Shown in pieces: positions 1 to 64,000 of a stretch of 64,000 bases of DNA (the first letter of the stretch is position 1; every line of letters starts with the position of its first letter). A model generated the notes under the pieces. It was not told the origin of the DNA. It saw nothing but the letters and a program-made list of their open reading frames with translations, and did not search any database. Location of the stretch: positions 17,055 to 81,054 of the forward strand of contig JBGTAN010000002.1 in NCBI GenBank assembly GCA_041749855.1, read 5' to 3'. This DNA is from Bdellovibrionota bacterium. GTDB lineage: Bacteria; Bdellovibrionota; FAC87; UBA2466. The position numbers and the translations under genes were made by a program.

Positions 1-1
1 G

Positions 2-493
2 GGAAGCTCGGCTTTATTTGCAGCCGGAACCCACACCGACCGCTCCCAGGTATTTGGTCGGGCCACGCTTTCCCCAAAGAGCAAATCTTCGGCCAGCGGG
101 CGAGTGGAATTTTCAAAGAATGAAAAGGGCCGGATGGTAGTCTTGGTCCTTTTGAAGGGACTGAAACCTGGCAAACATGGATTCCATGTCCATGAGAAGG
201 GCGATTGCTCCGCCGAAGATGCGTCAAGCGCTGGGGGGCACTTCAACCCAGCAGGATCCACGCATGGCAGTGCCCTCTCGGGCAAGGGACACGCAGGCGA
301 TTTTGCAAACGTGGTTGCAGATGCCAAAGGCGAAGTAAAAACCGCCATTGAACTTCCCGCACCGGCGGATGTTTCCGTCTTCATCGGGAAATCCCTCGTG
401 CTGCATGAAAAAGAAGACGACTTGAAAACGGATCCCACCGGAAACTCAGGCGCACGTATCGCCTGCGGCGTTATCGAAGCAAAAACTCCGTAA
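2..493 (+). CDS. sodC: Cu/Zn superoxide dismutase (5' end outside window)
   Basis: HGFHVHEKGDC, SAGGHFNP, HAGD and GNSGARIACGVI motifs. The frame is open back to position 2. Confidence 0.93.
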   Translation, partial: GSSALFAAGTHTDRSQVFGRATLSPKSKSSASGRVEFSKNEKGRMVVLVLLKGLKPGKHGFHVHEKGDCSAEDASSAGGHFNPAGSTHGSALSGKGHAGDFANVVADAKGEVKTAIELPAPADVSVFIGKSLVLHEKEDDLKTDPTGNSGARIACGVIEAKTP

Positions 494-495
494 GG

Positions 496-1305
496 GTGTT
501 TACTCAGGTTCGTATAGGCCTTGCATTCTGTTTAGCTTTCGCGCCCGGCCCCTTAAGCGCAGCAGACCGTTTCAACGATCCGAGTCTCTACGAGGTGGGG
601 AGTCGGACGGATTGGGCAATCACCGGGAGCGCTTTGGCTTTAAGCGCGCTTCCCTACCTCTTTGAAAGCTCGGTCATTAAGCCTCGGTGCCCCTGCCCCC
701 CTGAAGAAGTCCCGGGTTGGGAGAGGGGTGTCATTGGGAATAACAGCGATGGCGCCTTGCTCTTTACGGATGTCGGTCTGACGCTTGCCGTGGGATTGCC
801 TGTTTTGTTCAATTGGATCGAACTGCATCGCAACCTGAAGGGCATCTTCTGGGAAGACATGTTTGTGTACTTGCAAGTGCTCGCCATCAACGGGGCCCTG
901 GTTAGCCTGACCAAGGCGCTGGTCCAAAGGCCCCTGCCTCGTAGCTATTCCGGGGACCCTGCTTTCGTGAACTCGGCGCAGGGCTACCGTTCTTTTTATT
1001 CCGGTCACGCCTCTGTGGTCACTGCGGCGCTTACTGCAACCGCCTGGACCGTTCACTGGCGTCATGGCAGGAGCGCTTGGCCCTGGCTCATCCTTGCAGG
1101 GGCGGGCACCGCGGTCGCAGCGGGTCGCGTACTGGGAGGCGTACATTTCCCCTCTGACGTCGTTGTAGGGTTTGTTACGGGAGCAGCGATAGGAACTGTC
1201 GTTCCTCTGCTTCACCGTCGCAATCAGACGTCTGAAAGCAATCACGCTTGGGTGCTTGTTCCAACTGAAGGGGGAGCAAGCGCCCAATGGATTTATCGGC
1301 TCTAA
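496..1305 (+). CDS. PAP2-family phosphatase, membrane protein
   Basis: KxxxxRPxP, SFYSGH and RVxGGxHFPSDV motifs, plus hydrophobic helices. Confidence 0.88.
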   Translation: MFTQVRIGLAFCLAFAPGPLSAADRFNDPSLYEVGSRTDWAITGSALALSALPYLFESSVIKPRCPCPPEEVPGWERGVIGNNSDGALLFTDVGLTLAVGLPVLFNWIELHRNLKGIFWEDMFVYLQVLAINGALVSLTKALVQRPLPRSYSGDPAFVNSAQGYRSFYSGHASVVTAALTATAWTVHWRHGRSAWPWLILAGAGTAVAAGRVLGGVHFPSDVVVGFVTGAAIGTVVPLLHRRNQTSESNHAWVLVPTEGGASAQWIYRL

Positions 1306-1312
1306 CTAAAGT

Positions 1313-1825
1313 CTAGGCGACCATCTGTTTAAAACCTTCCCGCAGGTTTTCGATCGGACCACCTTCTTTAGAGGCTTGAAAGTCCGACAGAATCTGTTGA
1401 CGCTCTTCTTTCGAGAAATTTTTTCGAATCTTAGCAAACAACTCGGACTCTTCTTCTTTAACGTGGTGTGACACGATCTCTTTTAGAACACTGACAGTTG
1501 CCATCCAACGTTCATCGTCAAAGCCCAAGCCGTCAATTTTAGAAAAAAGATGCTTCATCATATCGTGCTCTTCTACCGCTTCCAGACCAAGATCTCTGGT
1601 GCGTTTCTCTTCGATCAAATGGGGATAAAGCGCCTTCTCCTCTGCCTCGGCATGCTTGGTCAATTCCGTGCGAAGTTCCGAATAAAGTGTTTCTCGCCGA
1701 CCAGCCGCTTTGCTCTTTTCTATTTTCTCAAAAATAGATTCGACGAGGCGGTGATCCGCCTTAATCGTTGAGAAAATATCTTTCTGAGCCTTCTTTTTCG
1801 AACTGGTTCGTTTGGTCTGAGCCAT
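1313..1825 (-). CDS. Hemerythrin-like (HHE) domain protein
   Basis: DHR, HAEAEE..LYP, EEH and HHVKEEE..LF motifs. GGGAGG RBS. Confidence 0.88.
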   Translation of the reverse strand: MAQTKRTSSKKKAQKDIFSTIKADHRLVESIFEKIEKSKAAGRRETLYSELRTELTKHAEAEEKALYPHLIEEKRTRDLGLEAVEEHDMMKHLFSKIDGLGFDDERWMATVSVLKEIVSHHVKEEESELFAKIRKNFSKEERQQILSDFQASKEGGPIENLREGFKQMVA

Positions 1826-1868
1826 GAGTCCTCCCTATGGTCGAGTTTGATGTTACGAAGATTCAAAG

Positions 1869-1884
1869 TGCAGGGGACGTGCCA
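1869..1884 (-). promoter_or_regulatory. Sigma54-like promoter for hemerythrin gene
   Basis: TGGCACGTCCCCTGCA (GG-N10-GC) upstream of the start at 1825. Confidence 0.55.
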
Positions 1885-1891
1885 GCGCAGC

Positions 1892-3550
1892 CTAGTGCGC
1901 AGCGGGAGGGTTTTCTGGGAGGTGTTTTCCTAGCTCTGTGGAGAGGCGCAACAGATCCCCGAGACAGTCGCGCTGAAGGCGCATCGCTGCCGCGGAAATG
2001 GCGCGCACTCGCTCGCCCGAATAGCGGCTTGCAGAGAGTTCTTCCCGCAAAATTCTATAGAGGTTCATAGTGACTTGCCCTGAAGTTTCCTTCGCGAGCG
2101 CTTCGGAGGCCAAACGCGTGAGGATCTGGTGGGCTGCCAACCCCAAATCGAACCGCGCAATCCTGCTCACAATATCTCCGCTGGGATCCAGTACTACCAA
2201 TTTCTCGAGTGCCGCTATCAGGCGGGCTTGTTCCGGGAGACTTCTTGCTTCCAAACTCTCAACCGATTCAGGTCTCCAAAGAAACTGCCAGATTCGCTTC
2301 GTCCCAATAGCACCCAGCACCGCGGTAGGGGCTGCCCGCCATCGGGCCACATATTCCGGCGTAAAATACGTCATGCCCTGCCCAGCACCCCACAGTCCCA
2401 GTCCCAGCGCGACGCCCTTCAAACTTGCGTACCAAACTTGGCGGTGAAAAGACTTTTTCTCCAACGCCACAATCGCAAGCTTCACTTCCTTTACCGCTTC
2501 GAGAAGCTGAACGGGAATCGGGCCGCTACTGAGCGTTGGCAGTGTCTTCGGGTTTTGCCGCTGCAGTGCCACGAGCAACCTCTCTGCTCTTCGGGTATGG
2601 CCGGTCTCTAACGATTTTAAAAACAGAGCGAGAATCTGCTTTTGAGAATGCTCGTCGTCCCGCTCTATCAGCGCGTCGAAGGCAGCGTCGGACATCGCAT
2701 CTGCGATAGTGACCGAATATCTGGGCTTGTCTATCGCGGCGGAAGCAGCGGTAGCGGCTGTGACCTCGGGGTTCAGTTCCAGCAGCTGGGCCCACGCTCG
2801 TTTCAGACGCTTGTAGTGTTTGGGCAGGAAAAACTTCCGCACGTACTCAAGCCCTTTGAAATAGTCCATGGCGAGAAAGTAGGTCCCTCCGGCGGCGGCC
2901 CAAACTCCGCCAATGGAGAGAATGAGCTCTCGCGGAGTCATCGTGGAGATATTTAAAAGATCGTAGGTTTCGAAAATAAGAAAACCCGCACCGGCCATGA
3001 ACAACGACACGTGCGACATCCAGAGATTGCGCTCCAACGCTTCGGATCGAGTGATGAAGTCATCTTGGGATTCCAAAACCTCTTTAATGGCGAGATCCAA
3101 AAGTCCAATCGAAACACTGGCCCGCCCATCGTGCATCTCCTCAACAGAGACTTCGCCCAGGACTCGTGCGAAAGCGTCGAAACCCACTTTTCTCAAAAGG
3201 GTATCGGTCACTTCCCGGGTGGCGGGATTGAGCAGCCGCCCCTGAATGTCCTCCAAGTCGTCCCTCAACGGGTCTAGTTGGAGGAGTCCTTTGCCGGTTG
3301 CATAATAGAGAAACTGTTTGAGGGCTTTGGGCGCTTCCGAGAGGTCTTCCAAACCCAGGCGAAGGCGTTCGGTTTCACGGGCGCTTAGGCTAGCCGGGTC
3401 GGCCAGATACCTCTGGGTCCGATCCACCAGGCGCAAAACCTTTTCTCGAAATTCAGTGGTCGCATCCCCGAAGACCGGTGCTGCGAGCACCATCCAAAGA
3501 CACAGAGCTCTCAAAATCCACATTCGCGCGTGACCTGTAAAAACCGTCAT
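1892..3550 (-). CDS. Hypothetical exported/membrane protein
   Basis: 552 aa ORF with a signal-like N-terminus and two pairs of hydrophobic helices. No family recognised. Confidence 0.7.
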   Translation of the reverse strand: MTVFTGHARMWILRALCLWMVLAAPVFGDATTEFREKVLRLVDRTQRYLADPASLSARETERLRLGLEDLSEAPKALKQFLYYATGKGLLQLDPLRDDLEDIQGRLLNPATREVTDTLLRKVGFDAFARVLGEVSVEEMHDGRASVSIGLLDLAIKEVLESQDDFITRSEALERNLWMSHVSLFMAGAGFLIFETYDLLNISTMTPRELILSIGGVWAAAGGTYFLAMDYFKGLEYVRKFFLPKHYKRLKRAWAQLLELNPEVTAATAASAAIDKPRYSVTIADAMSDAAFDALIERDDEHSQKQILALFLKSLETGHTRRAERLLVALQRQNPKTLPTLSSGPIPVQLLEAVKEVKLAIVALEKKSFHRQVWYASLKGVALGLGLWGAGQGMTYFTPEYVARWRAAPTAVLGAIGTKRIWQFLWRPESVESLEARSLPEQARLIAALEKLVVLDPSGDIVSRIARFDLGLAAHQILTRLASEALAKETSGQVTMNLYRILREELSASRYSGERVRAISAAAMRLQRDCLGDLLRLSTELGKHLPENPPAAH

Positions 3551-3567
3551 ACTACGTTGCGAAGTCT

Positions 3568-4761
3568 GTGCGTTTCAACCCCTTAGCGCTATGCCTCCTG
3601 CCACTGCTGACGGCTTATGCCGAACCCGCAAGGGCGGCTTGTCCCCCGTTTTTACTGCCTGAAACGCGCCCTTTCAGCCATGAAGCCTATGGCCGATCCC
3701 TTTTACATTGGAAGGCTTTACTCATCGAAAGTCCCGCCACGTATCAGACCCTCGAACGGGGAGGATGGGAAACGGGAGAGTCGCTGCTTGCCCTAGGCGA
3801 TGCCCTACATCCCGAAGGCCCCACGTTCCTGGGGCAAATAGCTGCCATTGAAAAAGCGGGGGGCAAAGTTCTCTTTCGCGGCTATCGGTTTCCCCTCTTT
3901 CACGCGGCGCCTGAAGTGGTCTATCGAAGGGGTCAGTGGCACGGCCTCCCCCTTCTGAGACGGGAGAGTCGGGCTATCGTTCTCGTCACCCAGAAACCGC
4001 CCCCCACCCTCCAAGCGGCGTCCGAGTGGCTGCTCAAGCTCGCAGCGGCCTTAGAGTACCAGCGGCTGTCCCTGGCCACCCAAAGGGCGGGGTTTCTCAC
4101 CAAACTCTGGGGAACGCAGAGTTTTTCAACGACAGGGATGCAAACCTTCGTCGACTCTGAGCACCACGTTTATTCAGTTTTGAGGGCGTTTCACGAGCGT
4201 TTCCCCACCACTGTCTCGCCACTGCCTAAACGAGATGCCACCTGGAAATGGCGACAGGTACAGTACGCGTTGGAATGGTCCTATAGGTGGATTGCGCCGT
4301 TTTATCGACCTCTGGGGAAACACTATCCCAACCAGGTGTTGAGCACGGCCGCACGTGATGGTCATCTTGAAGAGGAACTTGAGAAGCGCTACGGGCCCCG
4401 TCTCAAAGCCAAATGGGTGATTGATCACTACCGGCAAACGGTCGGCACTTTTTTTCTAGGGGTTGCACTCCTTAGCGCAGCGGATTTGGCCAGGGTGATG
4501 ACCTCTGCGGATGTGCGCGAGGGCTGGGCAAGGATTCAAGCGGAAATACAGAGCATGGAAGTCCGGCTCAAACCAGCTCGGCTGAATCCCGCGCTCGATG
4601 CTTATCAAGATAACCAGGCAGGCTTCTCAATGGTGAATGATCGATACAATGCGCTCATTCGAGATCTCAAAGAACGCATTCGGTCGGAAGGTGACCCGCA
4701 GGGCAAGCTTCAACTTGAAATACAGAAATGGGAAACCAGACGCGACGAACTGAATCATTGA
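3568..4761 (+). CDS. Hypothetical exported protein
   Basis: 397 aa ORF with signal peptide and one late hydrophobic segment. Confidence 0.7.
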   Translation: MRFNPLALCLLPLLTAYAEPARAACPPFLLPETRPFSHEAYGRSLLHWKALLIESPATYQTLERGGWETGESLLALGDALHPEGPTFLGQIAAIEKAGGKVLFRGYRFPLFHAAPEVVYRRGQWHGLPLLRRESRAIVLVTQKPPPTLQAASEWLLKLAAALEYQRLSLATQRAGFLTKLWGTQSFSTTGMQTFVDSEHHVYSVLRAFHERFPTTVSPLPKRDATWKWRQVQYALEWSYRWIAPFYRPLGKHYPNQVLSTAARDGHLEEELEKRYGPRLKAKWVIDHYRQTVGTFFLGVALLSAADLARVMTSADVREGWARIQAEIQSMEVRLKPARLNPALDAYQDNQAGFSMVNDRYNALIRDLKERIRSEGDPQGKLQLEIQKWETRRDELNH

Positions 4762-4766
4762 AAGCA

Positions 4767-4790
4767 GGGGAGCGCCTCTCGACGCTCCCC
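4767..4790. terminator. Hairpin between convergent genes
   Basis: GGGGAGCG-N8-CGCTCCCC between the stops at 4761 and 4810. Confidence 0.45.
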
Positions 4791-4809
4791 CTCATGCTTT
4801 TACTCGAGG

Positions 4810-5862
4810 TTATTTCTTTTCCTCAGCAGCCACATAGGCACCCTGCACTTCCTGCATGCGACGATAAATCTGCTCAGGAGTTAACTTGGCAGCTGCCTCT
4901 TGAGAGGCCTTCAGCTTCATTGCCAGGTCTTTGGCTCGATTCTCATCGCTGTGACGCGAATTGAAAAAGTTTCCAACATAGGGAATTGGACTGCGGATGG
5001 AAGAATCATCCGATCCCACCAACAACTGAAAATCGAGCGCTTCCGCTTGTCCCGAGATGGGCCGATCTTGGCCGCCGATCCCGTGAAAACCGAAGAACAT
5101 TCCTGCATCGGGCGCTGATAAGCCATTGAGTTTGGCGTAAAAGCCACCCTGAATAGTCTTGGCTTTACGATTCGCTTCACCCGTATCCGTCGAAATCTCT
5201 CCCGCACCGCCCAAATACCAGCCTTGCAGGTCGCCCATGCGAACCGTGGTCAGTTCTTCGTTCATTGGCAGAACGACAGCAATCGCAGGGAACATCCAGT
5301 TGATGCCTGTCATGCCAGGGCGAGCTGCACTCGCGACGCGTTTTCCGAAAATGGTGTTTCCGCCCACAATGGCCGAGGCCCCGATAGAAAAATCTCTCCA
5401 AAGAACATTATTCGTCAGCTCACTCCGAGTCATTCCGACGGTCACACCGAAAGAACCTTGGGCTCCCCACTTCAAGGGAAGCCGATTGAATCCCGGAAGC
5501 TTCTCTATAAGGTTTAAGGGCAATTCAGCCCCCACTTGGAAAGACAGCGTCAGGGCCACAGAAGATACCTCGGCCGCGTAGTCGTACATCGCAAGCAGAA
5601 GGCGAACATGGTTTTCAATGCTCTTCAAACGCTCAGCATCCCCTGGTTGGGCGACCGCCCGGGTTTTGATTTCGTTCGCTTCCTGCGCGTAGGCTGAGAG
5701 AAAGAGTTTGAGCATCGAAGACGTAGGCCCTGGCACAATTTCGGAATCGTGATTGAGCGGCTCGTCTGCAATTCGAATTTTCTCTTCGATCGCCTTTGAA
5801 TAGCTAGCAGTAGTGAATAGAACGGCCGCGACGGCGGCTGCCAGTGAGAATCGAAATTTCAT
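4810..5862 (-). CDS. Hypothetical secreted protein
   Basis: Signal peptide, GGGAGG RBS and Gly-rich beta-strand core. Confidence 0.75.
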   Translation of the reverse strand: MKFRFSLAAAVAAVLFTTASYSKAIEEKIRIADEPLNHDSEIVPGPTSSMLKLFLSAYAQEANEIKTRAVAQPGDAERLKSIENHVRLLLAMYDYAAEVSSVALTLSFQVGAELPLNLIEKLPGFNRLPLKWGAQGSFGVTVGMTRSELTNNVLWRDFSIGASAIVGGNTIFGKRVASAARPGMTGINWMFPAIAVVLPMNEELTTVRMGDLQGWYLGGAGEISTDTGEANRKAKTIQGGFYAKLNGLSAPDAGMFFGFHGIGGQDRPISGQAEALDFQLLVGSDDSSIRSPIPYVGNFFNSRHSDENRAKDLAMKLKASQEAAAKLTPEQIYRRMQEVQGAYVAAEEKK

Positions 5863-5961
5863 AATCCCTCCCAGGATGCGGATTTAACAACTGATGTGTC
5901 GGCTTTAACAACGCCGACGCCGAAAGGCAAAGGCGTCGTAATAGATCAGTTCGTCTCAGTC

Positions 5962-5977
5962 TGGCATGCCGTTCGCA
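5962..5977 (+). promoter_or_regulatory. Sigma54-like promoter for second hemerythrin gene
   Basis: TGGCATGCCGTTCGCA (GG-N10-GC). Confidence 0.45.
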
Positions 5978-6019
5978 CACTCCAGCAGCTCAAAACGGTT
6001 TGTAACGAAAGGAAAACGC

Positions 6020-6496
6020 ATGAACTCAGAAGTCACTGCCTACTTGGAGAAAGATCACCGCACGGTGGAAACGCTCTTTGATGACATTCTCGACAGTAAT
6101 GATGCAACCCGCAAAAGAGCGCTGTTCCACGCCGTCGATGGAGAGCTCTCTATTCATACCGAGGCCGAGGAAGCCATCTTGTATCCGCGTGCCCGTCGGG
6201 AGCCAGAGCTGAAGGGATTAGTGGAACATGCAGAAGACGAACATCAATCCATCAAAGACAAAATCGCCCTTCTTCGAGAAACCGACCTAGAAGATCGTGA
6301 GTGGAATGTGCTACTGCGAAACCTGCGCGATTGCGTGAACCATCATGTCGAAGAAGAAGAGAAGGAACTGTTTCCGAAGATGCGGGAACTTTGGAGCGAA
6401 GCGGAACGCAAAGAAATAGGCGAGGCGCTCATCGAAGCTAAAGAGCGCACCTTTCGACTGTCGGTAGTTACAGTGCACGAGGGAGCGACAGGATAA
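6020..6496 (+). CDS. Hemerythrin-like (HHE) domain protein
   Basis: DHR, HTEAEE.ILYP, EDEH and HHVEEEE.ELFP motifs. Start set at ATG 6020 after AAGGA. Confidence 0.88.
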   Translation: MNSEVTAYLEKDHRTVETLFDDILDSNDATRKRALFHAVDGELSIHTEAEEAILYPRARREPELKGLVEHAEDEHQSIKDKIALLRETDLEDREWNVLLRNLRDCVNHHVEEEEKELFPKMRELWSEAERKEIGEALIEAKERTFRLSVVTVHEGATG

Positions 6497-7148
6497 GACC
6501 TGAAACTCCGGACCAGGCAATCTGGGCACCGATGCACATGAGAATAAATGCCATTAAGCGCGTGATCACTTTGGTGCCGCTCGGACCGATGCGCCTGAGC
6601 ATCGGCACGGTGTAAGCAAAGCAGAGGTAGACCGTAATAGAGAGCGCAAGAAAACCAACGACCGCGCCCAATTGGCTGACGATGGTGTTGGTCACTGACG
6701 GGTGCGTGGTATGGGCGGCTAAGGTGAGGGTCACGGCCACGCTGCCGGGGCCCACGGTCACAGGAAAAGTGAAGGGGTAAAACGTCTGGCTGAGAAGCGA
6801 GGCCGGTGATCGTGCCGAAGCGGCCTCTCGATCATCCGCCAATCCATCGTCTGCTTTAAGCAAAGTCCATCCCATTGAAGCGACCACTAGCCCCCCGGCT
6901 GCCTGCACCACCGGAATGCTAATGCCGAAGAATGCGAGCAGCGGCGATCCCACGAAAAGCACAATTGCAAGAATGACCCAGGTATTTCGGGCCACTTTGA
7001 GAGCAATCAGTCGTCGGGTCGCTTCATCTGCACTGCTTGTAAAGGGAAGAAGCACAATCGCAGACCCAATGGGATTTAGGATGGGAAAGACAGCCGCAAA
7101 GACCAGAGGGATAGAGTGCGCAAACAGGAGCAAGAGATGCTGAGACAT
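6468..7148 (-). CDS. marC: MarC family membrane protein
   Basis: NPIG, FFGISIP, P.TFP.TVGPGS and TRLMAFIL..IG.Q motifs. Confidence 0.88.
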   Translation of the reverse strand: MSQHLLLLFAHSIPLVFAAVFPILNPIGSAIVLLPFTSSADEATRRLIALKVARNTWVILAIVLFVGSPLLAFFGISIPVVQAAGGLVVASMGWTLLKADDGLADDREAASARSPASLLSQTFYPFTFPVTVGPGSVAVTLTLAAHTTHPSVTNTIVSQLGAVVGFLALSITVYLCFAYTVPMLRRIGPSGTKVITRLMAFILMCIGAQIAWSGVSGLILSLPRAL

Positions 7149-7190
7149 GGCGAGTGTCCTAACCCAACTGGGGCGACGGAGCAACCCTGC

Positions 7191-8114
7191 TTAAGGCCGC
7201 GACACAGAACGTGCCGTGAGAGCGAAGGTATTCGAAGGTTGAACGGAGTAGTCCGAAGCGCTTAAGAGCACATCGATATGCCCGTGGAGACCATTTACAT
7301 AGACCGTGGTGCCTTGGCTTTTGAAGTAGTCACGCGCGCGAACACTCCTGGGACTTTCCCATAGGGAGGCAGGAGCAGGCACAATAGCCACTCTAGCGCC
7401 TACCCGATCGAAAAAACGATTGGGCGCCATGGATTCCCCCCCGTGATGGGGCACCTTCAAAATATCAGCAGCAAGTTCCTTTCCCTGACCTGCCAAATAC
7501 TCCCCAATGCCCCGATTCAAATCCCCCGTAAAGAGCACCCGTGTGTGTCCAATAGAGAGCAACATCTGTGCGCTCATATCGTTGATATCGGTCGGGCCTA
7601 TAGGCGTATCAACGCCATTGAAGGCGTAAAGGACCCGCAGGGCCGCCGCCCCGCTGCGAATCTCGTCTCCTGGAAGAACCGGCTTCACGGGTACTCGGTG
7701 TTGCTTTAAGAGCGCTACCACCGCGAGCACATCTTCGTAGTTGCAACCCCATGCTCCTTCGCGATCGCAGACTGTCCGCATTGGAATATTCATTCGGACG
7801 CGCTTCATCAAAATGTTTCCGGCTAGAAGGGATCTCAATCCCCCGTAATGATCCCGGTGGGCATGGGTAATAAACACTTCGTCGATGTGAGAAATGCCAC
7901 GCTCCCGCAGAAAATTTAAAAGTAGGCCATTGTCGTCGCCCACATCGATGAGTATGCGTTCGCCTTTAGGCAATAGGAGGAAATTAGCGTCTCCCTGTCG
8001 CTGGGTCGTACTGACATTGACCGCCGTCCATCGAACGGGTGCGACGGCCTCGGGCAAGCTTACGTTGCAGGCAAACAAAAGGGGGAGGAAGAGAGCGACT
8101 AGACAACGAGCCAT
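7191..8114 (-). CDS. ComEC/Rec2-type metallo-beta-lactamase-fold hydrolase, probable lipoprotein
   Basis: QGDA, LIDVG, THAHRDHYGG, LFTGD and KVPHHG motifs. Lipobox LFAC. Confidence 0.82.
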   Translation of the reverse strand: MARCLVALFLPLLFACNVSLPEAVAPVRWTAVNVSTTQRQGDANFLLLPKGERILIDVGDDNGLLLNFLRERGISHIDEVFITHAHRDHYGGLRSLLAGNILMKRVRMNIPMRTVCDREGAWGCNYEDVLAVVALLKQHRVPVKPVLPGDEIRSGAAALRVLYAFNGVDTPIGPTDINDMSAQMLLSIGHTRVLFTGDLNRGIGEYLAGQGKELAADILKVPHHGGESMAPNRFFDRVGARVAIVPAPASLWESPRSVRARDYFKSQGTTVYVNGLHGHIDVLLSASDYSVQPSNTFALTARSVSRP

Positions 8115-8158
8115 CGAAAGAAAAGTCTACTGACTAACACGGTTTTGGTACAGTCGCA

Positions 8159-8884
8159 TTGCCAGGAGATAATAAACGTTTGATAGCACTACTTTTCATC
8201 CTTGCGTCTTGGACGCCCTCGGCAAACGGCGCTGTGAGCTGGCAGATGCAGGCGTCCAAATTGACGGGGTATTCGGAAGCTATCCGAAATGAAGCGCTCG
8301 TTGCCCTTAAAAAGACGCCTCAGATTCAAGACAAACTGAAAGCGGCGCTCACAACTTCCGATCGCTACCTCGCTCTAGATGTGATGAGTGCCCTTGGCCT
8401 TCACTCAATGGTGGGACACCTCTTGGAGGTTTCGGAAAAGGGCGATGATGGAGCCATCCACCTGACGATCAATACGCTAGTGAGCGGTGACAACATCCAA
8501 CCCGTATTGGAGAAATATGTTCTGCGTCTGCGCCGGTCCCAGGCGCCGGCAGTGAAGGTGGCGATCCTCGACTATTTGGGAAGGCTTGGGCATCGACTGG
8601 GCGAAGCCGACTTGGCTGCTCTGGCCCGTAGCTCCAGTTTCGAAGTTCGATCAGCCGCTTTGTACTATGCCCGCTTGATGCTCGGTAAGTTGCGCAAAGC
8701 CGACTACTACCACGTCTTTCGCCGCACACTTCAAGATGCAGCAACACCCCTGCGTATTCAAACGATCTACACACTTCAAGAGCTTCCTTTCGAAACGCCT
8801 GCCGAGTGGAAAAATCTCGAGGTTCTCTGTAGCAAAGACCCGGTAGAAGAAGTGCGTAGACTCTGTAAGGAGCTGCGCGGATGA
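8159..8884 (+). CDS. HEAT-repeat-like exported protein
   Basis: Signal-like N-terminus and repeated helical EVRxxA units. ATGA overlap with the next gene. Confidence 0.65.
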   Translation: MPGDNKRLIALLFILASWTPSANGAVSWQMQASKLTGYSEAIRNEALVALKKTPQIQDKLKAALTTSDRYLALDVMSALGLHSMVGHLLEVSEKGDDGAIHLTINTLVSGDNIQPVLEKYVLRLRRSQAPAVKVAILDYLGRLGHRLGEADLAALARSSSFEVRSAALYYARLMLGKLRKADYYHVFRRTLQDAATPLRIQTIYTLQELPFETPAEWKNLEVLCSKDPVEEVRRLCKELRG

Positions 8885-9795
8885 GCCGAGGCCGAAAAAT
8901 CCTTGTGGCGCTTGCACTTGTCCTGGGCCTCGCCGCCCTGTTGCTGCAGATAGGGCGAAAAATGGGCATCCTTAACTCGGAGCAGCTCGGAGACAATCCA
9001 ACCGCGTTTATTTTCCCCCTGCAGAAAGCCTGTCCCAAGGCGTACACCGCCCTTTTAGACGATCGAGAAATAGATATTCGAGTAGTCTTTGGCTACAAGG
9101 ACGCGCGGCCGTCTCGGTTTGTAGGCGACCGATATGAAAAAGCCATGCTGCTGCAGTATCTAACCGCTCCTTGCACGCCGGGATGGCATGCTTGCGGTTT
9201 CACCCGAAGTGATTCCGACCCAGACCAGCTGCACAAAACCTCACTCACTGCGGGAAAAGTGTTGCGCGACTTCAAGCTGACCGTGGTGAATAGCGCAGCC
9301 GGTCCGGACGATGACGAAAATCGAAGAGATGGTTTTCAGCGCTGGATGAGTCGGCGAGCTGCCGCCAGTTTCCTAGATGGGATTGAGAAAGCGGATGTTG
9401 TTTTTTACAACGGACACTCGCGAGATGGAGGCGGTCCTGATTTCGCACCGCCTAAGCTGACTCTCGACAAGCACGTTGATTATGATTGGTACGCTAAGAA
9501 TCGGCCAGGCGTGGAGCAGCTCATGGAGCGGCTCAGCGCCCATGGAAAGGGAGTCGATCTTTTGGGGTTGTTCTCGTGCGCTTCTCGTGGACACTTTTTG
9601 GAAGAGATACGCAAAGCAAGGCCGAAGCTCGCAACGATCACAAGTCCGAGACTTCTTTACTACACCGATGCACTGAGGAATTTATTGGCAGGATTATCAG
9701 CCGTAATGGGGCAAGCGTGTGAGTCCGACTTCAACGCAGCTCTGCGAGCCCGCGCCGAAGTCGGAAATTCACTGCTAAAAGGTTTGTTTCCCTAA
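8881..9795 (+). CDS. Membrane-anchored hypothetical protein, possible clan CD cysteine peptidase
   Basis: N-terminal TM. VVFYNGHS and LLGLFSCAS give a His/Cys dyad pattern. Confidence 0.6.
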   Translation: MSRGRKILVALALVLGLAALLLQIGRKMGILNSEQLGDNPTAFIFPLQKACPKAYTALLDDREIDIRVVFGYKDARPSRFVGDRYEKAMLLQYLTAPCTPGWHACGFTRSDSDPDQLHKTSLTAGKVLRDFKLTVVNSAAGPDDDENRRDGFQRWMSRRAAASFLDGIEKADVVFYNGHSRDGGGPDFAPPKLTLDKHVDYDWYAKNRPGVEQLMERLSAHGKGVDLLGLFSCASRGHFLEEIRKARPKLATITSPRLLYYTDALRNLLAGLSAVMGQACESDFNAALRARAEVGNSLLKGLFP

Positions 9796-9805
9796 GTCGA
9801 AAGAC

Positions 9806-9991
9806 TTAGCGACCCTGGCCGCTCGAGGAGCTGCCGAGGTTTGCTGCGGCAACGTTGGTGTCAGCAGGAGCGCTGTCCCCTGTTGATCCGCTGATGACTG
9901 GCTCTTCAGAGCGTGTCTCTTTTGAGCTGCAGCTCGTTGCAGCAATTCCCAACACCAGTACCATCACAGAAAGCATTCCAAGTTTTTTCAT
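9806..9991 (-). CDS. Small lipoprotein
   Basis: MKK, hydrophobic stretch, ATSC lipobox and Ser/Gly-rich tail. AAGGG RBS. Confidence 0.75.
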   Translation of the reverse strand: MKKLGMLSVMVLVLGIAATSCSSKETRSEEPVISGSTGDSAPADTNVAAANLGSSSSGQGR

Positions 9992-10052
9992 GTCCCTTAT
10001 CCTTATTCAAGAGTCGAAGCCACGCACGAAGCAGTGACTCTTCCCAAGTTAT

Positions 10053-10068
10053 TGCATAGCGGGTGCCA
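10053..10068 (-). promoter_or_regulatory. Sigma54-like promoter for small lipoprotein
   Basis: TGGCACCCGCTATGCA (GG-N10-GC). Confidence 0.5.
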
Positions 10069-10198
10069 GTTTTTCTAAGCACTCCCGATCACAAATCCAG
10101 GCAGGAAACCGCCAAACTATGTCATTTGCATGCGCGTTTCGGCACGATGTGTCTAAAACTCAGGCGTCAAACTCTATAAAATTGACAGTTTGCTTGCC

Positions 10199-10226
10199 TC
10201 AAAATGCCACCGGTTTATGCCGATAA
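10199..10226 (+). promoter_or_regulatory. FliA/sigma28-like promoter
   Basis: TCAA-N16-GCCGATAA, 6 nt before ATG 10233. Confidence 0.55.
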
Positions 10227-10232
10227 GAAAAC

Positions 10233-11249
10233 ATGAAAACCCTTCGCATTAACGCAGTGCAACTTATTCTAACTCCAATCCTTTTCACCTTTTCGCTTCA
10301 AGCGGCAACGATAGATTGGGGTGCGGAATGCAGAGACGGCGATCGAATCGCCTGTCACAAAGTCGGCGATGGTTTCAGCACAGTCGGTAGAAAAGGAGAA
10401 GCGATTCGCCACTACTCTCTCGCATGCGACATGAAGCTTGCCGTCGCGTGTGTGGACGCTGCTTCTCTCCTAGAAAAAGAAGGCAAAGCCAAAGAAGCCC
10501 AAGCGCTGCTTGGAAAAGCCTGCGACTACAATGATGCGATGGCTTGCGACACGCTCGCAACCCGCGCTGAAAAGGAAGGCAATCAGGAAGCCGCTCGCAA
10601 GTACCACGTCGAAAGCTGTCTACGAGGCATTGGGTCTTCTTGTTTGGCACTGGGCTTTTGGGCCGAGCAAGGGGGGGACGCCACCACGGCTCGTGAATGG
10701 TACATCAAAGGGTGTGCTTACAATCACGGCAATAGCTGCAACAACTTGGGAGGCACCGAGCGATCTGCGGGCAATCAGACCGCGGCGGTTTTCTACTACC
10801 AACGCGCGTGTAACCTACAATCGGGTCCCGGATGCAACGCTCTCGCCGATAGTTTTCGTGAATTGAATAAGCCGCTTGAAGTCCGTCGCTACTACTCGCT
10901 TGCCTGCCAATACGAAGACAGCATGGGCTGCAATAATCTGGGTGTTGTCGAGGAGTACGCAGGAAACTTGGACCGCGCGAAGAAGCTGTACAAGTATAGC
11001 TGCGATCGCGGCACATCGCACGGCTGCCGAAATGCAGGAAACCTTGCACGTCGCGAAGGCCGTCTGAAAGACAGCGTGTTTCTGCTGGCTCGCGCAACCA
11101 CGCTTCTGAAAAATGCCTGTGCCTCTGGTTTCGCCCAGAGCTGCGTGGACCTCAAGGCCATGGAAAATCAGCCCCACGTCTCTCGCGCTCCCGCGAGCAA
11201 GCCTGCAAACCCGTCGTCGGGACAGAAGGCTCCTTCGAAGCAGCGATGA
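10233..11249 (+). CDS. Secreted Sel1-like repeat, cysteine-rich (HcpA-like) protein
   Basis: Signal peptide and repeated AC-x7-C..LG helical units. Confidence 0.85.
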   Translation: MKTLRINAVQLILTPILFTFSLQAATIDWGAECRDGDRIACHKVGDGFSTVGRKGEAIRHYSLACDMKLAVACVDAASLLEKEGKAKEAQALLGKACDYNDAMACDTLATRAEKEGNQEAARKYHVESCLRGIGSSCLALGFWAEQGGDATTAREWYIKGCAYNHGNSCNNLGGTERSAGNQTAAVFYYQRACNLQSGPGCNALADSFRELNKPLEVRRYYSLACQYEDSMGCNNLGVVEEYAGNLDRAKKLYKYSCDRGTSHGCRNAGNLARREGRLKDSVFLLARATTLLKNACASGFAQSCVDLKAMENQPHVSRAPASKPANPSSGQKAPSKQR

Positions 11250-11267
11250 GAAGCTCGCACCTTCTTG

Positions 11268-12080
11268 CTACCGAGCGTTGAAGACGGCCAGAACTTCCTT
11301 AGCTTTGCCACGGCGATCGCCGCGACAACTGATGGATCGACGTACTTCAAACCGATGCCTTTTGGCCAATCCGTATTCTCGGCGGGTGAAGGGTGTGTCG
11401 TGATTCGAAATCAGAACGGGTATGCCCCGGTCCGCGGTTTGCTCGGCCGCTCGCGCGAGTCGGATCTGTTCTTCAGGTCCAAATCCTCCCGCATCGTAGC
11501 TTGTAAAGTTCGCTGTCGCGGACAGAGGCACGTAAGGCGGATCACAATAGATCACGTCACCGGCACGTGAGTCGGCCATCACCATTTCAAAATCTGCATT
11601 GCGAATATCCGCGCGTTGAGACTTCTGATGGAAGGCCCGCATTTCAACTTCAGGAAAGTAAACCTTCGAGTATTTCCCAAAGGGAGCATTGAAACCGCCG
11701 CTCGCATTGTATCTACACAGACCATTGAAGCAGTGTCGATTTAAGTACAAAAAGAGCGCGGACTTCTCATGGTCCTTGGCCACTTCGTTGAACCGCGCAC
11801 GTCTTTCATAAAAGACTTCCTTGGAGTTCGCTGGATCTTCGAAGAAGGAGCGGCAGTACTCCATAAAGGAAGCGCCTTCTTTCTGTAGATGGCGGTACAG
11901 ATCAATGAGGTCGGCATTGGAGTCGGATAGAACGTAGTGCGAATAGTCGGTATTCAAAAATAGCGCGCCCGACCCCGCAAAGGGTTCTACCAAACGCTCG
12001 GCGGGCGGGAGCACGGCTTTAATACGGTCGACAATGAGATGCTTGTTGCCAGCCCATTTTAGGAAGGGACGCACGGACAT
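11268..12080 (-). CDS. dam: DNA adenine methylase, Dam (D12) family
   Basis: FLKWAGNK, EPFAGSG, FNGLCRYN..G.FNAPFG, YCDPPY and ISNH motifs. Confidence 0.93.
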   Translation of the reverse strand: MSVRPFLKWAGNKHLIVDRIKAVLPPAERLVEPFAGSGALFLNTDYSHYVLSDSNADLIDLYRHLQKEGASFMEYCRSFFEDPANSKEVFYERRARFNEVAKDHEKSALFLYLNRHCFNGLCRYNASGGFNAPFGKYSKVYFPEVEMRAFHQKSQRADIRNADFEMVMADSRAGDVIYCDPPYVPLSATANFTSYDAGGFGPEEQIRLARAAEQTADRGIPVLISNHDTPFTRREYGLAKRHRFEVRRSISCRGDRRGKAKEVLAVFNAR

Positions 12081-12145
12081 CGAACTAAACTACCTGGATT
12101 CAAAAATTTTGCAGTTAATGTTTAGATGTTTTATTGTCCTCAGCG

Positions 12146-12466
12146 ATGAAAGACAGGAATGAAGTGGAAGAGCGGCGTTTGCGGGCCAAAATCGTGGGTG
12201 AATTCCTCAAATTGATGCGTCAGAAGGCGGGTCTAACTCAGCACGAGTTAGCATCGACCCTTTCGTACTCAACAGCACAATTCATCAGTAACTGGGAGCG
12301 GGGCGTGTCATTGCCTCCTTTGGATGTCTTGCCAAAGCTCGCTCACCTTTGTCGCATCGCACCGAGAAAGTTGGTCGATGTTCTATACAGGTACCAAGAA
12401 GAAGTTTTGAAGCTTCACAAGAAGCAGCTCATGGCACTTCTCACTCGGCGCTCGCGCACTGCCTGA
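12146..12466 (+). CDS. XRE-family HTH regulator
   Basis: R.KAGLTQ.ELA....STAQFISNWERG..LPP pattern. Confidence 0.85.
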   Translation: MKDRNEVEERRLRAKIVGEFLKLMRQKAGLTQHELASTLSYSTAQFISNWERGVSLPPLDVLPKLAHLCRIAPRKLVDVLYRYQEEVLKLHKKQLMALLTRRSRTA

Positions 12467-12490
12467 TCGCGCACGTCACGGGTTAATCGC

Positions 12491-12517
12491 TTAATATTTT
12501 TGGCGAAATCCCGATAC
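12491..12517 (+). promoter_or_regulatory. FliA/sigma28-like promoter
   Basis: TTAA-N15-CCCGATAC upstream of the ceramidase RBS GAGGAGG. Confidence 0.45.
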
Positions 12518-12534
12518 GTGAGAGAGGAGGGTAT

Positions 12535-14529
12535 ATGAAGCGACTAGTCTTGGGGCTTGTTTCGGCTACCTTTTTCGTACCTCTTTTTGCAGAGGCTTCG
12601 TACCTCATCGGAACGGGCATCCACGATGTCACCGGACCGGTTGCTGAAGCCATGATGATGGGCTACGTCGATCCCCAGCAAAAAACGGAGGGCATTCACA
12701 CGCGCCTCTGGTCGCGCGCCTATGTGATTGCAGACGGTCCCACCGGCAATCGATTGGTTTTCGTCAGCGCCGATTTGATTCACATTTATCAAGGCGTCAA
12801 AGCCGCTGTGATTCGCAACCTCGCGTCGCGGTATGGAGATTTGTACTCCGAAAGCAACGTCATGCTAACCGCCACTCATACGCATAGCGGACCGGGTGGC
12901 TACTCTCACTACCGGCTCTATACGATTTCGGCTTTGGGTTACTCGCAGATGGGCTTTGATGCGGTGGTCGACGGCATTACTCAGTCCATCATCAAAGCAC
13001 ACGATAGTCTTCAACCCGGCCAAATCCGAATTGCCAAAGGAACACTCACAGGGGCCTCACGCAATCGCTCGCCGGAGGCCTACCTAATGAATCCCGCCGC
13101 TGATCGAATCGATCAGCCCCAGACGAACGAAGACATGACCCTGCTGCGCTTAGAGCGCGTCGATGGAACGGAGCTGGGTCTCATCGATTGGTTCGCGGTG
13201 CATGCGACTTCCATGCAGAAACGCAACAAACTCATCAGCTCTGACAATAAGGGCATGGCTTCCTATCTCTTCGAACGGGCGAAAGACTCTCGTTTCACGG
13301 AAGGGCACCCCTTTGTTGCTGCTTTTGCGAACTCGGATGCCGGAGATGTGAGCCCCAATACCGCTGGCGACCTGGATAGCGACGGAAATTGGGACTGCGT
13401 CTACAAGGACGATTTCAAATGCAATTTGGACTCTGCCCGGCGCCAGTCCCTTCGAGCGGCGGAGTTGTACAACGATGCCACCGAGCTGCTTCAGGGGCCC
13501 GTCGACTATCGCCACAGCTTTGTCGATATGTCGAAAGTGGAAGTTGCCTCCTCGTTTACGGGAGTCGGCACGGAGCACACGTGCCCCGCAGCTATCGGAC
13601 TTTCCATGCTAGCCGGCACTGCCGATGGCCGCGGAATCGGTCAAGAGGGTTGGACCTGTCGCAACGTTCCGCTTTGGGGACGCATCTTTTGCAGTCGCGA
13701 TCACGATGACTGCCATGGTGTGAAGCCGCTGGCGCTCAAGACCGGTTACAAATCCACCCCATGGACACCTGAAGTGCTTCCAATCCATGTAGTGCGAATC
13801 GGGCAGCTTGCCTTGATCGGAGTGCCCGCTGAATTTACAACGGTCTCAGGCCGTCGCCTGCGAGCCACCGTCGAGAACGAGCTAAAATCTGCGGGGGTGA
13901 ACTACTTCGTGCTGGCCGGCTATGCCAATGCCTACGCGGGCTATGTGGCAACGCGAGAAGAATATCAACTCCAGATGTATGAAGGCGCTTCCACGCACTT
14001 CGGCGAGTGGACTCTGAATGCCTACCAACAGGAGTTTGCAACGGTGGCTGCGGCTTTACGAACGGGCAGCCCCACCGACCCCGGTCCCCAGCCTCGCGAC
14101 CTGACCGGAAAGATTCCGAGTAAAAGCCCCCCTGAGGTTTCCGTCGATACGGTTCCCGTAGGGGTCAGTTTCGGTTCGGTGTCTCAACAACCCGACCGAG
14201 AAGTGCAGCCGGGCCAAGTGGCGAAAGCCGTTTTCTGGGGCGGCCACCCGAACAATGACCTGCTCCGACAGAGTTCTTTCCTTGAGGTCCAGCACTTCGA
14301 CAAATCCACCCAGAGCTGGATCCCCGTTGCCCTGGACCGAGATTGGGATACCCGCTTCCGGTGGGAATCTGTAAAGCCCCATAGCTCCAAAATTACGATT
14401 GAATGGGACGTGTCGGCCGACTACCCGGCAGGGGAGTACCGCATTCTCCATCGAGGGACTCGAAAACTAGTCTCTGGAAAGCGCACCCGGTACCAAGGGA
14501 TCAGCCGTAGTTTCCAGGTTGTGCATTAG
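12535..14529 (+). CDS. Secreted neutral/alkaline ceramidase
   Basis: Signal peptide. G..DVTGP, GIHTRL.SRA, THTHSGPGG, FAVHATSM, GDVSPN and YEGAST motifs. Confidence 0.92.
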   Translation: MKRLVLGLVSATFFVPLFAEASYLIGTGIHDVTGPVAEAMMMGYVDPQQKTEGIHTRLWSRAYVIADGPTGNRLVFVSADLIHIYQGVKAAVIRNLASRYGDLYSESNVMLTATHTHSGPGGYSHYRLYTISALGYSQMGFDAVVDGITQSIIKAHDSLQPGQIRIAKGTLTGASRNRSPEAYLMNPAADRIDQPQTNEDMTLLRLERVDGTELGLIDWFAVHATSMQKRNKLISSDNKGMASYLFERAKDSRFTEGHPFVAAFANSDAGDVSPNTAGDLDSDGNWDCVYKDDFKCNLDSARRQSLRAAELYNDATELLQGPVDYRHSFVDMSKVEVASSFTGVGTEHTCPAAIGLSMLAGTADGRGIGQEGWTCRNVPLWGRIFCSRDHDDCHGVKPLALKTGYKSTPWTPEVLPIHVVRIGQLALIGVPAEFTTVSGRRLRATVENELKSAGVNYFVLAGYANAYAGYVATREEYQLQMYEGASTHFGEWTLNAYQQEFATVAAALRTGSPTDPGPQPRDLTGKIPSKSPPEVSVDTVPVGVSFGSVSQQPDREVQPGQVAKAVFWGGHPNNDLLRQSSFLEVQHFDKSTQSWIPVALDRDWDTRFRWESVKPHSSKITIEWDVSADYPAGEYRILHRGTRKLVSGKRTRYQGISRSFQVVH

Positions 14530-14555
14530 CGCGCGAACGTGTATCCCAGCCGCTT

Positions 14556-15524
14556 ATGCAGCATTTCGGTCTCCTGATTAGTGCCCTATTTTGGGCAGTG
14601 ACGGCTACGGCTCATTCCCGGATCGAAATTCCGGACGCTATCCTGCCCCTGCTCGATCCTTCCCTTTATCAAATCCCGAAAGATCCTGGCTCCGGGGTAG
14701 TGGCAGATATTCTCAACGAACGTGTGATGCCCGGCGGAAAGCGCATCCGGCCCTATTTGTGCTTTCTTTCTGCGGGACTCGTGAACCCTGACCCCAAGGC
14801 GGTGGATTGGATCGCGTGTGTGGCAGAGGAAACGCACCAAGCTTCACTCACACACGATGACGTTATCGATGGAAGCGAAACTCGGCGAGGCAATCCGAGC
14901 CTGCCGGCTGTCATCGAAAATAAGAAGTCGGTCCTTACCGGCAACTACCTGCTTGCACACCTCACGAAATCCGCGGTTCGCCATGGAAACGATCGACTGA
15001 CTTTAGGCATTCTGGAGGTGATTCAGGGAATGACGATCGGTGAATTCGAGCAAGCCGACTTACTCGCCTCCGGTACCTACACGCCGATGCAGTGGGCACA
15101 AGTCGCCCGTAAAAAAACGGGCTTACTCTTTGGTTGGTCGCTCTCGGCTCCTGCCATTTGGCTCGGGCAGAATGAAGGTTTCATCGATACGATGTCGAAT
15201 TTGGGAAACCTGCTCGGAGAAGTGTTTCAGCTCCGCGACGACATGGACGATGCTGACCTGGAGCGGGGCGAATTAAACTACGTGCTGATGTTGGCGGCAG
15301 GCGAAACCAAAAGTCCCTTGGACCCTGATTTTTCTGAAGAAGAGATCCGAAACGCAAGACAAAGGGTAATTCCCTTGCTAGAAACCCAACGCAAGCGAAT
15401 GGAATCACTCATAGAAAACCTCATGCGCTACAGCGCCACCGTTCGGGGTGGCGAGGCGCATCGCCTGGCATGCCGCGATGGCCTACTGAACCTAGCCAAC
15501 CTGCTCACCCGACTGCCGGATTGA
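14556..15524 (+). CDS. Polyprenyl diphosphate synthase family protein with signal-like N-terminus
   Basis: GGKRIRP, HDDVID...RRG, KKTG.LF and FQLRDDMDD motifs. Confidence 0.85.
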   Translation: MQHFGLLISALFWAVTATAHSRIEIPDAILPLLDPSLYQIPKDPGSGVVADILNERVMPGGKRIRPYLCFLSAGLVNPDPKAVDWIACVAEETHQASLTHDDVIDGSETRRGNPSLPAVIENKKSVLTGNYLLAHLTKSAVRHGNDRLTLGILEVIQGMTIGEFEQADLLASGTYTPMQWAQVARKKTGLLFGWSLSAPAIWLGQNEGFIDTMSNLGNLLGEVFQLRDDMDDADLERGELNYVLMLAAGETKSPLDPDFSEEEIRNARQRVIPLLETQRKRMESLIENLMRYSATVRGGEAHRLACRDGLLNLANLLTRLPD

Positions 15525-15571
15525 CCATTGGCACCGCTCCTTGTTTACTTTCCCTAACTCAAGGAGATCTC

Positions 15572-15802
15572 ATGAAATTCACGGAATTCACGTTCGCAGC
15601 CCTACTGGCGTTTTCGGCTCCCGCCATGGCAGATAAAGCAGCTTGTAGTTGCGATCACCAATGTGAAAAGGCCTGTAAGGAACACAAGGGCGAGAAATGC
15701 GATTGCCAAGCTTGCGATTGCGCAAAGTCAGGCAAATGCGAACACGGAAAATGTGAGCATCACGAAGGCAGAGCGGCTTCTAAAGAAGCCAAAAAGAAAT
15801 AG
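15572..15802 (+). CDS. Small secreted Cys/His-rich metallothionein-like protein
   Basis: AAGGAG RBS, 20 aa signal ending AMA, and 10 Cys plus 5 His in the 56 aa mature part. Confidence 0.75.
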   Translation: MKFTEFTFAALLAFSAPAMADKAACSCDHQCEKACKEHKGEKCDCQACDCAKSGKCEHGKCEHHEGRAASKEAKKK

Positions 15803-15813
15803 TTTTGAGATCG

Positions 15814-16347
15814 CTATTGGGCGTTGATGTAATCCCAGCACTGACTGTCGGAAACGGCCGTTGCGCTTTCGACGATGCCACGTGATCCGGGGCCGTCTTC
15901 CAACCGTCCGGGTGGCTTGGGCAGAGATCGTACTCGCTCAGCGTCTTTTCTCAGCTCAGAAGAAATCGTGCCGGTCGCGAAGACCACGCACATATTTCCT
16001 GTGATCTTTTCCTTGGCCGCAACAGCGTCTTCCAAATAAGGCGTGCAGACGAACAGTCCGGAAGCTTCTACGTTCATTCTCCATTTGCGGAAATTATAAC
16101 CCGGGAGCTTTCCGACCTTTGCACGCGACTCCAAAAAGTCGAGGGCTTCTCTCAGTTCGCCATCCACCCCGGTGGGCTCACCCGCAGCGGCCGTTGAAGG
16201 ACGGGCCGTGCCTTGCAACCCTCGAGGACCGGCAAAGCGCCCAATCTTAGAAGGCGTATCGCATACGGTAACAAAGCTATCTGGGCCCGTTTGGGCGTGG
16301 ATCGTGAAGGCAAAAAAGAGAGGTATAGAGAGAAGCGATTTGTTCAT
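15814..16347 (-). CDS. Hypothetical secreted protein
   Basis: Signal peptide ending IHA and four Cys. Start uncertain. Confidence 0.6.
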   Translation of the reverse strand: MNKSLLSIPLFFAFTIHAQTGPDSFVTVCDTPSKIGRFAGPRGLQGTARPSTAAAGEPTGVDGELREALDFLESRAKVGKLPGYNFRKWRMNVEASGLFVCTPYLEDAVAAKEKITGNMCVVFATGTISSELRKDAERVRSLPKPPGRLEDGPGSRGIVESATAVSDSQCWDYINAQ

Positions 16348-16503
16348 CAGTATTCCAGAGCCCCGAATTGCACGCACGCTACAACATTCGACACTACGTG
16401 TCTAGGCTTCGGCGCACCCTATATAACCACTTCAGATCGTAAGAGTTTTCGGATCTAGGAGTTTTCATCAGGGGGGAACTGTGCACGTGCACACCCCAAG
16501 CTT

Positions 16504-16908
16504 TTACTTGGCTTCGAGTTGGACCAACCAGTTGGGCGACGCATATTCTACCGTTTCCGACTGGTGAATGCGGTTGGCCAGATTGAGACTGGCGATGCCG
16601 CGAGGACTTTCGACTAACCAAATTACTCGCTCCGCGGAGGCCACCACTTTTTTCAGCAGCTTCACGCCTTGAGCTTTTGCCCAGGCGCGCACGCGTGCTT
16701 CACTCGTCGAAGCGCGAAAAGCCACTAGCACGCCGCCGGGTAGCGAACGGCGCATCCCTGAGGCATCTCGAAAGACGGGAGACTTTCCGCCTTTTTCTTG
16801 GGTCGAAGTTTGAAAACTCACTCCGTCGTGCCAACGGTAAGTAACCGGGGCCGCAACGGCGGAAGCACAAATGAGCCCTAACGCGAAAGCTGTGAGATGC
16901 ATTTTCAT
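16504..16908 (-). CDS. Secreted S8 propeptide-like / external chaperone protein
   Basis: ATGA overlap with the protease stop and a signal peptide. GVLVAF...SLNLANRI...VEYASPNW resembles S8 prodomain-like folds. Confidence 0.7.
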   Translation of the reverse strand: MKMHLTAFALGLICASAVAAPVTYRWHDGVSFQTSTQEKGGKSPVFRDASGMRRSLPGGVLVAFRASTSEARVRAWAKAQGVKLLKKVVASAERVIWLVESPRGIASLNLANRIHQSETVEYASPNWLVQLEAK

Positions 16909-19721
16909 TCTCCGAAGAACCTCAACCGCCAGCTCTGAAAAGTGCCTACGATTCCTGCTTTCCGATCGAAAATCGCGAGCGTCCAATCCCCATCCGCAGG
17001 TTCACCCAAGTGCCGAGCCGTTCCAAATCGGAAAGTGTTCGCGCTAACAGTGCAAGGTTCGGTGTCGGCGCCATTGATATCCGCCTTGTAGCAGTCGTGC
17101 TTTACGGTCAAACGACTGACTGTGTCTGCTACGCCAGACCGCTCCAGCTGAATCTCCAGCTCGCCCCAATCCGCATGGGTTAGGTTCACGGTCACTTCCA
17201 CGTACTCAATCCGGGAAATGCCACTTCCCGCCACGGTAATCGTGCTTGTCAGCGCGGTGTCAACGGGGTCAATAGAGCCGGCACCCGCCGTTTGCGCTCC
17301 GGCCGTGGGAGCATAAACGGTTTTCAGCGGTCCGACATTCACCCAAGTTTTTGCCAGGTTCACCGCGGCTTGCGCGTCGACCATTCCAAAGCCATAGTCG
17401 TAATGAATATTGTACGGTACAGCCGCCGACACTTTGACTGCATCGTTGGTTGCCCAGTTTAAATCACCGGGGTCTACTTTTCGGGCCGTTTCCGCTAAAA
17501 TAATCCGCACATCGCGCCACGACAGATTCGGATTGGCTTTGTACATCAACGCCGCTACTCCCGAAACCATGGGAGCGGCTGCGGAAGTGCCACTAAAAAT
17601 GCTAGTATAGGCTTGGTCGGCTGGCACAGTCCCATCAGTCGGGTTGTATCCGACATCGCCTACTCGGTCGGTGGTGTAGATGCCCGCCCCAGTGTCTCCT
17701 AAAGACGGACCACAAACCCACACATTCGCTCCAGGCTCGGAATAGGAAGCGATATTCCCATCATTTCCTGAAGCGCATACGGCGGTCACTCCATAGTAGT
17801 TTGCATAGCCATCGTAGTTGGATTGATCGGTCAGGGTAGCCGACTTCGAGACGCGCCCGTTTCCCGCGGCCCAGAAGAAAGACGTGCCGCGCCCCCCTCG
17901 CCCCGTGGTAATCGCGCTATCAATCGCCGTTTGCCAAGTGAGATCGGAAGCAGAAAACCTACCCAATCGATCCGAAGGTCCCCAGCTATTGTTGGAGACA
18001 TAGACATTCGCGCTATTACGAGTCATCGCATTGGCAATATTTGCTGCCGTCGAATTCTTCAGCATGTTGTAGCCGACCAGCTTCGAAAGCGGCGCAATCC
18101 CGCGAAGTCCAAAGCCGTTCAGATGACGCGCGCCGATGATACCAGCTACACAAGTGCCGTGAGAGGAAAACGAAGAATCATCTTCTTCACCCGTGGGGTT
18201 ACTGGAGCCAGTGAGGTAGTTGTAACTCCCTCCCCCCAGAATATTCGCAAACAGATCGGGGTGGCCGATCTCCATACCGTCATCGACCACGGAAATGAGA
18301 ATACCCTCACCGTAATTTCCATCATTCAGCCATACCGGTTCGACATTCGCATCTTCCCCGGGGGTCCCTCCGTGTTGTCCCGTATTTTTAATGTGCCACT
18401 GATCCGCATACAAAGGATCGTCTTGCGTGTAGCCGGGTGTTTCGATGCTGATAGAAGCCGTCGGCCATTCGGACTTTGTTTCGGTATTGCCGTAACCCAG
18501 CTGCCCGTTGGTGCCCGAACCGGCGCAACGAATGTTGGAGTCGCTGTTCACGGCGCACCAGCTATCTCCTCCGCCCGAAACACTACTGAAAGCAATGCCG
18601 TACGGAATGTCGGGCGTTCCGCCCCAACACAGCCAGGAGCCAGAACCATCCAAAGATTTGCCGCACGTTTCAGAGTAGCCAACGGCTACGTCGGTGAAAT
18701 ACCCCAGCACCCGGGCATCTCCCTTTTGCCCGGGAGTTTCGTTATCCCCGATAGGTTCCGTTCCCACGAATCCAACGCCTTGAGAAGAGTTGTCACCCCA
18801 GCAACGTATCTTACCGGTCGAGGTCAGCACGCAGGTGTGCTTATCCGCCGAGGAAATTTTCGTGGCAGTCCCACCCAACGGCACCTTGCCCACACTGGAG
18901 GGAGATTCATTGTCACCGATGCTGTTCGTGTTGCCATAGCCAAGCACGCCGGAAGCGCCAGAACCCCAGCAGTAGACGTCGCCCGTAGTCGTCAAGGCAC
19001 AGGTGTGCGCAGCGCCTGCCGCAATCATCGCTATCGGATCATCCAAAGAGACCGTTCCCGCGGTCGAGGGCGCTTCGTTATCTCCGATGTTATTCGTACT
19101 CGCGTATCCCAAGCGGCCATCGGCACCCTTGCCCCAGCACCGAACCTCTTGCTCGTCTGTGAGCACGCACGTGTGATCGGCTCCCGCCACCACTTGAGTC
19201 GCTACGGCTTCATTACGGACTTCGCCCGAAAGGTACGGCAGTTCGTTGTCACCGATATTGGCCGTGGCCCCGTAGCCCAACTGCCCAGAAGTGCCTTTGC
19301 CCCAGCATCGGACTCGGCCCGAGTTACACAGCGCGCAGGTGTGGTTCGCACCGAGCGCCATATCGGAAACCGTGCAACCCACGTTCACGTCACCCGCAGA
19401 AAGCGGACTCTCGTCATCGCCTATCGTGTTGGTGTTTCCGTAACCTAGCTGACCGAAATCATTCTTTCCCCAGCAACGCACATTGCCCGTGGAGAACACC
19501 GCGCAGTGATGGCTCTCGCCGGAGCGCACGAGGACTGCTGTACCCACGGTGCTGTCCGCGACCTCCACGGCAGATAACTGGCCGGTGGCAATGGCGGGCT
19601 CTTTATAGCCTGTAATAATGTCGCCACAACTCAGTGGAAGGGCCAGTAGCGTCAAAATGAGTAAACGTAGCTGCACTCCGAGCTTTTCGGAATAAAAGGG
19701 GCAAGAATGAAGCACCTTCAT
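16905..19721 (-). CDS. RCC1-repeat + kexin-like S8 serine protease + P-domain, probable lipoprotein
   Basis: Lipobox LPLSC and about 7 HTC...V.CWG.G..G.LGYG repeats. VVDDG, HGTCVAG, AAGNG and GTSAAAP triad motifs, plus a C-terminal P-domain. True start may be slightly internal. Confidence 0.9.
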   Translation of the reverse strand: MKVLHSCPFYSEKLGVQLRLLILTLLALPLSCGDIITGYKEPAIATGQLSAVEVADSTVGTAVLVRSGESHHCAVFSTGNVRCWGKNDFGQLGYGNTNTIGDDESPLSAGDVNVGCTVSDMALGANHTCALCNSGRVRCWGKGTSGQLGYGATANIGDNELPYLSGEVRNEAVATQVVAGADHTCVLTDEQEVRCWGKGADGRLGYASTNNIGDNEAPSTAGTVSLDDPIAMIAAGAAHTCALTTTGDVYCWGSGASGVLGYGNTNSIGDNESPSSVGKVPLGGTATKISSADKHTCVLTSTGKIRCWGDNSSQGVGFVGTEPIGDNETPGQKGDARVLGYFTDVAVGYSETCGKSLDGSGSWLCWGGTPDIPYGIAFSSVSGGGDSWCAVNSDSNIRCAGSGTNGQLGYGNTETKSEWPTASISIETPGYTQDDPLYADQWHIKNTGQHGGTPGEDANVEPVWLNDGNYGEGILISVVDDGMEIGHPDLFANILGGGSYNYLTGSSNPTGEEDDSSFSSHGTCVAGIIGARHLNGFGLRGIAPLSKLVGYNMLKNSTAANIANAMTRNSANVYVSNNSWGPSDRLGRFSASDLTWQTAIDSAITTGRGGRGTSFFWAAGNGRVSKSATLTDQSNYDGYANYYGVTAVCASGNDGNIASYSEPGANVWVCGPSLGDTGAGIYTTDRVGDVGYNPTDGTVPADQAYTSIFSGTSAAAPMVSGVAALMYKANPNLSWRDVRIILAETARKVDPGDLNWATNDAVKVSAAVPYNIHYDYGFGMVDAQAAVNLAKTWVNVGPLKTVYAPTAGAQTAGAGSIDPVDTALTSTITVAGSGISRIEYVEVTVNLTHADWGELEIQLERSGVADTVSRLTVKHDCYKADINGADTEPCTVSANTFRFGTARHLGEPADGDWTLAIFDRKAGIVGTFQSWRLRFFGE

Positions 19722-19731
19722 CGCCGCGGGA

Positions 19732-19758
19732 TGTCACATTGCGGCTCCACAGCCCGTC
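19732..19758 (+). promoter_or_regulatory. ECF-type promoter upstream of prc
   Basis: TGTCACA-N16-CGTC. Confidence 0.55.
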
Positions 19759-19787
19759 TAGGTCTAGGACGATTTTCGAAAGCGTGT

Positions 19788-19815
19788 TCAAGGTTTAGCG
19801 CCTATTTCCCGATGA
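19788..19815 (+). promoter_or_regulatory. FliA-like promoter upstream of prc
   Basis: TCAA-N16-CCCGATGA. Confidence 0.4.
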
Positions 19816-19886
19816 GATCGTCGTGACTTCCGGTTTTCAAATCGGACTGGTGCTCGTATATTGACGCCGCTCAACAGGAGATTCGA

Positions 19887-21887
19887 ATGCTTTGCTCTCG
19901 TCCTCTTATCCGTCTCATTACGGTAATCGCAATTCTGGTAGGTTCGAACGCCTACCCCGCCACTGCACTTCAGTGCAAATTGCTCCCCACGATTTTTGGC
20001 ATCTACCTGAAGAATCACTACAGCAATAAGAAGCTGTCCTCTGAGCTGAAAGAACGAACCATTGACCAGTTCATTCGAGAAATGGATCCCTCGAAAAACA
20101 TGCTTCTTAAGAGCGACGTAGAGGCTTTGCGCCCCAAGCTGCTCGCCCTGTTCGACAAGATGGCCGGGGGAGAATGTGGAGAGCTCGCCGTTGCCAACAA
20201 ACTCCTCGCCACCCGCGCTAAGGAGAACGAAGACTTTGCTCGTACTTATCTAGGAAAAGACTACAAACTCGACGAGACGGTAGAACTCATCCTGGACCCC
20301 AAGAAGCGGGAATACTCGAAAACACTTGAAGAACGTAAAGAGCTTTTGAAAAAGCTCATTCACTTCCAAATGTCGAACTACCTGCTTACGGACATGAAGC
20401 TGCCGGAAGCCAAAAAGCAACTCATCCATCAGTACGAATTGGTGACCAAGCGCTTAACTGACAAGTCAGAAGAAAACCAGCTGGAGGGCTTCTCAGAAGC
20501 CTTTGCCCAAGCATTGGACCCGCACTCTTCCTTCATGTCTCGTGACAGCATGGAAGATTTTACGATCCAAATGGAGCTTTCGTTAGAAGGCATCGGTGCC
20601 GTTCTTCGGTCCCAGAATGGCTTTACTGTCATTGAAAGCCTTATCAAAGGCGGCGGCGCAGAGAAATCCAAGATGCTCCGCCCCAAAGACAAAATCATCG
20701 CCGTCGCTCAGAAAGGCCAAAAGCCTGTCACCGTCATTGATATGGACTTGCGCGATGTCGTGAAGCTGATTCGCGGCAAGAAGGGAACAACGGTTCTTTT
20801 GACCGTGCTCCGCCAAGACGACGAAACCAAGAGCTTTGAAGTCGCCATCGTGCGCGACAAAGTGAATATCGAAGAACAAGCTGCCAAGATCCGCTATGTG
20901 GAAACGGGCGAAGGCAAGAAGAAGTCCACTATCGGGATCATCGACCTTCCTTCGTTTTACGGAAGCGGCAAAAAAGGCACTCGCTCTTCTTCTGCCGACG
21001 TCAAAAAGCTTCTCGATGATGCGAAAAAGAAAAAAGTGGCTGGTATTGTCCTCAATCTAGCGAGCAATGGCGGCGGACTCCTGGATGAAGCCGTCGCGAT
21101 TTCTGGACTGTTCATTAATAGAGGAGCGGTGGTCGCTACGCGCTCAACCGATGCAACGGACGAAATCCTCAACGATGAGGAAAATGGCGTCGCTTACGCA
21201 GGCCCGCTCGTGGTTCTCATCAGCCGTGCGAGTGCTTCTGCATCGGAGATTCTGGCAGGCGCGCTTCGCGACTATCGCCGTGCGGTGATTGTAGGATCGG
21301 ACCACACTTTCGGAAAAGGGACCGTTCAAGCGGTGGCTAACCTCCCGCTGAACATCGGCGGAATGAAAGTCACGACGGGTATGTTTTTCTTGCCGGGGGG
21401 CGCTTCTACCCAGCATGACGGCGTGACTTCAGATGTCGCGCTTCCCCCCAGCTTCAATGACGGCGATGTGGGCGAAAAGACGCTCGACTACTCGTTGGCA
21501 CCACAGAAAATCGGTGCTTTCTTGTCGAAAGATGCCAATGGCCACAACAATCAGGAGAAGTGGGCTCCCATTACTCCGGAAATTGTCAAAACGCTGAAAG
21601 AAAAGTCGAAGGCCCGTGTTTCCAAGAGCGCAAAGTTTGCGGAAATGATCAAGAAAGTGGACGAGGCAAAGAAAAACGAAGGTCTCATTCGCTTGGCCGA
21701 GTTGCGCAAAGTTGCGAAAGAAGAAAAAAAGCGCACAGACAAAAAGAAGAAGAAGACTTCTAAAACCCGAGCAGAAACCGGCGATGAAACCGAGGAGGAG
21801 CTGAACTCTCCCCTGGTGGAAGAAGCAACGCAGATTTTGGGTGACCTGATTGCTCAGTCCCCTCAGATGCCGCTTGCCGGACTGTAA
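19887..21887 (+). CDS. prc: Carboxy-terminal processing protease (S41A, Prc/Tsp)
   Basis: LDPHS, SLEGIGA (PDZ), NGGGLL, SASASEI and TFGKGTVQ motifs. Confidence 0.92.
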   Translation: MLCSRPLIRLITVIAILVGSNAYPATALQCKLLPTIFGIYLKNHYSNKKLSSELKERTIDQFIREMDPSKNMLLKSDVEALRPKLLALFDKMAGGECGELAVANKLLATRAKENEDFARTYLGKDYKLDETVELILDPKKREYSKTLEERKELLKKLIHFQMSNYLLTDMKLPEAKKQLIHQYELVTKRLTDKSEENQLEGFSEAFAQALDPHSSFMSRDSMEDFTIQMELSLEGIGAVLRSQNGFTVIESLIKGGGAEKSKMLRPKDKIIAVAQKGQKPVTVIDMDLRDVVKLIRGKKGTTVLLTVLRQDDETKSFEVAIVRDKVNIEEQAAKIRYVETGEGKKKSTIGIIDLPSFYGSGKKGTRSSSADVKKLLDDAKKKKVAGIVLNLASNGGGLLDEAVAISGLFINRGAVVATRSTDATDEILNDEENGVAYAGPLVVLISRASASASEILAGALRDYRRAVIVGSDHTFGKGTVQAVANLPLNIGGMKVTTGMFFLPGGASTQHDGVTSDVALPPSFNDGDVGEKTLDYSLAPQKIGAFLSKDANGHNNQEKWAPITPEIVKTLKEKSKARVSKSAKFAEMIKKVDEAKKNEGLIRLAELRKVAKEEKKRTDKKKKKTSKTRAETGDETEEELNSPLVEEATQILGDLIAQSPQMPLAGL

Positions 21888-21920
21888 ACCTAACAGCTAT
21901 AGCTGGGTTCTGATTCCAAC

Positions 21921-23795
21921 GTGAAAACGACGCCCAAGTCCAAACTTTCCCTTCTGATCCTTGGAGCTCTCGGAGTCGTCTTTGGCGACATCGGGACCAG
22001 CCCGCTCTATGCCTTTCGCGAATGCTTTGCGGTACACGGCCTGCCTGTAACACCAGCGAACGTGTACGGAGTTCTGTCACTCGTATTCTGGTCGCTCATC
22101 AGCATCATCAGCATCAAATACTTAGTCTTTGTCCTTCGCGCCGATAACAACGGCGAGGGCGGCATTCTTGCGTTGATGGCGCTCATCCAGCCCGAAAAAA
22201 AGATTCAGTCCGATCGTTTTCGCCAGTACTTCATCCTAACTGCCCTTTTTGGTGCCGCACTGCTTTACGGCGATGGGATGATTACGCCTGCCATTACCGT
22301 TCTTTCGGCCATTGAAGGCCTAGAAGTGGTCACACCCTTTTTCCAGCCCTATGTTTTGCCTCTCACTGTTTCTATTCTCCTCGCCCTTTTCAGCGTGCAG
22401 CGCTTTGGTACGGGGGGCATCGGAGGGGTTTTCGGTCCCGTCTTGGTATTCTGGTTCGTCGTCTTGGGAGTGCTTGGGGTGCGCAGCCTGGTGCAGTATC
22501 CCGATGTTCTCGCTGCTTTGAGCCCCGTCTTCGGCTTTCAATTCCTAACCCATGAAGGTTGGCTGGCCTTCGAGATTTTGGGCGCCGTCTTCCTGGTGGT
22601 CACGGGGGGCGAGTCGCTCTACCTTGATATGGGGCATTTTGGACGTAAGCCAATCCGGCTAGCGTGGTTTCTCGTCGTACTTCCGGGGCTCGTTCTGAAT
22701 TATTTTGGTCAAGGCGCGCTCTTGCTCATGCGTCCCGAAGCGGCAAGCAACCCCTTTTACATGATGGCGCCGCCCTGGTTCCTCCTTCCGCTGGTCATCC
22801 TTTCTACTTTTGTTGCGGCCATTGCGTCCCAAGCCGTCATCACGGGTGCTTTTTCCCTCACGTACCAGGCCGTGCAGCTTGGCTACTTACCCCGCATCGA
22901 AATTCGGCATACGTCTTCTGAAGAAAAGGGCCAGATTTTTGTCCCTACCGTAAACTGGGCGCTTTTCGTCGTGACCGTTTGGCTCGTGGTGACCTTCGGA
23001 ACTTCCAGTAACCTCGCTGCGGCCTACGGCATCGCAGTCAGCACCACTATGGTGATCACCTCACTTTTAATTGGCTTTCTCTCTTACCGTGTTTGGAGCT
23101 GGTCTTTGGCCAAGGTGGTGGGCTGCTTCACTATACTCTTTGTTATCGATATCACGTTCTTTGCTTCCAACTTGTTGAAAGTTGCGCAGGGAGGGTGGTT
23201 TCCCCTGCTCGTCGGAGCCTTCATCTTGTTGCTCATGGCCACCTGGCGAGCGGGTCGAAAAATCCTAGCGCACTATATGTCTGTTAACGCCGTTCCGTAT
23301 GAAAAGCTCTTCGCGGGAATCGAGGAAAAGCCGCCGCTTCGAGTCCCTGGCACCTCGGTTTTCATGGCTAGCGACATGTCGGTCGCACCCCCGTCTTTGG
23401 TACATAACCTGCGCCACAACAAAGTATTGCACGAGCGCGTTTTGGTCATCCGAATTGCAACCCGCGATGTCCCCCACATTCCTTTCGGAAATCGAGTATC
23501 CGTACGAAAACTGCGCGATGATTTCTTTTGTGTCTTGGCGGAGTACGGATTCAATGATCGACCCAATGTGCCTCAGATTTTGCGGCAATTGGGATCCGTG
23601 GGAGTACCCATCTCGCTACCTGAGGTCACGTTTTTCCTAGGCCGGGAGACGATTCTGGCGACGCGCAAAGCGGGCATGCAGATCTGGCGAGAGAATCTTT
23701 TCGCTTTGCTCTCTCGCAATGCTCAGCGTGCGACAAGCTTCTTCCAAATACCCCCGGATCAAGTCGTGGAAATCGGTCTACAGATCGAAATCTAA
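21921..23795 (+). CDS. kup: KUP/HAK/KT potassium transporter
   Basis: GVVFGDIGTSPLYA, DNNGEGG and YGDGMITPAI motifs. Confidence 0.96.
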   Translation: MKTTPKSKLSLLILGALGVVFGDIGTSPLYAFRECFAVHGLPVTPANVYGVLSLVFWSLISIISIKYLVFVLRADNNGEGGILALMALIQPEKKIQSDRFRQYFILTALFGAALLYGDGMITPAITVLSAIEGLEVVTPFFQPYVLPLTVSILLALFSVQRFGTGGIGGVFGPVLVFWFVVLGVLGVRSLVQYPDVLAALSPVFGFQFLTHEGWLAFEILGAVFLVVTGGESLYLDMGHFGRKPIRLAWFLVVLPGLVLNYFGQGALLLMRPEAASNPFYMMAPPWFLLPLVILSTFVAAIASQAVITGAFSLTYQAVQLGYLPRIEIRHTSSEEKGQIFVPTVNWALFVVTVWLVVTFGTSSNLAAAYGIAVSTTMVITSLLIGFLSYRVWSWSLAKVVGCFTILFVIDITFFASNLLKVAQGGWFPLLVGAFILLLMATWRAGRKILAHYMSVNAVPYEKLFAGIEEKPPLRVPGTSVFMASDMSVAPPSLVHNLRHNKVLHERVLVIRIATRDVPHIPFGNRVSVRKLRDDFFCVLAEYGFNDRPNVPQILRQLGSVGVPISLPEVTFFLGRETILATRKAGMQIWRENLFALLSRNAQRATSFFQIPPDQVVEIGLQIEI

Positions 23796-24680
23796 CCGGC
23801 TCAAATGCTTAAACGAGTCGCAAAGCGGTAATTCCAAAACGGTTCCCCGATAAACGCCCTCGTAGATCTCTCGTGTGAGCCAGATTTTTTCCTCTTCGAC
23901 TTCTTCCATGAAGATTCTCTTTAGCCACACCCGTCGCTCCGTGTTCCATCGGTAGCGCCGCTCCCGCAGTTTATCTTTGGTCTCGCGCGGCGATTGGGTG
24001 GCAAAAACGACGGCTTGTCGACGGCGGGCATTGCCCAGCAGCTCCTTCAAATAGGGGTCCCCGCTCTCGGGATCGGGCATTCCCAACAAGTGCAGGAGTG
24101 TATCTGCATCAGCGAGCGCTCGATGCGCATCGTTGTAGAATCCGTGGTAAATCGCCAGAATCTCTAACTTCTGACTTGGAAAATGCTTTGCTGCCCAGTC
24201 CACTTGCTTAAAGCTGCATCCCCAGATCTTGGAGGCCGAGAGGGGAAGATACCTATCTAAAAACGGCCGATCGAATTCTGCGTTATGGGCGAGGATAAGG
24301 TGGCACTGCTCCAGGATTGTCTGAACTCTGGACCAGTCGATTTGCTTTCCTGCCAGCATGGCATCCGTTATTCCCGTGATACGCACTATTTCGGGACGGA
24401 GTGGCTCGCCCGGATCAGCAAGTTCGCTGTACCCTTCATCGCGCGTGAGAATCTGTCCCGTTTCGCGATGGAAGCGAAAAGTGCGGATGCCAATCTCAAT
24501 AATCTTGTCGCGCAATGAGTCGACGCCGGTGGTCTCGGTGTCCAGTGCCGCTCCCCAACGCCATTCGTCTTTGTGCTCTTCCAACCAAACGTCACTCACG
24601 AAATCTGGGGCGGTAAACGCACCATGGTACCGGTGCAAAACGACGCTCTCACCATCGGGGCTTTGTCCTATCCAACGCAC
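23778..24680 (-). CDS. DEDDh 3'-5' exonuclease (DNA pol III epsilon-like)
   Basis: LDTETTG, AHNAEFDR and HRALAD motifs. Start set at GTG 24680 to avoid overlap with the divergent gene (uncertain). Confidence 0.88.
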   Translation of the reverse strand: MRWIGQSPDGESVVLHRYHGAFTAPDFVSDVWLEEHKDEWRWGAALDTETTGVDSLRDKIIEIGIRTFRFHRETGQILTRDEGYSELADPGEPLRPEIVRITGITDAMLAGKQIDWSRVQTILEQCHLILAHNAEFDRPFLDRYLPLSASKIWGCSFKQVDWAAKHFPSQKLEILAIYHGFYNDAHRALADADTLLHLLGMPDPESGDPYLKELLGNARRRQAVVFATQSPRETKDKLRERRYRWNTERRVWLKRIFMEEVEEEKIWLTREIYEGVYRGTVLELPLCDSFKHLSRLDFDL

Positions 24681-24718
24681 GCCCTGGAGTGTGAAGGAGA
24701 AACGTGTAGAATGCCAGC

Positions 24719-25735
24719 ATGAATCCGCAAGCCAATTGGCGATTTGAAAAGCAGTCCGCACACCTTTACCGGGTCATTGCAAAAAAAGAAAAGCGCCCTG
24801 AGGTACGCCAGCTCTTCACTCAGCTGGCGGGTGAAGCGGAGAAGCAAGCCGCTCTATGGGAAGGAAAGTTCACGCCGGGACTTTCCCCCACACATTTCAC
24901 ACCGGACTGGAAGACTTGGTTCACTACTCACTTGGTGAATATCCTCGGCCCGCGCCACCTCAGCGGATTGCTCTCTGCTATGAAAGTGCGCGGCATGGCT
25001 GTGTATCGAAATCCCATGGCGTTTCACTCAAAGCCGCATCACATCTCACAAGTTGGACAACGCCACCATCAGCTGGGTGCCAGCAATTGGCTTCGTGCCG
25101 GAGTCTTTGGCATCAATGACGGCCTTGTCTCCAATGCAAGCCTCATCGTCGGGGTCGCGGGGGCGGCACAAACGGGCGAATCCGTTTTACTTGCGGGAAC
25201 CGCGGGACTCTTAGCCGGTGCCCTATCGATGGCTTGTGGAGAGTACGTTTCGGTGAAGTCGCAAAGGGAGTTCCTTGAGAAGCAGATGGAAATCGAGAAA
25301 GAGGAACTCGAGAACTATCCCGAAGAGGAAGCACTTGAACTGGCTCTGATTTATGAGGCCAAGGGCCTGTTGCGGGCAGACGCGGAGAGGACGGCAAAGG
25401 CTCTCATCGCCAATCCCGAGAAGGCTTTGGATACGTTGGCGAGAGAGGAGCTGGGGATCAATCCGTCGGAGTTGGGTTCGCCCTACTCTGCCGCTGCTTC
25501 CTCCTGTATCTCCTTTACCCTGGGCGCGTCGATTCCTTTGGTTCCCTTGCTCTGGATCGCGTGGCCCCGCGCGTTTCATTTCTCCATTGGCTTCGCGCTG
25601 GTGAGCCTCTTTGTCGTGGGAGCTGCTATCGGAGTCTTCACGGGAAAATCCGCCCTTTACGGGGGAATGAGAATGTTGGTGCTGGGAAGCATCGCCGGAG
25701 GACTGACTTTCTTGATCGGCACTCTCTTGGCCTAG
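24719..25735 (+). CDS. VIT1/CCC1 transporter with N-terminal rubrerythrin-like segment
   Basis: LRAGVFGINDGLVSN, SMACGEYVSV.SQ and REELG motifs. Confidence 0.9.
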   Translation: MNPQANWRFEKQSAHLYRVIAKKEKRPEVRQLFTQLAGEAEKQAALWEGKFTPGLSPTHFTPDWKTWFTTHLVNILGPRHLSGLLSAMKVRGMAVYRNPMAFHSKPHHISQVGQRHHQLGASNWLRAGVFGINDGLVSNASLIVGVAGAAQTGESVLLAGTAGLLAGALSMACGEYVSVKSQREFLEKQMEIEKEELENYPEEEALELALIYEAKGLLRADAERTAKALIANPEKALDTLAREELGINPSELGSPYSAAASSCISFTLGASIPLVPLLWIAWPRAFHFSIGFALVSLFVVGAAIGVFTGKSALYGGMRMLVLGSIAGGLTFLIGTLLA

Positions 25736-25764
25736 AAGAGGCGTCCCGCACCGTGACCTCAGTC

Positions 25765-25808
25765 CGCACTCGATTGACGACCCGAGTGCGCCTCTCTATA
25801 GTTTTCCC
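25765..25808 (+). promoter_or_regulatory. Sigma70 promoter (leaderless) with 8-bp inverted repeat over -35
   Basis: TTGACG-N17-TATAGT, 6 nt before ATG 25809. CGCACTCG-N10-CGAGTGCG straddles the -35. Confidence 0.6.
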
Positions 25809-26693
25809 ATGCCTTCCTTCTTTGAACGCATTGCTCAGTCAGTGCTGGCCCGCCTTCTCAAAGAAAGTATCAAAGAGGTTTTCAAAAAAAAGCGGCCGAA
25901 GGAGATCAATCCTTCCCCAAAACCGCTTTCAGACGCGAACACGTCTAAAGCACAGCCCAACGAACCTAGAAAGAGTCATCCTTGGCGCCTATGCCCCTCG
26001 GGAGAAAGTTGGGTAAGAACTCACCCACTGACAATACCCCCAAGTGAAAAGGGACCAGGATGGGAAACGATTCGAAGAGGACATTGTCGCCGCAACAATA
26101 GCGGGCGAAATATCTTCACCGGCGATGAACTGAGAGAGATTGCCACCCTTCACTTTAAGGATTTGCTCGACAGCCCTAGTGCGATGCCTATCGGAGATTC
26201 GCTGGGATTTCCAAGAGGAAATCAATACGACCTCAGTATCGCTGGATGGACAAAGTTTTGGAATGAAGTTTTACAACCAAGGGAATTGCTCTCGCCCGAC
26301 TTTGTAAAGGCGCTAATCGCAACGGAATCTAGTTTCAATACTCCGATCGATGTTCAAAGTAGTGCAGGACCCGCGAGGGGTCTTATCCAAATTACGGAGC
26401 AAACTCGCGAGATTCTTCAAAATCCGAAGGGTGAGCTTAAAGATCACCTCATTGAAATGTCGATCGAAGAAAGTCGCGATCCCCAAATCAATATAGCCGC
26501 AGGAACTCGCTGGCTTCATCACAAGAAGGATCTGGCCAAGCACAGGCTCAAAAGGGAGGCCACATGGGAAGAAGCGGTAGCGGAATACAAGGGGATACTT
26601 TCTCAACTAGGAAGGAACAAAAAGGCCGACGAAATCATGGAAAAGCTGGAGCAATACCACAGACAACTCAGAGAAAAGCGAGTGCCCAAATAG
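25809..26693 (+). CDS. Lytic transglycosylase (SLT-like) domain protein with N-terminal Cys/His motif
   Basis: ALIATESSF (catalytic Glu), ARGLIQI, DPQINIAAGTRWL and AVAEYKG motifs. N-terminal HPWRLCP..H..GHC. Confidence 0.82.
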   Translation: MPSFFERIAQSVLARLLKESIKEVFKKKRPKEINPSPKPLSDANTSKAQPNEPRKSHPWRLCPSGESWVRTHPLTIPPSEKGPGWETIRRGHCRRNNSGRNIFTGDELREIATLHFKDLLDSPSAMPIGDSLGFPRGNQYDLSIAGWTKFWNEVLQPRELLSPDFVKALIATESSFNTPIDVQSSAGPARGLIQITEQTREILQNPKGELKDHLIEMSIEESRDPQINIAAGTRWLHHKKDLAKHRLKREATWEEAVAEYKGILSQLGRNKKADEIMEKLEQYHRQLREKRVPK

Positions 26694-27214
26694 TCGCCGT
26701 GACCGTTTGGCTCACAATCGGTTTTCTTCTTCAAACGACATACTCCTTGAGAACGGAAGCTAAGCGTGAGAAGGACCGGCCTCAATTCTTACTCACCCCT
26801 CATTATGGAATCCTTTCGCCAGAAGAACTTCAGAAAGACGCACAAAACAATGGAAATTCCTTTTGGCAGTGTTTCCCTACAAAGTCTGTTTCAGTAGGCT
26901 ACGAAAAGTGGAAAGATTCGCACCCCATGGGCTCTTCCAGTCAACCCGTTGAAATGTGCGTTTTTGGAATAAAAGCCAAGCACGACGGAGTTTGGAGCGA
27001 GTTTGTTGGCCGCCGAGCAAATGAACTCGAGGTGTGCACCAAGTTGGTCACTAATTGGAACCGGCTCACAACAGGAGAACAATTTGTTTGCATCAACGGC
27101 GAGGGGATGGACTTCAAAAAACAGGCCCACGAGAAGGGGCTGCATTCGTGGACATGGCTCAAGCTGAAAACGAAGAAGGGGTGTTACGCCTACTTTCCTG
27201 ACGATTGCCCCTGA
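26564..27214 (+). CDS. Hypothetical membrane-anchored Cys-containing partner of the SLT gene
   Basis: One hydrophobic helix then a domain with 6 Cys. Start uncertain (26564 with overlap, or GTG 26699). Confidence 0.65.
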   Translation: MGRSGSGIQGDTFSTRKEQKGRRNHGKAGAIPQTTQRKASAQIVAVTVWLTIGFLLQTTYSLRTEAKREKDRPQFLLTPHYGILSPEELQKDAQNNGNSFWQCFPTKSVSVGYEKWKDSHPMGSSSQPVEMCVFGIKAKHDGVWSEFVGRRANELEVCTKLVTNWNRLTTGEQFVCINGEGMDFKKQAHEKGLHSWTWLKLKTKKGCYAYFPDDCP

Positions 27215-27248
27215 TCCAAGAGCCCCCAGACTGGAGTTTGGCTCGAAC

Positions 27249-27547
27249 CTATTTGTTTCTTTTCGGAACCAACTGAGACTGAGACAAGCGCCAAAGGTCG
27301 TCGATATCTTTCATCCTTGTATTGCCACCCTTAAACCGACGAAGGGCGGCTACTTTGTCGACGATGATGTTTTCTATGGTCGCTGCTTGAGGTTACCGCC
27401 CTTAAAAATAAAATCGGAAGACGCCCGATTCAATGCTTCGACATAGTTTAGCATTGTGTAGCGAAGGAAAGCCTGGGGCCCCTTAAGTCCGTTTTCCTTT
27501 GCCCACAGTCTAGCTTTCTTCAGAAAGGAGGAATTGGTTTCAGACAT
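27249..27547 (-). pseudogene. AbiEii/AbiGii nucleotidyltransferase toxin remnant (internal deletion and frameshift)
   Basis: N-terminal FIFKGGNL then a stop. The other frame reads ATIENIIVDK...NTRMKDIDDLW, the family C-terminal motif. Confidence 0.8.
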
Positions 27548-28136
27548 CAGCCAGCTCCTGCTGAACATGTGGCATCACTAGAGTCCCAAGCAGTCCGTCA
27601 TATTTAAGTATCAAAGCCATATTGGGATCATGTTGCCTGAGGTACCGCTTGAGGGCTTTGTAGAAAATGGGCCCACCCTTGTCGAATCGAAAGGCTTCCG
27701 CGAGAGATCGCTCGGGATCATAGATTGTGATTATTTCACCATGAAATTTCATTGCGGTAATACCAACAAGTCGCTTCGCTGGTACGCGGTGAACGCGAAG
27801 AAGCGCATTACGAATCGATGAATCTCTTGGGATATCGACATCGATTCGATCAACGCTTTCGTCTGAAAGCCCATGAATCACAAGCGCCGTAATATTGGAT
27901 AGAATCGCTTTGGGGTAAAAGCGCGGAATGGCGATAACGGAAGCGACAAAGGGATCTATTCTGGACGACGCATAAAGGCCTGCGCCCAGAGATACGATCT
28001 TTCCATCTTCAACTAGACGCTTGAGAGCCATCCTAGAGGATACCGAAGATTTCAATTGTTGCGCGCTGAGTACCTTCTCTTTCTGGAGTCGCGCAAGCAC
28101 GTTCGATAGGCTCTGACTTTTTACATTTTTCCGCAT
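27540..28136 (-). CDS. AbiEi-family type IV TA antitoxin
   Basis: LKRLV..G.I..LG.GLY, S..TAL.IHGLSD and IYDPERSL motifs. Overlaps the abiEii start. Confidence 0.85.
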   Translation of the reverse strand: MRKNVKSQSLSNVLARLQKEKVLSAQQLKSSVSSRMALKRLVEDGKIVSLGAGLYASSRIDPFVASVIAIPRFYPKAILSNITALVIHGLSDESVDRIDVDIPRDSSIRNALLRVHRVPAKRLVGITAMKFHGEIITIYDPERSLAEAFRFDKGGPIFYKALKRYLRQHDPNMALILKYDGLLGTLVMPHVQQELADV

Positions 28137-28142
28137 GTTACA

Positions 28143-28173
28143 ATATTACCACATATAAGCATTTATGTGGTAA
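28143..28173 (-). promoter_or_regulatory. AbiE operator inverted repeat with extended -10
   Basis: TTACCACATA-N8-TATGTGGTAA. TGG-TAATAT lies 6 nt before the ATG. Confidence 0.7.
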
Positions 28174-28194
28174 CTAAGTATCACACGTGCCTGC

Positions 28195-28899
28195 TCACAT
28201 CCTAGACTTCTTCTTCAGCCAAGCTCGATAGGCAGCGTTCACGTCCGGAGTTTCACACAAAATGGAAAGGTGTGTCTCCAACTTGCGACCGACCGACAGA
28301 TGTAAAAGATCATGCAAGCTGCACTTGGCTGCAATCATTTCAGTGACGGCAGTCGAGGTTTGGTAGTGAAACTTCAGGCCCAACGGATCTTGTAGGGGAT
28401 GGGTCATTGACCGTATGTCGCGCGTGGGTTGCCGGGCGAGCCACTTATAATCGACCGGACCCAATTTGCTCAGGTAGTTCGCAAGCCCTTCTTCCAGCCA
28501 CTTAGGAATCGCCTCTTTATACTTTTGAAAAAAAATGGCGTGCACGAGTTCGTGGGAAAGAATCGGTCCGAAGTTTTTTGGCGTCACATCAGGACCCAAG
28601 TGAAGCGTTCCTTCGGGGGGATTTGATGACCGGCGGAAAAAGGCTTTCACAGTAGGACCCGCCCCGTGAAGCGCCTGAAAGCGTTTTGCGTCAGCGTGGT
28701 AGAAGGCCTGGATGCGACGAATATCCCACTGCAAGTAGTCTTGAACAGGCCTAGAGGCCTTTTCGAGGAGGCTTTCGGTGATCCAAGCAGGCGCTTCAGC
28801 AAAGCGGATCGAATTGGTTATCACCTCAGCCGCTACCGCCGGGCGTAACCAGAGCATCGTCGTAACCAAAATCTGAAGCACTAAGGGTTGGCGCATCAC
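28195..28899 (-). CDS. Secreted gluzincin-like metallopeptidase domain protein
   Basis: Signal peptide, HELVH and PKWLEEGLANY motifs. Confidence 0.75.
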   Translation of the reverse strand: MMRQPLVLQILVTTMLWLRPAVAAEVITNSIRFAEAPAWITESLLEKASRPVQDYLQWDIRRIQAFYHADAKRFQALHGAGPTVKAFFRRSSNPPEGTLHLGPDVTPKNFGPILSHELVHAIFFQKYKEAIPKWLEEGLANYLSKLGPVDYKWLARQPTRDIRSMTHPLQDPLGLKFHYQTSTAVTEMIAAKCSLHDLLHLSVGRKLETHLSILCETPDVNAAYRAWLKKKSRM

Positions 28900-28908
28900 G
28901 GAGTCTTC

Positions 28909-29682
28909 ATGTTATCAACAGACACCATGTATTGGATACTCTGCTTCATCGTTTTCCTAGTCGGCTACCTGATTAACAGCTTCTACATTACCGTTTTATA
29001 TCACCGCGGGCTCGCACACGGCGCCGTGAAACTGCGCCCCTGGGTACGCCAGATGGTCGTGCTGACCGGAAACTGGGTCACTGGCTTGGATCCCAAGGCC
29101 TGGGCTTGCATGCACCGTCGACACCATCTTTACTCTGATACCCCGCAGGATCCCCATAGCCCAGTGCACCAAGGTGTCTTCCCGCTTTTGTACGGGCAGC
29201 TGAAATCCTATAAACGCACTATCCGCGGCCTCATGACTCAGCAGAAATCCTATACTTCTTTTGTCCCGGATTTGGATTTTTCGGTGAATGTCCTCAATCG
29301 CCAAGGACTTTGGTATGTGCCCTATATAGTGCACGCCGCAATCGCTCTTTCCTTCGGCTTTATCGGAGGCTTCTGGTTGCTGGGAGCAGCCTATTGGCTG
29401 GGAATCATGAGCCACCCGATTCAGGGTTGGATGGTCAATGCATTGGCTCATCGCTTCGGCTATCGAAATTTTGCAACGGGCGACAATTCTCGGAACAACT
29501 ATCTCGTGGCGATTTTGGTTTGGGGTGAGGGCTATCAGAACAACCACCACCATGCGCCCACTTCCGTCAGGTTTGGAGCAAAATGGTGGGAGCTCGATCT
29601 AGGCTACTACCTTTGCCATGTCGCCAAGGCGTTCCGCATGGTGGATTTTCGTCCCTCTCGCTTCGGCGCTTTGCCGGCCTAG
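28909..29682 (+). CDS. Acyl-lipid/acyl-CoA fatty acid desaturase
   Basis: His boxes YHRGLAH, HRRHH..SD...DPHSP and GEGYQNNHH. Confidence 0.92.
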   Translation: MLSTDTMYWILCFIVFLVGYLINSFYITVLYHRGLAHGAVKLRPWVRQMVVLTGNWVTGLDPKAWACMHRRHHLYSDTPQDPHSPVHQGVFPLLYGQLKSYKRTIRGLMTQQKSYTSFVPDLDFSVNVLNRQGLWYVPYIVHAAIALSFGFIGGFWLLGAAYWLGIMSHPIQGWMVNALAHRFGYRNFATGDNSRNNYLVAILVWGEGYQNNHHHAPTSVRFGAKWWELDLGYYLCHVAKAFRMVDFRPSRFGALPA

Positions 29683-29702
29683 TCTTGCGCTCTGAGGCTG
29701 GT

Positions 29703-30668
29703 TCATTCTGGCTCTGATGCGGGCTGCCGATCGCCGTTTTCCTGGCGATTGTGCTCATCTTCCTCACGGACTTCTTTCATCTGACTCCGCAGGAAGTAAG
29801 ACTTTTGCATCGCTTTCAAAGTAATTACGGCTTCATCCAGCGCTTGAACAAGGCGCTGACTCGATCGAGGCAGATCCGGGGCAATCAGTGCAAGCGCAGG
29901 AACTACTTTCTTAAATTCTTCGCTCAGCAAGGACATATTGGCGACCATCGCTCCAAGATCCTTTCCCATCTCCGGGGAATGCGCGCGCATCTGGTCCGTT
30001 GTCACAGCCAGATTGGCAACCAAAGTTCCCAAATGCTGTTCCTTGCTCATCTGACGACTCACTTTTGATAGCTCTGCCGCTGCTGTGGTGACGTTCTTGA
30101 GCATCTTAGGAAGATTAGTAATTGAACTGACCATCTTCTCCGAGCTTCTTTCTTTGAGGAGCATATCAACAAGCTTCTTCATCTCTGCTGCCGCAAGTTC
30201 CATGGTCTCAAAGTACGGCGCAAGTTTTCGGCCATTGAGCAAATCCATGACACCCATTGACTCTGTGGATGCGATCACGGCCCCCTCAGGAAGGCGCGCT
30301 TTGGATGCGGAACCTGGAGAAAGGTGGAGCACCTTTTCTCCGACGAGGAAGGGACGTGAAAGCTGAATACGACTGTCCTCGCGAATACGGTCTTTAAACT
30401 TCCTCAAAATTCTCAGATGCGTTCGAATCTGATTCTGATCATCCAACTCGATTTTTTCAACCGCCCCGATGCGAACTCCTACCATCTCTACGGGTGAGCC
30501 AATACGAACACCATCGCCGGATTCTAAAAGCGTGTAAAAGGACAACTTCGGCTGGAACCAGCCCTTCTGAGTCACAAGCAAAAGAAAGAAAATGGAACTC
30601 CCGAATAGGACGGCTCCCACAAAGATGCTGGCCATGCGTTCGTACTTCCTATTTGCACTTTGCGCCAC
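29703..30668 (-). CDS. mlaD: MlaD/MCE family protein
   Basis: TM, then GV..GSPV.MVGV.IG.V MCE motif and a helical tail. Confidence 0.88.
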   Translation of the reverse strand: MAQSANRKYERMASIFVGAVLFGSSIFFLLLVTQKGWFQPKLSFYTLLESGDGVRIGSPVEMVGVRIGAVEKIELDDQNQIRTHLRILRKFKDRIREDSRIQLSRPFLVGEKVLHLSPGSASKARLPEGAVIASTESMGVMDLLNGRKLAPYFETMELAAAEMKKLVDMLLKERSSEKMVSSITNLPKMLKNVTTAAAELSKVSRQMSKEQHLGTLVANLAVTTDQMRAHSPEMGKDLGAMVANMSLLSEEFKKVVPALALIAPDLPRSSQRLVQALDEAVITLKAMQKSYFLRSQMKEVREEDEHNRQENGDRQPASEPE

Positions 30669-31384
30669 TAGCTACGCCCCCGCTTTGGCTGGAGCGCATG
30701 GCCTTTCAGCTCGATGCTTTCCCAGTCAAAGAACTCGATTAAGAACGGATCTTCCGTCACGATGACCACATACTGCAAGCCCATCTCGGACTGGTGCCAC
30801 CTTACAAGCTCCGCCAACTTTTCCACTCCCGACCGATGCAACCCATCCGCAGGACTGTCCAAAATCAATAGCCGTGGCGAAAGGATAAGCGCCCGAGCAA
30901 GGGCGCAGGCTTTGCGCACACTGGCGGGGGTAAGCGCTGGCAGATGGCCTGCGTAGTCTGCAATTCCAAAATGGTCCAAGTAGGCTTGTACGCGTGCAGC
31001 GCGATCTGGTATCGGCACAGCCTGATGGTAGTTCAGCGGAAGCATCAAGTTGTCGCGAAGCGAGTAGTTCGAGAGTAAACCGCGGGTCTCAAAGCCAAAG
31101 CCTACGGACAGTTGCCATTCAAGTCGTGCATGGGAATCCAGGGTATTCACATCCAGATCATTCACGGCGTAGACGCCTTGGGTGGGAGCCTCTAAACCTC
31201 CTAGCAAGCGAAGGACGGTGGTAGTTCCTTCCCCTTCATGACCGAGCACCCGAATCATCTTTGACGAAGGGAAGAGAAAGCTGGAGCTGTCCAATATTTT
31301 TTTTCCCGTGTCATATTGAAAGGAAACCTTCTTCAGCTGCATGGAGAAGATCTCAGGATGCGGAATACGCGCAACAGATTTCAT
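30668..31384 (-). CDS. mlaF: MlaF-like ABC ATP-binding protein with degenerate motifs
   Basis: Lies between mlaE and mlaD. NLMLPL.YH and ALARAL..P.LLILD motifs. Confidence 0.75.
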   Translation of the reverse strand: MKSVARIPHPEIFSMQLKKVSFQYDTGKKILDSSSFLFPSSKMIRVLGHEGEGTTTVLRLLGGLEAPTQGVYAVNDLDVNTLDSHARLEWQLSVGFGFETRGLLSNYSLRDNLMLPLNYHQAVPIPDRAARVQAYLDHFGIADYAGHLPALTPASVRKACALARALILSPRLLILDSPADGLHRSGVEKLAELVRWHQSEMGLQYVVIVTEDPFLIEFFDWESIELKGHALQPKRGRS

Positions 31385-32217
31385 AGCTGCACTCCTCCCT
31401 GCATCAGGCGAATGAGCATCACGGTCGTCAGCACAAAGTTGATCAGTGTGACAGAGACGATATTGACGACAACGGCCTTGGTCGTAACCTGAGGGACTTC
31501 ATGATGACTTTTTTTCACCTGCAGACCCTGATAGCTGGAGGCTGAGAATATCGCCGCGCCCATCAGGAATGCCTTGAGAAAGACGATACATACATCTTCG
31601 CCTTGCACTTGGTTTACAAAGGAGGTGATGAAAACCATCACGGGAATTTCATGAAACAAGTTGGAAGTGAGAAAGCCACCGGCAATAGCGACGAAATCAA
31701 AGTAAAGAACCAGGCAGACGACACTGAGTACGCCTGCAATGAGTCTTGGAAAAACAATGAAGCTCAAAGGGTTGATACCCATTACGGATAGCGCGTCAAT
31801 TTCTCCGTTCGCTCGCATATTTCCCAGCTCAGAAGCGACAGCCGTGCCAGAACGTGCAATCACCACAAATCCGACAATCAAGGGACCCAGCTCACGACCG
31901 ACCACAAGATACAGTAGACTGGATCCCACATCGCCACTGCCGAGAGGGTTCGCTTGGTTGGCAGAATAGAAGGTAATGAGGCTGCCAGTGGCAAAGGCGA
32001 CGACCAGAATAAGGGGCATCGCCTGCCATCCCGTGAAGTAGGTTTGGGCTGCGATCACGCGTAGGGTCTCTCGCATCGCGTGCGATCGATCGAAAACGGC
32101 AGCACGAACGCTGGCCGCGATCATGAAGAGGATATTTCCCCAATACTCAAAAAGACGGAGCACAGACTGCCCCATTTTTTCAAGAAGAGAAAAGGGCGAA
32201 AGCAAAGCGACGTTCAC
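31381..32217 (-). CDS. mlaE: MlaE ABC permease
   Basis: RELGPL, RSGTAVASELG.M...EIDAL..MG and P..TTKAVV motifs. Confidence 0.92.
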   Translation of the reverse strand: MNVALLSPFSLLEKMGQSVLRLFEYWGNILFMIAASVRAAVFDRSHAMRETLRVIAAQTYFTGWQAMPLILVVAFATGSLITFYSANQANPLGSGDVGSSLLYLVVGRELGPLIVGFVVIARSGTAVASELGNMRANGEIDALSVMGINPLSFIVFPRLIAGVLSVVCLVLYFDFVAIAGGFLTSNLFHEIPVMVFITSFVNQVQGEDVCIVFLKAFLMGAAIFSASSYQGLQVKKSHHEVPQVTTKAVVVNIVSVTLINFVLTTVMLIRLMQGGVQL

Positions 32218-32266
32218 CCTATCTTTTCGGCATGTTCAGCGAGTGAGATGATAACTGATCACTGCG

Positions 32267-33148
32267 TCAAATAGGTTCCATGAAGAGTAGGAAATCCGAC
32301 GTGACGCACCCCTCATCGCGGGTATCGTACTCGGACAAAGTGACCTCTTCGGACGACTGACGGTTCCAGCGATGCGTTGATTGACGCAGGAACTCGCAGA
32401 TTGCCTGGTAAGTCAGACCCGTAGGAATTTCAATCGCTTCCCCTACGCGAAGTGCTTCCGGCACAATGGTTTCGCCGCGCTGCTTCAATCTTTCGAAGTT
32501 TGCCCGAGCCTTACCGAGGACTTCGGGTGCTGTCTCTAAATCTCGAACCACCCGGATCAGGTCTTTTGCGACTTTATAGCGCTGCACCACAATTTTGCTC
32601 CCTGCAAGCGTCTTCATTGCCTGTTCGATGGGCTCTGCAGGAACGAAAAGGGCTTGGTTTTCACCCGCCGCGTCAGAGACGAAGCTGAAAACCCCAATCG
32701 GAACTGCTCCGTTGCCGAAATCTAAAAGGAACTTTTGCGAAGACTTCAGGTCGTAGGAGACTTCATCCAAGATCTCCTCGGGAAGGATGTTCTTAGTGAC
32801 CGTCATCACACTGCCGCCGGCCACTTTGCCGGTTTCATCCCGCACAAACTCTTTGAAACGAACCTTAATTCGCAATTCAGGGGGGATACCCTGACCATCC
32901 GCAATCGAATGGTGCAAAACAAGCTGGTAGGGTTGAGCACTCACGAGCCCGCCCGTACTACGAGCAATGGCTCGAGGCTTCCCATCCATTTTGGAAATAG
33001 CAGCGTCTATCGTGGCCTTGCGCACAGAGACTTCATGCCGAACGCCTTTTGGATCGAAATAGATAAGACGCGCGCGTTTAGGGTCACGCTCATCCGGCGT
33101 TACGATAAATGACTCAATAGGAATGCGAAGCGGTAAAGCGGCTTTCAT
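32267..33148 (-). CDS. Hypothetical protein
   Basis: 293 aa ORF with GGGAG RBS and an upstream sigma54-like motif. Confidence 0.7.
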   Translation of the reverse strand: MKAALPLRIPIESFIVTPDERDPKRARLIYFDPKGVRHEVSVRKATIDAAISKMDGKPRAIARSTGGLVSAQPYQLVLHHSIADGQGIPPELRIKVRFKEFVRDETGKVAGGSVMTVTKNILPEEILDEVSYDLKSSQKFLLDFGNGAVPIGVFSFVSDAAGENQALFVPAEPIEQAMKTLAGSKIVVQRYKVAKDLIRVVRDLETAPEVLGKARANFERLKQRGETIVPEALRVGEAIEIPTGLTYQAICEFLRQSTHRWNRQSSEEVTLSEYDTRDEGCVTSDFLLFMEPI

Positions 33149-33171
33149 AAGAACTCCCTAGCTCTTACAAG

Positions 33172-33187
33172 AGCAAGGGGCCTGCCA
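33172..33187 (-). promoter_or_regulatory. Sigma54-like promoter
   Basis: TGGCAGGCCCCTTGCT. Confidence 0.55.
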
Positions 33188-33398
33188 ACTTCGCGTCAAA
33201 GGCTCTCATCTAAATATCTGTTTTTATTGAACCATTTAGGCGGGGGTGCACTCTCTGTGGTCAAAGTGTGTACGCCACCGACGGGGCTATGAGCAAGTAC
33301 ATGAAATTGCGGCGATCCCTAGCGCACGCGATTTAGACGCAAGGCGCGCTTCGCAGAACGCTCGTGCTCAATGTAGATGGGAGACAGGCACAGTGGGC

Positions 33399-34367
33399 TT
33401 AATACTTTGCGATTTCATAGGCGACGCTGACTTGTTCGTCGTCACCAGGAGCAAAGTCGAGATTGTGAAATACCACACGATTCATATCAAAATCATAGAC
33501 CCAAAAGCCGCCGCTCTCCTCAGGCCCGCCTGGCAAGTCTTTGCCTACGTAAGTGACTCGAAGGGTATCGATTTGAGGCCTATCGGGAAGCTGAATAAAC
33601 GGGCGTTTGATTCGCTCAACCAAATGCGAACCCAAGTCCGCCAAGTCTTTCCCGAAATCATTGTTGCACAGCTTGTAGTGCTTACCGCCGGTTGCCTTGA
33701 TCAATGCCTCGTAAGGACTTCCTACATAATTCCAAAAACCATCCGTCATCTGGCAGCCAAAATCCTGAGCCGCAAAGACGCCGTAGTTCACTACCTTCTT
33801 GATATCCCCTTTAGTTTTCTCCAAGAAAGTGAGGATGTCCTTCGCAGGTATCCGGCTTTGCTCCTCAGCATCGGTGAGCATGATCACAGCCAAAGTTGCC
33901 TGCTTGCGAATAAAGTCAGGATAGGTGGTCAGATGCTTTCTGATAGGAGCCAATGTCTGCTCGGTGACATCCCCGTTAATCCCTAAACGGCTGACAGCAC
34001 GCTGAAAGTCTCGAATCGGATCGGCAGACATATAAGTCAGAAGCGTTGTTGGAGTAAACCCAATGTAGGGGTTCTCATTCAAGGAAGTGGACACGATTCC
34101 CATCTTCCATTCCAGTCCGCCTTTTGCGACGAAAGTGTTGATGAAAATTCCGGCGTTCCGAATGAGGTCTTGCTGGTAGCTCCCCATGCTGCCGCTGTTA
34201 TCGATCACCCAAAGAATGTCGACCTTGGTTTCGCCTTGTAGCTCTTTCAGCTTGTGGGGCGTTTCGAAGTAAGTCGGCTCCACCCCAGTGATGTGATTCA
34301 AATACTGAGTATCTCGGCCACAGCTTGCGAAAACCAGAAGAAGAACCACTCCCAATAGGTGTTTCAT
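33399..34367 (-). CDS. vWA-domain lipoprotein (CglB-like adhesin position)
   Basis: Lipobox FASC, MIDAS motif VDILWVIDNSGSM and LTDAEE. Last gene of the gliding operon. Confidence 0.8.
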   Translation of the reverse strand: MKHLLGVVLLLVFASCGRDTQYLNHITGVEPTYFETPHKLKELQGETKVDILWVIDNSGSMGSYQQDLIRNAGIFINTFVAKGGLEWKMGIVSTSLNENPYIGFTPTTLLTYMSADPIRDFQRAVSRLGINGDVTEQTLAPIRKHLTTYPDFIRKQATLAVIMLTDAEEQSRIPAKDILTFLEKTKGDIKKVVNYGVFAAQDFGCQMTDGFWNYVGSPYEALIKATGGKHYKLCNNDFGKDLADLGSHLVERIKRPFIQLPDRPQIDTLRVTYVGKDLPGGPEESGGFWVYDFDMNRVVFHNLDFAPGDDEQVSVAYEIAKY

Positions 34368-35992
34368 CTTTTGCTCACTTTCTCCTGGCAGCGAGATTGT
34401 GCTACCGAAGTCAGTTTAAACAATTCGTCAGGCCAAATCACCCCATCAAATGGAAAAACCATCTCAGATTGAGACGCTTCGTTAAGAGCTTCTTTGGATT
34501 CCTCTTTCAAGCGACTTGCCGTGTCACGCTCGAGAGCGGAGACGGCTCCAGACGGAGCACTCGCAGAAGGAGAAGTCTCTTTGCTGAGTAGGCGCACCTG
34601 GCTAAAGAGTTCGACTTTAACAAACTGCATTTTACGAATCGCTTCCGTAAGTACCGTTTTGCGATTCTTCCAATGCCTACGTACCTCATCAGCGACTTGT
34701 TTGCGCGCCGACTCAGAGGCCGAAAGCGCTCGCGCTTTGGCTTTTTCCCAGTGGTGCTGAGGTCCGACCGCGGGAAGTACCGCCGTGATGCTCTGGGTTG
34801 CCAATGCTTCCAGGAGATCGGCTTCCGCCTTCTTTGAATCGCGAGAGCGACGAGCCGCTTCAACAAAGAAATCGGACTCCGCCACTGGCGGATCCTCTGC
34901 TGTCATTGCAGCCTGAATCTTCGTAGCCCATTCCTTATTGCTCTTCACGAAAGCATTGAGCTCTTTTTCGACCTCTGCGTAGTAGCAAAGCTTTAGATTA
35001 GAAATCGACCGCAGCACGTAAACATCCGGCGCGAACTTGTCGTTAAACAATCCACTCCCGAGCGTTTCCAGTTCACCGCGAAGCTTCGAAGTATCTCCCT
35101 GACGAAGCCACACCCATCCTAACTCCTCACGTGCATTGAGGAAGTCCTTCGATCCGTTCGGAATCTTAAGGTAGTACTCCGCCGCACCATCCAAGGAGCC
35201 CGCTTGGTACAAAAGCCGAGCTATCTGAATGTAATGCGCAGACAAACCTTCAATATCTTTTCGAGCCGAAATAGCAGGCTCCAAGTGTTGTTTCAGAACG
35301 GCACCCGCACCACGCAAATCACTTTTGCGTGCAAGCGCCAGAGCGACCGTGTTTGCAAGCGGCACTTTCAGTGCGTGGTCGGCTGGCAACAATGCCAACG
35401 CCCTTTCTGCGTTCACCCCAGTGCGCAGACTGCCCCACGCCTGCACGGTGGCATAGTGGCTTCCTCGATTCTGGTTCTGCTTCGCCACGGTCCGCAGCTG
35501 TTCTGCCGTTACCGAAACCGCATTGTCGACCCACCACTTGTCAAACCCCGGGTTAATCGTTTGATCGAGAGCGAGGGACAAAGACGAATCTACAAAGCTC
35601 TTTCTGTCTAAACTCTCCACCCATTGATCAAAGAAGGTTTGGGGCAGATTCAACTTGTAGAGTGAGTAGAGATAACCCGCTCGGGCCGCCGGCTCGAAAC
35701 GGCTGGGCAAGTGTTTTTGAATCGCCGTCCACAGATGCGCGGCTCCCGCATAGTCTTTTTTGATTACCTTCTGCGCCCAGAGTTTAATTTCGAATGGCAG
35801 CTTGCTCTCCACTTGAACGTGAGAAAAAAACTGCACCAGAAACGGATCACTCAGATCGCTTGAAACTACCGCTGTCGTAGAAATCGCCTCTTGAACGGGG
35901 ACGCCTCCTACTTTGTTGAGGAGCGCATCGGCGCCAGTTCCAGCACCCATTGCGACTTGCGCAGTCAAACAGAAGATCAATCCCAATCGCAT
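34364..35992 (-). CDS. TPR-containing periplasmic gliding-cluster protein (GltC-like)
   Basis: Signal peptide and TPR-like ARLLYQ.G....A..YY.KIP..S..FL.AREE..W. C-terminal FPFDG..W.DEL. Confidence 0.7.
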   Translation of the reverse strand: MRLGLIFCLTAQVAMGAGTGADALLNKVGGVPVQEAISTTAVVSSDLSDPFLVQFFSHVQVESKLPFEIKLWAQKVIKKDYAGAAHLWTAIQKHLPSRFEPAARAGYLYSLYKLNLPQTFFDQWVESLDRKSFVDSSLSLALDQTINPGFDKWWVDNAVSVTAEQLRTVAKQNQNRGSHYATVQAWGSLRTGVNAERALALLPADHALKVPLANTVALALARKSDLRGAGAVLKQHLEPAISARKDIEGLSAHYIQIARLLYQAGSLDGAAEYYLKIPNGSKDFLNAREELGWVWLRQGDTSKLRGELETLGSGLFNDKFAPDVYVLRSISNLKLCYYAEVEKELNAFVKSNKEWATKIQAAMTAEDPPVAESDFFVEAARRSRDSKKAEADLLEALATQSITAVLPAVGPQHHWEKAKARALSASESARKQVADEVRRHWKNRKTVLTEAIRKMQFVKVELFSQVRLLSKETSPSASAPSGAVSALERDTASRLKEESKEALNEASQSEMVFPFDGVIWPDELFKLTSVAQSRCQEKVSKR

Positions 35993-35993
35993 C

Positions 35994-36719
35994 TTATCTC
36001 CCAAAAACAAGCCCTGCTTGCAGGTAACCCATGACGTTGTGCTCCATGGAACTCGATGTCAGACGCTTTTCCCGGTAAAAGTAGTCTTTAAAGCCCGCGC
36101 GCATGGAGAAGTTTTTCCCCAGCCAAAAGGCAATCCCCGCATCCGCTACCGCGGCGACTTCACGACCGCTCAACATCCACACCATGCCGGGTCCCAGTGC
36201 TATGTACTGATCGAAGTAGAAAACCTTATCCATCGAAAAACGAAGTTTTCCGTAGAACAAGTGGTAGCCCACTTGAAAATCTGCGCGGTACTTCGCCACC
36301 GAAACATCGGGGACGATCCCGCTCAGCTGGATTCCCTTTTCTCCGCCCTTGGTCAGCTCGTTGAAAACATAGTTCCCGGCGAAAGAAACGTACCACCGAT
36401 TGCTCAAGTAGAATCGGTAGGCTGCATCCAGGCTTTGCGAAGAGAGGAAGCTATCCGAGGTGAAGTTCCTAGATCCTCCCACCGAAATCTCACTACGAAA
36501 ACGCAGGGGAGAAAAGCGGGTTTGCACCGCAAACATCTCTTCGCTGGTGATACCCGCAGGCGCTTGATTGCCGGCGGTCCCAAGCGCATCCAATGCCGCT
36601 TCCAAGTTGGTATCTGTCTTGGGCTCTTCTTTCGGCGCCTCCGCGGCAAATCCCACTTGGGGAAGCAGCAGGGAGAACAGGGCCGCAACGAGACTGAGTT
36701 TTAGATTGTGCTTTTTCAT
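35994..36719 (-). CDS. Outer-membrane beta-barrel protein, GltA/B/H-like
   Basis: Signal peptide, AVQ.R, YGKL....KV.YFD.Y motif and alternating beta strands. Confidence 0.78.
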   Translation of the reverse strand: MKKHNLKLSLVAALFSLLLPQVGFAAEAPKEEPKTDTNLEAALDALGTAGNQAPAGITSEEMFAVQTRFSPLRFRSEISVGGSRNFTSDSFLSSQSLDAAYRFYLSNRWYVSFAGNYVFNELTKGGEKGIQLSGIVPDVSVAKYRADFQVGYHLFYGKLRFSMDKVFYFDQYIALGPGMVWMLSGREVAAVADAGIAFWLGKNFSMRAGFKDYFYREKRLTSSSMEHNVMGYLQAGLVFGR

Positions 36720-38752
36720 TGATTCACCAATCCCTTCAGCCAGGTTTTGACTAGCCGACTATCCGCTGGGCTCGTGACGATATCGCCAAACTCGATACCC
36801 GCTACAATGAGCCTTCCACCCGCCGTGCGCTTACAACTTTGCACCACCGGTATGGGGGTTTCGCCTGCTTTCGTCAGAAAGAGCAGTGACCTACAAGCCG
36901 TCCCAAACAAACCGCCGTTGTAGTCTACGGGCGCCGGCCGCTCCGATTCGCCTGTCAGACCCGCATTCAACTTGATAGGACTGCTAGGCAGAGTAAGCCC
37001 ACTCGCCGGGGCAACTTCGAGGGTGTACCCCGTGATGTCTGCGAGCCGATTTCCAACCCGGACACCTATGGCATCCATCTCGTCCCCCAGCGCGCCTTCT
37101 AGCTTGCCTGCGAGCGGTGTACTGATGACCACGTCCGTAATATCGGCTGCTAGTTTTTCCATCGGCCCAATGGCAGAGGGTTCTGCTAGAGCGGTGGTAC
37201 CCATGAAGACCGTTTTGCGTAAGACGGTTAGCCGCGGATCGGAGAGCTGTAACACCGGGTTTGCCACTTGCGCCGATTCGAACAGAGCGGAACTCGCGCG
37301 CACTTCTGGATCCGTCGGCCCCTCACCGAAGAGCAGGACTGAGCTCCAGCTCCAGGGTAGGACTTCAACCAAGAACGTCTCCGATTTTACAACACTGAAA
37401 ACCGATGTCGCTTCGAGAGTGATTTGCTTGAGACCCGCTTTTCTGCCAGTGATTTCAAGCTGTCCATTCGCCCACTTCACTTCGTTCGCAAGTGTCGACG
37501 GGAGGACTTTCACGATGGGTGGCGTGGTCGAAAACTCTCCATCCCGCACACGCACTGGAATAGTGATTTTCTCCTGCTCTCGAACGTACCGAACCGTGCC
37601 CAAGGGAAACAGGGTCCGATCAATAATCGGAGGCTCATGCGTTTCATTCTCAAATGAAATTGCGACTTCATTCGTTTTGCAGAAGCTCTTGGAGTTGCGG
37701 GACTGCTGAACGCAGGTGGCGAACCTAACTTTCTGTGTAGTGCCAATCTTGTCAGGAGGAATCTGCGTCCATCGAAATGAGTAAACAACTGAGGGATTGA
37801 TTCCCTTTACTGCATTACCCACACCGCGCGTCTCTTCCTTGAGCTCCGCAATTCCGAACGTGGGCTTAGGCGACATGATAATGGTAGGCGGCACTTCGCC
37901 ATTCACATCCTCAGCGCTGATCACAAAACCCGCTGAAGTCCCTTGGGTCACCTTGGTAGGTAACAAGGTCGTCGGAAACTGCCGCTCATCCAAAATCTTC
38001 CAGGTCATCTTCCCTGAAACGTTGATTCCCCGAGGACCGAATGCAGTAAGCGTGATCGCTTTCTCAACCGAGGGAGGAATCGAGTAAGAGGTGTTCGTTA
38101 GTACATTCACTTCGCGGAACGAAGGAGTGTAACGAATTTTGAACTTCGCGAGGTTCGTCAGATCGCGATGAATCTCCACACCGACCGGCATATTCTCGAT
38201 CTGGAGGTCGAATGGCCCTTGTGGGTAGTCCGAGCTGAAAACGGTAACCTGCTGCTCATGCACCTTCCCCTCGTAAAGGATTACGGGTGCGGGTGGAAGT
38301 GGCATAGAAACATTCTGGGGGACGTCACGTACAACGATCATCATCGAACGAGAAGTAACCGTCGTTCGGTTCTCGGAACTGCTCAGGCTGAAACGAATGG
38401 TGTACGGGCGGACAATCATCGTCGTATCACGCGGATCGTTAGCGGCATTGAATCCAGGGATCCACCGGAACAGGCGGGTTGCATCATCATAAGTTGCACC
38501 GGGCGGCATTCCTTGGATTTCAACTATCGGTAGCCCGGGCGCTGGAACGGTTGCCCCTAGGGTGAATTCCAGCTTCTGCCCTTCATGCACGTACAGGGAT
38601 TCTTGTTCTGGGAACTCTAGAATGAGCGGCGGCAACGCCGGGGCTAACTTGGGTAGCTCTCCCTGTACCAGGCGTCCATCTGTTGGAAACGGATTCTGTT
38701 TGCAACCTGCGATCACCAGGCCGATGGCAAACAAGACATTCAGTCGTTTCAT
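36716..38752 (-). CDS. Lipoprotein with Ig/cadherin-like repeats
   Basis: Lipobox IAGC. Pro-rich units such as V.EG..L.F and MP.GATYD....F.W.P. Confidence 0.7.
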   Translation of the reverse strand: MKRLNVLFAIGLVIAGCKQNPFPTDGRLVQGELPKLAPALPPLILEFPEQESLYVHEGQKLEFTLGATVPAPGLPIVEIQGMPPGATYDDATRLFRWIPGFNAANDPRDTTMIVRPYTIRFSLSSSENRTTVTSRSMMIVVRDVPQNVSMPLPPAPVILYEGKVHEQQVTVFSSDYPQGPFDLQIENMPVGVEIHRDLTNLAKFKIRYTPSFREVNVLTNTSYSIPPSVEKAITLTAFGPRGINVSGKMTWKILDERQFPTTLLPTKVTQGTSAGFVISAEDVNGEVPPTIIMSPKPTFGIAELKEETRGVGNAVKGINPSVVYSFRWTQIPPDKIGTTQKVRFATCVQQSRNSKSFCKTNEVAISFENETHEPPIIDRTLFPLGTVRYVREQEKITIPVRVRDGEFSTTPPIVKVLPSTLANEVKWANGQLEITGRKAGLKQITLEATSVFSVVKSETFLVEVLPWSWSSVLLFGEGPTDPEVRASSALFESAQVANPVLQLSDPRLTVLRKTVFMGTTALAEPSAIGPMEKLAADITDVVISTPLAGKLEGALGDEMDAIGVRVGNRLADITGYTLEVAPASGLTLPSSPIKLNAGLTGESERPAPVDYNGGLFGTACRSLLFLTKAGETPIPVVQSCKRTAGGRLIVAGIEFGDIVTSPADSRLVKTWLKGLVNQ

Positions 38753-38773
38753 GCGTTTCTCGCTCCTCTAGAT

Positions 38774-39991
38774 TTAAGAATTCACCGGTCGCAACAAGAA
38801 CGGGTAGGAAACTTTCACGTTCACACCGCCCACGGGCTTCGGAAAATCCCAAGTCATCATCTTCGTGGCGATGCAACTACCCACTTCATCGTCACCCAAG
38901 GAAGATTTGTTCACTTTGGCAAAATTCAATCTTCCCGTGCCGCCAATCTCAAATCCCATCGTCACTTGTCCTTGGAGTGCGGCATTCCGACGCAGTCCCA
39001 ATTCATAGCAAGCGCGTACTTGGCTGAGGTATTTGGCGATGGTGGCAGCAATCACGGCGCGATCGAGGCCCCCATCCAGTTCGATGTCCGACGATAGAGG
39101 CAGTGTGGACAGGGAACGTCCATTGCCTGACCCTACTCCCGCACCGGTTCCGGAACCGACCAGGGTATCGCCATAGCCGCCAGCTCCCCCGCCTGGTCCT
39201 TTTCCACCGCCCACGCCTCCGAGCCCCGCAAGTCCTGTGTTGCCCACGGTCGTGCGCTTTACGCCTTGACCGATGCCGACGAGCATTTCTCCGCCTGAAC
39301 CCTTGTCGCCTTCAATTCCAGCGCCGGGACTGACATTCTGCATCTGGGAGGGAATACCACCGACCGCGTTCTTCAATTCTTTTTTGCCCAGCATTCCCAG
39401 AAAGCCGAGGTTCTGAGCGACGGCACGTTTACCGCCGTCATCTTTCTTCGTAGCGACCAGCTCGGGCGGCGGCGCAATGGTAGGCGCAGGAATGCGTACG
39501 GCGTTCGCAGGAGGCGCGACCGTCACAGTAACCGGTTCCGGCAAAGTTTCTGAAGGAACCTCAACAGCGGTAGGTGCGAGCCACAATCCGATGGAAAGCA
39601 GGAAGAACAGCAGGGCAAAAAGCAAAACCCATTTGCGGCCCACTTCGTTTTCATGGTCCTCAGGAAAATGATCGTCCGCAAGTTCGGCGGAGGACGTTAC
39701 AAGAAAAGTGCCCTGTGGGGACTTAAGCTGCCAGGTGCCATCCTCCATGGCGCTCGCCGTGCAGCCCTCCAACGCAGCGACACGGACCGTATCGTTCTCC
39801 TTCTTCAGATTGAAGCGGAACAGCCACTCGGACCTCCGGTTCGACAAACCGTGTGCCTTACGATTATTCAATCGCTGAGCCGACGCCTTCTCGCTGATGA
39901 ATCCGAAGAGCCGGTGAAAGCCAAAAGCACCTTCTGCACCGAGAGGGATTGCTCGAATTAAATCTCCTTGCGCGTTCGCAATCGCGATCAT
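38774..39991 (-). CDS. AgmX/PglI-type TonB-C domain protein (GltG-like)
   Basis: TM and Gly-rich linker, then GGLDR..I...I......VRACYE..L and FPKP.GGV.V.VSYPF. Confidence 0.85.
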   Translation of the reverse strand: MIAIANAQGDLIRAIPLGAEGAFGFHRLFGFISEKASAQRLNNRKAHGLSNRRSEWLFRFNLKKENDTVRVAALEGCTASAMEDGTWQLKSPQGTFLVTSSAELADDHFPEDHENEVGRKWVLLFALLFFLLSIGLWLAPTAVEVPSETLPEPVTVTVAPPANAVRIPAPTIAPPPELVATKKDDGGKRAVAQNLGFLGMLGKKELKNAVGGIPSQMQNVSPGAGIEGDKGSGGEMLVGIGQGVKRTTVGNTGLAGLGGVGGGKGPGGGAGGYGDTLVGSGTGAGVGSGNGRSLSTLPLSSDIELDGGLDRAVIAATIAKYLSQVRACYELGLRRNAALQGQVTMGFEIGGTGRLNFAKVNKSSLGDDEVGSCIATKMMTWDFPKPVGGVNVKVSYPFLLRPVNS

Positions 39992-40263
39992 GGAATCTCC
40001 TCCCCTGCATCAATGGCTACTCGGTCCAAGAAATTCTCGCGCAACCGAAGCAATCCATCGGTGCCCCCATTCGCGTCACCCGTAACGACCGAGATATCTG
40101 GTCTCTGAATTTGCCCCTGAAGCAGCAACGCTTCGAAATCCACGTCTTTGGCCTTGCGATAGCGCACTTTGCTTTGCGCTTCTGCCGGGGGAGGCGTCGA
40201 TTCTGCCGCAAAAGCCGCACTCGAAAACGCCATCAGTAGGGCTAGCACGTATACGCTTTTCAA
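39988..40263 (-). CDS. CglF/GltF-like small periplasmic protein
   Basis: Signal peptide and VRYRK..VDFE..LLQGQIQRP...LLRLRENF pattern. Confidence 0.7.
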   Translation of the reverse strand: MKSVYVLALLMAFSSAAFAAESTPPPAEAQSKVRYRKAKDVDFEALLLQGQIQRPDISVVTGDANGGTDGLLRLRENFLDRVAIDAGEEIP

Positions 40264-43091
40264 TTGGCACCTCCGGATTGGAGAATTCGACCCTGGAAGT
40301 AGGAAGCCAGGCGCTCTTTCCCCTGCGATTCGTAAAAAGCTTTGATCTCTTTCAGCGCCGTTACCGAAGCAGGATCTTCATGCAATACGGCCAGTGCTTT
40401 CTTCATCGGTTCGTCGCTCGATGGGGCGACGAGGGGCGTTTTGGGCGCTTCTTCCACTTTTGCGATCAAGCCGAGATCGGCATCAGGAAGTAGCAACGCC
40501 TCCAGAGCGGCCCGCTCGGAAACCACCGAAATGGAGGCCATCTGCTCGCGAGCCAGCTTCTCATAGTCCGCTGCCTTAGCTTGAAACGGGGCCGCCATTG
40601 CGGTGAGCGAGGCTTGCACTTCGGCGAGCATCTCGGGAGACAGTTCGCCCGGCAACGGGCTGTTCAAAATCTCTTTCGAAAAATCCGTGTAGGCCTTGGT
40701 CAGCAAAACCGCGATGCGCGCCCGGGTCTTCGCATCCGCTCCCGCAAAATACTTCACCGAACCGTTATCCAGCGCCGTAATCGAAGCCAGGCGGTCTTTG
40801 AACTTCTTCTGACCATTGCGCCCGTAGAACCCAATCTTGCGCTGAGCCGCATCCTGCTTCGCAAGTTCTTCGAGCACAAATCGTGACCAGGCAACACCCG
40901 CTGCCTTGGTACTTGCAAGCAGCTCTTTTCGTGTACGAGCACTTCCTTTGCCTTCGAGTTCGAGACTGTTGGCGAGACGCAGTCGGTTACTTTCCGACCA
41001 GGGCAATTCCAACGCTTCGGGTCCCAGTAGCTTCGCGTCCATCAACGTGGCGTAGATGATGTCCTCGTGTTCGCCAGCCGACTTGCGCTGTTTCATACGC
41101 TTGGTGACTTCCACCAAAAGGTCGTTGCGGTCTGTGAACCGTCCACCCAACTCAAACAGAAGCGCGACTTTCAAGTACTCGGCGTCGCTCGATTTGGCAT
41201 TCAAAGCCTTTTGCTGAATCTCTGCGGACTCAGCAAAAAACCCAGCCGCTTCGTACTCTGAAGCCAGTTCCGAAGTTTGGTTCAGATGCTTGAGCATCGC
41301 GAGAATCGCCTTCTGATCTTTGAGCTTCACCGCCAGAACACGCGCGTTGTCGCACGACTTTGGCAAAAACTTGCCGGCCAAACAGTAGGTTTGGAAAGTA
41401 GCGAGCGCTTCTGGATTCTCACCCAAACCCACAGCGGCTTCGAACCGAGCTTCTTCGCGAACCGCAGCCAAGTGCTTCAGACCCTCATCCCAAACTTTTT
41501 TTTCTTTGGCCGCTTTGGCGGCCGAATTTACGAGCGCGCTGTCCACCCAATTGCCTGCAACCTTCGCAATCTCCGTGTTGCGCTTCTGATCCACAAGGAT
41601 ATCGACCATGAGCAGCCCGCCGCGAAAGGTCCATGGATCCTGAACGGAATCGGGCTGCGCCCAAGTTTGCAACTGTGCGTAAGCCTCATCTGCGCGACCT
41701 GCTTCTTTCATCGCCAATGCGTTGATGAATTTGTATTCGCGTACACGACCCGGATCTTTTACGATCGAAGCCAATTTCCCAGACTCCGCTTCAACAATCG
41801 CCGAATCTTTCGCCTTGCCCGCAAGTGCCAAGCGAATCTCCCGCAGCTTGATCTCTTCAGCGTCGGTAAGTGCGAGTGCGGGATTGCCCACCCACTCTTC
41901 AATCTTTTTCATCTTGGCGGCCGGATCGGTCTCAGAAGCGAGCCAACCTTCGATCATTTTAAAGCGATCCTTGTCCTTCGGAAAAAGGCGGAGATAGAGC
42001 AGCACCACTGACTTAAACTCGGGAGCATATTGCGCGCGCGTGGCACGCTCTCCATCCAACTGAACGCTCAAGCGCCGCAAGGTCTTCTCAGTCTTGGGAT
42101 CGATAGTCTCCGGCACGGGCGTGTTGGCTACTTGGTCGAGAACGAGACGGAATTTGTCCCACTGGCGTAAACCGTACAACTCTTCGAGCAGGCGAACCTG
42201 GTGGGCCATAGAAGGTGTGCGCTGATTGACGTGCTCCAAAGCGCGGGTTCCAGCAACCCGATTCCCCACGGAATAGTACGCTTCTGCGAGATCCAAATAG
42301 AGTGACGGGCGCGCGAGCTTGTCGGCCAGCTTCTCAACGAGCAGCAAGCCTTTTTCACCGTCGGTTCCCGGCTCACCGGCTGAAAAAACAATCAAATCTC
42401 GAACGGCTTCTTCGCGCGGCTGCCCCTTAGAGTCGAAAAGCGCAACTTGAAGTTCGCTGATAGCACCTTGCAGGTCGCCCGCTTCACGCAGCAGCCATGC
42501 ACGACGGTAGTGGCCATAAGCACAAACATCGCTCTCGCCGCAGAGTTCAATCGCAGTCAGGTAGTACTTGTCTGCTTCTTTCAGAGCGGCTTGTGACTTC
42601 TGCTTCTCATAGTACTCGGCAAGTCGAAGTGCCGCTTCTCGGCGAAGGTCTTTGAGTTCTTCTTGGGCATAGAGCTTTTTCCAAAGCGTGTTGGCCGCAT
42701 CGACTTTGCCTTGCTCTGTGTATAGACGAGCCAATTGGAATTCAATTTTATAGGCTAACGCCCCGGTGGCACCTGGGTGATACTGAGTGCCTTTTAGCGC
42801 TTCTTCGTAAAGAGCTACTGTCTTGGCTCTCAACGCATTCGAAGCTGCTTTTTCCTTGTCGGTCGCAAGCGCATTTCCGCTCTGGTCGACCCCGATATCA
42901 AACAGAACGTCCGCAAGCCGCAAAGTCAGCGTAGGACGAGCGCCATCTTTAAGGGGAAGTGAATTGCGCAGGGCTTCGATATCTTTTGCCAGCTGGGGGT
43001 CTCCAGCTCGAGCAACACTCGACGCGAGCAAGACGGCAATCAACGCTGGTCTCGTGTACTTAAATAACGTCACTTTTCGGTACCCCCCCAT
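40260..43091 (-). CDS. Large TPR periplasmic protein (GltD/AgmU-like)
   Basis: Signal peptide, LRLAD.LFD, multiple TPR helices and C-terminal SPLP..L. Confidence 0.75.
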   Translation of the reverse strand: MGGYRKVTLFKYTRPALIAVLLASSVARAGDPQLAKDIEALRNSLPLKDGARPTLTLRLADVLFDIGVDQSGNALATDKEKAASNALRAKTVALYEEALKGTQYHPGATGALAYKIEFQLARLYTEQGKVDAANTLWKKLYAQEELKDLRREAALRLAEYYEKQKSQAALKEADKYYLTAIELCGESDVCAYGHYRRAWLLREAGDLQGAISELQVALFDSKGQPREEAVRDLIVFSAGEPGTDGEKGLLLVEKLADKLARPSLYLDLAEAYYSVGNRVAGTRALEHVNQRTPSMAHQVRLLEELYGLRQWDKFRLVLDQVANTPVPETIDPKTEKTLRRLSVQLDGERATRAQYAPEFKSVVLLYLRLFPKDKDRFKMIEGWLASETDPAAKMKKIEEWVGNPALALTDAEEIKLREIRLALAGKAKDSAIVEAESGKLASIVKDPGRVREYKFINALAMKEAGRADEAYAQLQTWAQPDSVQDPWTFRGGLLMVDILVDQKRNTEIAKVAGNWVDSALVNSAAKAAKEKKVWDEGLKHLAAVREEARFEAAVGLGENPEALATFQTYCLAGKFLPKSCDNARVLAVKLKDQKAILAMLKHLNQTSELASEYEAAGFFAESAEIQQKALNAKSSDAEYLKVALLFELGGRFTDRNDLLVEVTKRMKQRKSAGEHEDIIYATLMDAKLLGPEALELPWSESNRLRLANSLELEGKGSARTRKELLASTKAAGVAWSRFVLEELAKQDAAQRKIGFYGRNGQKKFKDRLASITALDNGSVKYFAGADAKTRARIAVLLTKAYTDFSKEILNSPLPGELSPEMLAEVQASLTAMAAPFQAKAADYEKLAREQMASISVVSERAALEALLLPDADLGLIAKVEEAPKTPLVAPSSDEPMKKALAVLHEDPASVTALKEIKAFYESQGKERLASYFQGRILQSGGAN

Positions 43092-43127
43092 AAAAACCCT
43101 GAAACCCGAAAGCGGAACTGCAGCGAA

Positions 43128-43643
43128 TCAGCCGCCAGAAATTACCGCTAGCTGAATCGAACCATAGTGTGCGCTCGGAAGAATCGCCATGAGTTGAGAG
43201 ATCGTGGTGCTCGATACTTCCTTGTGGGCCTGAAGAATAATTTCACCTGGAAACGCCGTGTTCGGATTCCCCGCCATCCATTGCTTGCGAAGTTCCCCGA
43301 GTTTCGAAAGCAAGGCGCTAGGCTCCGCGAGAACTTTGTCCACGGGTCCAATGCTTTTTTGGTCGATAAAAACGCCTTCGGTTGCAACCGCAATCACGGG
43401 AGCATCCTGGATCTCCAGTCCGGTGATGGCGTTAGGAAGCGTCACACCTTTCATCATCACCAGCAATTCCGGCGAAGCCGAATAAGCCTGGAGCAAAAAG
43501 ATCACCAAAAGGCTGAACATGTCCACCATGGGCGTGAGCATCAAGTTCGAAACGATATTACGTCGCCCCTTGCGACCCTTGCCGCGACCCACGAGGTGGT
43601 GTGCAAAAACGCCTGGTTTGAGTGTGCTGGCCGTTAAGCTCAT
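43128..43643 (-). CDS. ExbD/TolR family motor subunit (AglS-like)
   Basis: LMLTPMVDMFSLLVIFLL with the conserved Asp. ATGA coupling with the upstream gene. Confidence 0.85.
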   Translation of the reverse strand: MSLTASTLKPGVFAHHLVGRGKGRKGRRNIVSNLMLTPMVDMFSLLVIFLLQAYSASPELLVMMKGVTLPNAITGLEIQDAPVIAVATEGVFIDQKSIGPVDKVLAEPSALLSKLGELRKQWMAGNPNTAFPGEIILQAHKEVSSTTISQLMAILPSAHYGSIQLAVISGG

Positions 43644-44152
43644 TTTGCCCCCACCGGAACAACTCCCAGATTGACGATGTGGTGCTTGCGCAAAACATCC
43701 ATCGCGGAGACGAGGTTCCCGTAAGTCACGCCCGCTTTGGGCGTCACCATTGCTGCAGAGACTTGAGAAACGGCTGGTTTGCCCGTGTCGACTTTCGTAG
43801 GAGCTCCCAACCAACTCGTCAGCTGAGAATCCATTGACGCCAAGACCGCGCTAAACTCAGCGCCTTCGAATGCGGCTTTCTTGAAGGCCTTGCCGTTCTT
43901 TTTGAGCGCCAGCTGAACTTTATTCGGGCCGCCGAACTGAACATCCAGCTCCATATCACCCGGTTTCGAAGCGGCTCCTTCCGTACCGTGACTCTGCTTC
44001 ACCTGCAGGGTGCTGATCTGCATCCACACAGCGGTCATCAGAAGAAAACAGATACAAACCGAGAGCAAGTCGATGAAAGGGACTAGATTGATCTCCGCAT
44101 CTAAGCTCCGCTTCCCTCCAGAAGAGGGAAGCATAGGTCCTGCTCCAGCCAT
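43640..44152 (-). CDS. ExbD/TolR family motor subunit (AglQ/AglV-like)
   Basis: INLVPFIDLLSVCICFLL and YG.LV.AMD motifs. Confidence 0.87.
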   Translation of the reverse strand: MAGAGPMLPSSGGKRSLDAEINLVPFIDLLSVCICFLLMTAVWMQISTLQVKQSHGTEGAASKPGDMELDVQFGGPNKVQLALKKNGKAFKKAAFEGAEFSAVLASMDSQLTSWLGAPTKVDTGKPAVSQVSAAMVTPKAGVTYGNLVSAMDVLRKHHIVNLGVVPVGAK

Positions 44153-44869
44153 TTATGCCCCCACGGGTTGTGGGTTCGTGCTGAAACTCGGTACTGCTTT
44201 GCTTGCGGTTTGCTTCACAGGCTCTGCGCTGCCCGCTTCCGTGAAGAACAGAAGATCGTGATAGATCTGAGCCGTGAGCTGAGTGAGCTGCGTCACAATC
44301 CGATCCGTTCGATTCTGGAAAACCGCATAGGCAACCAATGCCGGAATCGCGACCAGAAGACCGAAGGCGGTACAGTTCATCGCTTCCGAAATACCCGCCG
44401 ACAACATCGTTGCACGCTCTGCAGGGTTAGCACTCGCGACAGCAGCAAAGGATGAGATCATCCCGCTAATCGTTCCGAGTAGACCTAACAAAGTAGAGAC
44501 GTTCCCGAACATGGCCAAGAAGCCGGTCCGTCGGTCGATTTTGGAAATTTCTTCCGCAAGGCGCTCGTCCATACGAGCTTGGAGCTCTTCTTCTCCCGCC
44601 GCATTCGCCCGCAGTCGGCACCCTGTTTCTACAATACCGTTGAGGGCCGTTTTCGGCTCTGAGTTGCGCGCTGCGTCTGCCGCAGCAAGAAACTCGCCCT
44701 TAGGCAAGTAATGGAGCAGTTTCTGTCTGAAATCTGCTGCCGGCTCCTTTACCGTTACGTAAAGAGCCCTGGCGCGTTCGATAATAAACCCCACCGTCGC
44801 CACCGCGAAGATGAGGATGAAATACATAAACACGCCGCCGTCATGGAACTTTTCTAAGATAACGCTCAC
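44153..44869 (-). CDS. MotA/TolQ/ExbB proton channel (AglR-like)
   Basis: TLLGLLGTI.GMI.SF and GISEAMN.TAFGL.VAIP motifs. GGAGG RBS. Confidence 0.93.
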   Translation of the reverse strand: MSVILEKFHDGGVFMYFILIFAVATVGFIIERARALYVTVKEPAADFRQKLLHYLPKGEFLAAADAARNSEPKTALNGIVETGCRLRANAAGEEELQARMDERLAEEISKIDRRTGFLAMFGNVSTLLGLLGTISGMISSFAAVASANPAERATMLSAGISEAMNCTAFGLLVAIPALVAYAVFQNRTDRIVTQLTQLTAQIYHDLLFFTEAGSAEPVKQTASKAVPSFSTNPQPVGA

Positions 44870-45020
44870 GGAACCCCCTCCAACCTATGAGAATTTCTAC
44901 TAATCAATCTCTACTATGTGCAAATGTGTCAACGCACGATTTTGACGCTGCCCACCTAAAGCCAAACACTTGTTAACGCGATACAATGTTTGCATCTCGA
45001 CTTTGGACTGGGGACTTTAA

Positions 45021-45599
45021 ATGGTGCGCAATGGGATACTTTGCTTGGAAGGCGATTGGGATGAGGGTTTGCGGCGCAGGCGCACCGTGGTCCCGGTGCT
45101 GGATCTACTGAGAAGTCAGTGGAATATCCCCTACATTCACCGCACAGCGTCAACTCGCGACGAATTTGGGCGAGTGATTAAGGAGTGGGTGAAATCGAAG
45201 TACCAAAGCTTTCCGATTCTCTATTTGGGGGTTCATGGAGCGCCCGGAGCGATTCACATTGGAAACGATAAAATTCCTCTGCGGGATCTGCATGAATTTA
45301 CCGGCAAGGGACGCGACCGCATTATTCACTTTGGGTCATGCGAGACCCTTCAAGCAACCCAACGAGAGCTTTCCGAGTTCCTCTCAAGAACCCAGTTCAC
45401 TGCCATTTGTGGATTCAAAAACGAAGTGGACTGGCTGCATTCCTGTGCTTTGGAAATTTTGATTTTGGATTTGCTGTCGAGTCGTAGGATCACACCGAAG
45501 AACATTCGCAGCTTTAAAACCCACCTCGACGCCCAAGCGAAAACTTTGGTTCGATCTTTGAAGTTTCACGTTTGGGAGCGCAATCGCGGGAAATTATAA
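45021..45599 (+). CDS. DUF6642-like protein, CHAT/caspase-like fold
   Basis: CLEGDW, ILYLGVHG, IIHFGSC.T and GF...VDW motifs. Confidence 0.7.
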   Translation: MVRNGILCLEGDWDEGLRRRRTVVPVLDLLRSQWNIPYIHRTASTRDEFGRVIKEWVKSKYQSFPILYLGVHGAPGAIHIGNDKIPLRDLHEFTGKGRDRIIHFGSCETLQATQRELSEFLSRTQFTAICGFKNEVDWLHSCALEILILDLLSSRRITPKNIRSFKTHLDAQAKTLVRSLKFHVWERNRGKL

Positions 45600-46298
45600 G
45601 CGGTCGCGAGCCGCGCGCAACTTTTCGGCACATTTGTCGACGATAATAGAACCATGCGCCACCGAGATCACTTCGAGATCCGACAACCCAGCGACCTCCC
45701 CGAGCCAAGACTTGAACTGCGATCTGTCTTGCATCAAGAGCATCCGACCGATGCGGGTGATTCCAAAGAAACCGGTACTCCCTAGCCACTTCAAGAAGAG
45801 CCCTTGGATGCCACCCAGATTCGGAAGGTTCATCAGGCAATCGGTTACAACGAGCACTTTGCCGGAAGGGATCTTCAAAACGTAAACCAGTTCCCATTCC
45901 TTTAAACCAGCCGGCTTTAAGCACTGGATTCCGCGAGAAGGAAGGTACTCTTCCGCTAAGGCGTCCACTTTCACCACCTGCTCCACGGCAGAACGGGCCA
46001 CCTTCGGACAAATCACCTTGAGGGCGGGATACCGTTCCTTATACACACCGGCATCCAGGCGATGAATTTTGCTTGGGACAATCAGAACGGCTGGTTCGCC
46101 GAGACTTTCGAGCTCCTTCATGCGCGCGTCATCGAGCGCAATAACGCTATGCAACAGAAGCGTTTGATCGGGAAGTCGATAGACCAACATATTTCGCGGC
46201 ACGGGCCCTCTGGGCGCCATCCCCGTGACCTCCCACAAGCCGGGCTTTATCAGACGCAGTGGGCCATGGGGCAATACGTGTCGCTTCCAGTTGCTCAT
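45594..46298 (-). CDS. MBL-fold protein (DUF4336-like)
   Basis: RNM.V.RL, LHS.I, VP..IHRLD and AHG motifs. Start set at ATG 46298. Confidence 0.75.
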   Translation of the reverse strand: MSNWKRHVLPHGPLRLIKPGLWEVTGMAPRGPVPRNMLVYRLPDQTLLLHSVIALDDARMKELESLGEPAVLIVPSKIHRLDAGVYKERYPALKVICPKVARSAVEQVVKVDALAEEYLPSRGIQCLKPAGLKEWELVYVLKIPSGKVLVVTDCLMNLPNLGGIQGLFLKWLGSTGFFGITRIGRMLLMQDRSQFKSWLGEVAGLSDLEVISVAHGSIIVDKCAEKLRAARDRL

Positions 46299-46338
46299 AG
46301 GTATAATGGGAGTATCCCAATCGAAAGGAATCTCGACA

Positions 46339-48147
46339 ATGCCTAACGCCAAGATACTGCTCGGAGCGGTTTTTTTCCTGGTCCTTTCGGTGCCTGCCCA
46401 TTCGGTTTCTCCCACCGAAAACGCCTACGGGATCATTGTGAAGTTTCGCACCAGTGCCAAGGCTGGGTTTTCTAAGCGCGATCAACTCCATCAATCGCTT
46501 AACACCTCGCTGGTTTACCGACCGAAACGATCCCCCTACGATTTTGTGATGCCCAAAGGCTCTGACCTCCAGCGTGATTATCAGAAGCTGGTTCAACTTT
46601 GCGCGCAATACCAGTCGGCATCAAACGTTGCCGAATGCGAGATCAACTACAACTTGGTGGCGCGTGCCGACGAGCCGAAACCTCTCAATACGATCGCGTC
46701 GACAGAAGCTTGTGGTCTTACGCCTAGCTATGGAACGCCCCTGCTCAGAGACGGAAGCCTGTCACCCTTTTGGGCCCAAGAAGCGGTCGGTTCGGATTTG
46801 GCAGCTTTTCCCAAAAGTGCTTCGCGAATGGGATTTGGCACAAAGGTCGCTTTGGTCGACCGCGACTACCGCACGGCAGACTCTAAGAAAGTCGTGGCCC
46901 CAGTTGTAGCAAGCGCCCCTGGCACGGAACCCCATGGTGCACTCGTGCTTTCGCTCCTGACCGCCGCCACCCCCTACACGTTACAAGCGCCGATTGAGCT
47001 CACCCAGCTTTACGAAGTGCACTCTACGATCGACTTTCAAAAAGTCGCCGAATCGATGGAAGAAAAGGCCGCTCCGGCTGTTGTCCAAATTGGCGTCGGT
47101 CTCGGGGCAAACAGCAACTCGGCGCAAGACGCTCTGAAGCGCATGGCCGCGAAAGCTACCCTTGTTGCCGCAGCAGGAAATGAATGGCCTTCGAGGCTAG
47201 ATCGCAACGATCGCGAGTTCCCGGGAATTCTCGTCGGTAGCGTAACTCCCGAAGGGTACCCTAGCGCCACTTCATCGGCCGGCACCGGGGTCGCGGTATC
47301 TGCCCCCAGCGATCGCTACCTTCAGTCCACCCTCGACGGAAAGACGGCAAAAACCTTTGGCGGAACGAGTGGAGCCGCCGCCATGGTCGCTAGCGCCATT
47401 GCCGCGGCCAAGTTGTTAGTTCCCAGTTTATCTACTTCGGAAATCAAAACCTTACTCCAGAAGACGGCGTTCTTGTCCCCCAATGGACTTGCGGCCAATC
47501 AAGAGAACGGTTCTGGGAGTTTGAATGCGGTAAAGTTCCTTGCTGTCGCAGACCGTATTCGAGCGCAAGGACTGGAAGGCAAGCTACGCGAAAGAGCCCT
47601 TTCTGCAGCGCCCGACACCAAGCTCTATCGGTTTGAAAAGGAATCCAAAGCGGAACTCGAGCGCGCGGCTCCCGTGCTGGCAAACGCCGCAGCTAGCTGC
47701 GAACAAAGGAAAAATGCCTTCAACCAGACTCGTAGAGCGTTCTTCTTGGATCCGAACGGACCGGCTCGGGAAAAGGTCGTCAAGATGCTGCATGAGCAGG
47801 GCCTCAAGACGAATGCACGCTTCATCGAGAACCTCGATCGAGCAACCCTTTTGGTAAAGCTCGCAGAAGATGTGGATTCGAGCGATCCCCTCATTCGCGT
47901 GTCCGCAGCGCGAGTAGCGGGTTACTTGGGCGTAGACGGGCTAGATCTCGTGATGAAGTTTGCAGAGTCGACGGTCCGCTCGCCCGCTAGTGGAGAAGGC
48001 GTACCTAGCACGGGTGGGTCTTTGAAAGGCATTTCCGCATCGATGGATGCGGAGACGCAGAAGATATTGATCAATCGGCTACAGAATCATCGAAATAGCG
48101 ACGTCAAAGCTTTTGCCGAAGCGATCTCGGATACCAGTAAACCTTGA
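46339..48147 (+). CDS. Secreted S8 subtilisin-like protease with C-terminal helical/HEAT region
   Basis: AAGGA RBS, signal peptide and I9-like propeptide. VALVD, HG..V, AAGN and FGGTSGA motifs. Confidence 0.82.
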   Translation: MPNAKILLGAVFFLVLSVPAHSVSPTENAYGIIVKFRTSAKAGFSKRDQLHQSLNTSLVYRPKRSPYDFVMPKGSDLQRDYQKLVQLCAQYQSASNVAECEINYNLVARADEPKPLNTIASTEACGLTPSYGTPLLRDGSLSPFWAQEAVGSDLAAFPKSASRMGFGTKVALVDRDYRTADSKKVVAPVVASAPGTEPHGALVLSLLTAATPYTLQAPIELTQLYEVHSTIDFQKVAESMEEKAAPAVVQIGVGLGANSNSAQDALKRMAAKATLVAAAGNEWPSRLDRNDREFPGILVGSVTPEGYPSATSSAGTGVAVSAPSDRYLQSTLDGKTAKTFGGTSGAAAMVASAIAAAKLLVPSLSTSEIKTLLQKTAFLSPNGLAANQENGSGSLNAVKFLAVADRIRAQGLEGKLRERALSAAPDTKLYRFEKESKAELERAAPVLANAAASCEQRKNAFNQTRRAFFLDPNGPAREKVVKMLHEQGLKTNARFIENLDRATLLVKLAEDVDSSDPLIRVSAARVAGYLGVDGLDLVMKFAESTVRSPASGEGVPSTGGSLKGISASMDAETQKILINRLQNHRNSDVKAFAEAISDTSKP

Positions 48148-48205
48148 TCTCTCGCGAGCCCGTCCCAGTCCCCTCAAAGTCCTCGACGCGAGAGTGTAAA
48201 AAGGA

Positions 48206-48231
48206 AAAGGGCGCGATTTCTCGCGCCCTTT
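48206..48231 (-). terminator. Intrinsic terminator between convergent genes
   Basis: 11-bp stem AAAGGGCGCGA-TTTC-TCGCGCCCTTT with a U-rich tail on the minus strand. Confidence 0.75.
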
Positions 48232-48259
48232 CGTTGGGATACAACGTACAGCGGTAGGA

Positions 48260-48724
48260 TTACAGATGCAGAGTTTTGCTTGCCTTGTTGCGCGAGAGAT
48301 CGCGCGTCGTGGTTCGCAAGCGGCTCGCCAAAGTCTGCGCGACCGCCTGGTGGAACTTCGAGGCAAGGGCGGGATGAACCTCGAAGAGCTTTTGAAGATT
48401 TTTGAAACTGATGCGCACGACTTCCGTATGCTCCACTGCCGTTGCAGTAGCCATCCGCCGCGCGACATCCAAAAACGACATCTCGCCAAAGTGAGAGCCG
48501 GTACCCAAAACGGCGACCTGAAGATCATCTCCCGACTCGGTTCGGTGATTGACCTGAACCGTGCCGTACTTGATGAAGTACATCGAGTCGGCCGAATCGT
48601 TTTGGGTGAAAATCTCTTGCCCTGTTTCGAACTTTACCAGCTCTAGGATGGAAGACAGGGTCTCCAAGTCTTCGGGTGAGAAGGTTTTAAACATGAAACT
48701 GGCGTGCACTAACTTCGTAACCAT
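48260..48724 (-). CDS. Stand-alone cyclic nucleotide-binding domain protein
   Basis: IF.Q.D.AD.MYFI..G.V and FGEMSFLD..RR.ATA motifs. No HTH. Confidence 0.88.
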   Translation of the reverse strand: MVTKLVHASFMFKTFSPEDLETLSSILELVKFETGQEIFTQNDSADSMYFIKYGTVQVNHRTESGDDLQVAVLGTGSHFGEMSFLDVARRMATATAVEHTEVVRISFKNLQKLFEVHPALASKFHQAVAQTLASRLRTTTRDLSRNKASKTLHL

Positions 48725-48845
48725 CGACTTACGTACCTCTATTAAATGTTTATATTCCTTAATCCTACGCCCCGATTGTGAAGGAACTTTGGCGGCGGGC
48801 CCAAGTGCTTGTTCTCTTGGGAAAAGCCTGCTACAAGCCGCTGTC

Positions 48846-49220
48846 GTGGAATTCTTGGATGGCTATTTAATGAACGCGCCGGTTGCCAAAGTGGGACCGC
48901 GCCTTCAGTCGGTTCTTGAGAGTTGGATCGCCCGCTTTCAGAAGTCCGAACCCGCTTGGACGCAGTACCCTGCGCTCCAGGATGGGACTTTGTACGCTAG
49001 CCCACTCGCCCTACCCTTTCTTCTGTCCTATGCCCGACGCGAAGAGTGCCCCGAGTGGGATTGGCGCCTACTGAATCGGGCAGTCCAAAGCTTCCTGCGC
49101 CACCGTCTGGCCAAGGCAAGTAGCGCTCGAGAGATTCGAGCCTTGGGGACCGCCCTGGACAACCTAGATACACTCGTCCCATCTGCACGCGAAGACGGTA
49201 AAAGCCCTGATATTCACTAG
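48846..49220 (+). CDS. Small hypothetical protein
   Basis: 3' part of ORF 48561..49220 that fills the intergenic gap. Start uncertain. Confidence 0.45.
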   Translation: MEFLDGYLMNAPVAKVGPRLQSVLESWIARFQKSEPAWTQYPALQDGTLYASPLALPFLLSYARREECPEWDWRLLNRAVQSFLRHRLAKASSAREIRALGTALDNLDTLVPSAREDGKSPDIH

Positions 49221-49291
49221 TTAACACTGTATCCTCGCAGTATTCGCCGCACTTTCATGGGTTTAGCCCTATCGAGCCGTGCCTAGCATCC

Positions 49292-49307
49292 TGGCGGCCA
49301 CCTTGCA
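49292..49307 (+). promoter_or_regulatory. Sigma54-like promoter
   Basis: TGGCGGCCACCTTGCA upstream of 49331. Confidence 0.5.
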
Positions 49308-49330
49308 CTTGTCTAGCAATAGAGGGGAGC

Positions 49331-49831
49331 ATGGGGGGAATTCGAATCTTCATTTTGAGTCTGCTTTGCGCATTGGCCTTATGGTCAGCAGCAGCCCATG
49401 CTGATGAAGACCCTCATCTCGACCTCTTCCCGGACATGGACGAGGCTTTCGGCGAAATGGAAGACTTTGAGCCCGTCGAATTGGAACCCTCCCGGAAGCC
49501 CGATACCTCGGCTCTTGTGATTCCTTTCGCACCCAAAAAGCCGGAAATCCCACTCCTGTTTCGAGCTGCCGCCTCTGGGTTCTCGGAGTGGAACACGAGT
49601 CGCTACCCGGCACCCGCACCCAAGTCGGAACCCAAGCGCGAGGTCGCGAGCGTTCCCGTTCTCGAGTCCAAACGCCTGGCTGATAGTGCGACTGAAGAGG
49701 AGAAGCACTTTCAGGAACAGGTCATCGAGGCAGGCATCGTGCCGGCGGCCGCAACGTATCGAAAAATTCTCTCTGTTCTGTCGGGCGAGGCCTACGTTCC
49801 CAAAGCGATTACAGAAAGCCAGTCAAAGTAA
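49331..49831 (+). CDS. Hypothetical secreted acidic/Pro-rich protein
   Basis: GAGGGGAG RBS and signal peptide ending AHA. Confidence 0.7.
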   Translation: MGGIRIFILSLLCALALWSAAAHADEDPHLDLFPDMDEAFGEMEDFEPVELEPSRKPDTSALVIPFAPKKPEIPLLFRAAASGFSEWNTSRYPAPAPKSEPKREVASVPVLESKRLADSATEEEKHFQEQVIEAGIVPAAATYRKILSVLSGEAYVPKAITESQSK

Positions 49832-49882
49832 GCCCAAGCAGGTTGCCACGAACGCCCCAAACGGGTAGTGCTTTGCCTTCCC

Positions 49883-51781
49883 ATGAACGCGCAGCTCGTC
49901 TTAGAAAATGTATCCGTTCGACTGCCCAATCGGGTGTTGTTTGAAGATGTAAACTGGACCGTTTACGAAGGCATGCGTGTGGCTTTGGCGGGTCGAAATG
50001 GCTCAGGCAAGTCCACTCTGCTCCGAATTATGGCCGGTCGTTCCGAGTCCTCTTCGGGCAACTGCATTGTCGTAGGGGGTAAGAAGCTGCGCCTCGGCTT
50101 TCTCGATCAGTCGCTTCTAGACTCGGCTGTCGTCGATATCAAGGCCAAGCACGAGATGGGCACCTCGGCGGTGAGCTATATCGTGAGCCGATTGGGGCTG
50201 GGCAAAGATCCGCTTGAATTCGATGAGATCGAAGCGGAGTGGGAAACCCGGAAAATCTTAAGCGGGTTGGGTTTTTCCAACGAGTGGATGGACGGCCCGA
50301 TGGGCGATTTGAGCGGGGGATGGTTGCTCCGCGTGTTCATCGCGGCGGCACTCGTCGAGAAGCCCGAAATCCTTTTGCTCGATGAACCTACCAACCACTT
50401 GGATATTTCCTCCATTCAATGGCTCGAAGAGTTTTTGACCAAGGAATATAAGGGAAGCCTTCTACTCGTAACTCACGACGTTTCACTCCAAAAGCGCACC
50501 ACGGATTCGCTCGCCGTCTTACACGGAGGTCGCTTCTTCTTCCGCTCGCACCAGCGCGATTACCTCACCTTTCGAGACTCTCTGGGTGAAGAAAAGCGCC
50601 TGCTCGAAAAGGCAATTGAAACGACCGAGCGCAAAATCGATGAGAACATGGATTTCTTCATGCGCTTTCGCGCCAAGGCCAATACCGCCAATCGCGCTCA
50701 AAGTAAGTTCAAAGCGGCAGAGGCCCTGCGGGTGGAATTGGCGGAGCAGAAAGCACGGCTCGTTCGCATCGAGGGTTTTAGCTACAACTTAAAGTTCCGG
50801 TTCCGGCATGCGGGGCCGAGTGGCAAATTCCCGGTGGCTACCACGAACTTAGACTTCCGATACGACGAAGAAGGTCCGTGGATTTTAAAGAACGTATCCA
50901 TCGACATTGCCCGAGGTCAGCGCGTTGCCATCATGGGCGACAACGGCGCTGGTAAAACCACCTTGCTCAACGTTCTTGCGGAACGTTTGAAGCCAGTGAA
51001 CGGCCAGCTCATCAACGGCCACAATCTGATGACAGGCTATTTCGGACAGCATCAGCTGGATGAGCTCTCCCTCGACGACACACTCATGGACAATCTTCGT
51101 TCTCGAGCCGTGGGCGTTAGCTACGAAGAAGTGCGCGCCTGGCTAGGCGCTTTCGGGTTCGGCGGCGAAGAAGAAGTGAATAAGAAGGTGCGCGTACTGA
51201 GCGGGGGCGAGCGCGCCCGGTTGGCGCTGCTGCGCATTTTGGTCACTCGCATCAACTTCTGTTTGCTCGATGAGCCTACCAACCACTTGGACATCGAGAC
51301 CAAAGAGCTTCTTAAAGAGGCCATGCGAAACTTCGAAGGCACGACCGTATTCGTCTCCCACGATCGTGAATTCGTCGCCGATATTGCTGAGCGCATCCTT
51401 TACCTAACCAATGATCATCAATGCATTGATCACCTAGGTAACCTGGAATCGTTCTTTGAGAAGTATCCCCAGTATGTGCGGCACCTCGAAGGCCAAGGCA
51501 AGGCCTTGCCCTCTCAAGCCCCTGCCGAGAAAAAGGCGCAATCCACCAAAGACACCCCCAAAATTTCCTTCGAAGAGCGCAAGAAATACAAGAACCAGGC
51601 AAAATCGCTTGAGAAGAAGATTTCAGCTGCTGAAGCGGAGATCGAAACCCTGGGCAAGCAGAAGACCGAAAGTAACTGGGACCCTTCGCTTGAAAAGCGC
51701 CTGAGCACCTTGCTCAGTGAATGGGAAAAGATGTGTTCGGAACTCGAACGCATCCGCCAAATCGTCCCTGACTTACTCTAA
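49883..51781 (+). CDS. ABC-F family ATPase
   Basis: Two NBDs (GRNGSGKS/LSGGW/LLLDEPTNHLD and GDNGAGKT/LSGGE/DEPTNHLD) and no TM. Confidence 0.93.
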   Translation: MNAQLVLENVSVRLPNRVLFEDVNWTVYEGMRVALAGRNGSGKSTLLRIMAGRSESSSGNCIVVGGKKLRLGFLDQSLLDSAVVDIKAKHEMGTSAVSYIVSRLGLGKDPLEFDEIEAEWETRKILSGLGFSNEWMDGPMGDLSGGWLLRVFIAAALVEKPEILLLDEPTNHLDISSIQWLEEFLTKEYKGSLLLVTHDVSLQKRTTDSLAVLHGGRFFFRSHQRDYLTFRDSLGEEKRLLEKAIETTERKIDENMDFFMRFRAKANTANRAQSKFKAAEALRVELAEQKARLVRIEGFSYNLKFRFRHAGPSGKFPVATTNLDFRYDEEGPWILKNVSIDIARGQRVAIMGDNGAGKTTLLNVLAERLKPVNGQLINGHNLMTGYFGQHQLDELSLDDTLMDNLRSRAVGVSYEEVRAWLGAFGFGGEEEVNKKVRVLSGGERARLALLRILVTRINFCLLDEPTNHLDIETKELLKEAMRNFEGTTVFVSHDREFVADIAERILYLTNDHQCIDHLGNLESFFEKYPQYVRHLEGQGKALPSQAPAEKKAQSTKDTPKISFEERKKYKNQAKSLEKKISAAEAEIETLGKQKTESNWDPSLEKRLSTLLSEWEKMCSELERIRQIVPDLL

Positions 51782-51809
51782 GGGGAACTGGTGCTATAGT
51801 GGGCCTTCC

Positions 51810-52802
51810 ATGAAAGTCCTTATCCTTGGTGGTACGAGTTTTTTCGGCAAAGAGATTGTCCGACAGTTCAACGAAGCGGGCCACGAGGTCACTGTTTTCA
51901 CCCGCGGCAATCACGCCCTGAATGATTTGCCGGAACACCGCCATATTCAAGGTGACCGAGAAAAGCTGGAAGACCTCGTTCGGGCGAACGCAGTCGACAG
52001 TTTCGATGTAGTCATCGACAACATCGCCTTCACGGCAGCGCATGTCCGAGCAGCGCTCAAGGCTTTCTCCAAAACCTCGCACTACATTCTTTGCAGCACT
52101 ATCTCGGTCTACCGCTACGCCCCGGCAAAGTACCCCTGGCCGCTCACGGACGGTGAAGTGTCCCATGAATACCAACCGCCAGAGGAAAACTTAGGGGACA
52201 TCCACTGGAAATATGCGCGTGGAAAACTAGAGGCGGAAAAAGAGTGCATGAAACAGCGCAAAGTCCCTTGGACGATTTTGCGACCGACCGTTGTTTACGG
52301 ACCCGAAGACCCGACAGACCTTGGCTTTTGGTACCTCATGCGGCTCCTCAGTGGGGGACCGATGCTTCTTGCGGATAGCGGCTCGCAGAGTTTTCGACTG
52401 CTTTACTCGGTCGATTGCGCGCGCGCTTTTTTGCAAGTCGCGGAAAATCGCAAGCGCGTCCTGCGCAAGTGCTACTTGCTAGGCCAATCTGAGATCATCA
52501 CGCTGCGAGACTTCATCGAAGAAAGCGCCAAGGCGCTTGGGGTCGTTCCTGACTATCTCTGCGTTGCGGGGGAGGTTTTAAAGGAGATGGGGGGCCCTTA
52601 CGCCTCGTTGACCAATATCATTCCAGACAGCAGTGCGGCGCGCCGAGACTTTGGATTCGCCACCACCCCTTTTGCCGACTTTATACGGGTCACCTCCGAA
52701 TGGTTCCGAGACCACTGGAAAGGGGACGAAGCTAAAATGCTGGAATCACGAGACAAAGAAATAGCTTTCGCCCAGCGCTGGAAAACCACCGTAAAAATCT
52801 GA
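51810..52802 (+). CDS. NAD-dependent epimerase/dehydratase (atypical SDR)
   Basis: MKVLILGGT.FFG, Y...K and LRP..VYGP motifs. Confidence 0.88.
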   Translation: MKVLILGGTSFFGKEIVRQFNEAGHEVTVFTRGNHALNDLPEHRHIQGDREKLEDLVRANAVDSFDVVIDNIAFTAAHVRAALKAFSKTSHYILCSTISVYRYAPAKYPWPLTDGEVSHEYQPPEENLGDIHWKYARGKLEAEKECMKQRKVPWTILRPTVVYGPEDPTDLGFWYLMRLLSGGPMLLADSGSQSFRLLYSVDCARAFLQVAENRKRVLRKCYLLGQSEIITLRDFIEESAKALGVVPDYLCVAGEVLKEMGGPYASLTNIIPDSSAARRDFGFATTPFADFIRVTSEWFRDHWKGDEAKMLESRDKEIAFAQRWKTTVKI

Positions 52803-52807
52803 ACTCT

Positions 52808-53881
52808 TTAATTTGCTGCAACAGGCGCAGCAATGGCTTGGGGTGCCAGTCGAGCGAGTCTTTCCGCGCGCGCTTTCGAAGCATGGTGCAGTTGGCCACA
52901 GGCCGCCGCGATATCTCGCCCCCGACTCCGTCGATAGGTCGTCGTGTACCCTTCACCCAGCAAAATGCGCTGGAACTTCAGAATCCGCTCTTCGGGCGGG
53001 CGTTTGAAGTGAATGAAAGAGTTTTCGTTGTAGGCGAGCAGGTTAATCTTGCTCGGTATCCCTCTTAATATTTTGGCTAACCGGTAAGCGTCTTCTTCCG
53101 AGTCGTTAATCCCATCAATTAACAAGTACTCCCAAGTAATCCGAAGCCGGTCAGGCATTCGCAAGGCGCGGCAATTCGCAAGCAACTCCTCAAGCGGGTA
53201 CTTCTTATTAATCGGCATGATGCTCGTGCGTTGCTCGTCGGTGGTTCCATGCAACGAGATAGCGAGCTTCCCGACGTTGGCATCGACAAAGGATTGGATC
53301 TGCGGCACCAGCCCCACTGTCGAAACCGTGATGTGCTTTCGGCCAATTTGGCAGCCCATTGGGTGCTGGAGAATCTCGAGCGCTTCAATCACGTTCTCGT
53401 AATTATCAAACGGCTCACCCATCCCCATGAAAACGATGTTGGTGACCCTGTCAGGAAAGGGTAACGAAAGCAGCTGGTCCACAATTTCCCATGTTTTCAG
53501 ATCGCGGGTGAATTTTTGATACCCCGTGGCACAAAAGCTACAAGCCTGTTTGCAACCGACTTGGGTTGAGACGCAGAGCGTATTTCGCCCTTCGGTTGGA
53601 ATAAAAACCGCTTCAACCTTTTCGCCATCGTGCAGCTTAACCAGGTATTTGATGGTCCCATCGCCACTGTCGAACTGCTCAGCGAGCTCTACTTTTGGCA
53701 AAATGAAATGCTGCGTCAGCCACACGCGAAACTTCTTCGAGAGGTCAGTCATCTCATTGAAGTCATTTACTTTTTTTTGATATATCCACTGAAATAGTTG
53801 TCGGCCTCGAAACGCGGAGTGACCGTGCTCAACCATTTTTTCTTCAAGCTTTGAAAGACGGATTCCCTTAAGATTTTCCAC
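52808..53881 (-). CDS. rlmN: 23S rRNA m2A2503 / tRNA methyltransferase RlmN
   Basis: CVSTQVGC...CSFCAT, MGMGEP and DI.AACGQL motifs. Confidence 0.96.
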   Translation of the reverse strand: MENLKGIRLSKLEEKMVEHGHSAFRGRQLFQWIYQKKVNDFNEMTDLSKKFRVWLTQHFILPKVELAEQFDSGDGTIKYLVKLHDGEKVEAVFIPTEGRNTLCVSTQVGCKQACSFCATGYQKFTRDLKTWEIVDQLLSLPFPDRVTNIVFMGMGEPFDNYENVIEALEILQHPMGCQIGRKHITVSTVGLVPQIQSFVDANVGKLAISLHGTTDEQRTSIMPINKKYPLEELLANCRALRMPDRLRITWEYLLIDGINDSEEDAYRLAKILRGIPSKINLLAYNENSFIHFKRPPEERILKFQRILLGEGYTTTYRRSRGRDIAAACGQLHHASKARAERLARLAPQAIAAPVAAN

Positions 53882-53913
53882 AGCGGCCGCTTTATACCTA
53901 TATTGCGTGTGAC

Positions 53914-53940
53914 TGTCACATAGTGGACTGCCTTAGCGTT
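53914..53940 (+). promoter_or_regulatory. ECF autoregulatory promoter
   Basis: TGTCACA-N16-CGTT upstream of the ECF sigma gene. Confidence 0.6.
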
Positions 53941-53970
53941 TCAATTGCATAGGCATTACAAAGAGGGGTC

Positions 53971-54558
53971 ATGCCGGGGAACTTAAAAAGCTGGTTAAAA
54001 AAGTTGAAGCAGGGGGACCAATCCGCGTTCCTTCCGCTCTATCAAAAAACATCACCGGGCCTTATGCGCTTCTTGATGTGGAAAACCAAAGGAGACCGTC
54101 CGCTGTGTGAAGACATCCTCCAAGAAACGTACGTTCGCTTTTTGCTGAGCGTCGATCGCCTGGAATCACACAATGACGTTGCCGTGCAGTCTTACCTACT
54201 TCAAATCGTACGCAACTGCCTCATCGACAAGGTAGCTCGTACTCCCGAAGCACGACGCCCGCATGTGGCGCTCGATTCTATCGGAGACTTGCCGGAAGCT
54301 TTCGAACGTCGCCAAGAACGCGCTGTGGAACTGAGAGAATTATCTGTCGCAATGGAATCGCTCTCGGACAGAGAATCTGAGATCGTTTGGCTGCGTGACG
54401 GAATGGGTATGTCTCACAAAGAGGTTGCCGACCGAGTCGGGATTTCCGAACAGGCTTCCCGCCAAGCCTATGTGCGCGCCAAGCGCGCCTTGATTGAAAT
54501 GGTGGGCGACGGCTTTGGACACCGGGGAGGGCTGCATGCCGCACCGAAACTGTCCTAG
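53971..54558 (+). CDS. ECF sigma factor
   Basis: Region 2 (EDILQET, YL..IVRN..ID) and region 4 (L...E.EI..LR...GMS..EVA) patterns. Confidence 0.9.
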   Translation: MPGNLKSWLKKLKQGDQSAFLPLYQKTSPGLMRFLMWKTKGDRPLCEDILQETYVRFLLSVDRLESHNDVAVQSYLLQIVRNCLIDKVARTPEARRPHVALDSIGDLPEAFERRQERAVELRELSVAMESLSDRESEIVWLRDGMGMSHKEVADRVGISEQASRQAYVRAKRALIEMVGDGFGHRGGLHAAPKLS

Positions 54559-55057
54559 CCAGGAAGCTCTCATGGGTTTCCTGTCCATGCCTGCAGAAAT
54601 GGGGCGCTGGGAAAGACTGAAAGTTCGTACGCACCTGGTTCGTTGTCTGCCTTGTCAGGAAAAGAAGGCACACATTAAAGCTACCTTTGATTCTTACTTT
54701 CAACCTGAACCCGAAGTGGCTTCTTCTCTCCTACGAGTTTATTCACGTTTGCAACGCGATGAGACTTTGATTTTAAAGGGATGGAAGCTGAACGACTTCC
54801 GTAGTCAGCGCCCTTCCCCCGCACGCCTATTTGCACGGTCTTGGGGCTTTCCCGCTGGGATTGCCGCTGCCTTGGGGCTTTCTGTTATCGCTTTTTCCCC
54901 TGCTTTTCAGGCCACTCAACAGGAAGCGCCTGTGGAATATGCGTCGGCCGCGATGCCCCGATTGCCAATCCGAGTGCGCGATAAGCATTCAGTGAAAGTC
55001 CGTTACGTTCAACCCGAGCTCTTACACAGCGTGGAGTTTGAAACGGGGAGCCCATGA
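54536..55057 (+). CDS. Zinc-binding (HxxxCxxC) membrane anti-sigma factor
   Basis: N-terminal Cys, HLVRCLPC and a TM segment. Confidence 0.78.
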   Translation: MPHRNCPSQEALMGFLSMPAEMGRWERLKVRTHLVRCLPCQEKKAHIKATFDSYFQPEPEVASSLLRVYSRLQRDETLILKGWKLNDFRSQRPSPARLFARSWGFPAGIAAALGLSVIAFSPAFQATQQEAPVEYASAAMPRLPIRVRDKHSVKVRYVQPELLHSVEFETGSP

Positions 55058-55914
55058 AGCATCTTTCTTCTCTTTGTGCATTAATGGCGGTCGGCTTCCA
55101 AGCCGCGCCCCTACTGGCGAACGCAGAACCTCAATTTACCTCGCGTGTTTTTTTTCTGATTAACGAATCGAGCCCACAGCAGGTCGTTCGAAGCCGCAAG
55201 ATCATTGAGAAAGAGTTCGCGCAAACTTTTGCAGGTATCCCTCAGCTTCAGAAATCGCGGTATCAGATGATAGCCGATGGAAACCATGTAGTTTTCACCA
55301 TGATTACGGCAGAAGATCAGCGCATTCCGTTTCAAAATCTCGTTTCGTCTACCGTCGGTCAGATGAATGGCGTTGTGCGAACACGCGGCCGCTACGATTT
55401 GCTGCGCACGAGCTATGATGAGCAAGCGGCTGGTCCCGAGCTCGTGGTCACGCTGGATGAGAGCAATCTCAAAATCAAATCCATCGTTGCTCGCTCCGTA
55501 CCCTTACGAGAATTGCTGGGTGAGCTAAAACTTCAGTTCGGCGAACCCAGACCCTCTTATCCCGGCTCAAGGAAAATGGTGCCTGGATTTAGCTATTTGA
55601 TTCCCGGTGAGTGCGCGACTCGGCAAGTGGATTGGAGTTTTGGCACTCAGGACGAATCGGAAGTTAAAACGCTCGATGAAGCCATGAGCGAAGTAGCGAA
55701 GCTTTTTGGTTTAAAGGCCGAGAATCACAATGGCACCTTCATCTTCAGCGGCCAGTGTCCCCAACCTGCTGGCCGACAACGGCCAACCTCAGTAGAACTG
55801 TTCCCCACACGATGGATGCCAGGAAGTGAGTTTCACACGGTGCCGCTCCCCGTCCCTTTGAGACCACGCGCCGCAAATCCCGTTCCTGCCATTCCTGTTG
55901 GACTAGTGGAATAG
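55054..55914 (+). CDS. Periplasmic hypothetical protein in ECF operon
   Basis: ATGA coupling and signal peptide. Confidence 0.7.
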   Translation: MKHLSSLCALMAVGFQAAPLLANAEPQFTSRVFFLINESSPQQVVRSRKIIEKEFAQTFAGIPQLQKSRYQMIADGNHVVFTMITAEDQRIPFQNLVSSTVGQMNGVVRTRGRYDLLRTSYDEQAAGPELVVTLDESNLKIKSIVARSVPLRELLGELKLQFGEPRPSYPGSRKMVPGFSYLIPGECATRQVDWSFGTQDESEVKTLDEAMSEVAKLFGLKAENHNGTFIFSGQCPQPAGRQRPTSVELFPTRWMPGSEFHTVPLPVPLRPRAANPVPAIPVGLVE

Positions 55915-55916
55915 GT

Positions 55917-56309
55917 TTAATTTTTACGTAAATCGAATCCGATGATGGAAGCTGAAGCAGCAAGTCCTTTATCTAGAGTCCAAAGCGGCACTCCATATTC
56001 CGCCGCCAGGCTACCTATCAAACAGTCCAGGGTGGTTAGAGTGATTCCTTTTTTACGGCATCGAAAGTAGTTCCAGGCGCTTATCCCCCAGTGGCGCGAA
56101 GTCACTTCAAGAAAATCAAACCCCTGAAAGGCGTCCCAAAGCTGGTGGAACTGCTCTTCGGTTCGAGCACCCTGGCACACTTCCACTTGAATAAAGCGAG
56201 TGAGATGAATGAGCTCATTCTTCAGGATAAGCTTTTTGAGTTCATTGCATTCCGAAGTCTTGGGATTGGAGGCCGAAATCCAAACAGAGCTATCGATCAG
56301 AACCGCCAC
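55917..56309 (-). CDS. vapC: PIN-domain toxin
   Basis: LIDSSVWI, EVCQG, DCLI and LWTLDK motifs. Confidence 0.9.
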   Translation of the reverse strand: MAVLIDSSVWISASNPKTSECNELKKLILKNELIHLTRFIQVEVCQGARTEEQFHQLWDAFQGFDFLEVTSRHWGISAWNYFRCRKKGITLTTLDCLIGSLAAEYGVPLWTLDKGLAASASIIGFDLRKN

Positions 56310-56514
56310 GATTGCGCCTCACTCGGTTGCTCCCCTCGTAAAAACCCGTTCCCAGCAGTTTTGCCATGGAGTGGCGCCTCGCTTGCGCAATATAGGCGTC
56401 CAGAGCCAGATCCAAAAGTTCACGAAGGGTGGATACCTGCCCCAGGCGCTTGGCGAGGTCTACTTTTTCGGTCTCTAGCTCCACCGATGTTTTGGTCGTG
56501 CCGATATGCTTCAT
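56290..56514 (-). CDS. vapB: VapB-type antitoxin
   Basis: KTSVEL....D.A.RL....T.RELLD.AL pattern. Overlaps the vapC start. Confidence 0.85.
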   Translation of the reverse strand: MKHIGTTKTSVELETEKVDLAKRLGQVSTLRELLDLALDAYIAQARRHSMAKLLGTGFYEGSNRVRRNRGGSDR

Positions 56515-56541
56515 ATATCTAATATTAGCATATTAGATATA
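56514..56541 (-). promoter_or_regulatory. vapBC operator palindrome with extended -10
   Basis: Perfect 12-bp inverted repeat TATATCTAATAT-TAGC-ATATTAGATATA. TGC-TAATAT lies 7 nt before the ATG. Confidence 0.75.
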
Positions 56542-56565
56542 AATAGAGCTAGGGGGTGGCTTACT

Positions 56566-57390
56566 TTATTCAGGAAAAAAGTGGTCATCGATATAATCCG
56601 GTACAACCGGAGTAAAAGGCTTGGCTCTTCCTTGCTCTGGAACCACTGGGGTCGAAGGCCTAGTGTGAATCCGATCGACTAGAATCGGATGCGCAGACTT
56701 GAAGCCTGCTGCCCGTAATCGCTCCTTCAAAGCCTCGCCTTCGAGATCTGTGCGGACCGTCAATGTCATTGGATCTGGTGTCCATCTCGAGTGTTCCAAA
56801 TCCAGCTCCACGCCTGGAATCTTACCTAACCGGGCCGCTATTTCATTCTTGGTTTTAGAAACTTTTTCTGAAGGGGGCGGAATTTGGTAACGCTCGCCCG
56901 GCGCAAATCGTTGCTTCACGTAAAACGTGTATGACAATTCTTCCGGTGGAAGGAGTTTCATTCCTCCGCTCTCAGCGTCTTTTTGCGTCTCGATACTTCG
57001 GATTTCAGTAACAGCCAGTCGCTTACCATCGAAATTACCAACGAGAGTGACAACGTTCCCGCTCTCATCTGCGCCCTTGGAAAGTAAATTCTCAAGAGCC
57101 GGTTTAAAGGCGATCAAACGATGCATTTTCCCTGAGGGGGTCTCTAGATAAAGAAAGTCTTTGTGCCAAACGAGTTTACCAATCCAGGCAACCACTGCTT
57201 CTTCGGGCGCTTCGGGGCGGGGCCGCCTGATACCGGGTTCCACAGCCGAATGCTCTGCCAACAAGGCTGAGGATTCGATGAAGAGAGAACCGAGAACAAA
57301 CAGAGCCGCTCGCGACACTCTTAGATTTGGACTTAACATCCCTTTGTTTGGTGCAAAGCTACTGCCAGTAGGGGGCTTCACGAAGCGCAA
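56566..57390 (-). CDS. Hypothetical exported protein
   Basis: 274 aa ORF with a signal-like stretch. True start is probably internal. Confidence 0.55.
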   Translation of the reverse strand: MRFVKPPTGSSFAPNKGMLSPNLRVSRAALFVLGSLFIESSALLAEHSAVEPGIRRPRPEAPEEAVVAWIGKLVWHKDFLYLETPSGKMHRLIAFKPALENLLSKGADESGNVVTLVGNFDGKRLAVTEIRSIETQKDAESGGMKLLPPEELSYTFYVKQRFAPGERYQIPPPSEKVSKTKNEIAARLGKIPGVELDLEHSRWTPDPMTLTVRTDLEGEALKERLRAAGFKSAHPILVDRIHTRPSTPVVPEQGRAKPFTPVVPDYIDDHFFPE

Positions 57391-57477
57391 TGTAGCCTGC
57401 AGATCAATTGGCCGATCACAAGGGGTCTACAGTGGAGATGGCTGCCTAACTATCCAATCCAACTCAATCTTTGGACT

Positions 57478-58548
57478 TCTGGACCCTACCTGTACTCCCG
57501 AGAAGCTTTCGGTAGATTTGCAGGATTTCAAATAGGCTGGATGATTTGGCTAACAAGAGTGACCGGCCTTGCGTCGGTGGTAAGTGGCTTGGCCATTGCC
57601 ACGGGGATGTTTTTCCCAAGTGTCGAGTCGGGAACGGGGCGCGCGGTCTTTATTTCGTTTCTGATTGGTCTTTTTACGTGGATTAACTTCAGAGGCATGC
57701 GTCTTAGCGCCAACGTCATTTCCTTTCTCACGGTGGGCAAGCTCGTGCCCCTGCTCTCACTCATCTTGGTCTGGCTTTTTTCTCAACCAGGGTTTGAACT
57801 CCCTGGCTCAAACGCCACTTTGTCTTCTTGGGGAAGTGCCCTGCTTCTGCTGGTCTTTATGTTTGGAGGATACGATGTGATCCCCGTGCCGGCCGGTGAA
57901 GTGAAAGCGCCCACTCGAGTCGTTCCACAAGCATTGATGATTTCCGTCGTTTTCGTCTCAAGTATCTTCATTCTGCTGCAATTGGTTGCCGAATCCTCGT
58001 TACCCGGTTTGGTGAGCTCCAAAACGCCGCTTGCCGATGCGGGAGGGGTTCTTCTTGGAACGCATGGAGCTCTTTTCGTCGCCATCGGCTCGATTTTGGC
58101 AATGGCGGGTAACAACATGGGACAGGTTCTGACGGGCTCCCGCGAACTGTATGGCATGGCTGCGCAAGGCGATCTACCCAAAGCACTGAAGTCTATACAC
58201 TCAAAGTACCGTACCCCGGCCAATGCGATTTTGATTACAGCCGTTGCGGGATGGTTGATGGCGCTTTCGGGATCCTTCGTCATACTTGCCATGAGTAGCG
58301 CGATGGCAAGGCTCGTCGTCTATGTCGGAACCGCAGGCTCGGTGATCCGTTTGCGACAGTTAGAGGGCAAGCAGGGCCTAAGGAGGGCAGAGTTCTGCGT
58401 TCCACTGGGGTCGTTGATTCCGGTCATTGCGATCGCAGCGTCGGTAGTCGTCATGCTGGGCGCTTCCCAGGCCCAGTTTGCAGCTGGCTTAGGCGCTCTC
58501 ACGGTAGGAAGTGGTCTTTATTACTTTGGTAGGCGAACCAACCGTTGA
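57478..58548 (+). pseudogene. APC amino acid permease, 5'-truncated
   Basis: In-frame SGPYLYSREAFGRFAGFQIGW precedes ATG 57541. No TM1-2 sequence upstream, and in-frame stops near 57322-57336. Confidence 0.7.
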
Positions 58549-58639
58549 ACCAGTAGCAAAGAGCTACCAGTCCGCCTGAATGAACCTGAAACATTTACGT
58601 TCTTTTCGTCGGTAAGTGCCTGGCCGTTTCCTCAGAAAA

Positions 58640-58655
58640 CGGCACAGCCCTTGCT
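58640..58655 (+). promoter_or_regulatory. Sigma54-like promoter
   Basis: CGGCACAGCCCTTGCT. Confidence 0.5.
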
Positions 58656-58679
58656 CTCTCCTTAGATTGGGGGGAAACC

Positions 58680-59624
58680 ATGAAAACTTCACGTTGGGGC
58701 ATTAATCACTTTTGGTTACTGGCCATTCTAGTTGCTTCGATGCCATCACGCGTTGGAGCCGCCGAAAGTCCGGCGCCTGCCTCTTTAGAGGAAACCAAGA
58801 AGACCAGCACTCTGGACTGGATCGGCCGCAACTTCGGGATGAACTACAATAGCTTCTTCGCCGGCCCAGGTATTGGATTGCCCCTAGGCATGCCTCCCGG
58901 GATGACCGGAGAACCCTCCGACTCAGGCCTCAACTTTTTCAACCTCGTCTCAGTCAAATGGAAGTTCAGCGAGCGCTTCGCATTCGATGTGCAATTTCGA
59001 AATCAGCTGGTCGTTACCAACCAGTGGGAGTTTCGACACCAAGGCCAGCGCTTTGGCGTTTCGGGCAAGCTGTTAAAAGGCGCAAACTGGGTGCTCGCCG
59101 GAGCGGTTAATACCGATGTTCCCTTGGCGGCCATTGCCGGTCAAATTCCTTCGCAGCGCACATTGCTATTAAACCCGGGCATGTTTGCCACTTTCTCGTA
59201 TAACCCCGAAGGAAGTCGCTGGTCCGCTTTTGCTTTGCTCGCGCCGCGCATGTGGGTTTATCGCGATCGGGAAGCCCTGGCCCTACAGGACGTCGCCAAT
59301 GGCGGAACGAATGCGAAGCCTGAGTATTCCATCTACATGAACCCCTCGGTCAACTACGCGGTCAACGAGAAGGTCGGCGTGCGGCTGGGAACCACTTTGG
59401 AGTTCAGCAAGAATGTCGGTTGGGACTCGCTGCGACGCAACTACATGCCTTTTGAACTGGGGGTCACGTACGACATTAGTAAGATGTTTAGCGTCTATAC
59501 GTACTTACTCACCTCAACGCCCTTGGATGATCAGCTGCGCAGCTTACAGCTGGGAACTGCGACTCCTCCGAGCTGGACCCGTACGGCTTCCATCAATGTG
59601 TGGCTGAGTGGGACGCTATTCTAG
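58680..59624 (+). CDS. Probable outer-membrane beta-barrel protein
   Basis: Signal peptide, aromatic alternating strands and C-terminal WLSGTLF. Confidence 0.7.
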   Translation: MKTSRWGINHFWLLAILVASMPSRVGAAESPAPASLEETKKTSTLDWIGRNFGMNYNSFFAGPGIGLPLGMPPGMTGEPSDSGLNFFNLVSVKWKFSERFAFDVQFRNQLVVTNQWEFRHQGQRFGVSGKLLKGANWVLAGAVNTDVPLAAIAGQIPSQRTLLLNPGMFATFSYNPEGSRWSAFALLAPRMWVYRDREALALQDVANGGTNAKPEYSIYMNPSVNYAVNEKVGVRLGTTLEFSKNVGWDSLRRNYMPFELGVTYDISKMFSVYTYLLTSTPLDDQLRSLQLGTATPPSWTRTASINVWLSGTLF

Positions 59625-59718
59625 GGCATCGACGCTATAACTGCGGCTTATCACCCCTATCCTCGCATCTGATTGGCGAGTTTTTCAAAGTCCGCCGAAG
59701 CTATTTCTAGGGGGACTT

Positions 59719-60270
59719 ATGAAAAACAAAAGTTGGTTAGTATTGGTGGCAATGGTGATGGGCGCAGGAGCCCAAGCAGCGAGCGATACGCTACTGGACT
59801 GCTGGGATGGCAGTTTCAACTACGGCGAGGTGACAATCAAGGAACTGAGACAGGATTCGCACCTGTTTGAAATCGTCATGAAGTCGGCCGACCCGGCATT
59901 CTTGCACTCTGTGATCCCCGGCAAACTTTTTCAGTGGGGACCCGGGGCGGAAGTGCGCTTCAATCTACTAAAAACAGATTGCAAAACGTCTGCCGGGGAC
60001 GACCTACTCGTCAAGTGCGAAACCAAAAGGCAGTCGCATCTGACTATCAGCTACTTGAAATCACAGGGAGACAAACGCACCCTGGAACTCACCGTCGAAA
60101 ACTTTCAGTTACGGACTTCCCATCGGGAGGTCACAGATATCGATGGAAGTAGTCAACGCTTCGGCGCAACCATCGAATTCGAAACGAAAGATAAAGCCGT
60201 GCGCCAACAACGCTTCGGCGCGTACATCGACATGCAGTTCCCTGGCGAATGTCGGACGCACCCTCACTAA
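59719..60270 (+). CDS. Hypothetical secreted protein
   Basis: AGGGGG RBS, signal ending AQA and four Cys. Confidence 0.72.
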   Translation: MKNKSWLVLVAMVMGAGAQAASDTLLDCWDGSFNYGEVTIKELRQDSHLFEIVMKSADPAFLHSVIPGKLFQWGPGAEVRFNLLKTDCKTSAGDDLLVKCETKRQSHLTISYLKSQGDKRTLELTVENFQLRTSHREVTDIDGSSQRFGATIEFETKDKAVRQQRFGAYIDMQFPGECRTHPH

Positions 60271-60360
60271 GCGCCGCACGCCGGGCAAGGCTCTCCACCT
60301 GGGTAATCCGCAAGCCCCGCTAGAATGCTCACTTGCCATCCCTAGCCAGTATGGTTGCTA

Positions 60361-60395
60361 TTGCTATATGGCATTTAATACCATATACTGGGTTT
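60361..60395 (+). promoter_or_regulatory. Leaderless sigma70 promoter/operator of HigBA-like module
   Basis: TTGCTA-N17-TATACT, 6 nt before the ATG. TATATGG-N9-CCATATA palindrome. Confidence 0.65.
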
Positions 60396-60677
60396 ATGTG
60401 GCGGGTGCATCTAGCGAAAAGGGCAGCGAAACAATTCGAGAAGCTTCCCGCGGACGCTCAGTTCGCTTTAAGAGCGCTGGCAGCCGATATTCAGGCTAAC
60501 GGCCCCTATAGAGCGAACTGGAAGCACTATTCGCCACTTCGGAATCAGGCTGGCAAATACCATTGTCATTTAATGGGCGGCCGGCCGACGTACGTTGTTT
60601 GTTGGGAACTGGTCGATAAAAAGAATAAACTCGTGGAGGTCTATTATGCCGGCACACATGAAAATGCCCCGTACTAA
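60396..60677 (+). CDS. RelE/HigB-like toxin
   Basis: W.V....A.KQ..KLP, YHCHL..GRPTYV.CW and EVYYAGTHE.APY motifs. Confidence 0.82.
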   Translation: MWRVHLAKRAAKQFEKLPADAQFALRALAADIQANGPYRANWKHYSPLRNQAGKYHCHLMGGRPTYVVCWELVDKKNKLVEVYYAGTHENAPY

Positions 60678-61044
60678 GGGAAAGATGGCGACAGTGACTG
60701 TAAAGTCTTCGCCGGAAGAAGCGACTTTTGTATTTGAGATCCCCAAGACAGCCCTTTCGAGTTTTATGGGAACGTTAAAGAAGATTGGAACTCCCATAAG
60801 TGAACGGGATAGCATTCCTGCGGATGAGATCTTTAAGGGCTTAGACAAGAAATATGGACGGGCGGGTAGTATTCTGCGGGGTGCTAGGGCCAAGGAAGGG
60901 CTTACCCAGGAGGAACTAGCGAAGAAGGCTGGTATTGAGCAGGCCGACCTTTCCAAAATGGAAAATGGCAAACTTTCGATTGGTCGCGAACGTGCCAAAC
61001 GCCTGGGTGAAGTCCTGGGTATCGATTATCGATTGTTTTTATAG
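60646..61044 (+). CDS. XRE HTH antitoxin (HigA-like)
   Basis: GGAGG RBS and LRGAR.KEGLTQ.ELA...GI.Q..LS.MENG motif. Toxin-first order. Confidence 0.85.
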   Translation: MPAHMKMPRTKGKMATVTVKSSPEEATFVFEIPKTALSSFMGTLKKIGTPISERDSIPADEIFKGLDKKYGRAGSILRGARAKEGLTQEELAKKAGIEQADLSKMENGKLSIGRERAKRLGEVLGIDYRLFL

Positions 61045-61054
61045 AGGGGAAAAG

Positions 61055-61131
61055 TGGAGCGGGACACGGGGTTCGAACCCGCGACCTCAACCTTGGCAAG
61101 GTTGCGCTCTAGCCAACTGAGCTAGTCCCGC
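61055..61131 (-). tRNA. tRNA-Gly(GCC)
   Basis: GCGGGAC..AGCTCAGTTGG..AGAGC, anticodon arm CAACC-TTGCCAA-GGTTG, GGTTCGAACCC and encoded CCA. Confidence 0.97.
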
Positions 61132-61293
61132 TTTGAGAAGCTTCAGAATTAGTGGCATTTCCCCTTAAAGGCAAGATTCTTCAAGGCTCCAGAAGCGCCT
61201 TGGGTCCTATGGCCAAAGGCACACAATCTTTCGGGTTTCTCCAACTTCTCTTAGGGATTTTTGCGTAAAGTCGGAAAACACCTGGGGCCGTTT

Positions 61294-62844
61294 ATGTCGA
61301 CCGATGAAATCTTTAAGTTATCCGGCGAAGAGAGCTTTCGCACGCTGGCCCAGTCCATTCCCCAAATGATTTGGACGGCAAAGCCAGACGGAAGCCTCGA
61401 CTACTTCAATGCCCGCTGGAGCGAGTATACCGGCTTCACATTCGAGGACATGCAGGTCGATTCCGAGTACAGAAGGGGGCTTCTGCATCCGGATGATTTC
61501 GATAAGTGCATGGTCCTGTGGTCTCAAGCCCTCCAGTCCGGAATGCCCTTTGAAGATGAGTATCGGTTCCGACGAGCCGATGGAGTCTATCGCTGGCACT
61601 TAGCTCGTGCTTTGCCACTGCGAAACTCCCGTGGGGAGATTGTAAAGTGGTTCGGAACCACTACCGACATTAACGACTATAAGCGCATTCAAGAGCAGGC
61701 GCTCACCGCCGAACAACATCGAAAAACCGCCGAGGACCTTTCTCGCATTAAGTCACAGTTTCTTGCCAACATGACCCACGAAATTCGCACTCCTTTAAAC
61801 GCTGTCATCGGAATGGTGGATGTACTGATGACGACCCACTTGTCGCCGGGACAAAGCGAGTACGTAGGGGTCATTCACAATGCCGCGAACCACCTACTTA
61901 GTCTTCTGAACGACATCTTAGATCTATCGAAGATTGAAGCCGGAAAAATGGAACTCTCCGAAGCCCCCTACTCCCTGCGCAATCTCATCAGCGCACTGGA
62001 ACATGAATTCTCCGCCAGTGCCGCTCAGAAGAACCTCACGTTTTCCGTAATCTGGGACCCCAAAACTCCAAACAATGTAATGGGAGACCAAGCAAGACTT
62101 CGGCAAATTCTCGTAAACTTGGTGGGCAACGCGCTGAAATTTACCCCGCAGGGCTTCGTTATTCTCCAAATCGGGGGGAAGACCGCTCCCGCAAGACTGC
62201 GCTTTGACGTCATTGATTCAGGAATTGGCATCAAGAAGGACGTCATTCCCCATCTCTTCACACCGTTCATTCAAGCCGACAGCTCTACCACACGACAGTA
62301 TGGAGGAACGGGGCTGGGGCTTTCTATTTGTAAAGAGCTGGTGGAACGCATGGGCGGAACCCTTGGAGTCGACTCCACCAGTAGAGGTTCGCGCTTCTGG
62401 TTCGAAGTCCCCGCGCAAACAACCACCGCCGCTCCTTCGATACCGGAGGATTTCTTCAAACCGGTGGCCCGCACCAAGCAAGTGGGGCGAATCCTTGTGG
62501 CGGAAGACAATCCGATCAATCAGAAAGTACTGGTTACCATGCTCGATCGATTGGGCTTTTCAAACCAGGCAGTTGAATCGGGTGATGAAGTCCTCGTCAG
62601 CGTAGAAGTGAAAGAGCCTATCCTGATTCTTATGGACTGCCAGATGCCGAAGATGGACGGCTACGAAACCGCGCAGCGCCTGCGACAAATGCAAAAAAAT
62701 ATTCCCATAGTTGCGGTTACAGCGAGTGCCGTATCAGGAGAAAAGGAACGTTGTTTAGAGGCCGGAATGAACGACATCCTCTTCAAACCACTCAAACTCG
62801 AACAGCTCCGCCGTACCCTAGAGAGATGGCTTCCGGTCGACTAG
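61294..62844 (+). CDS. Cytoplasmic PAS hybrid histidine kinase with receiver
   Basis: PAS (LHPDD), [31 protein letters not shown] and receiver ([13 protein letters not shown]) motifs. Confidence 0.95.
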
Positions 62845-63614
62845 TTCACGTGCGGTTTATCGGCGATAACCGCAAGGGATAGAGCGGGGTAACCCATCCG
62901 CTTCGTTACCGCTTTGTCCAACTTGCGCAAGATCCGCAGCGGAAAGGTGATAGCCCACGCAAGGGAGTGCGGCATCCGCTGATCCAGTTTGCAGATCCAG
63001 CTGTAGAGCGTTTGCGAAAGGTAGCCACTCAAGAAATCTACCTGCCGCACCCGAAGCCCCGCCGTTTCGCAAAGCGTGCGAACTTCACGTTCCGTATAAC
63101 CGAAGCGCACATGGCCCCCATCTTCCACCGAAGCCCGGTATTCACGATCGGGGTGTTCGCCGATTAAGGGATGGTGCCATTTGAAGGGGGTCGTCAGTAG
63201 TAGCTGCCCGCCCTCTTTCAATAGGGCAGCAAGCTGCGTCACGAGTTTCTGGTCTTCCAGCAAGTGTTCTATCGTCTCAAGACAAATGACCTGATCAAAC
63301 TTGCCCAAGCTCGGGGCGACTTCGTCCAGGTACCGTAAGTCGACTTGTCGAAACTGCACATTGGTCAGTTTCAGAATTTTGGCGCGCTCAGCGGCTGTGT
63401 GATTGTTTCTTTCGTTGAATGAAAGACCGACTGTGAAATTTCCCTGACGAGCAGCAAAGAGCGAAAACGCTCCTGTTCCACAACCCGCTTCCAGCGTCCA
63501 AACAGGTCCTTGTTTAAGATGTGCCTTCACCCACTCCCATCGATCCGCGACGGTGGGATCTCCGTGAAGGATCGTTGCGCGCCACCCCAAGACTCTAACC
63601 AAAGCGTTTTCCAT
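62841..63614 (-). CDS. Class I SAM-dependent methyltransferase
   Basis: LEAGCGTG, FDQVIC.ETIEH and LK.GG.LLLTTP motifs. Confidence 0.88.
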   Translation of the reverse strand: MENALVRVLGWRATILHGDPTVADRWEWVKAHLKQGPVWTLEAGCGTGAFSLFAARQGNFTVGLSFNERNNHTAAERAKILKLTNVQFRQVDLRYLDEVAPSLGKFDQVICLETIEHLLEDQKLVTQLAALLKEGGQLLLTTPFKWHHPLIGEHPDREYRASVEDGGHVRFGYTEREVRTLCETAGLRVRQVDFLSGYLSQTLYSWICKLDQRMPHSLAWAITFPLRILRKLDKAVTKRMGYPALSLAVIADKPHVN

Positions 63615-63878
63615 TTTTTCAACCCTCGTAAAGCTGTCTAAAAGCTGGTGAGTGCGCCGGACCGGCCCTTTGCATTCGAAAAGAATACACTAGTCTTTTC
63701 AGTAAGTTAATGACGCCAAGTGGCGATCGACTAAGGTCAGGTCGGTGTTCGACCCCTGTCCAATCCGCTGACAGGGTAAGTCGCGGGTTCCATTGAATTT
63801 GAGCACTTGCGGGCACTCGGTGGTGTCTCACAAAACGAATACACCCGCGCGCTAGGCACGCTTCAGGCACGGAATGGC

Positions 63879-63894
63879 TGGCGACAGGCTTGCA
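63879..63894 (+). promoter_or_regulatory. Sigma54-like promoter
   Basis: TGGCGACAGGCTTGCA followed by a GGGGAGG RBS. Confidence 0.5.
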
Positions 63895-63920
63895 CTATCA
63901 CTAGGTGGGGAGGAACGGCT

Positions 63921-64000
63921 TTGCCTATTGGGCGAACCACATTGCAGCTGGCGTTTGTATTATGCCTGGCCTACGGCTTTTGCGCCGTTACGTCGCTTCA
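63921..64000 (+). CDS. Start of a probable exported protein (runs off the window)
   Basis: TTG after the RBS, reading MPIGRTTLQLAFVLCLAYGFCAVTSL (signal-like). Confidence 0.4.
   Translation, partial: MPIGRTTLQLAFVLCLAYGFCAVTSL

What the first reader, a model, noticed from the sequence alone, without database searches (positions are those of the whole stretch)
25765..27214. SLT-like transglycosylase plus membrane partner: candidate new toxin-immunity or defence module
Seen: a two-gene unit in an apparently more AT-rich patch, converging on an AbiE locus. Gene 1 has lytic-transglycosylase motifs (ES, GLIQ, NI..G..WL, AEY) but no signal peptide. It has a basic amphipathic N-terminus and an unexplained HPWRLCP..H..GHC putative metal-binding motif. 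Gene 2 has one TM and a 6-Cys domain suited to the periplasm. The promoter is near-consensus and leaderless, with an inverted repeat over -35, the same layout as the three TA modules in this window. Inference: a peptidoglycan-attacking toxin with a periplasmic immunity or sensor protein (suicide defence or predation effector). Caveat: leaderless promoters also occur on ordinary genes here.
Basis: partly seen in the sequence, partly recalled or inferred. Interest (0 to 1): 0.78.

Follow-up and report, generated by a model that had tools for sequence, protein, structure and literature searches.

The report
Wall-cutting enzyme with periplasmic partner cassette
A small mobile two-gene cassette found only in Bdellovibrio-type bacteria encodes a cell-wall-cutting enzyme made without an export signal and an exported cysteine-rich partner, probably a toxin and its antidote, and it usually travels attached to classical toxin-antitoxin genes.

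Summary
Gene 1 (25809-26693) is an SLT-type lytic transglycosylase with an invariant catalytic Glu173. It has no signal peptide and a conserved, unclassified His/Cys domain. Gene 2 (26699-27214) is an exported six-cysteine protein of no known family. The pair and a decayed AbiE locus form a 2.4-kb low-GC insertion that two same-genus genomes lack.

The two genes are co-conserved: 27 of 29 best-per-genome loci and 33 of 38 named loci keep gene 2 directly downstream. The enzyme family occurs in 114 of 301 Bdellovibrionota genomes sampled, with up to 7 copies, some pseudogenes, and a tree that disagrees with taxonomy.

Unexpectedly, the cassette sits beside toxin-antitoxin (TA) genes, often as the 3' extension of a TA operon. 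TA families occur in 25 of 150 nearby ORFs against 1 of 134 distant ones. Some members are fused to HepT, MNT or Doc domains.

Best reading (about 0.45): a peptidoglycan-degrading toxin with a periplasmic immunity protein, carried as a selfish cassette. The export route is unknown, and the window's own pair has a swapped partner. A TA-coupled lysis role is the main rival. I class it as a new variant of a known kind.

The parts
25736..28194 (.). Inserted low-GC islet holding gene 1, gene 2, the AbiEii remnant and AbiEi
   Evidence: Same-genus genomes G120 (L073) and G128 (L074) have the VIT1 homologue followed directly by the homologue of the 28195-28899 gene. GC is 0.484 against 0.535 for the window.
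25765..25790 (+). 8-bp inverted repeat CGCACTCG-N10-CGAGTGCG bracketing the -35 hexamer
   Evidence: Read and found by the script. It is not conserved in the closest homologue, G160, so an operator role is unproven.
25774..25802 (+). Sigma-70-like promoter TTGACG-17-TATAGT, ending 6 nt before the ATG (leaderless geometry)
   Evidence: 10 of 12 matches. It is the only such site in the window at this stringency.
25809..26693 (+). Gene 1: signal-less SLT-type lytic transglycosylase, 294 aa
25809..25958 (+). Residues 1-50: basic amphipathic helix plus Pro/Lys-rich linker; this is the variable 'adaptor' position of the family
25977..26258 (+). Residues 57-150: conserved His/Cys domain (H57 W59 R60 C62 H72 H92 C93), a probable Zn site, with no known family
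26289..26636 (+). Residues 161-276: SLT catalytic domain; the catalytic Glu173 codon is at 26325-26327
26699..27214 (+). Gene 2: exported six-Cys protein, 171 aa from GTG 26699. The alternative ATG at 26564 would give 216 aa overlapping gene 1.
27215..27568 (-). AbiEii toxin remnant: a 64-aa N-terminal ORF (27374-27568) plus a frame-shifted later piece
27540..28136 (-). AbiEi antitoxin/regulator, intact
   Evidence: PADLOC PDLC02225, E 6.4e-32.
28146..28173 (.). Palindrome TTACCACATA-N8-TATGTGGTAA upstream of AbiEi, a likely AbiEi operator
   Evidence: inverted repeat I14. The operator role is inferred.

Best explanation
The locus is a horizontally mobile two-gene cassette restricted to Bdellovibrionota.

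- **Gene 1** makes, in the cytoplasm, a lytic transglycosylase of the SLT type. Its catalytic Glu173 is intact. The SLT domain is preceded by a new His/Cys (probably zinc) domain of about 95 residues and by a variable N-terminal 'adaptor'.
- **Gene 2** is translationally coupled to gene 1 (5-nt gap). It makes a small Sec-exported, disulfide-rich protein that is a lipoprotein in some relatives.

The most likely function is a peptidoglycan-degrading toxin plus a periplasmic immunity protein. The cell that carries the cassette is protected where its wall lies. Cells that lack the partner, whether rivals or descendants that lose the cassette, are not. The cassette therefore behaves like the TA modules it travels with, and it is often transcribed as the 3' extension of their operons.

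**Shown here:** gene structure, family membership of the catalytic domain, conservation of catalytic and His/Cys residues, absence of a signal in gene 1 and its presence in gene 2 homologues, co-conservation of the pair, insertion, patchy multi-copy distribution, and linkage to TA genes.

**Inferred:** enzyme activity, zinc binding, how the enzyme leaves the cytoplasm, inhibition by gene 2, and the target cell.
For: **Enzyme**
- Pfam SLT E 4.2e-11.
- E173 is invariant in 78 sequences.
- No signal peptide in the window's protein or in 171 full-length relatives.

**Pairing**
- A gene 2 homologue lies directly downstream on the same strand, at -12 to +152 nt, in 27 of 29 best-per-genome loci.
- 15 of 19 gene 2 loci have the enzyme upstream.
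- 33 of 38 named loci show the pair.
- In 20 neighbourhoods of 20 kb, only these two genes are shared.

**Partner**
- 45 of 50 partners have a signal-like N-terminus.
- The partner evolves faster than the enzyme: median pairwise identity 19% against 42%, and lower in 99% of 1830 comparisons. This is what is expected of an inhibitor.
- Three full-length orphan partner genes occur among the 19 gene 2 loci.
- Where gene 2 is missing, other signal-bearing genes follow the enzyme.

**Mobility**
- The cassette is an insertion relative to G120 and G128.
- The family is in 114 of 301 genomes, with up to 7 copies and some copies carrying stops.
- Its closest relatives are in other families (58-60% identity), while same-genus genomes reach only 42-50%.
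- The enzyme tree is incongruent with taxonomy.

**Neighbourhood**
- TA/Abi Pfam families occur in 25 of 150 ORFs within 2.6 kb, against 1 of 134 ORFs at 4.5 kb or more.

**Precedent**
- Pesticin is a muramidase bacteriocin whose immunity protein Pim resides in the periplasm (PMC3390615, passages read).
Against: - **No export route.** No TssC was found and no VirB4. The contractile-injection tube gene is in only 9 of the 114 genomes that carry the enzyme.
- **TA-domain fusions.** About a third of the full-length relatives examined (62 of 171, a biased sample) carry a domain-sized N-terminal extension. Where it is identifiable it is an MNT or HepT domain, and one more relative (extension over 135 aa) carries Doc. 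These domains act in the cytoplasm.
- **Partner swap.** The window's enzyme sits inside the clade whose partners are 'type B' but carries a 'type A' partner. It shares 57-59% identity with those enzymes, but its partner shares only 14-20% with theirs. The enzyme is closer to that clade in every segment. So the partner was swapped whole, which a tightly cognate toxin-immunity pair should not tolerate.
- **Weak signal in this copy.** The window's gene 2 signal is weak, with no basic n-region and Arg/Lys just after it. G160's copy lacks a canonical start next to the hydrophobic segment.
- **Fused ORFs.** Rare enzyme-partner fused ORFs would hold the enzyme on the cytoplasmic side.
- **No family link.** Gene 2 shows no similarity to MliC or Ivy.
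Confidence: 0.45

Rival explanations
1. TA-coupled suicide lysis, the reader's 'suicide defence'. The enzyme is held in the cytoplasm, co-transcribed with or fused to a TA component. It reaches the wall only when the membrane is breached or the TA system fires, which hastens death of an infected or stressed cell. Gene 2 mops up leakage in healthy cells.
For: - A TA-family gene lies among the two co-directional genes just upstream in 13 of 30 enzyme copies in L051-L070 and in 12 of 34 loci of the named set L078-L113.
- The TA families involved are many and unrelated: MNT/HepT, BrnTA, PIN, ParE/Phd, HigBA, Doc, MazF, AbiE, Zeta, Fic.
- Covalent fusions to HepT, MNT and Doc exist.
- The islets resemble defence islands (TA enrichment).
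- The AbiE association recurs in both orientations (window; L051, L052, L089).
Against: - No holin or pore gene was seen in the conserved unit: in 20 neighbourhoods only the enzyme and partner genes recur.
- PADLOC has no hit for either gene.
- In the window the cassette has its own promoter and no TA gene upstream.
- Co-expression of the partner with the enzyme would blunt lysis.
- The fusions may be neutral by-products of a leaderless gene abutting the last TA gene.
Confidence: 0.2
2. Predation effector with self-protection. The enzyme is delivered into prey to open the prey wall, and gene 2 shields the predator's own wall. This would parallel the Bd3459/Bd3460 endopeptidase and ankyrin pair of Bdellovibrio bacteriovorus.
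For: - The family is restricted to Bdellovibrionota lineages.
- Self-protection against a predator's own wall enzymes has a precedent (PMC4686830, abstract seen in the listing).
- Enzyme diversification could track prey inhibitors.
Against: - The distribution is patchy (114 of 301 genomes) and pseudogenes occur. That is unlike a core predation tool.
- The enzyme has no signal peptide.
- TA linkage and fusions have no place in this picture.
- The family also occurs in records labelled Oligoflexia and Silvanigrella. Whether those are predators was not checked here.
Confidence: 0.1
3. Cytoplasmic muropeptide-binding or muropeptide-cleaving module that serves as a sensor or regulatory extension of TA antitoxins. 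It would couple wall damage to TA activation. Gene 2 would be a periplasmic accessory with a separate role.
For: - The enzyme is signal-less throughout the family.
- It has a Cys/His site suited to the reducing cytoplasm.
- Stable fusion to MNT-like domains occurs in a large clade that has a HEPN gene upstream.
Against: - An invariant catalytic Glu and a full SLT motif set argue for an enzyme that acts on glycan strands, and those are periplasmic.
- Tight coupling to an exported partner is left unexplained.
- Many copies have no TA neighbour, the window's copy among them.
Confidence: 0.08
4. Remnant of a phage lysis cassette, or a wall-opening function of a conjugative or other transfer element.
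For: - Weak PHROG hits to phage 'transglycosylase' families (best E 9.6e-5).
- Transposase and integrase fragments lie in some islets, and tRNA genes are adjacent.
Against: - No relative in 50,697 phage records, 72,556 plasmids or IMG/VR contigs.
- No phage or transfer genes were seen in the 20 neighbourhoods.
- No VirB4 in the own genome.
- No holin or spanin was seen.
Confidence: 0.05

Closest known systems
Pesticin (Pst) and its immunity protein Pim of Yersinia; likewise colicin M and Cmi
   Same: [quoted passage not shown] That pesticin itself has no signal peptide is recalled, not taken from those passages. The three-part layout is comparable in size: N-terminal tail, middle domain, C-terminal lytic domain.
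   Different: The catalytic domain here is SLT-type, not T4-lysozyme-like. No TonB box or receptor-binding domain is recognisable. The cassette is chromosomal, multi-copy and linked to TA operons, and some members are fused to TA domains. No release or uptake mechanism is known.
Type VI secretion glycoside-hydrolase effectors with periplasmic immunity proteins (Tge/Tgi, VgrG3/TsiV3 type; names recalled)
   Same: A signal-less wall hydrolase sits next to a signal-bearing immunity gene. The distribution is variable and multi-copy, and orphan immunity genes occur.
   Different: No TssC was found in the own genome, which is 99.4% complete. No T6SS genes were seen near any copy.
Bd3459/Bd3460 self-protection pair of Bdellovibrio bacteriovorus
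   Same: Same phylum. A wall hydrolase is paired with a protein that protects the producer (PMC4686830, abstract seen in the listing).
   Different: That enzyme is a DD-endopeptidase, and that it is Sec-secreted is recalled. Its protector is an ankyrin-repeat protein. It is a core predation function, not a patchy mobile cassette.
Periplasmic lysozyme and lytic-transglycosylase inhibitors Ivy and MliC/PliC
   Same: Small exported, partly lipoprotein, disulfide-containing proteins that block lysozyme-fold enzymes in the periplasm.
   Different: No profile similarity to E. coli MliC (hhalign probability 2%) or Ivy (0.1%). Those inhibitors are not paired with an enzyme gene.
Classical type II, IV and VII TA modules (HepT/MntA, Phd/Doc, AbiE and others)
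   Same: A two-gene, translationally coupled, autonomous and mobile unit. The cassette shares islets, operons and even polypeptides with them.
   Different: The putative antidote is exported, and the putative toxin's target lies outside the cytoplasm. Neither protein belongs to a TA family.

Membership tests
SLT / family-1-type lytic transglycosylase (Pfam PF01464; CAZy GH23, recalled) | Match to the family profile above its curated cut-off | tested here: met
   42.9 bits against a cut-off of 21.3, E 4.2e-11, residues 161-276.
SLT / family-1-type lytic transglycosylase (Pfam PF01464; CAZy GH23, recalled) | Catalytic Glu in an E-S motif, followed by GLxQ-type and AYNxG-type motifs (motif names recalled) | tested here: met
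   E173 is invariant and S174 nearly so. G191 and Q194 (GLIQ) are invariant. Y260 in AEYKG is nearly invariant. All from 78 sequences.
SLT / family-1-type lytic transglycosylase (Pfam PF01464; CAZy GH23, recalled) | Cleavage of peptidoglycan with formation of 1,6-anhydro-MurNAc | not testable with these tools
   Needs an enzyme assay.
AbiE type IV TA / abortive infection system (the neighbour) | AbiEi antitoxin and regulator | tested here: met
   PADLOC AbiEi, E 6.4e-32.
AbiE type IV TA / abortive infection system (the neighbour) | Intact AbiEii nucleotidyltransferase toxin | tested here: not met
   Only a 64-aa N-terminal ORF that aligns to AbiEii residues 9-53, plus a frame-shifted piece. 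About 350 nt remain where intact genes have about 880 nt.
Pesticin/Pim-type bacteriocin-immunity pair | Signal-less wall hydrolase with an adjacent exported immunity gene | tested here: met
   Export was judged from sequence only.
Pesticin/Pim-type bacteriocin-immunity pair | Pesticin-type (T4-lysozyme-like) catalytic domain, TonB box and receptor-binding domain | tested here: not met
   Pfam finds SLT only. No TonB-box-like motif was seen by eye in the N-termini. The middle domain has no known family.
Pesticin/Pim-type bacteriocin-immunity pair | Kills sensitive cells from outside; the immunity protein neutralises it | not testable with these tools
   Needs experiments.
T6SS effector-immunity pair | A type VI secretion system in the same genome | tested here: not met
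   PF05943 (TssC) was not found in G000, which is 99.4% complete. The control rang in E. coli.
Contractile injection system (eCIS) cargo | Co-occurrence with a CIS | tested here: not met
   G000 has a CIS-like cluster. But the gp19-type tube gene is in only 16 of 301 genomes. Only 9 of the 114 enzyme-bearing genomes have it, and G160 does not.
MliC/PliC and Ivy lysozyme inhibitors (for gene 2) | Profile similarity to family members | tested here: not met
   hhalign probability 2% (MliC) and 0.1% (Ivy). No Pfam hit in 49 members.
Phage endolysin-holin cassette or VirB1-type transfer transglycosylase | Phage or transfer genes nearby, or relatives in phages and plasmids | tested here: not met
   No match in phages, plasmids or IMG/VR. 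No VirB4. Neighbourhoods hold TA genes and housekeeping genes.
Known anti-phage defence systems (PADLOC) | Match to a defence-system protein model | tested here: not met
   No PADLOC hit for gene 1 or gene 2 at E up to 0.1.

The most novel reading that the evidence does not exclude
The cassette is the output arm of a previously unrecognised composite system. A classical TA operon of almost any family controls a cytoplasmically stored wall-lytic enzyme whose antidote sits in the periplasm. In about a third of the relatives examined the TA component is covalently joined to the enzyme. Firing of the TA switch would then be converted into wall lysis or into release of a wall-degrading bacteriocin. 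This would be a 'TA-gated lysin' that links intracellular addiction modules to an extracytoplasmic target.
Probability: 0.2. Interest if true: 0.85.

Novelty: new variant of a known kind. Interest (0 to 1): 0.6.

Why it matters
If the pair is a wall-degrading toxin with a periplasmic antidote, it adds a lineage-specific competition or addiction system to a phylum of bacterial predators that is being studied as 'living antibiotics'. It also brings two protein families with no known relatives: a His/Cys domain joined to a lytic transglycosylase, and a candidate new type of transglycosylase inhibitor.

The systematic attachment to, and fusion with, many unrelated TA families was not found in print in the searches made here. 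It makes a concrete question testable: can TA modules drive an effector that acts outside the cytoplasm?

How a folded, signal-less, probably zinc-bound enzyme reaches the wall is an open mechanistic problem.

Tried and rejected

**Sequence searches that found nothing**
- Sequence search of solved structures gave nothing usable for the enzyme (best hit 9udh, E 0.13), the His/Cys domain or gene 2.
- Pfam scans of 43 His/Cys-domain members and 49 gene 2 members gave nothing.
- NCBIfam gave only a sub-threshold hit for the enzyme.
- Rfam found nothing in 25000-28600.
- No flanking direct repeats or target-site duplication were found around the islet.

**Sequencing runs**
- No RNA holder is listed for the locus.
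- Contigs of runs X1-X4 (one study, possibly the source sample) bridge the three islet junctions with identical sequence and show no alternative junction. This is not independent support.

**Ideas rejected**
- T6SS delivery.
- Conjugation.
- CIS cargo as a general route.
- Phage or plasmid origin.
- Gene 2 as an MliC or Ivy relative.
- Small 74-aa ORFs downstream of the partner as conserved genes: they are unrelated to each other.

**Other**
- The long gene 2 ORF from ATG 26564 is probably a by-product. That ATG is formed by the invariant Trp253 codon of gene 1 and lies in a stop-poor A/G-rich stretch. A membrane-anchored long form is not excluded.
- Supplementary files of the papers were not seen.
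Full report
**1. What is at the coordinates**

The + strand carries two abutting ORFs.
- Gene 1 runs 25809-26693 and encodes 294 aa.
- Gene 2 ends at 27214. Its first ATG is 26564, inside gene 1. A GTG at 26699, 5 nt after gene 1's TAG, gives a 171-aa protein that starts with a hydrophobic segment.

Gene 1 matches Pfam SLT (PF01464) at E 4.2e-11 over residues 161-276. Gene 2 matches nothing in Pfam, NCBIfam, PHROGs or PADLOC.

Upstream of gene 1 there is a TTGACG-17-TATAGT promoter at 25774-25802, ending 6 nt before the ATG. A script over both strands of the whole window found it to be the only site with at least 10 of 12 matches, a start codon 4-9 nt after the -10 hexamer, and an ORF of at least 50 aa. 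An 8-bp inverted repeat (25765-25772 / 25783-25790) brackets the -35 hexamer. The closest homologue has no equivalent repeat.

At 9 of 12 matches, one TA-like gene (start 60396) shares the geometry but has no repeat.

Downstream and convergent lies AbiEi (27540-28136, PADLOC E 6.4e-32). Its AbiEii toxin is reduced to a 64-aa N-terminal ORF plus a frame-shifted fragment. No Rfam family matches the region.

**2. The islet is an insertion**

Positions 25736-28194 have GC 0.484 against 0.535 for the window. That is in the lowest 0.8% of same-size windows.

In two genomes of the same genus (G120, G128) the VIT1 homologue is followed directly by the homologue of the 28195-28899 gene. The gap is about 140 nt in G120, where the window has 2.46 kb. 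In G160, which has the closest copy of the pair (71% and 61% identity), the pair lies on a different contig from VIT1. No flanking direct repeats were found.

**3. Gene 1 family**

A word-indexed search found 446 relatives at E up to 1e-3. Every name given by a source points to Bdellovibrionota. So do all 38 named loci from the species-representative genomes: Bdellovibrionales, Bacteriovoracaceae, Halobacteriovoraceae, Pseudobdellovibrionaceae, Oligoflexia and Silvanigrella, plus three with broader or older labels (Deltaproteobacteria, delta proteobacterium, Pseudomonadota).

In a 78-sequence alignment:
- Catalytic-motif residues E173, G191, Q194, N228 and W235 are invariant, and S174 and Y260 are nearly so.
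- In the N-terminal domain H57, W59, R60, C62, W68 and C93 are invariant, and H72 and H92 are nearly so.

A profile of this His/Cys domain, run against 1.84 billion representative proteins, found only 265 hits. Of the 76 listed hits of 200 aa or more, 74 also carry the SLT domain. The other two end just after the His/Cys domain. The domain was therefore seen only in front of this enzyme. It has no Pfam family and no solved relative by sequence.

No member has a signal peptide. Among 171 full-length relatives (a biased sample, being the top hits of two searches) the only uncharged hydrophobic 15-mer before the motif lies inside the Doc domain of P0030.

The stretch before the His/Cys motif varies across those 171:

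| Length before the motif | Members |
|---|---|
| 15 aa or fewer | 25 |
| 16-40 aa | 20 |
| 41-75 aa (as in the window; basic, here amphipathic) | 63 |
| 76-135 aa (domain-sized) | 62 |
| more than 135 aa | 1 |

**4. The domain-sized extensions are TA domains**

Pfam identifies three kinds:
- HepT-like HEPN RNase in P0145, P0236 and P0252.
- MNT nucleotidyltransferase in P0203, P0275, P0180 and P0194.
- Fic/Doc in P0030.

The abundant 338-aa clade aligns colinearly with an MNT-fused member, but the GS and DxD positions are replaced. I infer a degenerate MNT domain. In five neighbourhoods an HI0074-type HEPN gene lies directly upstream of such forms, or, in L062, beside an enzyme fragment.

**5. 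Gene 2 family and pairing**

A single-sequence search found 14 relatives and a profile search found 51. All are 'hypothetical' and come from the same phylum where a name is given.

A profile HMM built from the neighbourhood copies finds a homologue in these positions:
- Directly downstream of the enzyme, on the same strand, at -12 to +152 nt, in 27 of 29 best-per-genome loci.
- 15 of 19 best gene 2 loci have the enzyme directly upstream. Three are full-length orphans and one is a fragment.
- 33 of 38 named loci show the pair.

By a simple hydrophobic-run rule, 45 of 50 homologues have a signal-like N-terminus and 10 have a lipobox-like Cys. No signal-peptide predictor was available.

The window's protein has six Cys. 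Its own signal is weak, and G160's copy has no canonical start next to the hydrophobic segment. A longer membrane-anchored form starting inside gene 1 therefore cannot be excluded. Either way the Cys-rich domain would face the periplasm.

Where gene 2 is missing, other signal-bearing genes follow the enzyme (clusters c5 and c13). hhalign shows no relation to E. coli MliC or Ivy.

**6. Distribution and mobility**

- In 301 sampled genomes of the phylum, the enzyme was found in 114, with up to 7 matches per genome. Several copies carry internal stops.
- Gene 2 was found in 57 genomes with the single-sequence query.
- The window's enzyme is 58-60% identical to copies in four other families, but only 42-50% identical to those of three same-genus genomes.
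- A quick maximum-likelihood tree of 61 non-redundant pairs scatters the rows of the window's own family.
- Copies sit near assembly breaks. In 16 of 38 named loci the contig ends less than 3.2 kb upstream of the match. By my own count, about 40 of the 150 listed matches start within 3 kb of a contig end.
- tRNA or tmRNA genes lie close to many islets. In L060 a 2.5-kb unit (HEPN gene, MNT-like enzyme, c5 gene) is flanked by two near-identical tRNA-Glu copies.
- No relatives occur in 50,697 phage records, 72,556 plasmids or IMG/VR.

**7. Neighbourhood**

In 20 neighbourhoods of 20 kb, only the enzyme and its partner are shared.

TA/Abi enrichment was measured with ORFs from my own simple ORF caller. 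The families counted were AbiEi, AbiEii, DUF6088, MNT, HepT, HI0074-HEPN, Fic/Doc, HigB, HipA, Phd, MazF and Gp49.
- Of the 155 ORFs of at least 90 aa within 2.6 kb of a cassette, 150 were scanned. 25 carry one of these families.
- Of 134 ORFs at least 4.5 kb away in the same loci, 1 does.

Related genomes are not independent, so this shows enrichment but is not a formal test.

A TA-family gene lies among the two co-directional genes just upstream in:
- 13 of 30 enzyme copies in L051-L070;
- 12 of 34 loci in the named set L078-L113.

The TA families there are MNT+HepT, BrnT+CopG, PIN, ParE+Phd, HigB-like+HTH, AbiEii, Zeta, Doc, MazF and Fic. The convergent AbiE arrangement of the window recurs in L051, and the co-directional one in L052 (twice) and L089.

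**8. Co-evolution and a partner swap**

- The partner diverges much faster than the enzyme. Median pairwise identity is 19% against 42%, and it is lower in 99% of 1830 comparisons. Spearman correlation is 0.57, which co-inheritance alone would produce.
- Partner 'type B' lacks the N-terminal WQCF part. It is confined to one enzyme clade of 26 rows: 23 type B, 2 type A and 1 other (SH-aLRT 98).
- The two type A rows in that clade are the window and G160, nested with support 100.
- The window's enzyme is closer to the type-B-partnered enzymes in every 50-residue segment.
- The whole partner gene was therefore exchanged at the gene boundary.

**9. Export routes tested**

The own genome is 99.4% complete.
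- It lacks TssC and VirB4.
- It has a contractile-injection-like cluster on contig 16: a sheath, two gp19-type tubes, a CIS tube, gp25, a spike and two AAA ATPases.
- The gp19-type tube is in only 16 of 301 genomes, and 9 of those carry the enzyme. So 105 of the 114 enzyme-bearing genomes, G160 among them, lack it.

No general export route emerges.

**10. Interpretation**

The pair has the anatomy of a wall-degrading toxin with a periplasmic antidote. The closest known analogue is pesticin with Pim. Pesticin is a muramidase, and Pim, encoded in the same operon, resides in the periplasm (PMC3390615, passages read). Bdellovibrio's Bd3459/Bd3460 pair is a precedent for self-protection within the phylum (PMC4686830, abstract in the listing).

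I put this reading at about 0.45. Four things weigh against it:
- the missing export route;
- the partner swap;
- the cytoplasmic TA-domain fusions;
- the weak signal of this copy's partner.

The main rival, at about 0.2, is that the enzyme is the lytic output of the TA modules it is attached to. The fusions could also be neutral. A leaderless gene that abuts the last gene of a TA operon needs only the loss of a stop codon to fuse, and in each case the fused domain is the one encoded last.

Searches of the paper library found no description of this family or of a link between TA modules and a transglycosylase. The polyvalent-protein paper was read in passages. It concerns large injected proteins of phages and conjugative elements, not this cassette.

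**11. Limits**

- Genomes other than the named loci are anonymous samples.
- ORFs in relatives were called by a simple script.
- Signal peptides were judged by inspection and a hydrophobicity rule.
- No expression data exist for the locus.

Noticed in passing
G000 contig 16, loci L116 and L117 (C16:133000-166342); outside the window: The window's genome has a contractile-injection-system-like cluster: a sheath, two gp19-type tube proteins, a CIS tube, gp25, a spike OB-fold protein and two AAA ATPases. No capsid or terminase was seen among the 26 ORFs scanned. A sigma-54 activator lies beside it.
   Followed up: partly
L060:8854-8931 and L060:11469-11546: Two near-identical tRNA-Glu copies, sharing about 25 nt of upstream sequence, flank a 2.5-kb unit made of a HEPN gene, an MNT-like-fused enzyme and a signal-bearing 282-aa gene. 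It looks like an integrated or duplicated mini-island. L069 has the same tRNA-Lys/tRNA-Glu site occupied by a HEPN-enzyme-partner unit.
   Followed up: partly
window 60333-61041 (+) and 61055-61131 (-): A RelE/HigB-like 93-aa ORF (start 60396, with a leaderless-geometry promoter at 60361) and an HTH_3 protein lie directly next to the window's only tRNA gene (tRNA-Gly). This is another small TA islet at a tRNA.
   Followed up: partly
P0228 (414 aa), P0275 (479 aa), L105 (405-aa ORF): These are ORFs in which the enzyme and the partner are fused, with the partner's signal segment internal. They could be real fusions, frameshift errors or pseudogenes. If real, the enzyme part would stay on the cytoplasmic side.
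   Followed up: no
L054:10472-11362, L057:8688-9482, L060:10533-11381 (cluster c5); L055:10632-11198, L060:12570-13316 (cluster c13): Two further families of signal-bearing proteins follow enzyme copies that lack a gene 2 homologue. Both contain a D-x-[DN]-x-D-x-x-P-E-I motif reminiscent of calcium-binding FG-GAP/VCBS repeats (a resemblance recalled, not tested). They may be alternative partners.
   Followed up: no
window 26564 (ATG) and the equivalent position in L003, L061 and L062: The invariant Trp253 codon of the enzyme creates an in-frame ATG or GTG for the partner's reading frame. That frame stays open for 45-65 codons through the A/G-rich 3' end of gene 1 in four relatives. G160's partner has no canonical start nearer its hydrophobic segment.
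   Followed up: partly
L057:5249-6586, L088:2461-3603, L092:3193-4329, L098:2845-3996, L070:2437-3795: AAA_14/DUF4143 ATPase genes recur beside or near several cassettes.
   Followed up: no
window 11271-12080 (-) and 12134-12463 (+): A D12-class N6-adenine DNA methyltransferase gene is divergent from a small HTH_3 protein gene. No restriction gene was looked for.
   Followed up: no
window 28146-28173: A perfect 10-bp palindrome with an 8-nt spacer lies just upstream of the orphan AbiEi gene. It is likely the gene's autoregulatory operator.
   Followed up: no
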